Of a DNA stretch of 64,000 nt, positions 1 to 64,000 are shown piece after piece. This DNA comes from Octopus vulgaris. Taxonomy: Eukaryota. The notes below the pieces were generated by a model. It had not been told where the DNA came from and ran no database searches. It saw only the letters and a list, made by a program, of their open reading frames with translations. The stretch is from contig OX597818.1 in the NCBI GenBank assembly GCA_951406725.2, forward strand, positions 101,184,001 to 101,248,000, written 5' to 3'. A program made the position numbers and the translations under genes. How positions within the stretch are numbered: position 1 is the first letter of the stretch; the number at the start of each line of letters is the position of its first letter.

Positions 1-305
<305 letters not shown>

Positions 306-759
306 ATATATATATATATATATGCTTTTATTTGTTTTACTTGTTTCACTCATTTGACTGTGGCCATGTGACTGTGGCACTACCTACATTTCTTTAAAAG
401 ATTCCTTGAAATAATTTTACTTGTTGAACTATGTAAAAAGTGATAAGAAATATATGCTCAGATACAGTATAATTTTTAATGAAATTATGTATTTACATAT
501 TTCGACCGTTTTCGCCTATAATAATTAAGACGGATATTTTGTGAATGATTCGGAAGGTGATCAGTGATTTCCACCTTACGGTTAGGGTTTTTCTTTGACT
601 ATTCTTTCGAAAGTAAATACAATATACACAGATTCAAAGGAGATATATTCAGGAACTAAAATAATTTCATTATACAAAATTGGCTTTATGTTCATAGCAA
701 GAGGCGACTGTTGTTTTTCAATAACTATATCACATAGTTGTAGAGACAGTGTTCCATTA

Positions 760-2110
760 CATTTGTTTGGAGACTCCCCGCACATTTCCCTACAAATTCC
801 AGTAATGGCATTTGTCTATATTTTAGAAAACGGTCTTGCTATCTAGGCAGTGTTGTTCTCTGTCTGCGAGACATTCTTGTTTTTCCTATGTTGTGTTACA
901 TACTGAACATCTTAATACGTAGATTAAGATATCGGATGCAAACGTAATTTTTTTCTTAATTTTGAATCGCTATCCTTGAATAAATTAGAATTCAGAACTT
1001 TCGAGTAGGTTGGGACATGGTCCACAATTAAGTTACCCATAAAGTTCTTGGTTCTGTTGTAGTTGGGTATAATTTTAAACCTGCCAGTATTCTCTTAAGT
1101 GAATTATTTTTGAGGGGGGGGGGGGTAAATTATTTTGTGCGCGGAGAGTATAATATGGGCCCTGGTGAGGATAGGCAAATTTGGAAAAATATTATTATAC
1201 ACCTCATTGTTTTTAAGGTTGTGGGATATACATAAAGCTGAGTGTATTTTTCAATCGGTGTCTTATTTAGTTTTAATTATCTTAGAGTTTGGACATCAAT
1301 TCTCTTGGCACTGTTTATTGTATCATTTATTGCTGAACGTGGATAATGAATGTAGACGGGTATGGCTTTAGGATCAAGAAGTCATAAGTTCCGGGTATTT
1401 TTGTCAGACACAGTTGTGCAAATCGCTAAATTGGAAGGGAGTATCTATTTAAATGTGATTTCGCTGGCATGAACTGAATAGGTAGTATTACTTAGAGTCT
1501 GTGATTTTATAACAGTTATCGGTTTCTATTTGGGTATTGACATTTTTATTAAAATATCTAAAAAATGGAAGATTCTCTCTCCTCTCATTGTTGTATTCCA
1601 TTGTAAATTGGATGGTAGTATTGATATATTTGAGCAGTGTTATAAATTTCAATAGTTTACCAATACTTTTATTCGAAAGAATAACTCAGTCACCTAGATA
1701 TCTTTTCGAGTTATCTTTTATATTGGTAAAAGGAATATCCATATTGTTTTAGTGATACGTGATACATAGTCATTTCTAAATAACACAGTATTAGGTTTGT
1801 AACAATTGGGATCGCATTTATTCCCAACGCAATTGCACATTTATTTCTCTCGGTATCAAATATGACTTAATTATTCTGAATAATAAATTTTGATATTTCA
1901 AATATAAATTCCTTGTTCATGGATTCTAGTAATTCTTATGCATAGTTTACTAACCAGAATCGGATTGCTTCTCTTTCTTAGTCGTATTTGATATTTTGTT
2001 AGGTATGTTTACAAAGATATCATGAGAGTTTATTCATTGATTGTTTTGGGAGGTTGTTTTCTTCATCGATTGTTTTTGGGAGGTAATCTAAATGATCTCC
2101 AGTGAAGATA
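760..2110 (-). mobile_element. Old, heavily degraded Penelope-like element (RT, thumb and GIY-YIG relic)
   Basis: Hand translation gives AIRFWLVNYA*ELLESMNKEFIFEISKFIIQNN, KRYLGD, IQFTMEY, LPFLDILIK, IETDNCYKITDSK and ICTTVSDKNTRN. These are colinear with the PLE protein at 27105-28434. Many stops and frameshifts. Confidence 0.8.
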
Positions 2111-2271
2111 CCGATACATCTCAGATGAAGTTTCAGTAGTGTATCAAGTTGGTTATGCTTTGGGTTTCACATGAGGAGCCAGCTATAATTTTAAACGTCG
2201 AAATGAGGTGAATATTAATATATATACATAGACACATACATATATATAAATATATATATACACACACACAG

Positions 2272-2313
<42 letters not shown>

Positions 2314-3082
2314 GATGATTCTTAGCAGGCTTCATTCAATATCAGGCTTTTGTGAATTCTTGGTAAAGCATATATTAGTTTATATTTCAAATTCATTACA
2401 TCCTGTGATTATGGATATCGTGAAAGGCTTGATTGGAAGTCTTCCTTAAGAAATGTTTGAACCTGATAGGGGAATATGTTGAATAAAATTATAATTAACC
2501 GATCCTCCTTTATTTCAATTTACACAAAGCCGAAAATTCTCAATGCTGGAGGAAATTTTATATTCCTTGCTTTGGGATGATCCCGTCTAGTCTCTGAATT
2601 ATCCCTCATTCGGGCTTGGGAGCGGTTTACTCCACACTGTGATTGTATTTCTCATCGCTGCGTTCATTAAAATGCTTGTACTTTGTTCTAAATAGTTGTT
2701 TAGTCATTTCCGTATTGGTTTTCATTATTGTTTCTTTTTAGACGGTTGTTATCAGAAATGTATTCTGTTTGAATCTGGTATCATTATCCCATTCAAGGGA
2801 CTTTACTTCTTCAGACTTACAATTTTCTGGCCAAATGTTGTCCATCAGCATAAATACAAACCTATCAATAGTTTATATTTTTCTTCGCTGTTTGATACTC
2901 CAAGTTTAACCAGTTTAATTTCCACTTTCATTTATTCTATCGCTAACTTATCTTTTAATTGTCTTTGCCGTTTTTAGATGTAGTTTCATTGGGAGGACAA
3001 ACGGTGTTGACATCTTCCATCGTTCATATATATTTGCCTTGTTATCATTTTGAAGTATGTTGATTCAAGTCGCTCATTTTAG

Positions 3083-3290
3083 GACGGCGAGCTGCCAGAA
3101 TTGTTAGTAAGTCGGCAAAATGCTTAGCGGCCTTTCGTCCGTCTATACGTTTTGAGTTCCAATTCCACTGAGATCGACTTCGTCATTCATTCTTTCAGGG
3201 CCGATGAAATAAGCATCAATTAATCAATGGGGTCAGTGTTATCGATTTACCCACTTCCCTGGAATTGCTGTCCTTCAGCCAAAATTTAAA
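3083..3290 (+). mobile_element. SINE family B (tRNA-derived head GGCGAGCTGGCAGAA...), diverged
   Basis: Similar to the cleaner copy at 55296-55528. Confidence 0.75.
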
Positions 3291-4896
3291 TCCCGTACTA
3301 GCCCTTTCATATTTCATTCATGATAAAATGTCAACAAGCAGAACGCCGGAAAGAACACTTTCTAATTATTAAAATGAAATTGAGATTTATCTCTTATAAT
3401 TTTTATTACGTTGTTGAAATGGAAATACCAGCTAGCAGGTTTATGACACTCATTGTGGTACAGAAGAGAGAAAGAATGCTCCTTTGCTTTGATTTCAGGC
3501 TTGACAATGGTATCGAAGATATGTTTGAATGGAATCTGGATCTGGTTAATACTGGAGGATGGATGAGCATAGAAAGCTAAATTTACTGATAACCGAAATA
3601 ATTGAAGTCATCTGTTTGCATTTACGCACTTAAAACTTAGATTCACACTCACACACAACTTCACATGCTCATATACACTGAAAATAATAACTGAAACAAA
3701 TTAATATACTTTTCCCTCCATACGTTTCATCAGCGTTATTTGCAAATAATACATTTGATGTTATTATCACGTCTTTAATGCTATTCAGTACAATAGCAAT
3801 TACAGCATTATAGAGGAGTATAGTGGATGAAAATATCGATACAGTATTATGAAAGACTAGCAGTCTCTATTTGATATTGATATCTAGAAAATATATTCAC
3901 TAAACTACGGGAGCGATATTTTGTAAAAAATAATAAAATTTAACCATGTGTTATAAACGGGACAACAATTTTCAATACAAAACATTTCCAAGTAACTTTG
4001 TTTAAAAACATATATCCACATTCATTGACAAGTTTGTACCATAAAAATGTTTTGGAACAGAAAATAAATATAAATACTAAGTGAGTGGATGTTGAACTCT
4101 CCCATAGACAAGAAAGTATATGCTCTTACGTTAAGGTATTTTCTTCGTAAGATTGTTGACGTGAACAAATATGTTGAAACAGATATTGTTACACTTGAAT
4201 TTTATTATTTTTTTTTGCCAATTGTAAGCAAATCAAGAAGAGACTCATGGAACAGAGAGTCACTGATCAAATCACAAAATGAGTGACGAAAGAAATTTGA
4301 CACAAGTATATATTACAATTAAAACGAAGGAAAATTAAAGTTAAGATCGAATAAATTGTGCATTTGTTTAATTTAAAAAAAAACATTATTTACAAAAGTA
4401 CCGGAAATTATGACGGCAAAATCGGATCTTGTAAATTTTCCGAAAGTCCCATCTCCACTCTATGGTCGTCAGCGCGCATTTTCTTTTCATATACGTTTTC
4501 CACACACTTGTTAATACCTCCACGAGGCTGGTTTAATAATTTTTATGTTCCCGGATGAAAGTCTTTATATTGACCATTAAGTTGAATTGTGAAAGTTGTG
4601 TTTCTTATATATATATATATATATATCTGTGCATGTGTGTGTCCGTGTCTGTGCTTGTGTGTCCGTGTTTGTGAGTGTGTGTATCTGTGTGTGTGTGTGT
4701 GTGTGTGTGTATAGATGTATGCTCTCGTTAATTTAATAAAAAAGAATTCAGTCGGTAGAAGTGGTATCATGAATTAAACCACGTGCAATGCAAGGCTAGA
4801 GATTCGCCGTATATGGTATTGTATAGTATTTGTAACATGAAACAACACACACACACAGAAACACACATACACTTGTGTGTGTGCGTGTACAACATG

Positions 4897-4930
<34 letters not shown>

Positions 4931-5518
4931 AATGGCGGGTAGCAAAGCTGCTCGCATATGCACCGTTTTAGTATGATTAAAGGAAATTTCAGAAGATCTT
5001 ACGCAATATTCTTCGAAAGGTGAGAAGAATATTACAAGTAGAATTCACTTTACTGGTCTTATGACATATCCGTTTTACATTTGAACCGACACACAACGGA
5101 GCTCTGATTGGCTGATACTTTCTTTCTTCCTTAAACTTGGTATATCACATCCAGCCTATAACACAAAGTATACGCTTCAATAAATTCAGATTTATCTCTT
5201 CATAGAAATTGCAGAGAATCTATAATGCAATAAATGTACAGTATGAAATGAGACAGTTGTCGAGCACATCAATAATTTTACCTAAGTTATGCGCAGTTTC
5301 GATTCCTAGACCAGGTGTTGTGAGTGTTTATTGAGCGAAAACAACTAAATCTCCACGAGGCTCCGAGAGGGGGTGGTGGCGATCATGAAAATTTCGCGTG
5401 CATTTGTAATATTCCCCCTTAGATTTTAATTCTGAACAGTACCTATACGTTTCTTCCTCCAACCCTAAATTGTATACCGCTAAAAAATATATTCAACTGC
5501 ACTTGTTTTCTCTATATG

Positions 5519-5573
<55 letters not shown>

Positions 5574-5598
5574 TAAAAGCAGCAGAAATATAACAAAA

Positions 5599-5638
5599 AC
5601 TGTTACTCGAAGTATCACGTTCCTGTTCGTCGGACAGT
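5599..5638 (-). ncRNA. Minimal hammerhead-like motif near the 3' end of a PLE-type element abutting (TA)n
   Basis: Minus strand reads ACTGT-CCGACGA-ACAGGAACGT-GATAC-TTCGA-GTA-ACAGT. Stem I (ACTGT/ACAGT) is perfect and stem III is near-palindromic. GAAAC is mutated to GATAC, so it is probably inactive. Confidence 0.6.
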
Positions 5639-6504
5639 GTTGTTAAAATAGAACAGAAACAGCAATTTGATCAAAACTAGCTAAAGGATGCACCTTTAAA
5701 AATGGATTTGTTTCATTGGCCCTTTTATATAACGGTCTTAGGCAAGCGATAAACAAAATAAACAAAATAAATGAGTTCAATATAAATTATAAAAATCGAG
5801 CAAAAACATTAAATCGAAGAGTTGATTCAGAATACATATTGTCATTAATTATATAGAAAATATAATTCGATTAATACAATTAATAAATAAAAATTAAAAT
5901 TAAAACATATTAAAATGTTTCACAACATGGTATACTCATACTAAACCATCAATATATATATACATCAAAGTACACCGTTAGATGTACACAGACCACATAC
6001 ATATACAGACATATCAATGCAAAACGAAAACATACACACAAATACACATACACATGTATACGCAATCTTGCTCGCATGCAAAAATCACTTGGTGTATACA
6101 TATAGACTAGAAGTAAAACGCAGGGAGGGGGAAGAAAAAGAAACGGTAACGATCTTATAAACAACAGATAGCTAAAGACGTGAGTAAGAGAAGAAGAGAG
6201 TGGCCTAAAGTTACAGAACTCTATAAAAGTAACGAGTAGGGAGAGAAATGATAACGAAAGAAAGGAAGAAAGAAAAACGTCTGACTATGCGTAAAGAACG
6301 TTCACAAAATAAAATTACGTATACATGTGCATATAAAAGTGTATACTAGCAGTAAATACACATATAAAGGCACATATATAAATATATAGAGACAAGTACG
6401 TAAAAACACATCCACACAAATCCAAGTGAATACCTGCATACATATACGCCCATGTATGGATGTGCATAAGTACAAACATACACGCTAACTTACACATATA
6501 CATT

Positions 6505-6930
6505 AATATTAGTTTTAATTTAAAACCAGTAGTTTAGCATACAAAAATCTGAAAAATCAGAGAAAAATTCTAATACATGTGTATATTGACAGGGCAAGAC
6601 TGCTAGGTAGTCGACCGCATGCTAGAAATAGATCATCAACGATCAAACTACAAAGAATGTTCTCTAGAGGAAAATTTAGCGAAAACCAGAACCAAATTTG
6701 GCGGGCAGGACAGATGAAAATTTATATAAAAAACAGAATTAATTGCATACCTCGGTTTCAGCCTTTAACAAAAGAATTACTTAAACAATTCAAATGTTCG
6801 TCGCCTCGTCAGTACGATCGTTCAGAATAAATGTAATCTGAAAAGCATTCTTTGTAGTTTGATCGTTGATGATCTATTTTCTAGCATGCGGCCGACTACC
6901 TAGCAGTCTTGTCCTGCCAATATACATACA
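6505..6930 (-). mobile_element. Fold-back element, copy 1 (arms ~6578-6660 and ~6846-6930, HHR in the loop, tail 6505-6577)
   Basis: GGCAAGACTGCTAGGTAGTCG..ATGCTAGAAATAGATCATCAACGATCAAACTACAAAGAATG recurs as a reverse complement at 6846-6930. Confidence 0.8.
6745..6815 (-). ncRNA. Type I hammerhead ribozyme motif with intact core
   Basis: Minus strand reads GTA-CTGACGA-GGC...GCT-GAAAC-CGAG-GTA-TGC. Stem I is short. Confidence 0.7.
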
Positions 6931-6959
6931 TATATATATATATATTTATATTTATATAC

Positions 6960-7335
6960 ATGTGTATATTTGGAGGGCAAGCCACTATGTGGTCGGCCGT
7001 ATGCTAGAAGTAGATCACCTACGATCAAACTACAAAGAAAAGAAACCGCCGGTCTGTGAGTAATTCTGATTTTTTATTTAATTTTCATCTATCTTGCCCG
7101 CATTTTCGTTCTGGTGTCCGCTGAATTTCCCTCTAGAGCACATTCTTTTCTTTGTAGTTTGATCGTAGGTGATCTACTTCTAGCATACGGACGATCACAT
7201 AGTGGCTTGCCCTCCAAATATACACAGGTATTAGAATTTTCTCTGATTTTTCAGATTTTTTGTATGCTAGGCTACTGGTTTTAAATTGATGTTAATTAAA
7301 TTAATATTCAATTTATCTCCCTCATTATTTAAATT
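6960..7335 (+). mobile_element. Fold-back element, copy 2 of the same family in the opposite orientation, with the 5' half of the HHR deleted
   Basis: Arms at ~6960-7041 and ~7145-7226. GAAAC-CGCCG-GTC remains at 7042-7054. The segment 7060-7288 is a diverged reverse complement of 6517-6745. Confidence 0.75.
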
Positions 7336-7350
7336 ATATATATTTATATA

Positions 7351-7772
7351 TAGAGTGGTTGTATACTGTCAACTTAACGTGACAGTAGGGAATTACACCA
7401 CCGCTGTTTAGCCCTAGGAAACATCGACGCTTCCTGCCGGCTTCAACACATTTCCTGTGTCCTTATATATTTACGAGACAGATATCTTCAGCTAGCAGGC
7501 CTCTGCTACTCTAGACCGATGATGGTCAAAGACCCTGAAACATGCGTGTCTCTAGATGCAGGCCTAGCTGTTGGGGGTATTTGTCCCCCCTTTGTAAATA
7601 TATAAGGACACAGGAAATGTGTCGAAGCCGGCAGGAAGCGTCGATGCTTCCTAGGACTAAACAGCGGTAGTGTAATCCCCTACTGTCATGTTAAGTTGAC
7701 AATATACAACCACTCTATCACCCCACCACCGTACATATCTCTATGAGATATTTAGAAATTTAATATTTCTGA
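7351..7772 (+). mobile_element. Rod-like fold-back element in (TA)n: ~125-bp arms (7351-7475, 7593-7717), HHR at the apex, ~55-nt unpaired 3' tail
   Basis: TAGAGTGGTTGTATA... at the left end mirrors ...TATACAACCACTCTA at the right end. All arm mismatches are transitions. Confidence 0.9.
7510..7556 (+). ncRNA. Type I hammerhead ribozyme motif (CCGAUGA core variant)
   Basis: TCTAGA-CCGATGA-T-GGTC-AAA-GACC-CT-GAAAC-ATGCGT-GTC-TCTAGA. Stems I, II and III and the GUC cleavage triplet are all present. Confidence 0.8.
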
Positions 7773-8159
7773 TATATATATACATATACATATATATATA
7801 TATATATAAATGTAACAAAAACGCAATACAGGACAATAAAAACATTAGGATAGATAGGCGATACAAAGGCGGACAAGAGAAACCACACTTAGGAGGACAG
7901 GTAAAAAAAGATGGGTCAATCGTGGCCTTCTTTCCTCAGTCAAGTGCCAGACGGGCAGTTACACTTGAGATGGTTCGATCTGGTTGCCCCACAAAAAGTC
8001 TAAGCTAAGAGAATTAGGCCCCTTTCTAAAAAAGCTAGAGAATTTGTGCGACGACAGACCATAAAAAAATTCGACCATGTTGTGAAAGTAAGAATTCAAG
8101 CAACAAGAAATAATAATATGTGTCTTTCGACTGAGAACCAATCAAATTGAGCTGGCGTG

Positions 8160-8300
8160 TTTGAGGTGAAAGCCTAAACATAGAAGATAGATGTAAGAGG
8201 CGTTGGCGTTCAGGCTAAGAAAGAAAGACCCTGGCTGGCCGCACACCGGTCATGTGGAAGGAGGAGAGACGTTTAGGAGGCGGCGGAATTGAAGGATTAT

Positions 8301-8365
<65 letters not shown>

Positions 8366-8456
8366 CATATACACAAATATACAGACATATATATAGATAT
8401 ATACATATATATATACAAATATACACACATATATATATATATATACACATATATAT

Positions 8457-8516
<60 letters not shown>

Positions 8517-8603
8517 ATATATATGTGTATATATATATATGTGTGTATATTTGTATATATATATGTATATATCTATATATATGTCTGTATATTTGTGTAT
8601 ATG

Positions 8604-8677
<74 letters not shown>

Positions 8678-8833
8678 TGTGTGTGTGTGTGCATAATCCT
8701 TCAATTCCGCCGCCTCCTAAACGTCTCTCCTCCTTCCACATGACCGGTGTGCGGCCAGCCAGGGTCTTTCTTTCTTAGCCTGAACGCCAACGCCTCTTAC
8801 ATCTATCTTCTATGTTTAGGCTTTCACCTCAAA
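8160..8833. repeat. ~670-bp spacer-less palindrome centred on (TA)n at ~8497
   Basis: The unique segment 8160-8301 is the exact reverse complement of 8692-8833. The internal CA/TA tracts are mirrored but differ in length. The ORF track shows near-identical ORFs on both strands. Confidence 0.95.
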
Positions 8834-9299
8834 TGACCGCAGCATTTTGTCTTGGCTACACGCGGGTGGAAGGGGGCTGGTGACACAAACTTTCATTCAA
8901 ACTTTGAATTTCGTGGTACTGGTCATGCTTTGGCTCGCTCTGACACTGAGTTGAGATAATGCCTTCTAGTATCTCAAAATTTAATATACAATTATTCATA
9001 ATTGTGGTATCCTGCGCCGATGAGAAAAGAAGTTTGGGTAAAGTAGAATTTTCTAATTCTTATGCTCTCCTAAAACTTGATTTCGAAACGTACGTCCGTA
9101 GGTAACTTAAAATTGTATGATGGATTGCCGTCATTTCATTCTTTCTTTCTTACCTGTCTGTGTTTGCCTTTCAAGTGCTGTGTTTTTACTGAGATCCCCC
9201 TTTTAGTAGAAGGAATAGCTATATCTCTTTGACTGCTATTTCTAAATTCGGTGTGTTGGTGAGGCAATTCGTTGCTAAACCCTTAATTACTTAGTATTA

Positions 9300-9300
<1 letters not shown>
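8834..9300 (+). mobile_element. PLE-type non-coding 3' end carrying an HHR and ending in (TA)n
   Basis: Begins exactly where the palindrome ends, contains the HHR at 9011-9102, then a T-rich tail and (TA)n. Confidence 0.6.
9011..9102 (+). ncRNA. Type I hammerhead ribozyme motif (CCGAUGA core, long stem II)
   Basis: CCTGCG-CCGATGA-GAAA..AAGTTTGGG...CCTAAAACTT..TTTC-GAAAC-GTAC-GTC-CGTAGG. Stem I is 6 bp and stem III is the palindrome ACGTACGT. Confidence 0.85.
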
Positions 9301-9332
<32 letters not shown>

Positions 9333-10099
9333 TTGTAGTTGTTAACATCAAATGGTTCCGTTCCTGACACAACTCACCGTTGTAGTGTTGTTACATGTTA
9401 AACCAATATTACTTCCTTTCATTCCATATATGACAAAATATACTAACGGAACTAATTTTATCCGACAGCAAATATCGAAAATTCTTCAGATTGTATAGGT
9501 TTTTACTGCCGTATAATTCGTATAAATTACTTTACATTTTGTGACATTAATTAGCACGTAATCAACAATACATTCCCCATGTGTAGTATATATTTTATAA
9601 ATAGTGTATCAGCTAAAACAATGGGGTCAAATAGAAAAGGATGTTGCAAAGAACTTTCATACACGTCGTCGAAATATTTAGGAAATTTAAACAGACATGC
9701 ATAATATTTATAAATAGAAAATCATATATGTACATCAAAGCTTGCAATATCTAAAATGACCACAAACTTGGACAATAAGCTTCAAATTAAATACAGAGAA
9801 AAGGCAGCGTGATATTTATATTCTCGGGTCTAGTTTTATTGTAGTTTTATTAATGGTGTAAATAAATTCTTCAAATGGAACATTGCAAATTGGAAATATT
9901 CTAATTCCCATGGATTTAAATTACGTCATGCAATGTTCAATAAAATTTTAATTATTGCTTGATTTTGAAAACTGAGCTTAAGTAACAAATATTAAAGAAA
10001 TTAAATTAATGACTCCTTCTTAAATTAAATTTTTAACGTCTATTCATATAACTTTTGATGCATGAATGAAATTTTGGTCGCTATGTAACTACAAATGGG

Positions 10100-10434
10100 A
10101 AACCCCCTTCGGTCATAAATGACCATGGGATTGCACATAGAAAGTTACCCACCGAGGTAAAAGTCCGGGTAAGATTGCTTATGGAAAACCAGCAGTCGCC
10201 CATGCATACTAGCCTCTCCTCTCCAAACCACTGCTGTTATCGAAGGGAAAGCCAAAAACCAATACAACTTGGCCGCAGTGATGTCGCTACTTATTTCTAC
10301 AGCTGAGTGAAATGGAGCAACGTGAAATAAAGTGTCTTGCTCAGGAACACAACACGCAGCCCGGTCCGGGAATGGAACTCACAACCTCACGATCGTAAGC
10401 TCGACGCTCTAACCACTGAATCATGCGCCTTCAC
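10100..10434 (-). mobile_element. SINE family C (tRNA-derived, near full length)
   Basis: Minus strand reads GGCGCATGATTCAGTGGTTAGAGCG (A box) ... GAGTTCCATTCC (B box) ... GTGTTCCTGAGCAAGACACTTT (conserved central SINE domain). Confidence 0.85.
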
Positions 10435-11707
10435 GTAACTACAAATAACCCATGTCTTTCCTAGTCGAAATATATTTTTGATATTAGCGTTGTTGTTTAT
10501 GATTTGTATGTGCTTATTTATTTTAATATGCAACGAATATTTCTTAATGTATATGATGGTCACATCCAAAACCGTACGTTTTATATTGTCTTTTGGAACA
10601 ACTGCTTTCAAAAGGTGTGCAACATCAAAGTTTCTATTGAAATGTATCTGTGACTGCCTAGGGATTCTTAGACATTTTATATCCAAAAGCGACTCTAAAG
10701 TCAATATTACATGGTTTTTATCTATGGATTGAACATGTGTTTTGAGATCCACTATTCCGATAATTGAGTGCATTGTTTTCGACATCAACATCAATACAGT
10801 TGTGTTCTACATGAACATCTTTCTTAGTTATGACAATCGGGTTAATATATTGTCATAAAGGTATCGCGAAAGGCCTAGGTGGAAGCCCAACATGCAGAGT
10901 TCTTTTACGGGGCCTAAGAAAACTGAAGGACCGCTGCAACAACAGTGTGAATCAGAGAAAGGAATATGTTGAATAAAATCATAATAATGCTGTTCAGATT
11001 CGTTCCACTTCCTGTTGAAAGTTCTATCATTCCACAATTCTCAATTAAACATTTAAAAAGAATGATGTGTTCACACTCAGATCCGTTTATAAATATCATG
11101 AATCGCATGACCTATCATTCACAGATCATGCAACGCATCTTTGCATCTTCCACAACCGATATATAAATCATAACCATTATATATAATATATTATCATAGC
11201 TGCGTTCTAACTCGGGCCGTAACAACAACGTTTCCTCATGAACTCACACGAACACAAACAAATCCTCGCACACACGAAAGCACACACGCACACGCAAGCA
11301 TTTATCCAGATGCCCGTACTTAGAATTATGTTGTCTTCGAAAGCATATTTCTAATAATGTAGTTCTGCATGTATATTCATATTTTACTGATTTAGTGAAT
11401 TATTATGGAAATATATAATTTTGTGTATGCTCAACTTCTAAGATACTTTTTTCTTTCCTGGGGGCAACAATTAAAATTTATAATAATGGCTTCAAAATTA
11501 CGAGTTGAATGACACATGTATTAATTATTTAAGGAAAGTTGGAGAGAATATTAATCTAGAACTTATGATTATTTCCCACAATTTGTATCACACTTATTTA
11601 AATAGTATATAACCACACACAATTCTAAAGGTATAATGGTTATGGTTATAAGACAGAAGTGTGACGATATTACATATTTATACATTACACACGGCCATAA
11701 AATGAAC

Positions 11708-11920
11708 GCAGCGAGCATGGCAGAATCGTTCGGATGCTGGGCAAGATGCTTAGGGGCATTTAATCCGTCTTTACGCTGCTTTTAGTTCGAATTCCGGCGA
11801 GCTCGAATCTGCCTTTCATTCACTTAAGTATCGATAAAATAGCCACAACTTGAACACTGGGGAGACGATGTAATGGACCATATTTTGAGATTGATGGTCC
11901 ATTGGCAATATTTGAAACCA
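11708..11920 (+). mobile_element. SINE family B, diverged
   Basis: GCAGCGAGCATGGCAGAATCGTT..GTTCGAATTCCG..GCCTTTCAT. Confidence 0.7.
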
Positions 11921-13295
11921 ACATGCATATATGCGCGCGTGCGTGTGTGTCTTAGAGTGGAGCGAAAATGCAAATTTCGAAATTGATAAATAAGCATCGA
12001 TATTTTGTTGTTAATTATCGTTAAAAGAAAGCTGAATAAAAATCTTTGGGGCTCTGCAACGCAATTAAAATATTTTTGGTCGAATGTTGGAGTCCATGAA
12101 TTATGAGTCGTAACGATTACGTGTTTCTACATAGCAGATTGTAAAACAGTAAATAGAGTATCCTTAAGAGGTTGCATACCGATTTTCAATGCAATTGACT
12201 AATATCATGAACTCGTGCATTGATTATAAAGTGAACAGGAGTTTGAACGTCTCTCCAGTGCCGTTGCAACGGCAGTTGCGTGAGAACGTACGTCGTAAGT
12301 GTGAGACGTTTCTGCTTTGTACTTTGACTTTAGGCCATTGTTTTAAAATTAATAATCGTGGTAAATTTAGTGATTTTTTTTTTACATTTAGTGATGACTC
12401 ATAAGTCAGTACCGCATCATGATATTGAATGCCAAATATGTGGTACTGCATGTGATGTTAGCGAGCATGGCCAACTTACAAGGACGTACTAAACTATGTC
12501 TTATTTGAACGGAAAAAAGAAAAAGAATGTAGTTAAGAAAGATCCTGTAATTAAACATATTGTCAAGATCCTGTAATTAAACAAAGTGTCAACATAATTC
12601 TTCTTTGGCAAAAGGCATCCATCTCTGGTGTTTTGATTGAGTCAGTTAAACCGAAAATCTTATATCGTCTTAGGAATAATGTCGTTTCAGGAATTTCCGA
12701 AACAACAAAACTTTTTTCTGTTCCTTTCTTTATTTGAGAGTGAGATGCTAATTTTCGTCTACTAATTAAATTAATTGGCTATATTACTGGAACGAAAAGG
12801 AATACACTGCAATGATTCGTATTTTTAGCTATGGATATATATTATTTTTATCACCAAAATGTGTCAAGAATCAAAAACATGCTTGCACGTACTTTTATTT
12901 TAATGTATGTGTAATATAGACCTCATGTAACACATATATTCGATGACCTAGTATTTAAAAAGGATAAAGAAAAAACAAAGACGAAAAGTCAATTTATTTC
13001 ACATCATTCTGAAACTTTAAGTGCGTTGTGGAGCTTAAAGATATGAATGTTAGAGTTTGAGAGTTTAACACTTTTGTTTTTAGAGGATGCTGCAAATGGA
13101 AATCCATTACTAACAATGAATGCAAAGAATAAAATGAGTAGCGGCAAATGTGGTATAAATTGATTTTGCACTCATTATTCAGAATTTCAATCGAGCTGCA
13201 GAGGCAAAAGGTGTAAATTTAAGAACTTCAGATTTTAACACAGTTGCTTTAAAAGGATTTCACAACCAAAAGTGTATTTCGAAAACCTGTGTAAA

Positions 13296-14104
13296 CAGCA
13301 GCTTCATTTGTGATTTAGCCTTAGTTAAAAAAGGTATGATGTAATGTGAGATTCCTCTTCAACTCGTCTACCTTTCGTTGATTCTCCTCAGCTGTGAGGT
13401 ATTTATATTTGTCCTGATGTTTTGTCTCGTAGTGGCGATGGAGGTTATACTCTTTAAGTACGGCAACATTTGCAAAACAATTATGACGCACTGGTTTGTT
13501 ATCAATGTCAGTAAACATGTACTCGGTTTCCCTTCGGATCTGAAAGTCTCTTTCTTCAGCATCGACGTTTCTCATGGTCATTGATATAGATCACTAATAC
13601 TACTACTGAATGACGTCACCTGAAAATGATCACCCGAAAAAGCAGGAATGCGGCTGTTGCGGTGCATTATGAATTTAGTAGATTCACAACGCGCGATAAG
13701 AGAAGCGAAGGAGGCGTTTCCCAGAATGGTTTGTTGCAGTTACAAATAAGATTTGTGACTGTGTTATCATGCCACTTTAATGTGTTATTTTTTGTACAGA
13801 CAGGGTGTAATAATTACAGTGATGTTGTTTCTATTGCTGCTTTGTTCTGACACTCTTAGTAAGAAAGGTAGTGTAGTCAGTGCACTATATAACGTAATGG
13901 CCTGCTTTAGCCACACACTATGTATGTGTTGTTGTGACAAGAAGGCATGGGTGTCGCTGAGGGCAGCAAAGTACTTGATGATACAGACATTTGGACCAAT
14001 TTGATACTGATATCAAAATGGTCCCGCGGGCCGTAGGGAATTGATGCACGGGAGGTGGATCGTGGACTGGAGGTGGCCCACGGGCCGGGAGTTTGACATA
14101 TCTG
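13296..14104 (-). mobile_element. hAT (Charlie/SPIN/Buster-like) DNA transposon, 5' end with decayed transposase N-terminus
   Basis: ORF 13321-13581 (EYMFTDIDNKPV..CFANVAVLKEYNLHRHYETKH..KVDELKRNL, continuing out of frame as AKSQ/NEAAV) matches the GTF2IRD2/SPIN-type zinc-finger N-terminus. The terminus CAGATATGTCAAACTCCCGGCCCGTGGGCC is a typical Charlie-group end. Confidence 0.85.
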
Positions 14105-14139
14105 ACTTAGCTTCTTTTTTGCCGTCCATGCTTCGTTGG

Positions 14140-14335
14140 ATTTCTTCCGCCTTTACGTTCTGAGGTGAAATTCCGCTGACATCGACATTACCTTGCATCT
14201 TTTCGGGGTCAATAACGAATGTGCCTGTTGAACATTGGGGTCGATCTAATCAACAAATTTAATCTAATCACAAGGCCACTAAACTCGGTGGCACAAGGCC
14301 ACTAAACTCGGTGGTCTTGTTTCAAAGTATGAAAT
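14140..14335 (+). mobile_element. SINE family B, diverged
   Basis: TTACGTTCTGAG..AAATTCCGC..TTTCGGGGTC..TGGGGTCGATCTAATC. Confidence 0.65.
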
Positions 14336-15066
14336 CAATAAACATTCAAGTTCACAGATCAATTGTAACATTACAGACTTTACGTTTTCGCAATAGGAAA
14401 TAGGGATGCGGTGACTTAGTAGCAATACATTTCGAAATCTTCAGGAAATTGTTAAGGAAAAATTACCAGAAGACATCAACGACCAAATATTCTTTAAACA
14501 AAACGTATTGTCACACAGTGGATGCACAGGATGTGACACGTTATCAACCTTTCAGATACACTTTCTGTAAAGTTCGTATTCTTTCAGAATTAGCAGGATA
14601 TCATACGTAACCTTAGGCAGAACGGATAGGGAATATAAAGTGATTCACTACATGTAAACTGAAGTGCAATTTAAATCCCGTAGCATGGTGCTACAGATTA
14701 CTCATGCATTCACACATATTTTGTTTATAATTGCATACACTCACACAGAAACACAAACGTGCAGTCACAAACACAGAAGCACACAATCACAGACAAGCAT
14801 ACTCACAAGCAAACACAAACACATTCACACTGAGATTGACAGAGTCGGATACAATTACACACGTATTTATGTACAAAGACTTGCACAAACACACACACAA
14901 AAGAAACAAACGCTCGTACATTCCGTTAGGTAGGTAATTTAGATCGCGTTACGAGTGTACTTTCTAAAACACATTCCTTTGCACGCTCCGTACACATGTG
15001 CAAACGCTGCATGTATATTATATGCGCAAGTATAAGTAGCAAATCACTCAACCAACTATCCATCAA

Positions 15067-15138
<72 letters not shown>

Positions 15139-15301
15139 CATATATACATATATATATATTTATATTTATATATACATATATACATATATGTATATAAATA
15201 TATATGTGTAGATATACATACATATACATATGTATACATATACACATAAAAATACCTACACACACACACATATATATATACATGCATATATATATATATA
15301 C

Positions 15302-15372
<71 letters not shown>

Positions 15373-15789
15373 ATTTTGTATGTATGCGCGTTTGCATTTA
15401 TATATATATATATATATATATATATCTATAATACACCTACGTATTTGTGCTTATGGGAATTACGGTGTATATAAATATATTTTCCCTCAAATATGTTTAA
15501 ATTCGTATTTTCAACGTTTAGTTTATTTTGCAATGTTTTTAACCCATTGACATCAAGTACTTTCGGTGATAGTGTATCTAATTACTTCATTTCTATTGAT
15601 TGCCTTTATCTGACTTGTTAATTATTTAGTTTTGTGTTAAAAGCATCGCATCGGTGCTACCAATATATTCGAGATTATCAAATACTATTAATTCTAATTA
15701 TCCAATATCTGCATCTCTTTAAGTTATACAATCTTAACTACATAGAAGGGCAAAGTTAAGCATCTATCCGCAATATTAATCGTATTCCC

Positions 15790-15985
15790 TGAGGCGTTCT
15801 GGTCTAATCGTTAGCACGACGAGGGAGCTGCTTAGACGCTTTTTGTCTGTTTTTATGTTCTGTGTAATTCGACTTAGCCTTTTATCCTCTCGGTTCGATA
15901 AAATTAATACCAGTTAAGCACTTTGGTATGTGTAATCACCATACAATCTACCCCGAAATTGCTGGCGTTGTAACAAAATTTGAAA
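15790..15985 (+). mobile_element. SINE family B, diverged
   Basis: CGACTTAGCCTTTTATCC..GATAAAATTAATACCAGTTAAGCACT..CCCGAAATTGCTGGC. Confidence 0.6.
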
Positions 15986-17047
15986 ACAAATTTATCCGCA
16001 TTTGCCGTTGTTTAGTGGTGTGGATTAAGAAATTGCAAAAAAATATTATTTATTTTAAAATAATTATAATTCATAAAATTTTATATTTAATTAAGTATTC
16101 ATACCTTCTGTCTCGGAATTCAAATTCTCTTCATTCCTAAAACAAGAGAAAATTCTTCCTGTGCTATAAATCATTCCCTCTGATATAATGTCAACAACCG
16201 CTAGCTAGTATGCACGTATAAGTTGTAATATATTGATTTCGTTATAGCTATATATCATCAGTAGTGTCATTTGATCCTATAGTTAATTGTCTTTGAATAT
16301 ACCACTTATATTCTATTTGCAGTCTGAACACACACACACAGGTGCACACACAAAATTCATACACATCCGTATATATACATACATAAATATACATATGTGT
16401 ATGCATGTATATGGATGAATATATTTTAGTATAACTTATATCAGTTGCTCCCCTATGGAATATCATAATCATGTATAACATTTTCTCGATTTGTTTACAC
16501 CTGCCCACGGAAAACGCTGGAAAGATTTATTGAGTAGGACCCAAGTCCTACTCAATATCGTTAAATTCTAATTACGATATAAGTATTTAGAGCGTCTTTT
16601 TAAAATTGTTTTGTATCACATATTCATATGAAATTTATTTTGAGGAATAATTCTCAATACACTCAATATAAGATTTCTCAAATCCTCTAAAACTTTTCAC
16701 CTCAATACAATAAAAAGTCGTCTGCAGGTATCCATATATTTCATGCAAGGTCGGAAAAATATTTAGTGCATGAGAATCGAATATCCTAGACCCTAATAGC
16801 GTAGGTATCAATTAGCCAAATAACCATGGTTCACAAATTGGAAACAATTTCTTTAGCAAAGGATAATTATGGTGATCTATCTAACCTTCGGATGCCCTTT
16901 GTCAATATGAAAGCAGTTTCGCTACCACATATACACAGTTTTGTCTAAAAAATTCCCCCTATACACCATATTAACTTAAATATCATGCAGAATGCAATAT
17001 GTCGCTGGTTAGTATTTCTGTTTTTAACTCTTACGCCATATGCCCAC

Positions 17048-17123
17048 GGGCATATGGCGTAGTGGTTAAGAGCATGGGTTACTAAACCGAACGTTCCGAG
17101 TTCGATCCTAGGCAGTGACCTGA

Positions 17124-17190
<67 letters not shown>

Positions 17191-17360
17191 CATCGAAAAA
17201 TACCTTACGAATGGGAACCCAATTTCGAAATTACCCCAACACACCTGATGAGTATATCAGACAAAACGTTGCGTTAACAACAAAGATGAGGACAAAATCC
17301 GTCAAAATGTAAATAATTTAAATAATGTACATAATTCCTCATCACTTCAATATAGAACTG
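17048..17360 (+). mobile_element. tRNA-headed SINE-like element with internal (AAT)n and an HHR-bearing tail
   Basis: A box TGGCGTAGTGG, B box GAGTTCGATCC and (AAT)n at 17123-17187. The tail contains CTGATGA (17245)...AAAACGTT and is homologous to 52058-52230 and 53010-53066. Confidence 0.75.
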
Positions 17361-17574
17361 AATGATTGTGATTGTTCATTTTCTGACATCCTTTGATGAG
17401 AAAGCTCTAAATGTAAGCATAGCACACATTAGATTATATTTACTTTTAGAACACTTTAATTTAAATGCGTGTTTTGGATGGTATTGTTACTTGGTAATTA
17501 GTCAGTTTCGTGTGGATTGTTTTTGTCTCGAATTTTCCAATTGAGTTTGCTTTAATTCGCATGTATTCATCTCG

Positions 17575-18475
17575 TGTATGCATCCATGACCCAGATAACT
17601 TTCCAACATCCTTGGGGCATATGCATTCAAGGAATTTAGGGGAGTAGGATTCTATTCAGGCAAGGAAACTCTAAGGTCTACTTCAAAAGGAAACTTTGAG
17701 ATTTCATAGTTTGTGCAAATTTTGCTGTGACCTGCTTTGCTTGTGGTCCATTGAAAAGCTGCAACAAATGTTCTCTGTCACTCCAATGACAAAGCAACCA
17801 TTCAACTGTTTCCTACATTTCCATTGCAAGTGGTGTGGGATTCAATAAGAAAGAGTGCAAAGTATGTCGACCGTCCTGCTTTGTCATCTGTCATTAGAGC
17901 AGAACACTATGGGGATGAAATTCCACCCGTGGAAAGCAGTCAGCAGTTCAAATGAATCAGATGATGATTTCGACGACCAACTGGATGTGAAGACCAAATG
18001 GATTACAGGCATTTTTAAATGAGCCACATATGCCCCCCCCCCCACCCTAATACGTTAAGAACTATTGGATCATTTGTATTCGACAGCTGCGACTTTCCAC
18101 GACAATGCTTCGTGACTTGAACAATGCGTAGATAATATGGTGTTTTAGCAAAAGATAAAAAGAAAACAGCGTCCAAATTCCAAGAGAAAATACTTTGCTG
18201 AAGTTTTTGACACACATATTGAACCGGGCTTCATTTATTACCAGAAAATAACAAGACAAACTTAGCTGAAATTTTGAATTCATTAGATGAAGAGTGTGCT
18301 GAAGAATCCTTGAAGATTCGTCTTGAAAGAGGCGCCCACATGCAGTTCCTTTCAAATTGGACAAGGTCACTGATGAGTATGGTGAATTATTTAATGAAAC
18401 GATCGCTACTGTTTAAACACGGTACAAAGGCTCAGCCGATAAACGCAAGACGATAGCATTTTGCTGGCTTCATTT
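17575..18475 (+). mobile_element. Sola2-like DNA transposase relic, internally deleted
   Basis: Fragments CIHDPDNF, SNHST, GVGFNKKE, PALSSVIRAEHYGDEIP, SLKIRL and VTDEYGELFNETIATV*TRYKG..FCWL are colinear with the recalled motifs PDNFCYICG, NH..DCYFC, SA.RPVPH, SLKIHFLHSH and VSDEHGERFHQDI..RYQG..DYCW. The superfamily label is from memory. Confidence 0.6.
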
Positions 18476-19832
18476 TCTCTTTCATTTTTATTACATGTGA
18501 CTTTACAGTGAAATCAATATTGTTATTTTTACGCGATAATTTTCTTAAGTGTATATTATTATTTTAAGAGTGATTATTTATAGCTTAGTCCATTAATAAA
18601 ACATATTCATTGTTCAGATGATGAGATGCTGTCTCTCTTAATGCAATATATTTAGAGCAGCTTGTAGTTCAAAACGTCGACGTGATGGAAGAAAATACAT
18701 TTCGTAGTCATAACGAGTACCCTAAAACTGATTAAAACCACCGAAACTAGGATCATGTACGTTAATTAATGTGAAACAAATTTTGTTTTTTGTTATTGCT
18801 AATATTACATCTGAGAATTCGACATTAGTGTTCTTCTATCGTATACAGATTTATATATGCGATATTGTAAATTGTAAACTAAACTATTTGTTGTGAGATA
18901 ATATTTAAATATAAATTACCTGCAATGCTGAATTCAAGTTGATGATTAAATTGATTTGAATCAATCAAAATCTATGTGGAAAAAAATTTCATTGATAAAT
19001 ATTATATAGCAAATATAAATAATGTAGAGGAGAGCAATATTCCCTCTCCATAAAACGTCATGTCATAAAATTCTCGAACATGCAGCAGATACATTTGATA
19101 TGTTACTTTCTAAAGGAGATAAGCTGTGGAAATGATAGAAAGGTGACCTCAAAGTATGAGTACATTTAGACATGGAGCTTTATGGTTTCGCTTAATATCG
19201 CGTGAGATATGAATTTGCTGTATAAAGTGATTGCATATGTGCAAATAATATAGAATCATCAAGTAAATGCAATGTTTCCCTTTGGAATAGATGACTGTTC
19301 AACAACTGAAGAAATATGAAAAAAAATCCCTAACAAACAAGACGAAAATCTCGATGCAGAGTGAATTTCATTGATATTATATTTACACCACGAACTTCGT
19401 TTACTCAACCAAGTAGACAGCTTATAGTCTTATATTAACACAGATACACATTATTGCGAGCAGACGTTATAATTTATGTGATACATATAATCATACTGAT
19501 AATCATAAGTCTCATTCGATCAAGTTTTGTAATGTTTATGGTTGATGGTTCATATACTGGCGCGTTATTAGGTCTTAATTTGTCAATACCGGAGGGATAA
19601 TTGACAAGATAATGATGAGATAAAAAACGGAATTATGTCGTATTATGACTATCCTGCCATTCACAGCATAAATACCAGTGTAAAGCCAACAAAATGTATG
19701 TAAAATGCAATACAAATTGGATACTTTCAGAATTCTCTTGAGACATTGAAACACACATGTATGTTTGTATGTTTGTGTGCGTGCGCGCGGGTCTGTGCAT
19801 GTGTGTTTACACGAATACATATATTCATACAT

Positions 19833-19916
<84 letters not shown>

Positions 19917-20702
19917 GAAAATATGTACATAAAATCATATATATATATATATGCTGTGATAAATATATATGCGCTCAGTGTATGTACACATAAATGAGTG
20001 TCATTATGTGTAATAAATGTATCCATATAGGTAAAGATACGAGGGAATATCACACGCCAATGTAATGATTATTGCATATAGCTGTATCTCAGAGAATTAG
20101 GTATAGCATATTTCGAATAAGTACTAATACAATATATGAGGCATATTTGAAGATTTCAGGTTACGCGTATATTGGACTTGATTGCACAAATCGGATAAAA
20201 ACTGTTATACCATTGGTCATCGGTATATTTTGATAACCATGATTTTTATCAAATCAAATTATACAAAATTATTTAACTTCTTGTGAGATTCAATACGTCA
20301 TAGCATACAGAAATATCGATCCTAACTCCTCGGAACTCGTATATACATTATACATATACACTATTAAAGTGGTATAATTCAAATATAGAGCGTAAGATGA
20401 AATATCTCACCGAGAATGTTATGAAAAATCCATAAATATATATAACAAACAAATAAATGGAGAGAAATGGGAATCTAACAAAGTATATAGTTAACCAAAT
20501 TATTATTTGTCTTCCATAAAATTAATTAATGTCACACACTCACAATCGAGAAAATGAAATAGAACAATTAAGTACACTTGCACTAAAGTCTTTGTATTAT
20601 AACATAAATTATCGTAAACATACAAACAAAGGTGCATACATCATACACATACGTATACACAATCACATACTGCTGCATCAATACTTCAAACATACACCGG
20701 AG

Positions 20703-20764
<62 letters not shown>

Positions 20765-21257
20765 ATGTGTGTGTGTCTGTGCATGCGTGCGTATCTCTCT
20801 CTCTCTCTGTCTCTCTCTCTTGATATATATATATGTATGTATACACACACACACATATATATATTCACGCACACACATGCACACGCACACTCGCACACAC
20901 AAATATGTTTGCGCGCGTGTCTATGCATAAAACGATATACTTTAATGGAAAATATATAAATTGTCGATCCATATTATCATTTCCATATTATAGAGGAAAC
21001 AATATGTTGTAGCTACAGATGAATGAAAATTTTTCTAGGATCTTGCAGGCTGCAACGTGATTCCCAGACACTGAAGTTATCATCGGCAACGATTGATGTC
21101 TTTAATGCAATTGAGATATCAACGTATTGAAGCGCAGCATTGACGTATCTTAATAAATGCGTGCTATCTGTGAGAGACATACACATGTCACTCTAGAAAC
21201 CATGCTATTTTTCAATTTGACTTCACAGAGTCGCAGGTTTCTGAAAATATATATGTA

Positions 21258-21690
21258 GGCGCAGGAGTGGCAGTGTGGTAAGTAGCTTGATTGCCAACCA
21301 CATGGTTCCGGGTTCAGTCCCACTGCGTGGCATATTGGGCAAGTGTCTTCTACTATAGCCGCGAGTCGACCAAAGCCTTGTGAGTGGATTTGGTAGACGG
21401 AAACTGAAAGAAGACCGTCGTATATATGTATATGTATATATACAAATGTGTGTGTGTGTGTGTGTGTTTGTGTGTTTGTGTTTGTTATCCCAACATCACT
21501 TGACAACCGATGCTAGTGTGTTTACGTCCACGTAACATAGCAGTTCGACAAAAGTAAAAGTGATCGATAGAATATGTACTAGGATTGCAAGGAATAAGTT
21601 ATGGGGTTGATTTGCTCGACTAAAGGCGGTGCTCCAGCATGACCACAGTCAAATGACTAAAAAAAGAAAAAGAATAAAAAAGTAAAAGAA
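21258..21690 (+). mobile_element. SINE family A, full length (tRNA head, internal TA/TG tract)
   Basis: GGCGCAGGAGTGGCAGTGTGGTAAG..GGGTTCAGTCCC..TTGGGCAAGTGTCTTC..GTGCTCCAGCATG. Confidence 0.9.
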
Positions 21691-22215
21691 TTTAAAAAGT
21701 GAGAGTAAGTATGTATGTATCGCTATGTATGTGAAGATAGCTTTATAAAGGAAAGTGTATGCGTGTGTACGTGTGTATGTGCGTCTCAATGTGTGTGTAT
21801 TCATGTGAATAAACGTATATATGAATTTCTTTATATATCACCTTTTTCACTGTTTCTCACTCCGTCTCTCTCTCTCTTCATATATATCATACTGATTAGG
21901 ACGGAGTATTAACTGCGAAAGATCGATGTATGTGTTTCCCATTCACCTTCGGAGGTATGCATAAATGTTTCGCGTGGATTTAAACCTCTATCATCAAAGG
22001 AACCTCCCTAGGTATAACACAACCCTGATACGTTTAAGAGCATACGTACATTAAGCATATGTATATTACGTATGTGATGTTGATAACGTTCGTACCATAG
22101 ACCTTATTCAATCAAAAATTTGAATAAATGAATTTGTAGTGTATGCTCATGTATATATATACATATATTATACATATAAGCATACATGTGTAAAAAACAT
22201 GTATGTACATATATG

Positions 22216-22285
<70 letters not shown>

Positions 22286-22802
22286 GGTGCATGTGTGTGT
22301 ATGTGCGTGTGTGTATGCTCATGTATTGCATACACATAAATTTATAGTCATCTATGTGTGCTGTGTTTGATTTTGATGTGTTAGTGTCTGTCTTGGTACG
22401 TTACTGGATATGTATACATAAATATAAATAAATATAAAAAAAAGCATTAGAGGATATGAATATCGATTTAATTCCCAGTTCAAATTCAATACAAAATACC
22501 AAAAGCTGTACCGAAATGTAATTTTTTTTTCCACAGCTTATATCGAATATTAGTTGAGATAAATCGATTTCCATAAACTAGTTAATAAGAAAAAGAAACA
22601 AACTCGAAAAAGTAACACGCGAATTAAATATCAACTATATTGGTCTCGCAATATCGACCTGAGAAATCGATTAAAAATAAGCAAGACCTGCAGGTTTCGA
22701 AGCAGTTCCTCACAATTTATACATAGTATAGTATACCAGATCAATACGAACTTGGAATATACAATGTACAAATGTATAATATATTTCTAGATCTACATAA
22801 AC

Positions 22803-22877
<75 letters not shown>

Positions 22878-22882
22878 CCTAT
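22803..22882. repeat. (TATC)n microsatellite (also at ~23325-23366 and ~24350-24430)
   Basis: Direct reading. Confidence 0.95.
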
Positions 22883-23322
22883 CTCTCTGCATGTGTTTGT
22901 GTGTATGTATGTGTTTTTATGTACGTTCATACACATGGATACTTGTGCATATTATGTTTCCAGTTGCGTGCGGTATAGGTGTGTGCTGTGCTTCCCTTTT
23001 GAAGTTAAAATACTTTACTCTCTTAATAATCAAGCAATATTAATGTAGGAATTTACAAATCATTTCTATGCTAAATATTATTCATAAATTCATAAGGTAT
23101 ACAGTATACTTAGTTACTCGACACACACACAAACACACACACAAGTACACACACACGTGCATACACACACACGTGCATACACACACAAACACACACACAC
23201 ATATATGTATTACAGGATCAGCCATTTTTCTTTCAATTTACCTGCATGTTATTGGAACTTCACCCAGGCATGTAGATACCCGTCTGTCTGTCTCCGTCTC
23301 TATCTATCTCTGACATATATAT

Positions 23323-23426
<104 letters not shown>

Positions 23427-24349
23427 ATCACTCTCTCTACACACACACGCACACACATACAGACACTCTCTCACACACAATCTCTCTCACAAACCCTCTC
23501 TCTCACGCACACATATATACGGATTATGCCATCGCGTTACGCAAACGAATTATAACGTATGAATTCATACAATAAATTACGTATCAATTATCTAAAATTA
23601 CGTATCCATTTTCTAAAATCTGCTATATATATTTTTGGAGATAAGCCTGCATATGTATATATATATTTGTGTGCGTGCATGGGTGCATATATGCGAGCAA
23701 ATTGCTGTATGTGTTTGTCCTTGTGTGTTTGTATATAATATCACGTATTTTGAATACTTATCTCAATGACTTCTCAATAATTCCATATGAATGTCTACAA
23801 TACTATGTATGGTGTGCTAACACCAATGATTTGCTTATACGTAAGCAGTAGCTGAACGTATTTGTATTGCTTTCTTCAAGTTTGGTGGAACGACCACCGT
23901 TTTGACTGGCATGTTCCAAATTACTTTTGACTACTTCGCGTCTGTTGGATCATACCTAATACATATTTGGACAAATTACATTTTAATCATATACATCCAT
24001 TTGTGAAGTGTGTGAGTGTGTGTATAAAGACATCGATAGACTGATAGGTAAATAGATAAAGTGTTTCATATTGAGCTAGATCTGCAGTTATTTTGTTTGA
24101 TAGTTAAATAGATACATACATAGATATTTAGAGACGTAGACTTCATTTTCAACATGAAACAGCATGTCACATGACAGATGTTTGAATCTGTTGTTTGTCA
24201 GAGGTTTTGTATAATGGTAGAAGCGAAGGAAACTCCCTATCTTCTATGTTTACTCAGCATAATCGGTATGGCATTCGGCAAAACAATTTAGCTATCACTT
24301 CTTAGTGAAAATTGCATCATATTACATATATTCATTATATCATCCCCCA

Positions 24350-24431
<82 letters not shown>

Positions 24432-24469
24432 ACTACTTATATATATATATATGTGCGTGTGTGTGTGTG

Positions 24470-24618
24470 TGTGTGTGGTAAGTAGCTTGCTTACTAACCA
24501 CATCGTCTCCGCTCAGTTCCATTGCGTGGCTCCTTGGGCAGGTATTTTGTACTATTGCCTCGGGATGACCAAAGCTTTAAGAGTGGATTTGGTAGAGGGA
24601 AACTAAAAGAAGCCCGTC

Positions 24619-24663
<45 letters not shown>

Positions 24664-24850
24664 TACATATATATATATATATATGTGTGTTTGTGTGTGT
24701 GTGTGTGTGTGAGTGTGTGTGTTTGAGCGTATGTATATGTATGTATGTATATATGTATATGAATATGCTTGTCTGTCTATTTGTCTCCCTAACATCACTT
24801 GACAACCGATGATTACGTCAATTAGCGCTTCGGCAAGAAATACCGATAAA
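24470..24850 (+). mobile_element. SINE family A, diverged, with expanded internal microsatellite
   Basis: GTGTGGTAAGTAGCTTGCTT..GAGTGGATTTGGTAG..AGAAGCCCGTCG..CTTGACAACCGATG. Confidence 0.8.
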
Positions 24851-25824
24851 ATAATTAAGAATATAATATAAGATAGAATAATTAATTAAGAGTGACTAAT
24901 TTCATAAGCAGGTGGCCAATATGCAGGATTGTAATATATTTGCAGATGATGATACATATAATGCTTTCTCATCCTTATGGAAGTAATACTTATATATATA
25001 TATATATATGTGTGTGTGGGTATATACATACATACAAATACACACATACACACATGCATATATATATATATGTATACACATACATATTTATATATGTATA
25101 TATATATATATATATAAGAAAAAAGGTTTGAAAATGCAATTTAAACGATGTTTATTTACTTAACCGGTTTCACTCTTTGGTAAAAGATTGTCAAAAGTTA
25201 CATTTAAGGAAACATTGAATAATATGGGTTCAAAAAAAGTTTTTTACATAATTGTCACATTGAATATTATGCATTCAAAAAAGTTTTTTACATAATTGTC
25301 ACATTGGATATTATGAATTCAAAAATGTTTTTTTATACATAATTGTCACATTACATGTATATATATACAATCTTTGGTATATATATACAGCGTTTTGACA
25401 GCAAAAATTAAAATGGATTTTTTGTACATCTCAGAATATTTTAAGTATGTTTTTACTGACCTGTCAGTATTAGCAGAAAGGCTGAACTGAGAGAACAGAA
25501 GAAGTAGCCAATGTGGTGTATACTTCCCCTTTATGCATGAATGATTTTGGGGTTATCAGGAGGTTAGTATGCGGGTGTGAATAGATGTGTCCGTGCCAGC
25601 TGGTCAGATAGCGTCTGTTTGTCACACACATATATATACACACAAACACACACACACACAACAACACACACACACACACATAGTATACAAACACACACCA
25701 CATACAAACAACACACACACACACAGAACACACACACCCACACACAACGCACCCACATATATCACATATACACACAGCACACAAATATAACATGTATCTA
25801 TATATAACATACACAGATATATAA

Positions 25825-25871
<47 letters not shown>

Positions 25872-26675
25872 CACACGCACACATACATACATAATATAAA
25901 TATCACACAAATACACCTAGCATATATATACACACATACAATACACACATACAGCATGTAAGTAATATACATACACAATATATGCATGCAATATACATAC
26001 GCAATACATACATATAATATATATATATATAGACAATGCATATACATATATACACATATACATATAAATAGTGTTTACATCCACATACATAGATGTACCA
26101 CATATACACACAACACACATACATACAATGCATACACATACACGTACGCATACATATAATATATATATACACACACACACATAACATACATACACACACA
26201 ATGCATACATATATATACACGCAATGCATATACATGTATTCATGCATATATAGCACACCTACAATATACATATATACAGTGCACACATACACACAAATAT
26301 ATACACTTAATTGTACACGTACATATACAATACACATACATACAATATACATATACACAATGCGCATGCAAATAATGTACATGTTTATACACACATAAAC
26401 ATGCAAATAAATATACACACACACACATACACACACACACATATATATACACATATATATATATATATATACACACATACATACATACATACATGCACAT
26501 ACATATATTTTTTCACACACATACACACACATATATATATATATAAAATTCACACACCCCCACACACACAAATTACAAACCTATAGCGTACACACTCAAA
26601 TATATCTCTACATACCGCACACACACACAAACAAAGTACTAACATATACACACATACCATGCATATACACACACA

Positions 26676-26708
<33 letters not shown>

Positions 26709-26885
26709 AAAACAGATACATATGTAAATACATACACACGTACACAATGCTCACACACACACACACACACACACATACACACACACCCGCACACAGTGCA
26801 CACACACACACACATATATACACACGTGCACACACACACACACACAACGCACGCACACACACATATACACATACACGCACACAGT

Positions 26886-26919
<34 letters not shown>

Positions 26920-27104
26920 CACTCACACACATACATCACCTACATATATATAATGCATGCGTGTGCATGCCACGTATGTGTGCGGTCAATGCCCGCTAGT
27001 GTGTCCTATGCGTGCCGATGCGCGCATGTGCCCGCCCGCACGATATGCTGTGAGCGTGCGCGCGTCCCTGTGTGCTTGCTCTGGATGTGCTTCCAGGGGG
27101 TATG

Positions 27105-28434
27105 TTAGAGTATGTTTAGTTGTGGTCTGTATTTTTGAATAAGATTACTTTCCTTATTTATTCGTGTTTGGTCTGTGGTGTTGTCCGAGCATTGGTATAG
27201 TGGGAAGACTAAGAATTTGGGGGACTTATTGTGTGCACAAAGGTCTAAGTGTCCACTTAGTGGTATCTGTCTTGTGGAGGGGTCCCTCAGTTGTTGTCGG
27301 TGAACAGTCATTCTGTCTCTGAGGGTAAGGCTCGTTTGCCCTATGTAGTCTTCGTGGCATCCTTCACACCTTATGACGTAGAGTAAATTTTTTGATGCGC
27401 ACGTGAAGTTATTTTTTATGATGAATGTGTGTCCCGAGTGGAACTTGTACGACGATCCCTCAATGAGGTGGATGCAGGTCTTACAGTTGGGGCGACCACA
27501 TTTTTTGATGGTGGGCGGTGGGTTTGTGTTGTGTAATTTTGCGTTGGTGAGGAGGTTTTTTAGGGATTTAGGTTGTTCTCTTACTTTTTATTATTTTATG
27601 AGCTGCCAGTATTTTTTTCAGGCGTGGGTCTTGATTTAGTTGTGGAATGTTGTTGTATATAATAGTGTAAGCTTCTGCATTCCTTGGGTTGTGTGTTGAG
27701 AGATAAGGGAGGCTATTGACTGTACTGTGGATGTGTTTGGGTTTTCGAAGGTCTTGAATGTTGATTGATTTGGCCCGTTCTATTCCGTTGTCTACTAGTG
27801 ATGCCGGGTAATGTCTTTCGAGAAGAATTGCCCTTAGTTCCCGGAGTCTTCTATTTCGTGTTGTGTCATTTGAGACAATAGTGCAGATTCTTCTCGCTAG
27901 GTTGAAGGGGATATTTGTCTTTGTGTGTTTTGGGTGATTGGAGGTGAATAGAAGGTATTGTTTAGAGTCAGTGGGTTTGTAATGGATGTCAGTTTCAATG
28001 TTGACGCCTTTTTTAATGATTAGGATGTCAAGAAAAGGGAGTTGGTCCTGACTATATTCCATTGTGAATTGAATGTTGTTATTTACACTGTTGATAAGGT
28101 TTTTGAAGTCAATAAGTTGGTCGAGTGTGTGGGACCATAGGATGAGGCAATCATCTAAGTAGCGTTTCCAGTTCTCCAACAGGTATTTGTGGAAAGACTG
28201 GCCGTACTTATATTTGGATTTTTCATAGATATGTGATTCCAGGTAGGCCATCACCAGGTTTGCATAGGTAGGTGCAACTTTCGTACCCATTGCAGTTCCT
28301 GAGACCTGTCTGTAAGTGTTATTGTGGAAATACATGAAGTTGTTTTGCAGAATAAATTTGAGGCCCTCAATTATGAATTCTTTTTTAATTCTTTCCGGGA
28401 TCTCATTGGGATATTTATCCAGCCAGAATTTAAT
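27105..28434 (-). pseudogene. PLE polyprotein C-terminal part (RT motifs, thumb, Cys linker, GIY-YIG endonuclease) with one +1 frameshift near 27576
   Basis: YRQVSGTAMGTKVAPTYANL, WKRYLDD, LPFLDILI, YKPTDSKQYL, then after the frameshift KRQPKSLKNLLTNA..CGRPNCKTC..NLLYVIRCEGCHEDYIGQT..RMTVHRQ..HLDLC..KESNLIQKYRPQLN*. Confidence 0.93.
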
Positions 28435-28502
28435 GGTGTGTGTGTATGTGTGTGTGTGTGTGTGAGCATTGTGTACGTGTGTATGTATTTACATATGTAT
28501 CT

Positions 28503-28554
<52 letters not shown>

Positions 28555-28754
28555 TGTGTGTGTATATGCATGGTATGTGTGTATATGTTAGTACTTTGTT
28601 TGTGTGTGTGTGCGGCATGTAGAGATATATTTGAATGTGTACGCTATAGGTTTGTAATTTGTGTGTGTGGGGGGTGGTGAATTTTTTATATATATATATG
28701 TGGGTGTATGTGTGTGAAAAAATATATGTATGTGCATGTATGTATGTATGTATG

Positions 28755-28785
<31 letters not shown>

Positions 28786-29553
28786 ATGTGTGTGTGTGTA
28801 TGTGTGTGTGTGTATATTTATTTGCATGTTTATGTGTGTATAAACATGTACATTATTTGCATGCGCATTGTGTATATGTATATTGTATGTATGTGTATTG
28901 TATATGTACGTGTACAATTAAGTGTAAATATTTGTGTGTATGTGTGCACTGTATATATGTATATTGTAGGTGTGCTATATATGCATGAATACATGTATAT
29001 GCATTGCGTGTATATATATGTATGAATTGTGTGTGTATGTATGTTATGTGTGTGTGTGTATATATATAATATATGTATGCGTACGTGTATGTGTATGCAT
29101 TGTATGTATGTGTGTTGTGTGTATATGTGGTACATCTATGTATGTGTATGTAAACACTATTTATATGTATATGTGTATATATGTATATGCATTGTCTATA
29201 TATATATATATTATATGTATGTATTGCGTATGTATATTGCATGCATATATTGTGTATGTATATTACTTACATGCTGTATGTGTGTATTGTATGTGTGTAT
29301 ATATATGCTAGGTGTATTTGTGTGATATTTATATTATGTATGTATGTGTGCGTGTGTTGTGTGTTGTGTGTGTGTGTGTGTGTGTGTGTTGTGTGTGTAT
29401 GTGTGTTATATATCTGTGTATGTTATATATAGATACATGTTATATTTGTGTGCTGTGTGTATATGTGATATATGTGGGTGCGTTGTGTGTGGGTGTGTGT
29501 GTTCTGTGTGTGTGTGTGTTGTTTGTATGTGGTGTGTGTTTGTATACTATGTG

Positions 29554-29584
<31 letters not shown>

Positions 29585-30178
29585 TTGTGTGTATATATAT
29601 GTGTGTGACAAACAGACGCTGTCTGACCAGCAGGCACGGACACATCTATTCACACCCGCATACTAACCTCCTGATAACCCCAAAATCATTCATGCATAAA
29701 GGGGAAGTATACACCACATTGGCTACTTCTTCTGTTCTCTCAGTTCAGCCTTTCTGCTAATACTGACAGGTCAGTAAAAACATACTTAAAATATTCTGAG
29801 ATGTACAAAAAATCCATTTTAATTTTTGCTGTCAAAACGCTGTATATATATACCAAAGATTGTATATATATACATGTAATGTGACAATTTGCGACAACCA
29901 ATAATTAACGCAACCAATTCCCAATAATATATTTGTTTTATCCTTTTCTGCCAAATTTTCCCAAATAGTCTCATCACACTATTGAACTTCTCTGTTACCA
30001 AACACTATATTTATACATGTAATGTGACAATTATGTATAAAAAAACATTTTTGAATTCATAATATCCAATGTGACAATTATGTAAAAAAATTTTTTTTGA
30101 ATGCATAATATTCAATGTGACAATTATGTAAAAAACTTTTTTTTTGAACCCATATTATTCAATGTTTCCTTAAATGTA

Positions 30179-30219
30179 ACTTTTGACAATCTTTTACCAA
30201 AGAGTGAAACCGGTTAAGT
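30179..30219 (+). ncRNA. Divergent minimal HHR-like motif in the PLE arm (mirror copy at 25158-25198 on the minus strand)
   Basis: ACTT-TTGACAA-TCTTT-TACC-AAAGA-GT-GAAAC-CG-GTT-AAGT. The topology fits, but the core is non-canonical. Confidence 0.5.
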
Positions 30220-30296
30220 AAATAAACATCGTTTAAATTGCATTTTCAAACCTTTTTTCTTATATAATCCCACTCGTGCGATACCCCACAACTCAA

Positions 30297-30373
<77 letters not shown>

Positions 30374-30838
30374 GTACATATGTATGTGTGTTTCCGTATC
30401 CGAGAATTGAGCCCCTGTTTCTCTATATATACGTAAATGAATGCGCGATAGGTATTGATAATAAATATCAAATTGGTGAACGTAAGGGAAATGTTAAGGT
30501 CATGATACTAATATCAAATATATGACTTTTAATATCCTGTCCGAAGAGATTTTGTATTATGCTCTGAAATTATCTAGCATCGTGTATACAAATTCTACAG
30601 CAGCACACAGTACTAATATTCGAATGCAAAACTACTTAATATCTAATATTACCTTTTGCACATAGATTGATATCACGTCATTTAAAATTGTATTGTCAGT
30701 AATTAACGCTTTTACAATTATGAATATATATCCATATTTTATTGAAATACGTATTTCTATTTGACATGGATACATCCATTTAAAGCGAGCTATATACGTT
30801 AATGCTTACATAGATGTTATAAATTTATATTTAGCGCA

Positions 30839-30879
<41 letters not shown>

Positions 30880-31204
30880 GTATGCTTGCATGTATTTAAT
30901 AAGTGAACATATCGGGTTTGGTGATGAATATTTGTTACTTTTTTAGATGCTCTCTAGCTATGTGAACTTCTTGACTACGTGTGACAGAAACTGCACGAAA
31001 TATCGTTTGATAAGCAGTTCATGTTGAATTACTTATACAGGTCACCTTCAAGTGATTTGAAGACATATCTCTAAAGCCGATTTCACACACGAGGGTGATG
31101 TTCATAACTGTGGCTCAATAAATCGAAAGTAGGACTTCAAGGTTACGAACCTGGGCATCTACACCGTCCGCTATACAGAATTTCCTCACAGTTATATACA
31201 CACG

Positions 31205-31342
<138 letters not shown>

Positions 31343-31362
31343 TACATACATACATACATACA

Positions 31363-31414
<52 letters not shown>

Positions 31415-33589
31415 CGCGTGTACATGAGTGCATGTTTATTCAAGTTATATGTGTGTGTGAGACTGTGTATGTATGTTAGTGTGTCTATACATATATATAT
31501 GTGAGCGTGTGTATATATGCACCTATCTATCTTTTGGTCTCTGTCTGTCTCTCTCCCCCACTATATATATTTGCCTGCGCCAGCGTGCATATTTCTTTAA
31601 GTAGTATATATACATATATACGTATCTCTTTGTGTGTGCGTGTGAACATTATGTACATATTCATAAAATCGCCAATTTGTAGACACTATATTGAAATATC
31701 TCATAACAAACTCCAAAGGTTATTAAAATCTTCCTCTTTTATTATCAAATGTAAAATAAACTTTGGCTATGAATTGAATTCCTACGCACAATTAGAACAG
31801 TACGTAGAAGATTCAATAGATGGCAGAATGAGAAATATATTGAATAAGCTAGCAACATTATGAAAAGATGCCGCTTTGAGCTATGAATATCTTATTACTC
31901 ACCGTTCACTCTATCATTCAGCTATTTCTTTGATCGGGTCAAATATGTCAAACGAAGACAACATACTGTCTATCGCAAAACGGAGCTCATGGCCATATTT
32001 TATAAAAATATATATTCATAATTATTATTTATAGTTGTTATGGGAATATTCCATTAAATTTTAATCACAACTTGATTCCAAAGCCCGTGATATATATATA
32101 TACACAATAAATAAATATTCAAAAATTTCATCTCAGTATTTCGGTGTGAATATCCTTGCTATTTTCAGATGAAAATGGCATCATATCTACAAGTAAATAA
32201 CCTATACATTTTAGCATTTAAAAAAAATACCACAACAGTAGAAATTTATTTTCATACATTAGCTATGTTTGGGAATATAAGCATATATACACGCGTGCGC
32301 GCACGCACAAGATACTAGTGTATGACTAGTATATGTATATATTGCAGCGTAGAACGTATAGATTAACAGTTGAATTTATATCCAATATGGTGTTATAATT
32401 TCGGTCTCTTGAAATAACGGCATGTTGACTGATAAAATTTGACGTGCAGCACATTTTGTCCCAGTATCGAGCGGTGAATATTTGTGTTTCGGAATGATTA
32501 ACTTTTGTCTTCCATGCTGTAGGCACTTCGGTTTCAGAACACATTCTCAGATCAAAATACTTGCTATGCAAGTACATCTCATCAGTCTCCATATATGTAA
32601 GTCCAACGTGTGTGTTTTAAAAAAGAATTCACTTTTCATCCTGTATTACGCAGGAAAATGTAGTGCAACACACGAGGAAACATCTATATTAACTGAATAT
32701 TCAGGCTATATTCTTATTCATACCTGAAGAACTTTCACTATAATATTATGACGAATCTTCTTTTTCGTAATTACATGGTGGCCATAGCAGTTTGCTTGCT
32801 CTGAAATCATCACAATAATTCTGTCGTTTGAAAATGGTTGTTTAAATTGAAATTTCTATCAGGAGCCGACGTTGTATTTACAGGTTTACGGAAATCTGCT
32901 GATTTGTCACTTTGCAAAATATTCGAAATATGGGTGTAGATATCCAACACAAAAGTACTTTTTGAGAAGCATATATTAAATTTTATTATGCAATGTTACG
33001 ATTACAAGGTGATATATATTTCCCTTACAGTTTACACCTTACACACGTCAACGTGATTTGTCGCTCTTCCCTTGGGCTTTGGACAAAGCTAGTCTAGTCT
33101 ACCCTATAACCGTGCTGTATTTCAATTTATGTTCTCAATATTTTCTAACCGATTTTAGTAATTACACAGCATCATAATCTATGGACACACCAGTACTGTA
33201 TGTTGTGTATATCCGATACATATTTACTTTCATTGATCAAGCGTTCTTGACGGCAACTTTTCTCAATTGTGAGATGATTAATATCCCTATCATCAAGCTT
33301 ACGTGTCTATTTGTCATTGTAAGAATGCAGTTCTACATTTATTTATGAATTGATTTATATACGAAAACCATCCTGAAATGTCTACAGAGAAATCTGATGA
33401 GACAATGGGAAAAGCAATAAATGTGTATCCACACTCAATCAATTGAATATACGTTCTATACTCACCTTTAGATATATTCCATTAACATTTTGTTTATCAT
33501 TAATTAATGTATCACACATTTTATGTATTGTGTTTAGTTAAAATTTATTCTATATTAAATCCAAAGCAGCAATCTTCAGTTCAGAACAA

Positions 33590-33651
33590 TTACGATTCTT
33601 GTACTCATATATCGTGCTCTCCAGGACGATATATGAGTACAAGAATCGTAA
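33590..33651. repeat. Perfect 26-bp inverted repeat with a 10-nt loop
   Basis: TTACGATTCTTGTACTCATATATCGT-GCTCTCCAGG-ACGATATATGAGTACAAGAATCGTAA. Confidence 0.95.
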
Positions 33652-34021
33652 ATCTCCAAACAAGTATATATTAATTCAAATTTAATAGGGCCCCGTATTA
33701 TATCCCAAATTTGATAGCGCATCTTACTATATCCCATTTAAGGCTAAATTTACTATTGCTATCGTTAAGTTCCAAGATTTTTCTAGATAATGATATGCCC
33801 GTAGAGTATATGCAGGTGAGTTTGTGCCCGTATAATATATGCAAACCGTGTGTCGGTAGCCAACAGGAAAAAATATTTGCCTAGGGCTAAATAACACTAA
33901 CATCGTACTTGTATAGGACTGCTGCATTATGCTGGCAAATAAACTTTTCTATTCGGCACTGTTACTGAATATCACTCGCTCAGACATTCAACACAAGCTG
34001 CTTTTCTCTTTATATATATAA

Positions 34022-34415
34022 CTGACTGTGTAAGTAGCTTACTTACCAACCACATGGTTCTGGGTTCAGTCCCACTGCGTGACACTTTGGGCAAGTGTCT
34101 TCTACTATAGCCTCGGGCCGACCAAAGCCTTGTGAGTGGATTTGGTAAACGGAAACTGAAAGAAGCCTGTCGTGTATATGTATATATATGTATGTGTGTT
34201 TGTGTGTCTGTGTTTGTCCTCCCAAAATCGCTCGACAACCGATGTTGGTGTGTTCATGTCCCCGTAACTTAGCGGTTCGGCAAATGAGAGCGATAGAATA
34301 AATACTAGGCTTAGAACGAATAAGTGATGGGGGTCGATTTGGTCGATTAAAACCGGTGCTCCAGCATGGCCGCAGTCAAATGACTGAAACAAGTAAAAGA
34401 GTAAATGAGTAAAAG
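34022..34415 (+). mobile_element. SINE family A (duplicate at ~39551-39945)
   Basis: Same motifs as the copy at 21258. Confidence 0.9.
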
Positions 34416-34820
34416 AGTATGCATGTATCCGCATGAGTGAGCATGTGTGCCTTTCACTATATATGCATAGAAATATAAAAATACACACTCATCAAACACT
34501 GAGACGTATATGGATGTATGTTCGGGTATTCGCAAACAATTGACGATTTAATATAGCATATTTTGACTACAAAAATAGTTGGCACATGCATCAGTATCGA
34601 TTTAAAATATTTATTTTCTCTTTTTGAACTGTTCGCTCCTGGTTCTGTATCATCTTGTCAATGCAAGGGCTTCTCTATTCATTTCGTTCTCCCAACCTTC
34701 TCTTCCTATCTACTCGCGTCTGTTCTGTGTATCTGTCTGTCTTCCATTCTATGTATATGCATACATGCAAACATCATACATACATATATATGTATATGTA
34801 TATGTATATATATATATGTA

Positions 34821-35238
34821 TAATAAATATTAGGGAATGAATCCCAAAATTACAGGGAAAAATCAGATTTAGGGTTAAATCCAATTTTATAGTAAAATAT
34901 TATATAATATAATTCCAGACAAAACCACTATTTTAAAACCAAACAAGGAAAGACTTAATCAATACATAAAATTTTAATATAAATTAAATAACCCGCCACT
35001 ACAAATGTTTCATGTCTGTTCCGACAATCTTCAGGTGGATTTTCGATCTTCTAATCAGTATCAAATTTTGAAGTCTGATACTGATTAGAAGATCGAAAAT
35101 CGACCTGAAGATTGTCGGAGCAGACATGAAACATTTGTAGTGGCGGGTTATTTAATTTATATTAAAATTTTATGTATTGATTAAGTCTTTCCTTGTTTGG
35201 TTTTAAAATAGTGGTTTTGTCTCGAATTATATTATATA
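34821..35238. mobile_element. Fold-back element in (TA)n: ~163-bp arms (34901-35063, 35076-35238), 12-nt loop, HHR in each arm, ~80-nt one-sided tail (duplicate at ~40350-40766)
   Basis: Direct arm complementarity with few mismatches. Confidence 0.9.
34996..35038 (-). ncRNA. Minimal type I hammerhead ribozyme motif with canonical core (mirror copy at ~35101-35143 on the plus strand)
   Basis: CCAC-CTGAAGA-T-TGTC-GGAACA-GACA-T-GAAAC-ATTT-GTA-GTGG. Confidence 0.8.
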
Positions 35239-35353
<115 letters not shown>

Positions 35354-35613
35354 GAAATATGTTACGAAAAGAAAATATAAAATACACATTGGAAATGTAC
35401 GGGTAAAATATGAAAAATCAACGAAAATGCATATTGCAGATAGAAAAAGGCTATTTATGACAGGTAGTGACAAATATATACATTTAGATTGACTGAGGTA
35501 GTAATACGTGTCATAAAAGTCTTTATTATGAGATTATTATAAGATGTTAAAAATAATAAAGTAAGAGAACAAAACGAACCAATTGCTTTACGCGTAGGCT
35601 ATTCATCGTTTGA

Positions 35614-36063
35614 ATATATAGGGGAGTTCACGAATAAAACACAAAACGAAGATAGATGGTGTATTAAACACACAGATGTATTAGCGTAACGCTCAGGAAA
35701 TTGAAAATAATCTTTTACGTTTCGAGCCTACGCTCTTCTACAGAAAGGGACACTGATCAAAAACAAGGAAAGTAACCCTTTCTGTAGAGGAGCGTAGGCT
35801 CGAAACGTAAAAGTCTTTTCAATTTCCTGAGCATTATACTAATACATCTGTTTGTTTTATACCACACTTGTCTTCGTCCTTTGTTTTTTTCGTGAACTCT
35901 CCCCATATATCACATGCTTACGCGATAGCACCAGTTGATCCTGGCATTTAAATCACACACGGACTTCTCCACTGGAATTTCTACCTATCTACCCTTTACG
36001 GATTCTCTTTTGGACATTTACCCTTAGGCTGCACTTTTCCTACCTACGTATGACTGTGGACGC

Positions 36064-36066
<3 letters not shown>
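35614..36066. mobile_element. Fold-back element: diverged arms (35614-35749, 35776-35910), HHR-like motif in each arm, ~155-nt right tail into (TA)n (duplicate at ~41152-41612)
   Basis: GGGGAGTTCACGAA mirrors TTCGTGAACTCTCCCC. Motif CTTT-CTGTAGA-G-GAGC-GTAG-GCTC-GAAAC-GTA-AAAG at 35778-35813 has a non-canonical core. Confidence 0.8.
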
Positions 36067-36124
<58 letters not shown>

Positions 36125-36132
36125 TATGTATA

Positions 36133-36183
<51 letters not shown>

Positions 36184-36233
36184 ATATTTATATATATGGA
36201 GTTAAACGGAGGTGTTATTCAAATCTTTTTTTA

Positions 36234-36299
36234 CTTCTGACATGCGTTTCAGAAGGAATAAAAATAATATAAAACAATGCAATATTCTCATCAGGGAAA
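36234..36299 (-). ncRNA. Hammerhead ribozyme motif with canonical core in a PLE-type 3' fragment next to (TA)n (duplicate at ~41774-41840)
   Basis: TTTCC-CTGATGA-GAA...TTC-T-GAAAC-GCAT-GTC-AGAAG. One stem I mismatch. Confidence 0.7.
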
Positions 36300-36603
36300 G
36301 AAAAAAGCCAAATACATCAGTAAGACATTTTAACCGAATGTGAGTACTGCGTATATTAGGAAGGGAACGCTAGCAAGTTATTATTTTTTTTCTGAAAACT
36401 GTTAAAAGATATAAGGTCAATGGCAGTTTATAGAAAGAGAAGGAGGAGAAAGAAAGGAAGTAGCAGAAAACTAATATTGGAGAGATATGCATCGATAGGT
36501 GAACAGGAATATATCTTAAAGTATTGGAAGTAAATATATTTAGTGCAAGTGAAAATTAAGCTGAGAGTTAAAGGTCGAATTTTATAGAATGGTAGAACGG
36601 TAT

Positions 36604-36641
<38 letters not shown>

Positions 36642-36711
36642 GTAAGATTTTTTTGCGTAACAAGATAAAAAACGAAGGGTGTATAGATATTAGAGCAGTT
36701 ATAGATAGAAG

Positions 36712-36763
36712 ATCTTACAGATGTTTCTTGGATATTTATTAAATATATCCCTTCATCGGAAAC
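36712..36763 (-). ncRNA. Hammerhead ribozyme motif (CCGAUGA core) in a PLE-type 3' fragment ~36640-37500 (duplicate at ~42296-42347)
   Basis: GTTT-CCGATGA-AG-GGATAT..ATATCC-AA-GAAAC-ATCT-GTA-AGAT. Confidence 0.65.
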
Positions 36764-38538
36764 GGTGTGAGAGGAAAGTTAAGTCATAGCTAGTTTAAAT
36801 GTGATACAAAATAGAGAGCGAGGTGGAGGAAAGAAAATAGATGCAAGATATGTATGGGTATTGAAATTGTAAATCCATTTTATAGGCATAATTGTATATA
36901 TGCAATATTCCAATATCCTATGAGTAAATTCCAAAAGTTCAACGTAGTTTAAAATGAGTCCATCCAAATATAGAGTTCATAAGCAATGTAAGATTCCCTT
37001 ATGAGTGAGTTCCAGCAGACTTTTAAACTTGGTCATTCCCAGTAGAGAATTTATATAAAGTGTTGCAGATTCAAATGTTTATATTTAAAGTGACCTAAAA
37101 ATAGGGAGTGTATTAGTAAGATCAAATTGAAAACAGGAAGAGAGGAATGAAAGAAAGAGGAAAAAAAGAAGAGAAAAAAGAGAAGAGAAAGAAAAAAATG
37201 AAAGAGAAAGGAGAGATAAGATTAGTAAAAATAACAAAATAATACAAAATAAAAACCTTGAAGAGTGATAAAGGGAATAAAGAGAAAATAAAAAGAAAAA
37301 TGAAGATATAGATGAGTCAATGGTCAATGGAGATAATTTGAAAGTAGGAGTGGAGATATGAAGGGTGAAAGAGAGAGAAAGGTATTATAGTGTAAAAGAT
37401 AGAGGAATGCGGGGGGGTGGGTGGAATCAGAGGTAAAGAAATGACCAACGTGTAGTAGTAGAGCCTAATTGTGTGGGTAGAGATATGAAGAATTAAAAAA
37501 TGTATATGTTTAGCAGCTCGGTGTTTAGTAATATGAGAAACAATGTATAAACGCCCTTATATAACGGAATATTCTCAGACAGGATTTCAGGTGCCATATA
37601 CTGTAAATATGTTATAAATACGACAATAATTTTTTGTATCAATGCAGTAATTATCATCGGCATTTAGAACTCCATTGAATGCAGGACAGTGTTATAGATG
37701 ACGGATGCACGTGCTCACTCACATAAATTAATCACATTTTTTTTTATGGCTGGAACGCATAGAATCTTTTAGAGCACATCTCCAGTTCCTGAGATCTAAA
37801 GAGAAAATATAACGCCTGATAATTGTTTCGCGTAACATTGTTAAATAACACATGTATATGTTTGCATGAATTAATATAAGAATTATACAGATATTATATA
37901 TCAGAGCAGCTCAAAAATATTACTAAACCTGCTAAATTTTTTGCTTCATTAAAACAAACTGAATTGGTATTTTATTCGACAATGAAACTATTTAGAGCCT
38001 ACTTTACTTTTCCTTGGTTTTATGCCAAAATAAAAAAAAAATTAAACATTAAACATCAAATTTTTTTTACTGTTTCATTTCACTAGATTCTGTATAACAC
38101 AACGAAGACATACAGCGAGGGAGTTTGGAAGAATTCCAAAATAATGTAAAGCGCATATTTCTTTCAAATAGAGAAATATTTTTCCATATTCGGTTCGGCT
38201 TAAATCATTCATAGATTTTCCCCCAGTGTTATTCTTTATTTTATGTATTTGTATTTTTAATTTAATTTTTTATTTTGTTGTTTTTCATAACTATTTTGAT
38301 AGTGCTTCATTATCTGATTTCCACTTACCGATTAATTTTCTCACATCGTGTACAGATTCGGTTTCACTTCGCCATATTTTTTAGCAACATTCTTTTTTTT
38401 TTTTATTTACACACACACGCACGCATACACACAAAGAAACACACATTTATCTCAGTATATATATATTTATTTACTTATTCATTTATTTATTTACACAGAC
38501 ACGCAAACATACACAAAAGGGACCACACACTTATCTCC

Positions 38539-38572
<34 letters not shown>

Positions 38573-39234
38573 GTATAACGTATACCTATTTCTTTGCTAC
38601 TTTGCACTCAGTTTCTAGAGACATCTTAAGGGACATACTTTACTAATATCTTTTTCGGTTTATGAATACACTCTTATTTCCGACAAACAGAAATCTGCAT
38701 AATATATACATACATCATAGAGAACAATTCCATATTTACATATGTGAAAGTATTTGAAGTAGAATTAACTGTTGTAATCATAAATAAATCTGGCTATATG
38801 TGAATATTTGTGAACATATTAATAGGTTTGGAAATGCGAGTATATTTACAGACGGAGCTATATGTGCACACGCAGAAGTAGACATAGAAAATCACAGAAG
38901 CAAGTTTATGCATACGTTCAAACTCACAAAAGAGAAACCAGATACCCAAACGTATGATATACACAACTATTGTATGTGTGTCATGAGTTTTCCATATATG
39001 TATGTTGTATATGTATATACGTGTGTAGTCTTAATCTTTTACTTGTTTCGGTCATTTGACTGTGGCCATGCTAGAGCACTACCATTAGTCGAGCAAATCG
39101 AAACCAGGACTTATTCTTTGTAAGCCTATTACTTATTCTATCGGTCTCTTTTGCCGAACCGCTAAATTACGGATACGTAAACACACCAGTATCTGTTGTC
39201 AAGCGATGGTGCGGGGCCAAACACAAACAAACAC

Positions 39235-39334
39235 NNNNNNNNNNNNNNNNNNNNNNNNNNNNNNNNNNNNNNNNNNNNNNNNNNNNNNNNNNNNNNNNNN
39301 NNNNNNNNNNNNNNNNNNNNNNNNNNNNNNNNNN
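39235..39334. other. Assembly gap (100 N)
   Basis: Direct reading. Confidence 0.99.
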
Positions 39335-44876
<5,542 letters not shown>

Positions 44877-47355
44877 GACGGGCTTCTTTCAGTTTTCTTC
44901 TATCATATCCACTCAGAAGGCTTTGATCGGTCCCACGCCATAGTGGAAGACACCTGCACAAGTTGCCACGCAGTGGGACTGAGCCCGGTTTGCTTACAAA
45001 CAACGTGGTTTGTAAGCACGATACTTACCACACAGCTATTCCTGCGCCTATGAATTTATATATACATTTACGAATATATATATATATCAATAAATATATA
45101 GATGCGTGTATGTGTGAGTATGTGTGTATATATATATGTATGTAAATGTGAGTGTGTGTGTGAAAATTGAAAGTGTATACGGATATTGTCTAGATTTAAG
45201 TGCGAGTAAATAGAGAATGAAAGAGAGAGAAAGAGAGGGATACATATGAGAACAAATAATCCCTCTTGATCAAGTGATTACACCACTGGGACAGAACTCA
45301 ATGAAAAAGTATGAGCAGACCTCAATGTTGCGTCTCATTTATGCAGAAATGTGTGATAAATATTTCCTTGCCTCCTTTGTAAAAATTTCATGTTGAAATA
45401 TGTAAAAGATGGAAGAACCGTGTAATGGAAATGCTGTTAACACTATTTTAAATAATTTCTTACACTGCGGATAATATTTATAATTAACAGAGCAAAGTAC
45501 TAAAGGAAGTTATGACAGTAATATAAAACTTATATCATTCTAATAGAATGAATAATAAGAATGAAAACAAATTATTAAAGATATACGACAATACTGTTGA
45601 GTATAAAATTCTAGTTTGCTAATAGTTATAACAATGTAAATTTATAAAAAAGTAAAACATAAAACTAGGAATGCGCTAAATACCAGTGAATATTAAAAAA
45701 TAGGTTGAATATATTTCAATTAAGATAATTGTATACAGCGCGAAACAATGAATAGCAATATCTAAAATCTATATTTTTCTCTTTTGTACGTTTATATTGT
45801 TTGTTTTTTTTATTTTAAGATAAAAGAAGATAAAAATTACAAATGAATTAATAGTGTTAAATTAAAGAGGAAAACAGAGTAAAATTGATTTGTAAAGGTT
45901 AATAATTGAAAGGAATTAAAAAGGATGTGTGTGAAAAACCCTATGGTAAGTGCAGAGCATATATGCAGTACACTATAAGACTATGGTAATGATAATCGAA
46001 AATGAAGAGGGCAACGAAGGTTAAGTGAAGAAATTCAGAACATGTATTAGAATGCAAGAATGTTTTGGCTTGAAGATGGGTATAAGTATAAAGAATTAAT
46101 ACAGATAGAATGCGAGTGTGTTCGCAATAGAAGGATTAAAATAGCAAAAACATTATTTAAGCTACAATTAAGAGAAGGTATTCGTTGTTAACGTGGACGT
46201 AGCTAGAAATAAATACATATAAACTGAGAGAAAATGAGTTGTAATGGGTTGATGTTTAGAATTGATTTGCAACGGAACTTTTGTAGTATATAAGAGAATA
46301 TAATAGATATAGTATATAATGGATATAAGAGAATTTGAGGGGCTCAGTGAAGAAGCATCTCTGAGAAAATATGTCCGGATTAATCAAGAGAATGATAGAG
46401 TCAATGCCTCATACCTCGACTAACTTTATTAGAGGTCATTATATTTCGCATCTTTTCGTTTTCAAACAATAGGTTCCTAGACTGCTTCAATAAGAAGTAG
46501 TGTGTGCCGAAATCATCAACACAAGCAGCAACCGTATCATTAGCAGCAAAGTTGCAATGTCAATAATAGCAAGCAGAGCAACGACAACAGTAATATCAGC
46601 TTTAATTCCTGTTTCTTTATTTTCTATTTGCATTGTTAACCGGGCTTCCACTCATATATATGCTGATATACGTAATTTTCTACAGCATTGTAAAATTATT
46701 TCTTGTTGACTTTACTAATAGAAAACTACTATAAAACATTCACAATAGGACTACAATGGTATCTAATTTAGGATTAAGAGAATCGAACATAAAATGCTAC
46801 AAAACATGAACAGGACATGAAACTGATTTCTCTCATCAGGGAAGCCAAAAAATGCAAAGCAGCTGCCAGTAGAACCGACAGCTACTTAAAAAGTATGAAA
46901 CAGTAAAATCATTAGATTAGCTAATATCTCAGTTAAATTTGGAAGAAAAGAATGGCATTGAAAACGAATGCAAGAAAAGCCTCAACAAGGTAAATATAGA
47001 CGTAAGATAATCAATGTATTTAAACAAAGAGAATCCAACACTGAGAAACGTGAGGCTCATAACAAAGATTCTAAGGTACTTAAAACGATATATTATCCTT
47101 TCTACTACAGACAAAAAAATGTGGAATGTTGCGGTTTATTCGATTCTATCGAGCGATGTACTCCAGTAGAATTTCACCCTCCCCAAATGGACGAATCGAA
47201 AAGCCAACCTCAGCGGAATTTGAATTCAGAATGTAAAGACGCTTGAGATGCAGCAAGGCATTAAATCATTAAAGCGTTTCGTCTGGCTTGCAAAGATTTG
47301 TGACTACTCGTTGCCTTATAGCGTCACAATCAGCAAACCCTCTTCAGCGGAAACT

Positions 47356-47392
<37 letters not shown>

Positions 47393-47671
47393 GAGCAAAA
47401 TGCCGCCTCCTCTGTCTAAAGGATGGTGCTGAGTTGTCAAACATTTAAACCAAATTTTCTCAAAACAACTTGTCCGACCGTCGCATAGGTCCACCCTTTG
47501 GGAAACACTGATTTAACCTTAATTAGAGACACTAGCAAAAGAAGAAATAATGATAGACTATTTTTCTATTACAAAGAGAAACGATTTTATTCACACAAAT
47601 ATGCAACCGACGTGTTTAAAGTACAATGAAGTACAACGCAACATCTGATGTACTTGCTCGTACAAATGCAC

Positions 47672-47875
47672 GTGTGTCTGTGTTTGTCTCCCAGCATCGC
47701 TTGACAACCGATGCTGGTGTGTTTACGTGCCCGTCAATTAGCGGTTCTGTAAAAGAGACTGATAGAATACGTACTAGGCTTACAAAGTATAAGTCCTGGG
47801 GTTGATCTCATCGACTAAAGGTGGTGCTCCAGCTTGGCCACAGTCAGATGTCTGGAACAAGTAAAACAGTAAAAG
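47672..47875 (+). mobile_element. SINE family A, 3' half
   Basis: CATCGCTTGACAACCGATGCTGGTGTG..GGTGCTCCAGC. Confidence 0.85.
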
Positions 47876-48219
47876 AGAGCATTGTTTAAGTATAGCTAAC
47901 ATCATGCATCAAATTAGAAAACAGACGACAGAAGCTACGAATATTTTTACAGTATATGGAAAATTATGTTGGACACTGTACAGATCTTACGTAGAGTAGT
48001 TTAAACGCTTCAAATTAAAAAGCCCCAAAACAAATAACAGTAAATTATGATGGCGTATCAGTTGGCATTATTATGGCCTCTAAGACTGATTGGAGGGAGA
48101 AAGATATGGTGACAGGAATGTTTTATCATGTGTTAAATATGCAAAAGTTCGGAACTAATAGACAATGAAACCAACTGAAAATCAAAAGCAGCACAGTGTA
48201 AGATATATGCCCTTTCTGA

Positions 48220-48415
48220 TTTAGGCACAAGTCTTGAAATTCGTGGTGGTACACTCTCGATTATATCTCTCCTCCGCCCAATACTTGACCGGTAGTGATT
48301 TTATCGACCGCGAAAGTCAGACTCAGGGCGTAAGGATAAATGAAATGATGCATATGAAATGACGCAAATGATAAATGAAATGACGTGTGCTAATGATTCT
48401 GCCAGCTCGCCGCCT
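48220..48415 (-). mobile_element. SINE family B, diverged and deleted (another diverged minus-strand copy at ~47130-47300)
   Basis: Ends GATTCTGCCAGCTCGCCGCC, the reverse complement of the family B head. Confidence 0.65.
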
Positions 48416-50183
48416 CAGTGTGAAATATAAAGAAAAGGTAGGTTGGATTGGTTTGTGTATGAAAGACAAGCGAGGTCATATGCGATGTTGCATTATAACA
48501 TAATGTCAAATTTGAACGAGAGGAAGTAACTGTGTACGACGCAGCCATTTCGACTTAATCTGCACTTTTATATCGGTACACTTATGTACAGAAACCTTTC
48601 AACGCTGTTTTATCTTAGATGTTCTTACGTTTCCGAAATTCTTTTATAATGATATAAAACATACTGTACTGAGTACATTTCTTCAAACGTTCACATAAAA
48701 TATATACACTGAAAACATTTCATCAACATGTCTTTTTTCGGTTTTACTCAATTTTTTTCCACTTCACTTGAATTTTCTAATACAGTTACCTATGGCAGTA
48801 ATGTCGAGAATACATTTATCTAAACCATCTGCTGCATTAAATATTTACAAACTTGTTATAAATGTTTTCCTTTACCAACGAATGATAATGTCATTTTACT
48901 TCATTTCTGTTAGTTATATTGATGTCGCTTTTGCCGTAAGAATGCTTTTTACGCTACACTGTCTCCCGCGTTTTAAAAATTCCTTCGTTACAATATAATA
49001 CTATTCAAAATTGTCTACCGAATAAAATATATCCGGTTGCCTTTATCGTAAATGTTGGACATATTCTTAATCTTGATGATTATATATAATGCAAAATTAG
49101 TGAACTTATTTCCTTTATACGTTTCTGTCAAACCTTTTATGATTATTCTGTATTCGTTTTTCTATCACTTTCTTCTGAAATGTTAACAAATTTAATGTTG
49201 GCATACGTGTTCCAGGAGGGGAGAGAAAAATGTTCATTTCTAGCACTTATATTAATTCTATTCAAACTAACATTTATTTTTCCAGACAAAGATCTTTATA
49301 ACCTACCACTGAAGTAATACGAAAGTCATTGACACAGGCGAACGAATTTTTATTTAAATAATTATCGAGTCGGATTACGCGCTCTTATAAATCCCAGTAT
49401 TCAGTTCATTACATGTTCTAATATTGATAGATGTACTTTACTTAGAATGTTATTTCGGAAATTATTGTAAATACTCATACAATTCTACTAAACACCTATT
49501 GTAGATTATGCTTTATTTACAGTTATAAAAGTGACTACTTCAATAAACTGACATTTGTGTTGTTTCAAGAATTTAAAATCTTTTCTTAATCTCAAAGCTC
49601 AGAGCAAATATGTAATTATGGTGGAATTCAAATTGGACAAGCATATGTGAATTTTTCAAAGTTTTGTTTTCCATTTTCTCGAACACTCACGGGAAATAAT
49701 AACTAGCAGAGCAAGTTCTCTATGGAATTGTTGCGTGATACAAGAATATGCGCATACATTAAACATTACCATTCCTATAATTATCTTTATCATGACATAC
49801 TAAATGTAAAATAATACTTTGGATTATACAACAAACCAAAGTTAAATGTTTCACAATTTCGATATTCGTATTATATTTTTAAAATCAGAAAGATGAAATA
49901 TATATCATGTAAATGGTGTAATATGTTACACAACACTAAACTTGTATGCACTATGTAAGTATCTGCAACTCATTCTACCTTTACTTATTCTGTAACCTCA
50001 GGGAAATTTAAATAAAAGTATATATATCTTTCATCTAACAGGCGTTCGTGTAGCTTACTATGTTTGAATGCGTCTCTATGTACACATGGTGAAGTTTGGA
50101 ATTGCATTGGTGAAATATGCAGTACATCATTGTTTAAAAATATAGATTTGTTACTATTTATTTAGAATGCGTTTGGAATTAAA

Positions 50184-50234
<51 letters not shown>

Positions 50235-50721
50235 AGGTATAATTCTCCTCTGAGGTTCTAAGGGATAATATTGCTCTCACTTTATATTTCTCATAGAATC
50301 GATGGGTTAATGCATCTACTAGAGTGTCTGATAAATGCATGGCGGTGTATATTACATTCTATGCTCAGATAAAAGCGATGAGAGATTTTCTCTTTTTAAA
50401 TTTCTTTGGAAAAAATACGCACTGTCAAACAAGCACACGATTTCGTTCAATCGATTCTGAAAATTTATGACATTTCGCAATTGTCTTAAACTGTTGTAAT
50501 ACCATTTTTAGATAGATATATGTTTTTATTTTTAACTTGAAATATTGCTGCACATTTAGTGAAAATGTTTTCCAGGATATAAATCGCATAAGTATATATA
50601 CAATTGTATAATCAAATGTGTATATATAAATATACGTAAGATCTTCTACGCATATTCATATATATATATATACTTATGTATATAAACACACACACATATA
50701 TATATACATATATATATATAA

Positions 50722-50762
<41 letters not shown>

Positions 50763-50831
50763 TTATTTCTCGTTCGCCTACGTATTTCATGTTATTTACA
50801 CCGTTGGGTAAGTGATGTACTCATATATGTA

Positions 50832-50883
<52 letters not shown>

Positions 50884-50929
50884 TATATATGTACATATAT
50901 ATATATATATATGTACGTATATGTATGTG

Positions 50930-51034
<105 letters not shown>

Positions 51035-52057
51035 GGAAGATGGCAAATTTTATGTAATTTCCTTTGCGGGAGCAACTGTGTTGTCGAAGGCGTATCTTGT
51101 CGTGAATTGCTTGAAATACGGACTAAAGGGACAGCCGACAACTGATGAAGGGTCGTTCCTCGTGTTGCTTGACTTGCTTTCCATTTCTTTCTTTCGTTGC
51201 TTGCAAAAAATGTCCTTATTCCATGTCCTCGTACCTCGTATTAATTGTTGTTTATATTTTGCAAAGTGCTGTGCCCACATATGCATATGTAGCAATATGT
51301 ATATACGTAAACATGTAAGTATGTACGTACACGTATGTATATATATGCATATATATATATATATATTATTTATATTATTATATGATTGAGCGTCACGCAT
51401 CCTTTTCCAAGTAAGTTACACACACACACATATATATATATACATATATACATATAACCAGATCACTGATAACTATATTGTCCCATAAGGTTATATAATT
51501 TGTAGGGAAGATCGGCCATGCAAAAAGAAAAAAATAATTCATTGGCCACATTCATATAACGGTTAAATATTTTCTGAATTATTATGTGTCTGCAAGAAAT
51601 AATTAGTTCATGAACAGGACGATAACGTCACCTCATTAAATGGTCTCTTTTGAGTTAAAATATCCCTTTGACGTGTGGCTTCGAGTGGAAAAGTAATGAC
51701 GTCTTACGTCAGTTGTTACGGAGAGGTATTTTGTAGAAATTGCTAACGATTAAATAAACGGTTTTGTTATTGTTTAGAATTTATCCATGTATATACAAAA
51801 TTTAAGTGAGTAAGTATTTAATGATTATGCGTTTCAGATAGTCTATATAGGGACGATTGTCTTCTCCTACTAAATAATTTGTTGTGTAGAAGTAGAGCAC
51901 CCCTATTGGTTGGCATCTAATGGACTGTACCACAATAATAATGGACATACGCAGAGAGCCTTCAGCAGAGTATATCCGAGCGTTGCGTATTGTCGAGGGT
52001 TATTACCAGTATCTTGAGAAGATCGATTTGCGAGGACATGCTTATTATCCGTTATAT

Positions 52058-52230
52058 CGTTCAATATTTAAGAGATGAGGAATTATGTACATTATTTACA
52101 TTATTTACAATTGATGGATATTTGTCCTCATCAACGTTTCGGCTGATATACTCTCCAGTCTTCATCAAATATCTTGGGGAAATTTCGAACCTGGGTTCTC
52201 ATTCCTAAGGTATTTTTCGATGTTGTTGTT
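52058..52230 (-). mobile_element. HHR-bearing tail of the 17048 family
   Basis: Reverse complement of 17187-17360. Motif TTGATGA-A-GACTG-GAGAGTATAT-CAGCC-GAAACGTT at ~52134-52169. Confidence 0.8.
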
Positions 52231-52301
52231 ATAATAATAATAATAACAACAACAACAACAACAGCAACAACAACAGCAACAACAACAACAACAACAACAA
52301 C

Positions 52302-52395
<94 letters not shown>

Positions 52396-52405
52396 GTAAT
52401 AATAA
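52230..52405. repeat. (AAC)n/(AAT)n microsatellite (second AAT tract at 52800-53005)
   Basis: Direct reading. Confidence 0.97.
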
Positions 52406-52800
52406 AGATCATGAAGAAAAAAATGCTTTCTAATTGATGTATCAATACCGGCTGATGACAACGTGTCTCTAAAAGAAATCGAGAAACTCTCAAAATACAA
52501 AGACCTGGAAATAGAGGTAACTAGAATGTGGAATCTGAAAACAGAAACAATTCCTATCATAGTAGGTGCATTAGGCATGATAAAAAAATATTCAGACAAA
52601 TACATAACAAAAACACCAGGACTTACAAACACATATAACATACAGAAAATTGCACTACTAGGCACTGCACACATCCTACGCAGAACACTTTCCATACAAT
52701 AACCATCAGAGCATCACAACAAATCACAGCACATACCCAAGGCACACAGAGCTGTGCTCGGTAGTGAAGTGAAAGCACGCTATAAAAATAAAACTACTGA
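52393..52800 (+). mobile_element. Dong/R4-clade non-LTR retrotransposon 3' end (restriction-like endonuclease) inserted in (AAT)n
   Basis: KDHEEK..CFLIDVSIPADDNVSLKEIEKLSKYKDLEIEVTRMWNLKTETIPIIVGALG..IQKIALLGTAHILRRTL* (stop at 52702). Dong elements are known to target TAA repeats. Confidence 0.88.
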
Positions 52801-52820
52801 ATAATAATAGTAATAATAAT

Positions 52821-52877
<57 letters not shown>

Positions 52878-52899
52878 GATAATAATAATAATAATAATG

Positions 52900-52984
<85 letters not shown>

Positions 52985-53217
52985 TAATAATAATAATAAT
53001 AATACCAACAACAGCAACATCGAAAAATACCTTATCAATGAGAACGCAGGACAGAAATTTCCCCAATTTGTCAGAGATGGAACTTGGTGTAAGAGTTTTG
53101 TTAAGTTTCCAAGAAATATGATAAAACTCTACATTTTGTATTGAGTACCCTCTTTTTCTCCTGGTTTACACAATGTTTGTGTCATAAGTGAAATATATTT
53201 ATTTTTTATCTTAACAG

Positions 53218-53368
53218 CTGGCTTCACCAGGAAACTATGTTTGCAGTTAGTCAGAAGCAATGGACCTATATTTATGACAATCGTGGCATTGAAATACACT
53301 GTTTAAAAACTTTGGATCAAACTTTACAAATGGAATACCTTCCTTACCACTTTCTGTTTGTGGCAGCA
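53218..53368 (+). pseudogene. WDR46: WDR46/UTP7-like exon a
   Basis: AG|[51 protein letters not shown]|GTAAGT matches the WDR46 motif YDNQGIELHC..LEFLPFHFLL. Confidence 0.9.
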
Positions 53369-53699
53369 GTAAGTATACTTTATTGACTTTATGAAATATC
53401 TAAAATAATGTAAAGAATCATTTTCTTTAGTAATAAAAACAAATTCTACCTGTGCATTTAAGATAATTTTATAAAATAAATGTTTTCTGGAAAGATATGC
53501 TGGCTTTTAAAAATGAAAATGGAAATAAAATAGCCTTATTTTAAATTGTGAAAAATGTCAGGATGCTATTTGTGGAGGCAAGAATATAAAATGGAATCCA
53601 CAAAAATAGATTATATGAAATTAACACCAAAGAAAATCCGTCAAGTAATATCAAGGACAAAGTCCACTGCAGTTTCATATAACCTATGCCAGCATAGAC

Positions 53700-53960
53700 G
53701 TCATCATCATCATCATCTTTTAATGTCTTTTTTCCATGCTAGCATGGGTTGGATGGTTCGACCGGGGTCTGGGAAGCCAGGAGGCTGCACAAGGCTCCAC
53801 TCTGATCTGGCAGTGTTTCTACTGCTTCATGCCCTTCCTAACACCAACCACTCCGTGAGTGTAGTGGATGCTTTTTACGTGCCACCGTTATGGAAGCCAG
53901 TCAAGGTAGTGCTGGCATCAGCCACGTTTGGATGGTGCTTTTTACGTGCCACCGGTATAG
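53700..53960 (-). mobile_element. Retroposon 3' end with (GAT)n tail (RTE-type tail)
   Basis: CATCATCATCAT..TTTCCATGCTAGCATGGGTTGGA..ATGCCCTTCCTAACACCAACC. A related tail lies on the plus strand at ~54900-55203. Confidence 0.6.
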
Positions 53961-55295
53961 ACATTTAAAGGGTAATGATGTTGATGATGGTTATAGTATT
54001 ACATTTGCAGTTCAGGCATACACGCACGTGATTGATTGTTTATACCATCAAACTCTGGATGTTTATATGGCTTTGAGATTATTTTGTTTTCAGAGCTTAT
54101 CAATTTTCTAATGGAAGGTTTTAAGTGCATACATTTAAATCAAATTGTACAGCATCTCACTGAACTATTCAGTTACCACTAAACTGATATCAGTGTAGTA
54201 TTTGTGTAGTAAATAAGGGTTGTAATTGACAAAGTACTGACCTACTGGATAAAGGATGTTTAGACCCTATTACTCAATTTTCTACCTACAGTGATGAATA
54301 CCACCGTCACCACCACCACCACCACCATCATTCTTTTATTTGTTGTTTAGTACCATGTCAGCACTAATAAAACAAGCTGTAATCAAGATAGATTTGACCA
54401 TCATGCCTTTTATCCAGACAGTGTATCTAGGACTACCTTCATGTTGGCATTTTTTGGACAGAACTACAGAATAGCATATTTATGTGTGTCACTATGTAAT
54501 CCAACTTGCTAATATCTTATCTGATTCAGTTTTGTTTCAAGTCTTTCTGAGATTACCTTTATTCTATCTGCTCTATACACTACCTGCCTTTAGTTTTTCT
54601 TTTGTTCTGGTCTTGTTCCCACTCCACTTTTCTTCATCATTCCTCATAGGCTCACACTACCTCACAACACTTAATTTATTATCATCATCACTTAACACAT
54701 GTTTTTCCATACTAGCATGGTTTGGACAGTCTCAGCTTCTCAATCCTTCATCATCTGATGCACACAAAAATTCATCAAACTTTGATGTGGTGTGTGTGTT
54801 TTTGGTATGGTTTTTTATGACTGTTTTTTAAGACGACCTTCTATATAACCAGGACTTCACCTAACATTATATCATTCATTCAAATGTCTTATACTATGCT
54901 CTGTGTCACCAAAATCTTGTGAGTGGATTTAGTTGACAGAGACTGGAAGAAGCCCATCGTGTGTGTGTGCATGCACTTCTGTGTGTTTGACATCATATGG
55001 TTGTAAATGAGCTTCACTGTCATACAAGCAGTATTCATTTCCAATCTTCTCCGAAAAACAAGTCTGGTTATGAAGAAATATTATCGTGCCTGGAAACAAG
55101 TGAGGTTTGACAACAGGTAGGGCATCCTGTCATAGAAAGTTGGCCACAAAAAATTCTATCTGACCCATGCAAACATGGAAAAGTGAGCATAAAATGATGA
55201 TGATTCAAATGAATTAATGATATAATGTATAAGCATCTTTTCAGCATACACACAATTTTCTAAAATTCAATACATTGTTATAACTTGGTGTGTAT

Positions 55296-55528
55296 AAGGC
55301 AGCGAGCTGGCAGAAACATTAGCACATCGGGTGAAATGCTTTGCGGTATTTCGTCTGTCGTTACATTCTGAGTACAAATTCCGCCGAGGTCGACTTTACC
55401 TTTCATCCTTTCAGGGTTGATAAATAAAGTACCAGTTTCGCACTGGGGTCGATGTAATCGACTTAATCCCTTTGTCTGTCCTTGTTTGTCCCCTCTATGT
55501 TTAGCCCCTTGTGGGTAGTAAAGAATTA
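55296..55528 (+). mobile_element. SINE family B, full length, with 17-bp target-site duplication
   Basis: TSD TATAACTTGGTGTGTAT at 55279-55295 and 55529-55545. Head is GGCAGCGAGCTGGCAGAAAC. Confidence 0.92.
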
Positions 55529-55561
55529 TATAACTTGGTGTGTATCTCTATTGTTTTCCAG

Positions 55562-55697
55562 AATTCAAGAGGATATTTGTCCTACCTGGTAACCTCCATT
55601 GGTAGAAAGGTTTCAGCTATCAGAACTAATATGGGACGTTTAAATGTTATGTGTCAGAATCCATCTAACGCTATTATACACCTCGGACATTCAAATG
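55562..55697 (+). pseudogene. WDR46: WDR46/UTP7-like exon b (GC donor)
   Basis: AG|NSRGYLSYLVTSIGRKVSAIRTNMGRLNVMCQNPSNAIIHLGHSN-g|GCAAGG. Phase is compatible with exons a and c. Confidence 0.9.
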
Positions 55698-57112
55698 GCA
55701 AGGGCTCAAACTATTTAGTTCCTTTTTTTTATTACCCTGCACACATAAGTGAAAGCAGGATATTGTAATCACTCGTCTTTGTCTGTGTGTTTGCAAAATT
55801 ACTGGAAAATACCTGAACAGATTTTCACAAAATTTAGCAGAAATACTCATTGACTCAAAATGATTAAAATTTGATTTGAATATCTTCAAACATACATAAA
55901 TACATGCATAAATATGCAACTGTGCATGTATGTGTGTGTGTGTATAGTGATGGATTCAAGGGTTTGATTTATTTACGAGTTGATTTCTCGATTTCACTGG
56001 AATATAAATACCTATAATGGTGATACTTAAAAAAAAGAATTCAGTTCAAGTAAAAAACATGGGTAAGCAACATACTATATTCCACACTATAATTTGCCAA
56101 AAAAATTATGAGTTTTATAATTACAATTTGCCAAATAAATTATGCAGGGTATGCATCACTCATTTGATGTGTTTCTTTTCATTTTTATATTTAAATTTGC
56201 TACAAAACATAGTTCCTATTTGTGAAATTTATGTTTAAAATACACTACTTCCTGTTAACTTTCCCATGATTCCATTGCAATTCTTGTGTGTCTATAGCTT
56301 ACACTGGGCACATATTGTTGTTATTAAGTTAAATGGCTGAACCTCTCACTTTCACTGTCTTGGAAATTTCAGAAGCATCTAGATTGGTTTGGAAGCAGTG
56401 AACTGAATTTATTTACCATAAATGTGATGTGTGAGGACCCAAAGATCTAGTCATGAACAATGTAACATAGCTAATAGACACATTGAGGCCATGCATGTTA
56501 ATTTTATTTTACTGACCCTAAAAGGATGAAAAGTCAAGTACCAGTCCAGAGCAATGGACTGACAGAATTGTTAGAGCATCAAACAAAATGCTTTATGTTA
56601 TTTCAAGCTCTTTACTCTCTGAGTCCCAACAATTGCGAAAAATTTCTCTGTATCTAGCTGCCAACATGGTACCCTATAAAAAATACCACTCTTTCTATTC
56701 TAAAAAGTTCCATGACAAACACAAAACACTTGAGAATCCACTAGGGTCATTTGTTGATTTGATAGCAGAGAAAGAAAGACATTTAGTTAATTGTGAAAAT
56801 TTAAATAGCACCTTATTTATGCTAACTCTTTCCAGTCATGACCTGATTTTGATGATGAGGCACTTTTTAGCTTATTAACCTCATAGATCATGAGTTCCAA
56901 CCATACAAGAGCAATAGTATTCTGACCTTTCATAAATAACTTGTCTACCTGGCTGACATCAGATTCTGATTGACTTTATACTTATTTTTAACAATAGGAA
57001 GTGTATTTATCTATTTACAATAGAAAGTGTATTTATCCACTTTTCATGCTATATTTTATATTTGTTTTCCTATGTTTTAATTCTTGTTTTGTGATTCACA
57101 TTAATCTTGCAG

Positions 57113-57212
57113 GAACTGTAACACTGAGGTCACCTAATGCATAAGATTATTTAGTAAAAATGTTGTGCCATAAATCTAACGTACGGTCAATAGCTGTGGA
57201 CCAACAGGGTTT
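57113..57212 (+). pseudogene. WDR46: WDR46/UTP7-like exon c with premature stop
   Basis: AG|GTVTLRSPNA*DYLVKMLCHKSNVRSIAVDQQG|GTACGT. TAA at 57142-57144, and the conserved W of LWSP is changed to R. Confidence 0.9.
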
Positions 57213-57808
57213 GTACGTATCTTTTTAAAATCCTATTACACTTTATTGCGCTAAGAATACTTCTCTTTTGAAAAGACACATAACATAGTTTCTCTGAATG
57301 TATCTGGCATACTCCCACTACATAAGTAATTAAGCTGTTTCCCAAAGACTAGCCTGCCTCTTCATCTCCAATCAGTTACTGATCCTCTTTAAAGCTCAAG
57401 TTTGACCCACAATAATCCTACTCTTATGTTTGTGATGACATTGTTGCTAGACACAAACATCTAGCATAGGTGTGAATAAATAAGTATTACATTTGCCAGT
57501 GCAATCTGAATGCTAAAGCGTTATCATTCATTTGTCAAACCCATGCTAGAGTAAGTTTGACATATATACAGTTTCTGACAAATTCCACTTTCAACGCAAA
57601 TTGTTCAAGTCACGACTATAAAACTTCATACCTCTTAAGTTCATCATCATCAGTTCACAACAGGGTAAGTTCACCATAAGGAATGATCACTGTGAGGAAA
57701 GTTCACTGTAAGGAAAGTTTACGGAGAGATAAGTTCACAGTAAAAGACTTTTAAAATCCTTATTTTCAAACTCTAAAGTTCATGGTGAACTTTCCTTGTG
57801 GTGAATTG

Positions 57809-57901
57809 ATGCTACAGTCTTACAGAATAGGCAATGATGCCAATTGTTTGTCTTTCAGTCAACGCGATATTCTTTCAGCTGGTACTGGCAATGTCATACA
57901 G
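57809..57901 (+). pseudogene. WDR46: WDR46/UTP7-like exon d, 5' part lost
   Basis: MLQSYRIGNDANCLSFSQRDILSAGTGNVIQ|GTTAGT resembles LAFSQRGLL.AG.G. The expected YMATSG..D start is replaced by AAGTTCAC-repeat DNA. Confidence 0.75.
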
Positions 57902-57931
57902 GTTAGTTGTGGTTTTTCATTTTTAGGAGGT

Positions 57932-58868
57932 GGGGAAAATTTTCAATAATTTTTAGGAAAAGTTTTCGAAAATTTTCGGGAAAAATTTTCAAAAGTTTTT
58001 GGGATAAATTTTCAAAAATTATTGGGAAAAAATTTCAAAAGATTTTGGGGAAAATTTTCCAAAAAATTTGAAAGAAATTTCGAAAAATATTTGCGAAAAA
58101 TTTTGAAAAATTTTTGGGAAAAATATTCTAAGAATCTTTCAGGAAAATTTTCCAAAATTTTTGGGGATAATTTTCAAGAATTTTGGGGAAAAATTTTTGA
58201 AAAATTTTCGCCTTAAAAACTTTTAAAAGGTTTTTCGAAATATTTCATCAAAAAGTTTTTTTGAAAATTCTCATCAAAATTTTTGAAGAGATTTTTTAAA
58301 ATTTTCATCAAAATATTCGAAAATTTTTTGAAAATTTTCATCAAAATTTTTGAATATTTTCAAAAGATTTTGGGAAAATTTTCAAAAGATTTGGAAAAGA
58401 TTTAGCAAAATTTTTGGGAAAAATTTTCAAAACTTTTTTGAGAAAATTTTCAAATAATTTGGGAAAAATTTTGAAAAATTTTGTGAAAAAATTTTCAAAA
58501 ATTTTTTTTGGCAAAATTTTCAAGAACTTTGGGGGAAAATTTTAGGTAAATTTTTTCAAAAATTTTTGGGGAAAATTAAAAAAAATTTTAGGGAAACCTT
58601 TTCAAAAATATTTGGGGAAATTTTTCAAAAGTTTTGGGGAAAAGTTTTCAGAAATTTTTCGGGAAAATTTTCCAAAAGTTTTCGTTAATATTTTCGAAAA
58701 TTTTTTGGAAAATTCTGATTGAAATTTTCAAAAATCTTTTTATAAATTTTGATGGAAATTTTCAGAATTTTTTTTCCAAAAATTTTGATGGAAATATCCC
58801 CAAAACTTTTGAATAATTTTGATGAAAATTTTAAAATAATTTTCAAAATCTTGATGAAAATTTTCAAA
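57932..58868. repeat. Degenerate A/T-tract minisatellite (~11/22-bp unit, GGAAAATTTTCAAAAATTTTTG-like)
   Basis: Direct reading. Sub-blocks occur in both orientations. Confidence 0.9.
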
Positions 58869-59113
58869 TAATCTCCTATATCGTACGTCGAACGTTCGAT
58901 AAAACAAAAATTCAACGCAACAAATCTGATAAATTTGTGTAAGAAATGTCTATATGACATCTTCAAAAATGTAGAAAAAATCAAAGTCAGTGAACATCTC
59001 AGCAGTTACCGTCGATATGAATCCAATATCTCTAAACCATACCGAAAATTTTCAGTGTATACGAAAAACATACAAACGCACTAAATCCATTATCAAAACC
59101 TTATCAAAAGAGT

Positions 59114-59480
59114 AGGCGTAGGAGTGCATGTGCATTACTTATAAACCACATGGTTCCGGGTTCTGTCCCACTGCGTGGTACCTTGGGCAAGTGTCTTCTA
59201 TTATAGCCTCGAGCCGATCAAAGATTTGTTAATGGATTTGGTCGACGGAAACTGAAAGAAGCCCGTCGTATATATGTATATTTTTGTATGTGCGGTGTAT
59301 ATGTTTGAATGCCTATGCTTGACAACAGATGCTGTTGTGTTTACGTCCCCGTAACGTAGCGGTTCGGCAAAAGAGATCGATAGAATAAGTAGTAGACTTA
59401 CAAAGTATAAGTCCTGGCGTCGATTTGCTTGACCAACTAAAAGAGAAAAAGACTAAAAGAGTAAAAGCCTAGTAAAAGTC
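59114..59480 (+). mobile_element. SINE family A
   Basis: GGCGTAGGAGTG..CCACATGGTTCCGGGTTC..CCTTGGGCAAGTGTCTTC. Confidence 0.88.
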
Positions 59481-59556
59481 ACGTCGCTCAAACGCTTTTT
59501 ATCTTCACGTAAGAAAAATTCTTAAGTCCATATGCTGAAGATTCTATATATATGTG

Positions 59557-59618
<62 letters not shown>

Positions 59619-59629
59619 GTATATATATA

Positions 59630-59671
<42 letters not shown>

Positions 59672-59701
59672 GATGACAATGAACATACGAGTTAATATGC
59701 T

Positions 59702-60095
59702 AAAATGCTAAAATAATTTTATAAAAAAAACATTTCAGTGCGTTCGCCAACCGACTGGCCCGGACGCAACGGCGTTGGCAGCCGGGATCGCGCGGGCTGA
59801 GCCGAATGGGTCACCACCTACGCCGCAACCACGCGGCGCCGCTCCGCGGGGGGGGCGGTAGTCGGACGCGAAGGAGAGCGGCGTCAACGGCAAGTCCAGG
59901 CCGCGCGCAGAGCTACCGACGACGGCTTCCTCGGCGCCTCGCTACCGGAGAATCACTAACCGACGCGCTGTAGAGCGGCGGCCTTGACCCGGTCGGTTCG
60001 GCCTGTGTGAGCCCGTCGGCAGCACGCCGTCGCGTCCGGGCCAGTCGGTTGGTGTACGCACTGAAATGTTTTTTATAAAATTAGTTTAGCATTTT
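59702..60095 (+). mobile_element. GC-rich fold-back element between (TA)n and (CA)n
   Basis: ~85-bp terminal inverted arms (AAAATGCTAAA..CATTTCAGTGCGT..CCAACCGACTGGCCCGGACGC) plus inner helices. The mobile-element call is inferred from the architecture. Confidence 0.7.
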
Positions 60096-61836
60096 CTATC
60101 TTGACTTTTTTCGCACACACACACACAAACACATACACACACACACACGCACACACACACATATATATATAATGTGTGTGTGTGGCTGTGTGTGTGCGTG
60201 TGTGTAGTATTAATCTATAATTGTTTGAATGCACAGAATTTAGGTCATATGATTAATCTTCAGCGCTAACACATCTCTAAGTCAATGGAATTTACTTTCA
60301 GCTTACTATTTCATACCATTTTGTGAGTCAATTTCCACGTGTTTCCAACAGGATATTCCTTTAGATTTTCTTTCTTACACTATCCATACGGTAAAGAGAA
60401 AATATGCGTAGCAAATCTCTAAAAACAGAAATAAATGAGGTTTTCAATTTAGGATGGACGTTTGTATGAAAATTCTATTCATGGAGACTTAATATAAGAA
60501 CAATATCGCGCATGTTATTATAAGACATTTGTCAAGACACGCTATTAGGAGAGACACAAAGAGTGTATTCAATTTGAAGCATATTTTTTTTATATAAGGT
60601 TCCCAAGTATATTTCTTTGAAAATTACATCTTGTGACGTACCTGGAAAATGCAGTTTATGTAAATGAAAATTATTGCTGAATTGGTCAATTATAATGTAT
60701 CGCAAATAAATATCAGGAAAAAATACGCTTTAAAACATCAAATAATGCTGGTAATTTTTTGCTGAGAGTAAATAAGGTTAGTAGTTTACAATGTTAAATG
60801 TGTTTATGGGAAATATTGTTGGCGCAGTAACAAATAAAATGGCGAAAATAAGGTATCCTTTGTATCAAAAAATAAACAAGCGTGGAACTTAGAGTGTAAA
60901 GTAATTTAGATATATTACCGAAGGGACAAATTAAATAAGATGGTAAACAAAACGAAAGAATTGAATGAAAAATCTTAAATAATTGGGAGACCAAGAGAGA
61001 CAAGCCTACTTTGTATTTAAATGTACACACAGTTCAAAAAATAAATACGCAGCTCTATTTACTTCAAGAAAAACATTAAAAGTAAAGAGGACAAAACAGG
61101 CAACCAATAACGCTTCGCTTTCTTTTCAGTATGATTATTTTTGTATTTATTTATTTACAATAATTGTGCCAAATAGGTTGTATTTACGAATTCTCAGAAA
61201 GTTTATAATAATGAAAATAACTGATACTAAGAAATGTAAAAGAGAGATAATGTCTGTAACGGTAAGCTATTTTGAAATTAGGTTGTGGTTGTTTCCAACA
61301 GAATGTATAATCGTACATTCATACGCATACAGGCACAAATGAATGCAGCTATGCACCGATATATGGTGTGATGTCTATATGAAACGAGTAGGGGATTAAA
61401 TTACGAGTTTTTTCTCTTGTAATCCAAAATATCGCCACTGGGTTGGTCATAGTGCTATTCACTATAACTTGTCTTGAATTGTTTTTGGGATAAGAGGCAT
61501 TAGTGGTCTTGTTGTAATTGGTTTTGTTTTGTGTATTCATTTTACAGGGGTTTGTAGGCGTGCATAAATGTGTTCGTTAGTGTTTTTTTTCTCTATTGTT
61601 TAAGGCCATGGGGGCTCCATGTCTGCGTCCAGTGCATGTAGGGATACAAATATGTGAATGGGAATTTATATTAGGCGTGGTGGGAAAACAGTCTCTTTGG
61701 TAGGTGTCAGAAAAACTACCTATTTGGCAGGTGGCCGCTGCATTAGGGCATGCGTGTTTGTATTATATGGGTGTGTTGATGAATGCTCTAGTAAAATTTT
61801 CTCTGTCGTGTGTACTCCGTGTAAGTTGTACCTCAT

Positions 61837-61867
<31 letters not shown>

Positions 61868-61871
61868 GTAC

Positions 61872-62260
61872 TCTCTTTTACTCATTTACTTGTTTCAGTC
61901 ATTTGATTGTCGCCATGCTGGAGCACCACCTTTAGTCGAGCAAATCAACCCCAGGACTTATTCCTTGTTAGCCTAGTACTTATTCTATCGGTTTTTTGGC
62001 GAACCGCTAAGTTACGTGGACGTAAAACACCAGCATCCCTTGTCATACGATGTTGGGGGGAAGGGCAAACACAGACACACAGGCGTATACATATATACGA
62101 CGGGCTTCCTTCAATCTCCGTCTACCAAATCTACTCATAAGGCTTTGGTCGGCCCGAGGCTATAGTAGAAAACACTTGCCCAAGTTGCTACGCAGTGGGA
62201 CTACACCCGGAACCATGTGTTTGCTAAGCAAGCTACCTACCACACAGCCACTTCTAAGCC
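61872..62260 (-). mobile_element. SINE family A, full length
   Basis: Reverse complement of the family A motifs. Confidence 0.88.
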
Positions 62261-62751
62261 TATATGTAAAATATATTTATTTACATATATTAATCTGAAA
62301 TTTTCCGACTTTTATTTTCTCTCATTTTGCATGGATACAGATATAAATATATTGTAATTGATGTATTTAATATATTTAATTTAATTGATGTGTGTATTTT
62401 GCATATCCCCATAATTGCTCATATGTATGTGCATGTGTGGATATGTGTGTGTAGGATGTGTTGTGTGAGTGTACACAAGGAAGGATCAGATTTCCTTCCT
62501 GACCAGGAGAGTAAGACTGGTTTCCCGGATTATGTGGCGTTTACACACCAATACTTTGCAGAGGACGCGTGCTGAATTCTGTTTAGTGACGAAGTGTTAT
62601 TCTGTTGAACGCAACGTGTCGATACGAGTCAAAAATATTATTTTAAAATCATGAACACAATAAGAAATAAGCGACCTGTATTCAGGTATATAGATGCACA
62701 CTCATATAAATATATACATATGAACATACACATGTGTCTATACACACATAT

Positions 62752-62827
<76 letters not shown>

Positions 62828-64000
62828 TGTGTGTATTGTGTGTATGCATATATGTGCATATATATATATATGTTTGCATGTGCGTATGTAAGTTCTCTAT
62901 CTTAACGTTCTAAATTCGAATTATAGACAAAGGAAATGGCATTATATACGTTATTTTGATTTTCTTACAGCGGAGATTAAACATGAAAGTGTTGTTAATA
63001 CAAAGCTATAGTTTTAATTAGAAGCCTTAAAATGTAGGCGATTAATGGGATTATACGGAGTAAAATTTTCTTTAGAATTTCCGATCCCTTATATTTGAGA
63101 TAACATAGGAAAGTACGTAAAATTATCGCAAGGAAATACGACAAACGCGTAAATATTATTGCTATCAGCTGTGGCTAATGTATGTACAGAGACGCGAATG
63201 GAAATGCACACAGTTGAGGCTTCTATTACTGCTTTTACTTTTGGAAATTAGTATATACGAAATCATATGTGAGGTAAAATGGCCAGGTTCTTCGAGATTA
63301 TTCGTGGCTCTTAATTTTGATATTCAATGCCAATTTCGCATAGGTTCGTCTATTTTTTTTATCAAAACGCTTCATGAGATTATGATTATTAAGCGTAACA
63401 TGCAGCATATTGAAGAATAGAACTGAGGAGCGACACAAGAGTCAGGATCTGGTCGGCATCTGCATTGAAATAGATGCATTTTACAGAAACTTCTCTTTAT
63501 ATTTTTCTTTATTAACATTTCTATGCTGAATCACTTTCACATACAAGGTATTAACGTTGACACTTATGCGGCAAAATCGTTTCCGCAAAAGTGAAATACA
63601 TATCATTTGAATAATTGTTTGTCCAGAAGTTTTTTCGATAGCGTTGAAAATCATTATTTTTATAATCACACTAGCACATCTTTAAAATACCATCAACTGT
63701 TAGACACAAATGGTATACAGAAACGAGAAATGCTTGGTTTTCGCCGTCCACGATCCACCATAGTACCAGATATTGACATATCAGATTGTCTGAAAAGGCA
63801 TCAGCGTCCAATTCTTTCCAGTCTTCTGAGAGTACATATACGGTGGTTGCAGTTTTGACCTATAAGGTAGCCTATTTCTTTACATCACAGAGCTTCCGAT
63901 TTTGTACATTCGATGTGACTAGAGGTGTACACGTCCGAGTTAACGTGAAAATTTAGAAGGTAAGGTTACCCAACTTGTTGCCAATCGGGAACAAATAGGA

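What the first reader, a model, noticed from the sequence alone, without database searches (positions are those of the whole stretch)
7351..7772. 370-nt rod with a complete hammerhead at its apex
Beyond the ~125-bp mirror arms, pairing continues imperfectly (GACAGATATC/GGTATTTGTC, CAGCTAG/CTAGCTG, GGCCT..TGC/GCAGGCC) straight into HHR stem I (TCTAGA/TCTAGA). This inner part uses bulges and G-U pairs instead of exact mirroring, which suggests an evolved RNA fold and not a fresh DNA inversion. Cleavage at GUC (after 7550) would nick the apex of a long dsRNA, a possible self-priming or Dicer/ADAR substrate (inference).
Basis: partly seen in the sequence, partly recalled or inferred. Interest (0 to 1): 0.75.

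Follow-up and report, generated by a model that had tools for sequence, protein, structure and literature searches.

The report
Retrozyme insertion with Penelope-type inverted arm
The long hairpin is one copy of an abundant 354-base non-coding repeat that carries a hammerhead-ribozyme motif on a conserved inner stem, and its 126-base mirror arm was likely added by Penelope-type copying during this one insertion, so the rod as a whole is likely an ordinary by-product and not an evolved RNA.

Summary
The rod is real (z -28) but has two parts with different histories. The inner ~130 nt (7477-7604) is the hammerhead plus extended helix I of a ~354-nt repeat with thousands of candidate copies. Across subfamilies it shows 9 compensatory pairs of 45, so it is an evolved RNA fold. 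The outer 126-bp arm is an inverted, 5'-truncated second copy of the same element. It is missing from 26 of 28 other subfamily-A loci, and its 8 differences are uncompensated transitions. Copy ends cluster at two sites ~55 nt apart, and 39 of 44 inverted loci pair one of each: the Penelope 'tail' footprint. Truncations cluster at the stem base (22 of 74), so similar rods recur independently. This copy's hammerhead carries a private helix II change predicted to misfold it. Cleavage and expression are untested. It is a new member of the metazoan non-LTR retrozymes, likely moved by Penelope enzymes. The scan noted a like element elsewhere in this genome.

The parts
7351..7476 (-). Inverted, 5'-truncated second copy of the element (unit positions ~175-300); ends at the short 3' end site, without tail. 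Forms the 5' mirror arm.
   Evidence: BLAST of the unit from L028 on the locus; 118/126 complementary to 7592-7717
7464..7476 (.). Junction homology: reads both as the end of the inverted arm and as the element's own basal-helix 5' strand; 6 nt of the unit are missing at the crossover.
7464..7772 (+). Direct copy of the ~354-nt retrozyme-like unit (unit positions ~41-354), 94% identical to L028.
   Evidence: profile search E 1e-77
7477..7604 (+). Family-conserved extended helix I (inner rod) with compensatory changes between subfamilies.
   Evidence: native copy L003 folds at z -6.85
7507..7557 (+). Type I hammerhead motif: loop-1 UAC 7507-7509, helix I 7510-7515/7551-7556, core CCGAUGA 7516-7522, helix II 7523-7536 (U.U base, private T7526), GAAA 7537-7540, short near-palindromic helix III, predicted cut after C7550.
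   Evidence: sequence; subfamily tallies; pair probabilities
7592..7717 (+). 3' part of the unit that pairs with the inverted arm (3' mirror arm).
7718..7772 (+). ~55-nt Penelope-type 'tail', present on this end only.
   Evidence: two end clusters at ~u300 and ~u354
7335..7350 (.). AT-rich left flank; no clear target-site duplication.
7773..7809 (.). (AT)n right flank; family ends are enriched beside (AT)n.
   Evidence: 47 of 126 ends against 214 of 3280 control windows

Best explanation
The stretch is one aged insertion of an abundant ~354-nt non-coding repeat with a type I hammerhead motif on a conserved extended stem, and it was likely inserted by a Penelope-like (PLE) reverse transcriptase/endonuclease that likely primed two cDNAs at once, producing the mirror arm. 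Shown: unit, copy anatomy, covariation, two fixed 3' ends. Inferred steps: (1) tandem source loci are transcribed and the hammerheads cut out monomers or circles, as in known retrozymes. (2) The PLE enzyme nicks both strands of AT-rich DNA and starts one cDNA at the long site (u354) and one at the short site (u300). (3) The second cDNA stalls at the base of the element's long stem (u155-195), while the first reads through the hammerhead. (4) Because the two strands of the stem are complementary, the two cDNA ends anneal there, so the mirror arm continues the inner stem without a break and puts the hammerhead at the apex. The arms then decayed neutrally. If transcribed, the locus would form a long dsRNA, but nothing shows that it is selected to.
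For: Family size: 1427, 2263 and 2724 first-look candidates for subfamilies A, B, C. Units of 354/348/360 nt join head to tail in 38 of 82 loci. Outer ends fall in two clusters in all three subfamilies; 39 of 44 inverted loci have one short and one long end. PMC11167929 maps two RT start sites to the tail; PMC3846280 and PMC8557442 describe inverted truncated copy plus one-sided tail for PLEs. 22 of 74 secondary pieces start at u155-195 (p 6e-5 against uniform), and 10 of 28 junctions next to the hammerhead copy start there (p 0.003; 9 of 27 after removing the duplicate pair L131/L146). Six rods have six crossover points. In L034, L036, L039, L084 and L142 the tail is on the hammerhead-less arm, so neither arm is a subset of the other, which needs two cDNAs. 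The window's arms share one rare variant (1 of 72 family reads), which fits one source template. PLEs with RT and GIY-YIG and open 781-aa frames exist in the genome. A PLE at 25-30 kb of this window has the same inverted arms with a one-sided extension.
Against: No autonomous partner was found: a profile of 29 full units matched no pLTR in 33 PLE loci, only separate insertions nearby; these are 33 of 6136 candidates. No subfamily-A locus examined holds two hammerheads in direct tandem; this was seen only in subfamily C, 4 of 25 loci. The tail (~55 nt) is longer than the 30-40 bp in the papers read. The uniform null is crude, and BLAST ends inside a self-complementary stem blur by up to ~25 nt. 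Loci are the best-scoring 25-30 per search, not a random sample. For the window alone, fold-back of a single cDNA fits equally well. The covariation is mostly one A-versus-B split: pairs-with-double-change 9 against 6.6 in shuffles, 61 of 500 shuffles as high.
Confidence: 0.8

Rival explanations
1. Same element and enzyme, but the mirror arm arose by fold-back: a single cDNA read through the hammerhead, its 3' end paired with its own copy of the stem, and it copied itself back to the short site (self-priming, as proposed for PLE palindromes).
For: In the window the inverted arm (u175-300) lies wholly within the direct copy (u41-354), the junction is in the stem homology, and both arms share a rare variant. 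PMC3846280 proposes self-priming for palindromic junctions.
Against: It cannot make loci where the tail is on the hammerhead-less arm (L034, L036, L039, L084, L142). It needs a separate reason to stop at exactly the site where plain copies also end.
Confidence: 0.25
2. The whole 370-nt rod is an evolved RNA (viroid-like or host-co-opted) in which hammerhead cleavage opens a long dsRNA for Dicer, ADAR or self-priming.
For: Very stable fold; continuous pairing; about 7 independent continuous rods among 81 loci.
Against: Arm absent from 26 of 28 other A loci. Junctions differ between rods. The 8 arm differences are all single transitions: 6 mismatches and 2 G-U on the + strand, none compensated, none an A-to-G change on the + strand relative to the family majority. 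The private T7526 shifts helix II to a slipped register (probability 0.7, against 0.02 for the family register; 0.89 in native copies).
Confidence: 0.05
3. The unit is not a free retrozyme but the pLTR end of a longer autonomous PLE that was not sampled.
For: PLE-type ends and inversions; only 33 PLE loci compared.
Against: Upstream of unit position 1, copies run into the unit's own 3' end at a 348-360 period, with dimers and a trimer in subfamily C. The hammerhead is of the full type (6-bp helix I, 6-nt loop 2), not the minimal PLE type. No PLE reading frame adjoins unit position 1 in the loci scanned.
Confidence: 0.1
4. Assembly or long-read fold-back artefact.
For: Palindromes are a known artefact class (recalled); no contig laid spanned the junction (uninformative).
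Against: The arms differ at 8 of 126 positions, each arm carrying its own departures from the family majority; the arm ends at the family's short site.
Confidence: 0.02

Closest known systems
Metazoan non-LTR retrozymes (Cervera and de la Pena 2020, PMC7229834; parts 2-4 of 6 read): mussel 350-390 bp repeats, axolotl Rtz_353 with HHR_Amex2
   Same: Non-coding ~350-nt unit with one type I hammerhead, head-to-tail repeats, thousands of copies; U.U mismatch at the base of helix II and a short helix III as in HHR_Amex2.
   Different: Mostly dispersed monomers and partial tandems with inverted arms; subfamily A has C at core position 4; circular RNA and cleavage not tested here.
Insertions of endonuclease-bearing Penelope-like elements (Arkhipova 2013 PMC3846280, passages; Craig 2021 PMC8557442, passages; Frangieh 2024 PMC11167929, parts 1-2 of 4)
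   Same: 5' truncation, partial tandems, adjacent inverted truncated copy, tail on one end only, two 3' end sites, bias for AT-rich DNA and microsatellites.
   Different: No ORF; tail ~55 nt instead of 30-40; no sequence link to the PLE pLTRs sampled.
PLE hammerheads (Cervera and de la Pena 2014, PMC4209133; parts 1-2 of 4)
   Same: Type I, palindromic helix III suited to dimer folding, U3-A8 core variant (subfamily C), opposite-strand hammerhead pairs 100-700 bp apart.
   Different: This one has the canonical geometry (6-bp helix I, 4-position helix II, 6-nt loop), not the minimal PLE form.
Retrozymes as non-autonomous PLE derivatives (Li, Clavereau, Pollet, bioRxiv 10.64898/2026.07.22.740005; parts 1 and 3 of 5 and passages)
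   Same: Proposes PLE mobilisation of retrozymes from co-occurrence and pLTR homology.
   Different: Mostly vertebrates; the word 'tail' does not occur in its main text, so the insertion-end evidence used here is not the evidence used there. Its supplements were not seen.

Membership tests
Type I hammerhead ribozyme | Core C3 U4 G5 A6 N7 G8 A9, G12 A13 A14 A15, U16 H17 | tested here: inconclusive
   All present except U4 = C in subfamily A (21 of 24 CCGAUGA); B is canonical (23 of 24); C has U3-A8. U4C is a reported natural variant that lowers but keeps activity (PMC3088659 and PMC9608096 passages; the primary paper was not held).
Type I hammerhead ribozyme | Three helices around the core, with covariation | tested here: met
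   Helix I pair UA/CG and helix II pair GC/AU change on both sides between A and B. U.U at 10.1-11.1 is known in active ribozymes. Met for the family; helix II is disturbed in the window copy.
Type I hammerhead ribozyme | Self-cleavage after GUC | not testable with these tools
   Helix III has pair probability 0.00 in the monomer ensemble for both window and native copies; tertiary contacts and dimers are not modelled.
Non-LTR retrozyme | Non-coding unit of 150-450 nt with one type I hammerhead | tested here: met
   354/348/360 nt.
Non-LTR retrozyme | Head-to-tail repeats with two or more hammerheads | tested here: inconclusive
   Partial tandems in 38 of 82 loci; two or more direct hammerheads in 4 of 25 subfamily-C loci (L129, L142, L144, L145), none seen in the A or B loci examined.
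Non-LTR retrozyme | Expressed as monomeric linear and circular RNA | not testable with these tools
   Only contigs of runs not on record as RNA were available.
Penelope-like element insertion | Inverted 5'-truncated copy next to the insertion | tested here: met
   44 of 82 loci.
Penelope-like element insertion | Tail on one end only (two 3' end sites) | tested here: met
   39 of 44 inverted loci; ~55 nt.
Penelope-like element insertion | AT-rich or microsatellite target bias | tested here: met
   47 of 126 ends against 214 of 3280 controls.
Autonomous Penelope-like element | RT plus GIY-YIG ORF, or homology to a pLTR | tested here: not met
   No ORF in the unit; no pLTR match in 33 PLE loci.
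Viroid-like rod RNA | Whole rod conserved as the replicating unit, ribozymes in both polarities | tested here: not met
   Arm absent or differently joined in other copies; no minus-strand hammerhead with proper helices in the motif scan.

The most novel reading that the evidence does not exclude
Animal retrozymes are inserted by Penelope enzymes through twin priming from two fixed start sites, and the retrozyme's conserved ~150-nt extended helix I acts as both a stall site and an annealing site. About one in ten hammerhead-bearing copies then becomes a 300-400-nt perfect-looking RNA rod with the ribozyme at its tip: a built-in, recurring source of dsRNA that could feed small-RNA silencing of the family.
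Probability: 0.4. Interest if true: 0.5.

Novelty: new member of a known kind. Interest (0 to 1): 0.27.

Why it matters
The locus itself is ordinary: an aged copy with a likely impaired ribozyme. The family-level pattern has modest value. Which enzyme moves animal retrozymes is still argued from co-occurrence and homology (PMC7229834; bioRxiv 2026.07.22.740005). Here the insertion ends carry the Penelope footprint directly, name two testable RT start sites, and favour two cDNAs over simple fold-back. Three subfamilies also give a natural series of hammerhead core variants (C4, canonical, U3-A8) on one scaffold.

Tried and rejected
Rfam: no hammerhead match. Expression: no RNA holder listed. 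Contigs of eight coded runs were laid; they cannot show ends, strand or cleavage, and none spanned the window's junction. The head-to-tail joint also stands in a run of unknown kind (X15), so it does not show a circle. Partner search: BLAST and a 29-copy profile against 32-33 GIY-YIG loci found only separate insertions of related units. The hit in L109 next to a PLE proved to be subfamily C, separated from the PLE by microsatellite. Long frames near A/B copies belong to other elements or simple repeats. The first ungapped arm comparison was one base out of register and was discarded; one search corrected it. Literature: searches for retrozyme + octopus (2 listed, neither describing this family by title or abstract start), Penelope + non-autonomous + inverted + twin priming (1 unrelated review) and retrozyme + Penelope + tail + inverted + insertion (4 listed) showed no paper on this family. 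Subscription journals, Repbase/Dfam and bioRxiv supplements were not searchable. Rows dropped before counts: L001 (the window), L009 (same locus as L003) and L061 from the 82-locus set; L002, L007, L017, L027, L063, L065, L075, L083 and L086 were also left out of alignment A1 (truncated or gapped), which holds 24 A and 24 B rows.

Full report
Observation. The + strand of 7351-7772 folds into one rod from 7351 to 7717 at -268 kcal/mol (shuffles -105 +/- 6; z -28), and the - strand at z -30. The outer arms, 7351-7476 and 7592-7717, are complementary at 118 of 126 positions. Inside them pairing continues with bulges into a type I hammerhead motif: helix I 7510-7515/7551-7556, core CCGAUGA 7516-7522, GAAA 7537-7540, GUC ending at 7550. 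Rfam finds no hammerhead here.

Context. The window lies in a 2.8-Gb animal genome rich in (AT)n; earlier scan notes call it an octopus genome, which I did not test. The inner region has 1427 first-look candidates. A complete monomer in locus L028 is 354 nt, and its 3' end is followed directly by position 1 in partial tandems. On this unit the window is an inverted piece u175-300 followed by a direct copy u41-354. Two more subfamilies were found: B (348 nt, 71% identical to A, 2263 candidates) and C (360 nt, 2724 candidates).

The inner stem is an evolved fold. In an alignment of 24 A and 24 B copies, 96.7% of cells of a 45-pair structure are paired. Nine pairs change on both sides: three in the basal helix, three in the next, and one each in the upper helix, helix I and helix II. 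Slid controls pair 31-47%. The signal is mostly one split between two subfamilies, and the count of such pairs alone is not beyond shuffles (61 of 500); the cell count and score are (0 of 500). Subfamily C keeps the same layout with a U3-A8 core pair and an A-U pair at the base of helix II. A native A copy folds at z -6.85. The geometry (6-bp helix I, 6-nt loop 2, short near-palindromic helix III, U.U at the base of helix II) resembles axolotl HHR_Amex2, which cleaves weakly as a monomer and better as a dimer. C at position 4 is family-wide in A (21 of 24) and is a reported tolerated variant. The window copy alone, 1 of 30, has T at 7526; this moves helix II to a slipped register (probability 0.7 against 0.02), whereas native copies keep the family register at 0.89. 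This copy is therefore likely impaired.

The outer arm is an insertion product. Of 28 other A loci, 2 have an arm joined near the stem, and only L007 continuously. A search with the junction itself found four more rods; these, L007 and the window cross over at six different points inside the stem homology. The 8 arm differences are all transitions, uncompensated, spread over both arms; one rare variant is shared by both arms, which fits a single source. Across 82 loci, 44 have inversions and 38 have partial tandems. Outer ends fall at ~u290-305 or at the unit end, and 39 of 44 inverted loci have one of each. 47 of 126 ends abut (AT)n, against 214 of 3280 control windows. This is the anatomy described for Penelope-like elements: inverted truncated copy, one-sided tail, microsatellite bias, with the tail bounded by two RT start sites in vitro. 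A PLE with RT and GIY-YIG remnants at 25-30 kb of this same window has inverted arms with a one-sided extension.

Why the rod looks seamless. Secondary pieces start at u155-195, the base of the stem, in 22 of 74 cases (p 6e-5 against a uniform null). 10 of 28 inverted junctions beside a hammerhead copy start there (p 0.003; L131 and L146 are one duplicated event). Ten of 82 loci are rods by a loose rule, about 7 independent and continuous. I infer that RT stalls at the stem base and that the two cDNA ends anneal through the stem's own complementarity. Loci in which the tail sits on the hammerhead-less arm (L034, L036, L039, L084, L142) cannot come from fold-back of one cDNA, which favours twin priming for the family. 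The window alone fits either route. The null is crude, the loci are best hits and not a random sample, and BLAST ends blur inside the stem.

What was not shown. Cleavage, transcription, circles, editing and small RNAs were not testable. No autonomous partner was identified: the genome has PLEs with open 781-aa RT-GIY-YIG frames, but none of 33 PLE loci shares sequence with the unit. Two or more hammerheads in direct tandem were seen only in subfamily C (4 of 25 loci).

Comparison and verdict. It works like, and most likely is, a metazoan non-LTR retrozyme (unit size, hammerhead type, tandem joins), inserted in PLE fashion. It is not an autonomous PLE and not a viroid-like rod. Three paper searches showed no description of this family, but the class and the architecture are in print, and the scan has noted like elements in this and other genomes. 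New member of a known kind; interest 0.27.

Noticed in passing
window 24994-30385: Penelope-like element with RT (27571-28488, - strand) and GIY-YIG (27108-27587) remnants, 1.4-kb inverted arms at 97.5% and a ~30-nt extension on the right arm only; a hammerhead-like motif with a UUGA core sits near both arm ends.
   Followed up: partly
window 34785-35349 and 40309-40887: Head-to-head palindrome with two hammerhead-like motifs (CUGAAGA core, U.U at the base of helix II); present twice because ~33.8-36.8 kb is repeated at ~39.4-42.3 kb.
   Followed up: no
window 6517-7335: A different repeat family (2476 candidates) with its own nested inverted arms lies directly left of the rod; four copies on contig C2 are spaced ~2.2 kb apart. 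No clear hammerhead was found in it.
   Followed up: partly
window 8160-8833: Another ~670-bp palindrome (91%) centred on a microsatellite.
   Followed up: no
window 33848-33988 and 39377-39517: Old 3' fragments of a more distant relative of the 354-nt unit (E 2e-9).
   Followed up: no
L111 906-4587; L112; L113: Young PLE family with a 781-aa RT-GIY-YIG frame preceded by a separate 360-480-codon upstream frame with no convincing Pfam match; its pLTR hammerhead has a U3-A8 core.
   Followed up: no
L114 4806 (+) and 4504 (-); L116; L118: Another PLE family whose pLTR hammerhead-like motif also shows CCGA or CUGA at the core and U.U at the base of helix II.
   Followed up: no
L121 109-356; L114 5578-5812; L080 630-785: Further, more distant subfamilies of the unit exist.
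   Followed up: no

Follow-up and report, generated by a model that had tools for sequence, protein, structure and literature searches.

A GC-rich fold-back in the genome of Octopus vulgaris is by alignment a decayed copy of the host's own 18S rRNA expansion segment, joined to the base at the predicted hammerhead cut of a Penelope-like element (PLE). It lies in the 64,000-nucleotide stretch of DNA analyzed here (the window, whose first letter is position 1), and the same 18S base adjoins the predicted cuts of three other PLE families. From these junctions, we consider it probable, at about 60%, that a 270-base 18S fragment whose 3′ end is fixed was ligated in an RtcB-like manner to the ribozyme's 5′-OH end and was then retrotransposed.

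The GC island (59739–60060) is 71% GC and contains 54 CpG dinucleotides, and the surrounding window is mostly 25–40% GC. The island sits within a fold-back, and 57 nt of its outer arms pair with 91% complementarity. A sequence-only reading of this DNA had described a sharp GC- and CpG-rich island with complementary arms and no ORF, and this description held: the motifs it quoted lie where it placed them, and the element contains no long ATG-started ORF. The plus strand of the element folds at −252.2 kcal/mol (z = −14.8 against shuffles), and the minus strand folds almost as strongly (−238.3 kcal/mol, z = −12.7).

From left to right, the locus begins with a (TA)n microsatellite (59546–59669), the left target, which has no fixed-length target-site duplication (TSD). 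The element starts at 59670–59701 on the minus strand with a decayed form of the optional "tail" by which some family A copies are extended; it is present on this arm only and resembles the stretch past the common end in copies such as L041; it is the 32-nt tail of the sequence-only reading and reads as an optional one-sided PLE extension. The left arm proper (59702–59738, minus strand) is a family A pLTR piece that starts at the predicted hammerhead cut, as the 3′ cleavage product would. It is followed on the minus strand by 18S bases 1910–2179 in antisense (59739–59969, 76% identical to the contig C20 rDNA array in a gapped alignment), by a three-base turn that joins the two arms and is either untemplated or decayed (59970–59972), and by a second, 5′-truncated sense copy of 18S bases 2092–2179 on the plus strand (59973–60060, 89% identical to rDNA). 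The right arm (60061–60112, plus strand) is a family A pLTR piece running from the predicted cut to the common end of the element, and the right flank is a (CA)n/(TA)n/(TG)n microsatellite (60113–60207).

The octopus genome contains no second copy of the whole element, and its own junction occurs once. When four sequencing runs (contigs) were compared with the element, no piece spanned it and no joints were found; in run X19, 38 records, which represent the hammerhead side of other copies, diverge from the element at 60060. The insertion is thus likely to be a single, dead copy, and the locus probably has no function. Elsewhere in the window, there are further long inverted repeats at 6517–7718, 8160–8833, 35614–35910, 39031–39933, and 41152–41455, those at 35.6 and 41.2 kb being near hammerhead-like cores, and a degenerate AT-rich tandem repeat with periods of ∼23 and 34 nt occupies 58500–58870.

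The origin of the core was identified by a search of the animal's own 2.8-Gb genome, in which it matched copies spaced at 18.3 kb on contig C20; Rfam found SSU, 5.8S, and LSU rRNA in this tandem repeat. The rRNA genes of the array (L031 and L032, G000:C20) are very long and GC-rich, with an 18S rRNA of 2641 nt and a 28S rRNA of 4890 nt. The captured stretch, 18S bases 1910–2179, is a large insertion at position 1377 of the Rfam SSU model, and we take it to be expansion segment V7/ES9S. The match is colinear with the host SSU rRNA gene, as in an 18S-derived pseudogene fragment. An 18-nt repeat of the present rDNA array is missing from the window copy, as it is from an old dispersed piece (L020), and the window copy therefore derives from an older rDNA variant.

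In the rDNA, bases 1910–2179 are 77% GC and form one long hairpin, which explains some of the inner pairings and the hammerhead-like CCGACGA-CGG…CCG-GAGA segment of the sequence-only reading. That segment, CCGACGACGG, is antisense rRNA and lacks a GAAA core. We rejected a ribozyme within 59739–60060 on these grounds and on the absence of an Rfam ribozyme match: the scan that had been proposed as a check gave no ribozyme in the window at gathering score and none in the island at E ≤ 5. The idea of a hairpin retroelement holds in that the insertion is hairpin-shaped and related to the hammerhead hairpins, whereas 18S rRNA occupies the place given to an unrecognized ribozyme. A match to rDNA spacer, which had been named as evidence that would count against that idea, is close to what was found, except that the match is to the 18S coding region and not to spacer.

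The arms belong to a probable PLE family, here called family A. The genome contains 851 exact matches to the 23 nt with which the arm begins. In most of 104 copies, the sequence upstream of the arm start consists of CAG, UUGAAAA, a helix of 4 bp, GAAA, and a palindrome followed by UA. By motif inspection, the family A parent carries a minimal type I hammerhead with a U3-A8 core; the 3-8 pair is U-A in 63 of 67 parsed cores. Minimal hammerheads with a palindromic helix III and a U3-A8 core variant have been described in PLE terminal repeats (PMC4209133). Rfam reported no hammerhead, only microsatellite noise, in four intact parent copies. In the parent element, the hammerhead proper directly preceded the arms; the window copy lacks it, and in both arms rRNA stands in place of all element sequence upstream of the predicted cut. 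The junction reads GGCGAACGCA followed by CTGAAATG, with two changes in the right arm, so that 18S base 2179 adjoins the base that comes right after GAAA-palindrome-UA in family A.

Other traits of the locus are also those of a PLE insertion, namely an inverted, 5′-truncated copy, a one-sided tail, and a microsatellite target without a clear TSD; one-sided tails of 30–40 bp have been described for PLEs (PMC8557442). One family A copy (L068) has a frame on the same strand, ending ∼600 nt upstream of the tail, in which GIY-YIG-type motifs can be seen by eye, without a Pfam match. We conclude that the arms are probably the 3′ product of the predicted minimal hammerhead of a PLE and that rRNA joins them exactly at the predicted cut. 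A MITE or other DNA transposon was rejected: elsewhere, the arm sequence mostly stands behind an intact hammerhead, there is no second whole copy, and the check for TSDs that had been suggested as a means of excluding a MITE found none.

A search by junction pattern found the same 18S base at the predicted cuts of three other families. A complete 18S piece (1909–2179) is folded back between two family B arms on contig C1 (L019), and 5′-truncated pieces ending at 2179 are joined to family C on contig C3 (L074) and to family D on contig C7 (L077). In each of these three, the element starts just past GAAA-palindrome-UA. Families A–D are unrelated in sequence, and their 3-8 pairs covary, being U-A (A), C-G (B and D), and A-U (C). 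By inspection, all four have a 3-8 pair, a helix II, GAAA, a palindromic helix III, an NUH cut site, and a short helix I; in one set of family C copies (L116–L130), the core combines the A3-U8 pair with a 2-bp helix II. RVT_1 or GIY-YIG Pfam matches lie in line with the family C and D tails, above the cut-off for D and below it for C, and a GIY-YIG frame near one of the family B tails runs antiparallel to it. There are no added bases at any of the four 18S junctions.

As a junction-unbiased sample, we used a probe lying 60–80 nt upstream of site 2179, which had 33 matches in the genome. Eighteen are rDNA units or pieces that read through to the 18S end, one lacks an 18S match, and the other 14 represent 13 events. 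Of these 13 dispersed events, four end at 2179; the other nine end at 2185, 2198, 2218, 2249, 2354, 2437–2439, 2599 (twice), and 2606. Under a uniform null, the probability of four in 13 at 2179 is 8e-5, a crude figure with n = 4 that includes the window copy, the seed of the search. The window copy and the family B copy derive from different rDNA variants and are therefore separate events. An amplified rRNA-derived SINE was rejected as their source: each of the four chimeras has a tail of its own, and at least two rRNA variants are represented among them. Two candidates for further junctions (L075 and L137) proved to be ordinary 18S pieces in which the rRNA sequence continues past 2179. Two other 18S pieces were recorded, one of which (L141, G000:C14:14478900-14480900) ends at 2185, 6 nt past the shared site, and the other of which (L146, G000:C94:8000-10300) consists of bases 1927–2045 in two orientations within (TAA)n, with ends at a common base.

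Other insertions also have breakpoints at the predicted cut. Among 104 copies of family A and 73 of family D, those in which the element breaks off close to the ribozyme cluster at the cut: in 7 of 17, the break is within 3 nt of it (p about 0.01, with copies sorted by eye and L077 left out), and three fold-backs (L082, L104, and L205) turn at the cut. A further chimera (L290, G000:C3:84712613-84712715) contains a full U6 RNA whose oligo-U end is joined, again without added bases, to the family A cut in a fold-back within (TA)n, a layout identical to that of the window element. Because U6 has no terminal A in common with the element, this copy fixes the acceptor base. Among the 48 U6 copies examined, it is the one with a known PLE tail. 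By eye, ∼35 of these 48 (L272–L319) pass directly into SINE-like sequence, the change often falling at one of a few recurrent points; one (L317) is a U6-U6 join, and two (L305 and L316) have AT-rich tails. Sequences that are neither element nor rRNA are joined at, or ≤3 nt from, hammerhead cuts in three other copies (L058, L115, and L035).

Octopus 28S rRNA has a break at H88, a site-specific post-transcriptional cut (PMC13321053), and the published break motif occurs once in the 28S rRNA of this genome. The sequence just upstream of the break had 82 genomic matches, of which 50 were examined: eight continue to the 28S end, two extend beyond the sequence retrieved, and the other 40 could be resolved. 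None of the 40 carries tails A–D, and H88 therefore failed as a positive control for ligation. Of the resolved pieces, 28 (among L320–L369) end 2–28 nt before the break, mostly 14–26 nt before it. The genome thus seems to record the H88 end, likely by a different copying route, and capture at PLE cuts does not take in every rRNA break.

The G-U wobbles and GC content of the island have another origin than had been supposed. In the 16-mer pair that was said to pair fully only if five G-U wobbles are allowed, and hence to point to an RNA fold on the plus strand, comparison with rRNA shows a single C>T change in the left 16-mer and four in the right, and four of these five changes are at CpG. Because all five wobbles are C>T changes at G-C pairs, they record the decay of a palindrome that was once perfectly paired by G-C. 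The wobbles are real, but they arose by decay; the minus strand folds too, and the strand bias is not significant (seven G-U pairs on the plus strand and one on the minus strand in the palindromic stem, two-sided p = 0.07; 11 and four overall, p = 0.12). When read on the RNA strand against rRNA, A>G accounts for one of 26 changes in the left arm and none of 10 in the right. The substitution polarity therefore shows no editing drive, and an ADAR-hyperedited retrocopy was rejected for lack of an excess of A>G (1/36 changes). The high GC of the island, which had been attributed to repeated A-to-I editing, was inherited and not gained, having dropped from 77% in rDNA to 71%.

Taken together, these observations suggest the following route. 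Hammerhead cleavage leaves a 5′-OH. The PLE transcript would cleave itself at GUA, and the downstream piece would be left with such an end. Cuts in 18S rRNA after A2179 and near U1909/A1910 would free the GC-rich expansion hairpin with a 2′,3′-cyclic phosphate; the occurrence of the same 18S end in four families makes it likely that the rRNA is cut at one fixed site. By analogy with U6/LINE-1 chimeras, RtcB could then join the two RNAs. RtcB joins cyclic-phosphate to 5′-OH ends and makes U6/LINE-1 chimeras, U6 being a cyclic-phosphate RNA (PMC6789731), and it circularizes retrozyme RNA in vitro (PMC7229834). Finally, the PLE reverse transcriptase would insert the chimera into (TA)n. The inverted pair with a tail on one arm is the layout at the locus, and the tailed and tailless arms may reflect two start sites on one RNA or, alternatively, the fold-back of a single cDNA. 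The C>T decay that now makes G-C pairs look like G-U came later.

The same junctions would arise without ligation if the PLE reverse transcriptase ran off the ribozyme-cut 5′ end of its own RNA and onto a free 18S fragment at its 3′ end. In favor of such a jump, the rRNA end, GCA, resembles the GUA that it replaces and shares its final A, six of the eight last bases match in family D, and the fold-backs that turn at the cut are evidence that the enzyme gets as far as this end and can prime anew there. Set against these points are the lack of untemplated bases at the four 18S junctions and at U6, the standing of U6 as the classical RtcB donor, and the absence of tails A–D from pieces near the abundant H88 end; we regard a jump between free ends as rather unlikely, although it is the strongest rival to ligation. 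Ligation is favored because the junctions are clean and because of the U6 case. It is also conceivable that the rRNA was never cut and that the enzyme jumped internally onto the intact 18S hairpin and stopped where the helix enters the body of the ribosome. Both ends of the piece do lie at the base of the hairpin, and a PLE reverse transcriptase can initiate internally at a stem-loop (PMC11167929). The use of one and the same base in four divergent families, and the joining of U6 to the common acceptor site by its natural 3′ end, make this route improbable.

Dispersed rRNA pieces are common in this genome, and rDNA or rRNA might have been copied into a break in a PLE copy through microhomology. 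Such pieces end at scattered places and none has these tails, and a repair patch leaves unexplained the fixed donor and acceptor bases in four families and the equal junctions in both arms, so that we consider it very improbable. The view of the sequence-only reading, a hairpin retroelement with an unrecognized ribozyme or one driven GC-rich by A-to-I editing, could draw on the strong fold and on the seven-to-one G-U bias of the stem. Given an rRNA core, inherited GC, a single A>G among 36 changes, wobbles that are C>T decay, and no element family, it retains virtually no credence. We thus return to ligation at the ribozyme-cut end as the preferred reading.

In its mode of origin, the element resembles two kinds of known chimeras, here with an acceptor fixed by a predicted ribozyme. 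As in the RtcB-made U6/LINE-1 pseudogenes (Moldovan et al. 2019, PMC6789731), a cellular RNA stands in sense at the 5′ end of a retroelement RNA, was retrotransposed, and has a clean junction. In contrast to those pseudogenes, the acceptor would be set by a ribozyme cut and not by random breakage of L1, the donor comes from within 18S rRNA and has one fixed end, and the inserted product is folded back on itself inside a microsatellite. The 28S rRNA/LINE-1 chimeras also contain rRNA fragments of ∼270 nt, mostly in sense and fused to a retroelement, for which ligation or template switching has been proposed (PMC11838501); they involve LINE-1 without a ribozyme-defined junction, and 18S, Penelope, and ribozymes go unmentioned in the accessible text of that paper. 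The EN+ PLEs that carry minimal hammerheads in the pLTR (Cervera and de la Pena 2014, PMC4209133; Craig et al. 2021, PMC8557442; Frangieh et al. 2024, PMC11167929) share with the parent of the element the palindromic helix III and the U3-A8 core, and with the element itself the inverted 5′-truncated copy, the one-sided tail, and the microsatellite target, whereas capture of a cellular RNA at the cut is not described in the portions of these papers available to us. Metazoan non-LTR retrozymes (PMC7229834; bioRxiv 10.64898/2026.07.22.740005) have PLE-related hammerheads, the cut ends of which are RtcB substrates in vitro; these retrozymes occur as tandem repeats, retain the ribozyme, and circularize, whereas the window copy has lost the ribozyme and is unamplified. 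Hidden breaks in rRNA, including octopus H88, are likewise site-specific cuts (PMC13321053), and the cut proposed here would lie in a small-subunit expansion segment; the term "18S" does not occur in the main text of the H88 paper. In a literature search covering main texts outside most subscription journals, we found no report of rRNA capture at PLE hammerhead cuts or of an 18S break in a cephalopod. What appears to be new is the recurrence of a base-exact 18S fragment at PLE cuts, which suggests a cleavage of 18S rRNA for which we found no published description.

These findings bear first on the PLEs. In one purified PLE system, cleavage was weak and protein-assisted, and no reads ended at the anole PLE cut (Frangieh et al., PMC11167929). 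That the junctions in four families agree with the predicted cuts to the base is indirect, genomic evidence for hammerhead cleavage of PLE RNA in vivo, in cells that give rise to heritable insertions. For the host, the fixed donor end predicts cleavage of one phosphodiester bond, A2179-G2180 of 18S rRNA, in an animal that has been studied for its 28S break. We propose tentatively, as a possibility that we do not yet favor, that a site-specific cut in 18S rRNA frees a 270-nt hairpin with a cyclic phosphate and that germ-line PLE hammerheads, together with the tRNA ligase, trap such RNA ends. If so, there would be a second system of rRNA breaks, in the small subunit, and PLE insertions would be a fossil record of RNA ends, such that the sequence upstream of PLE cuts in any genome could be mined as a catalogue of cleaved cellular RNAs.
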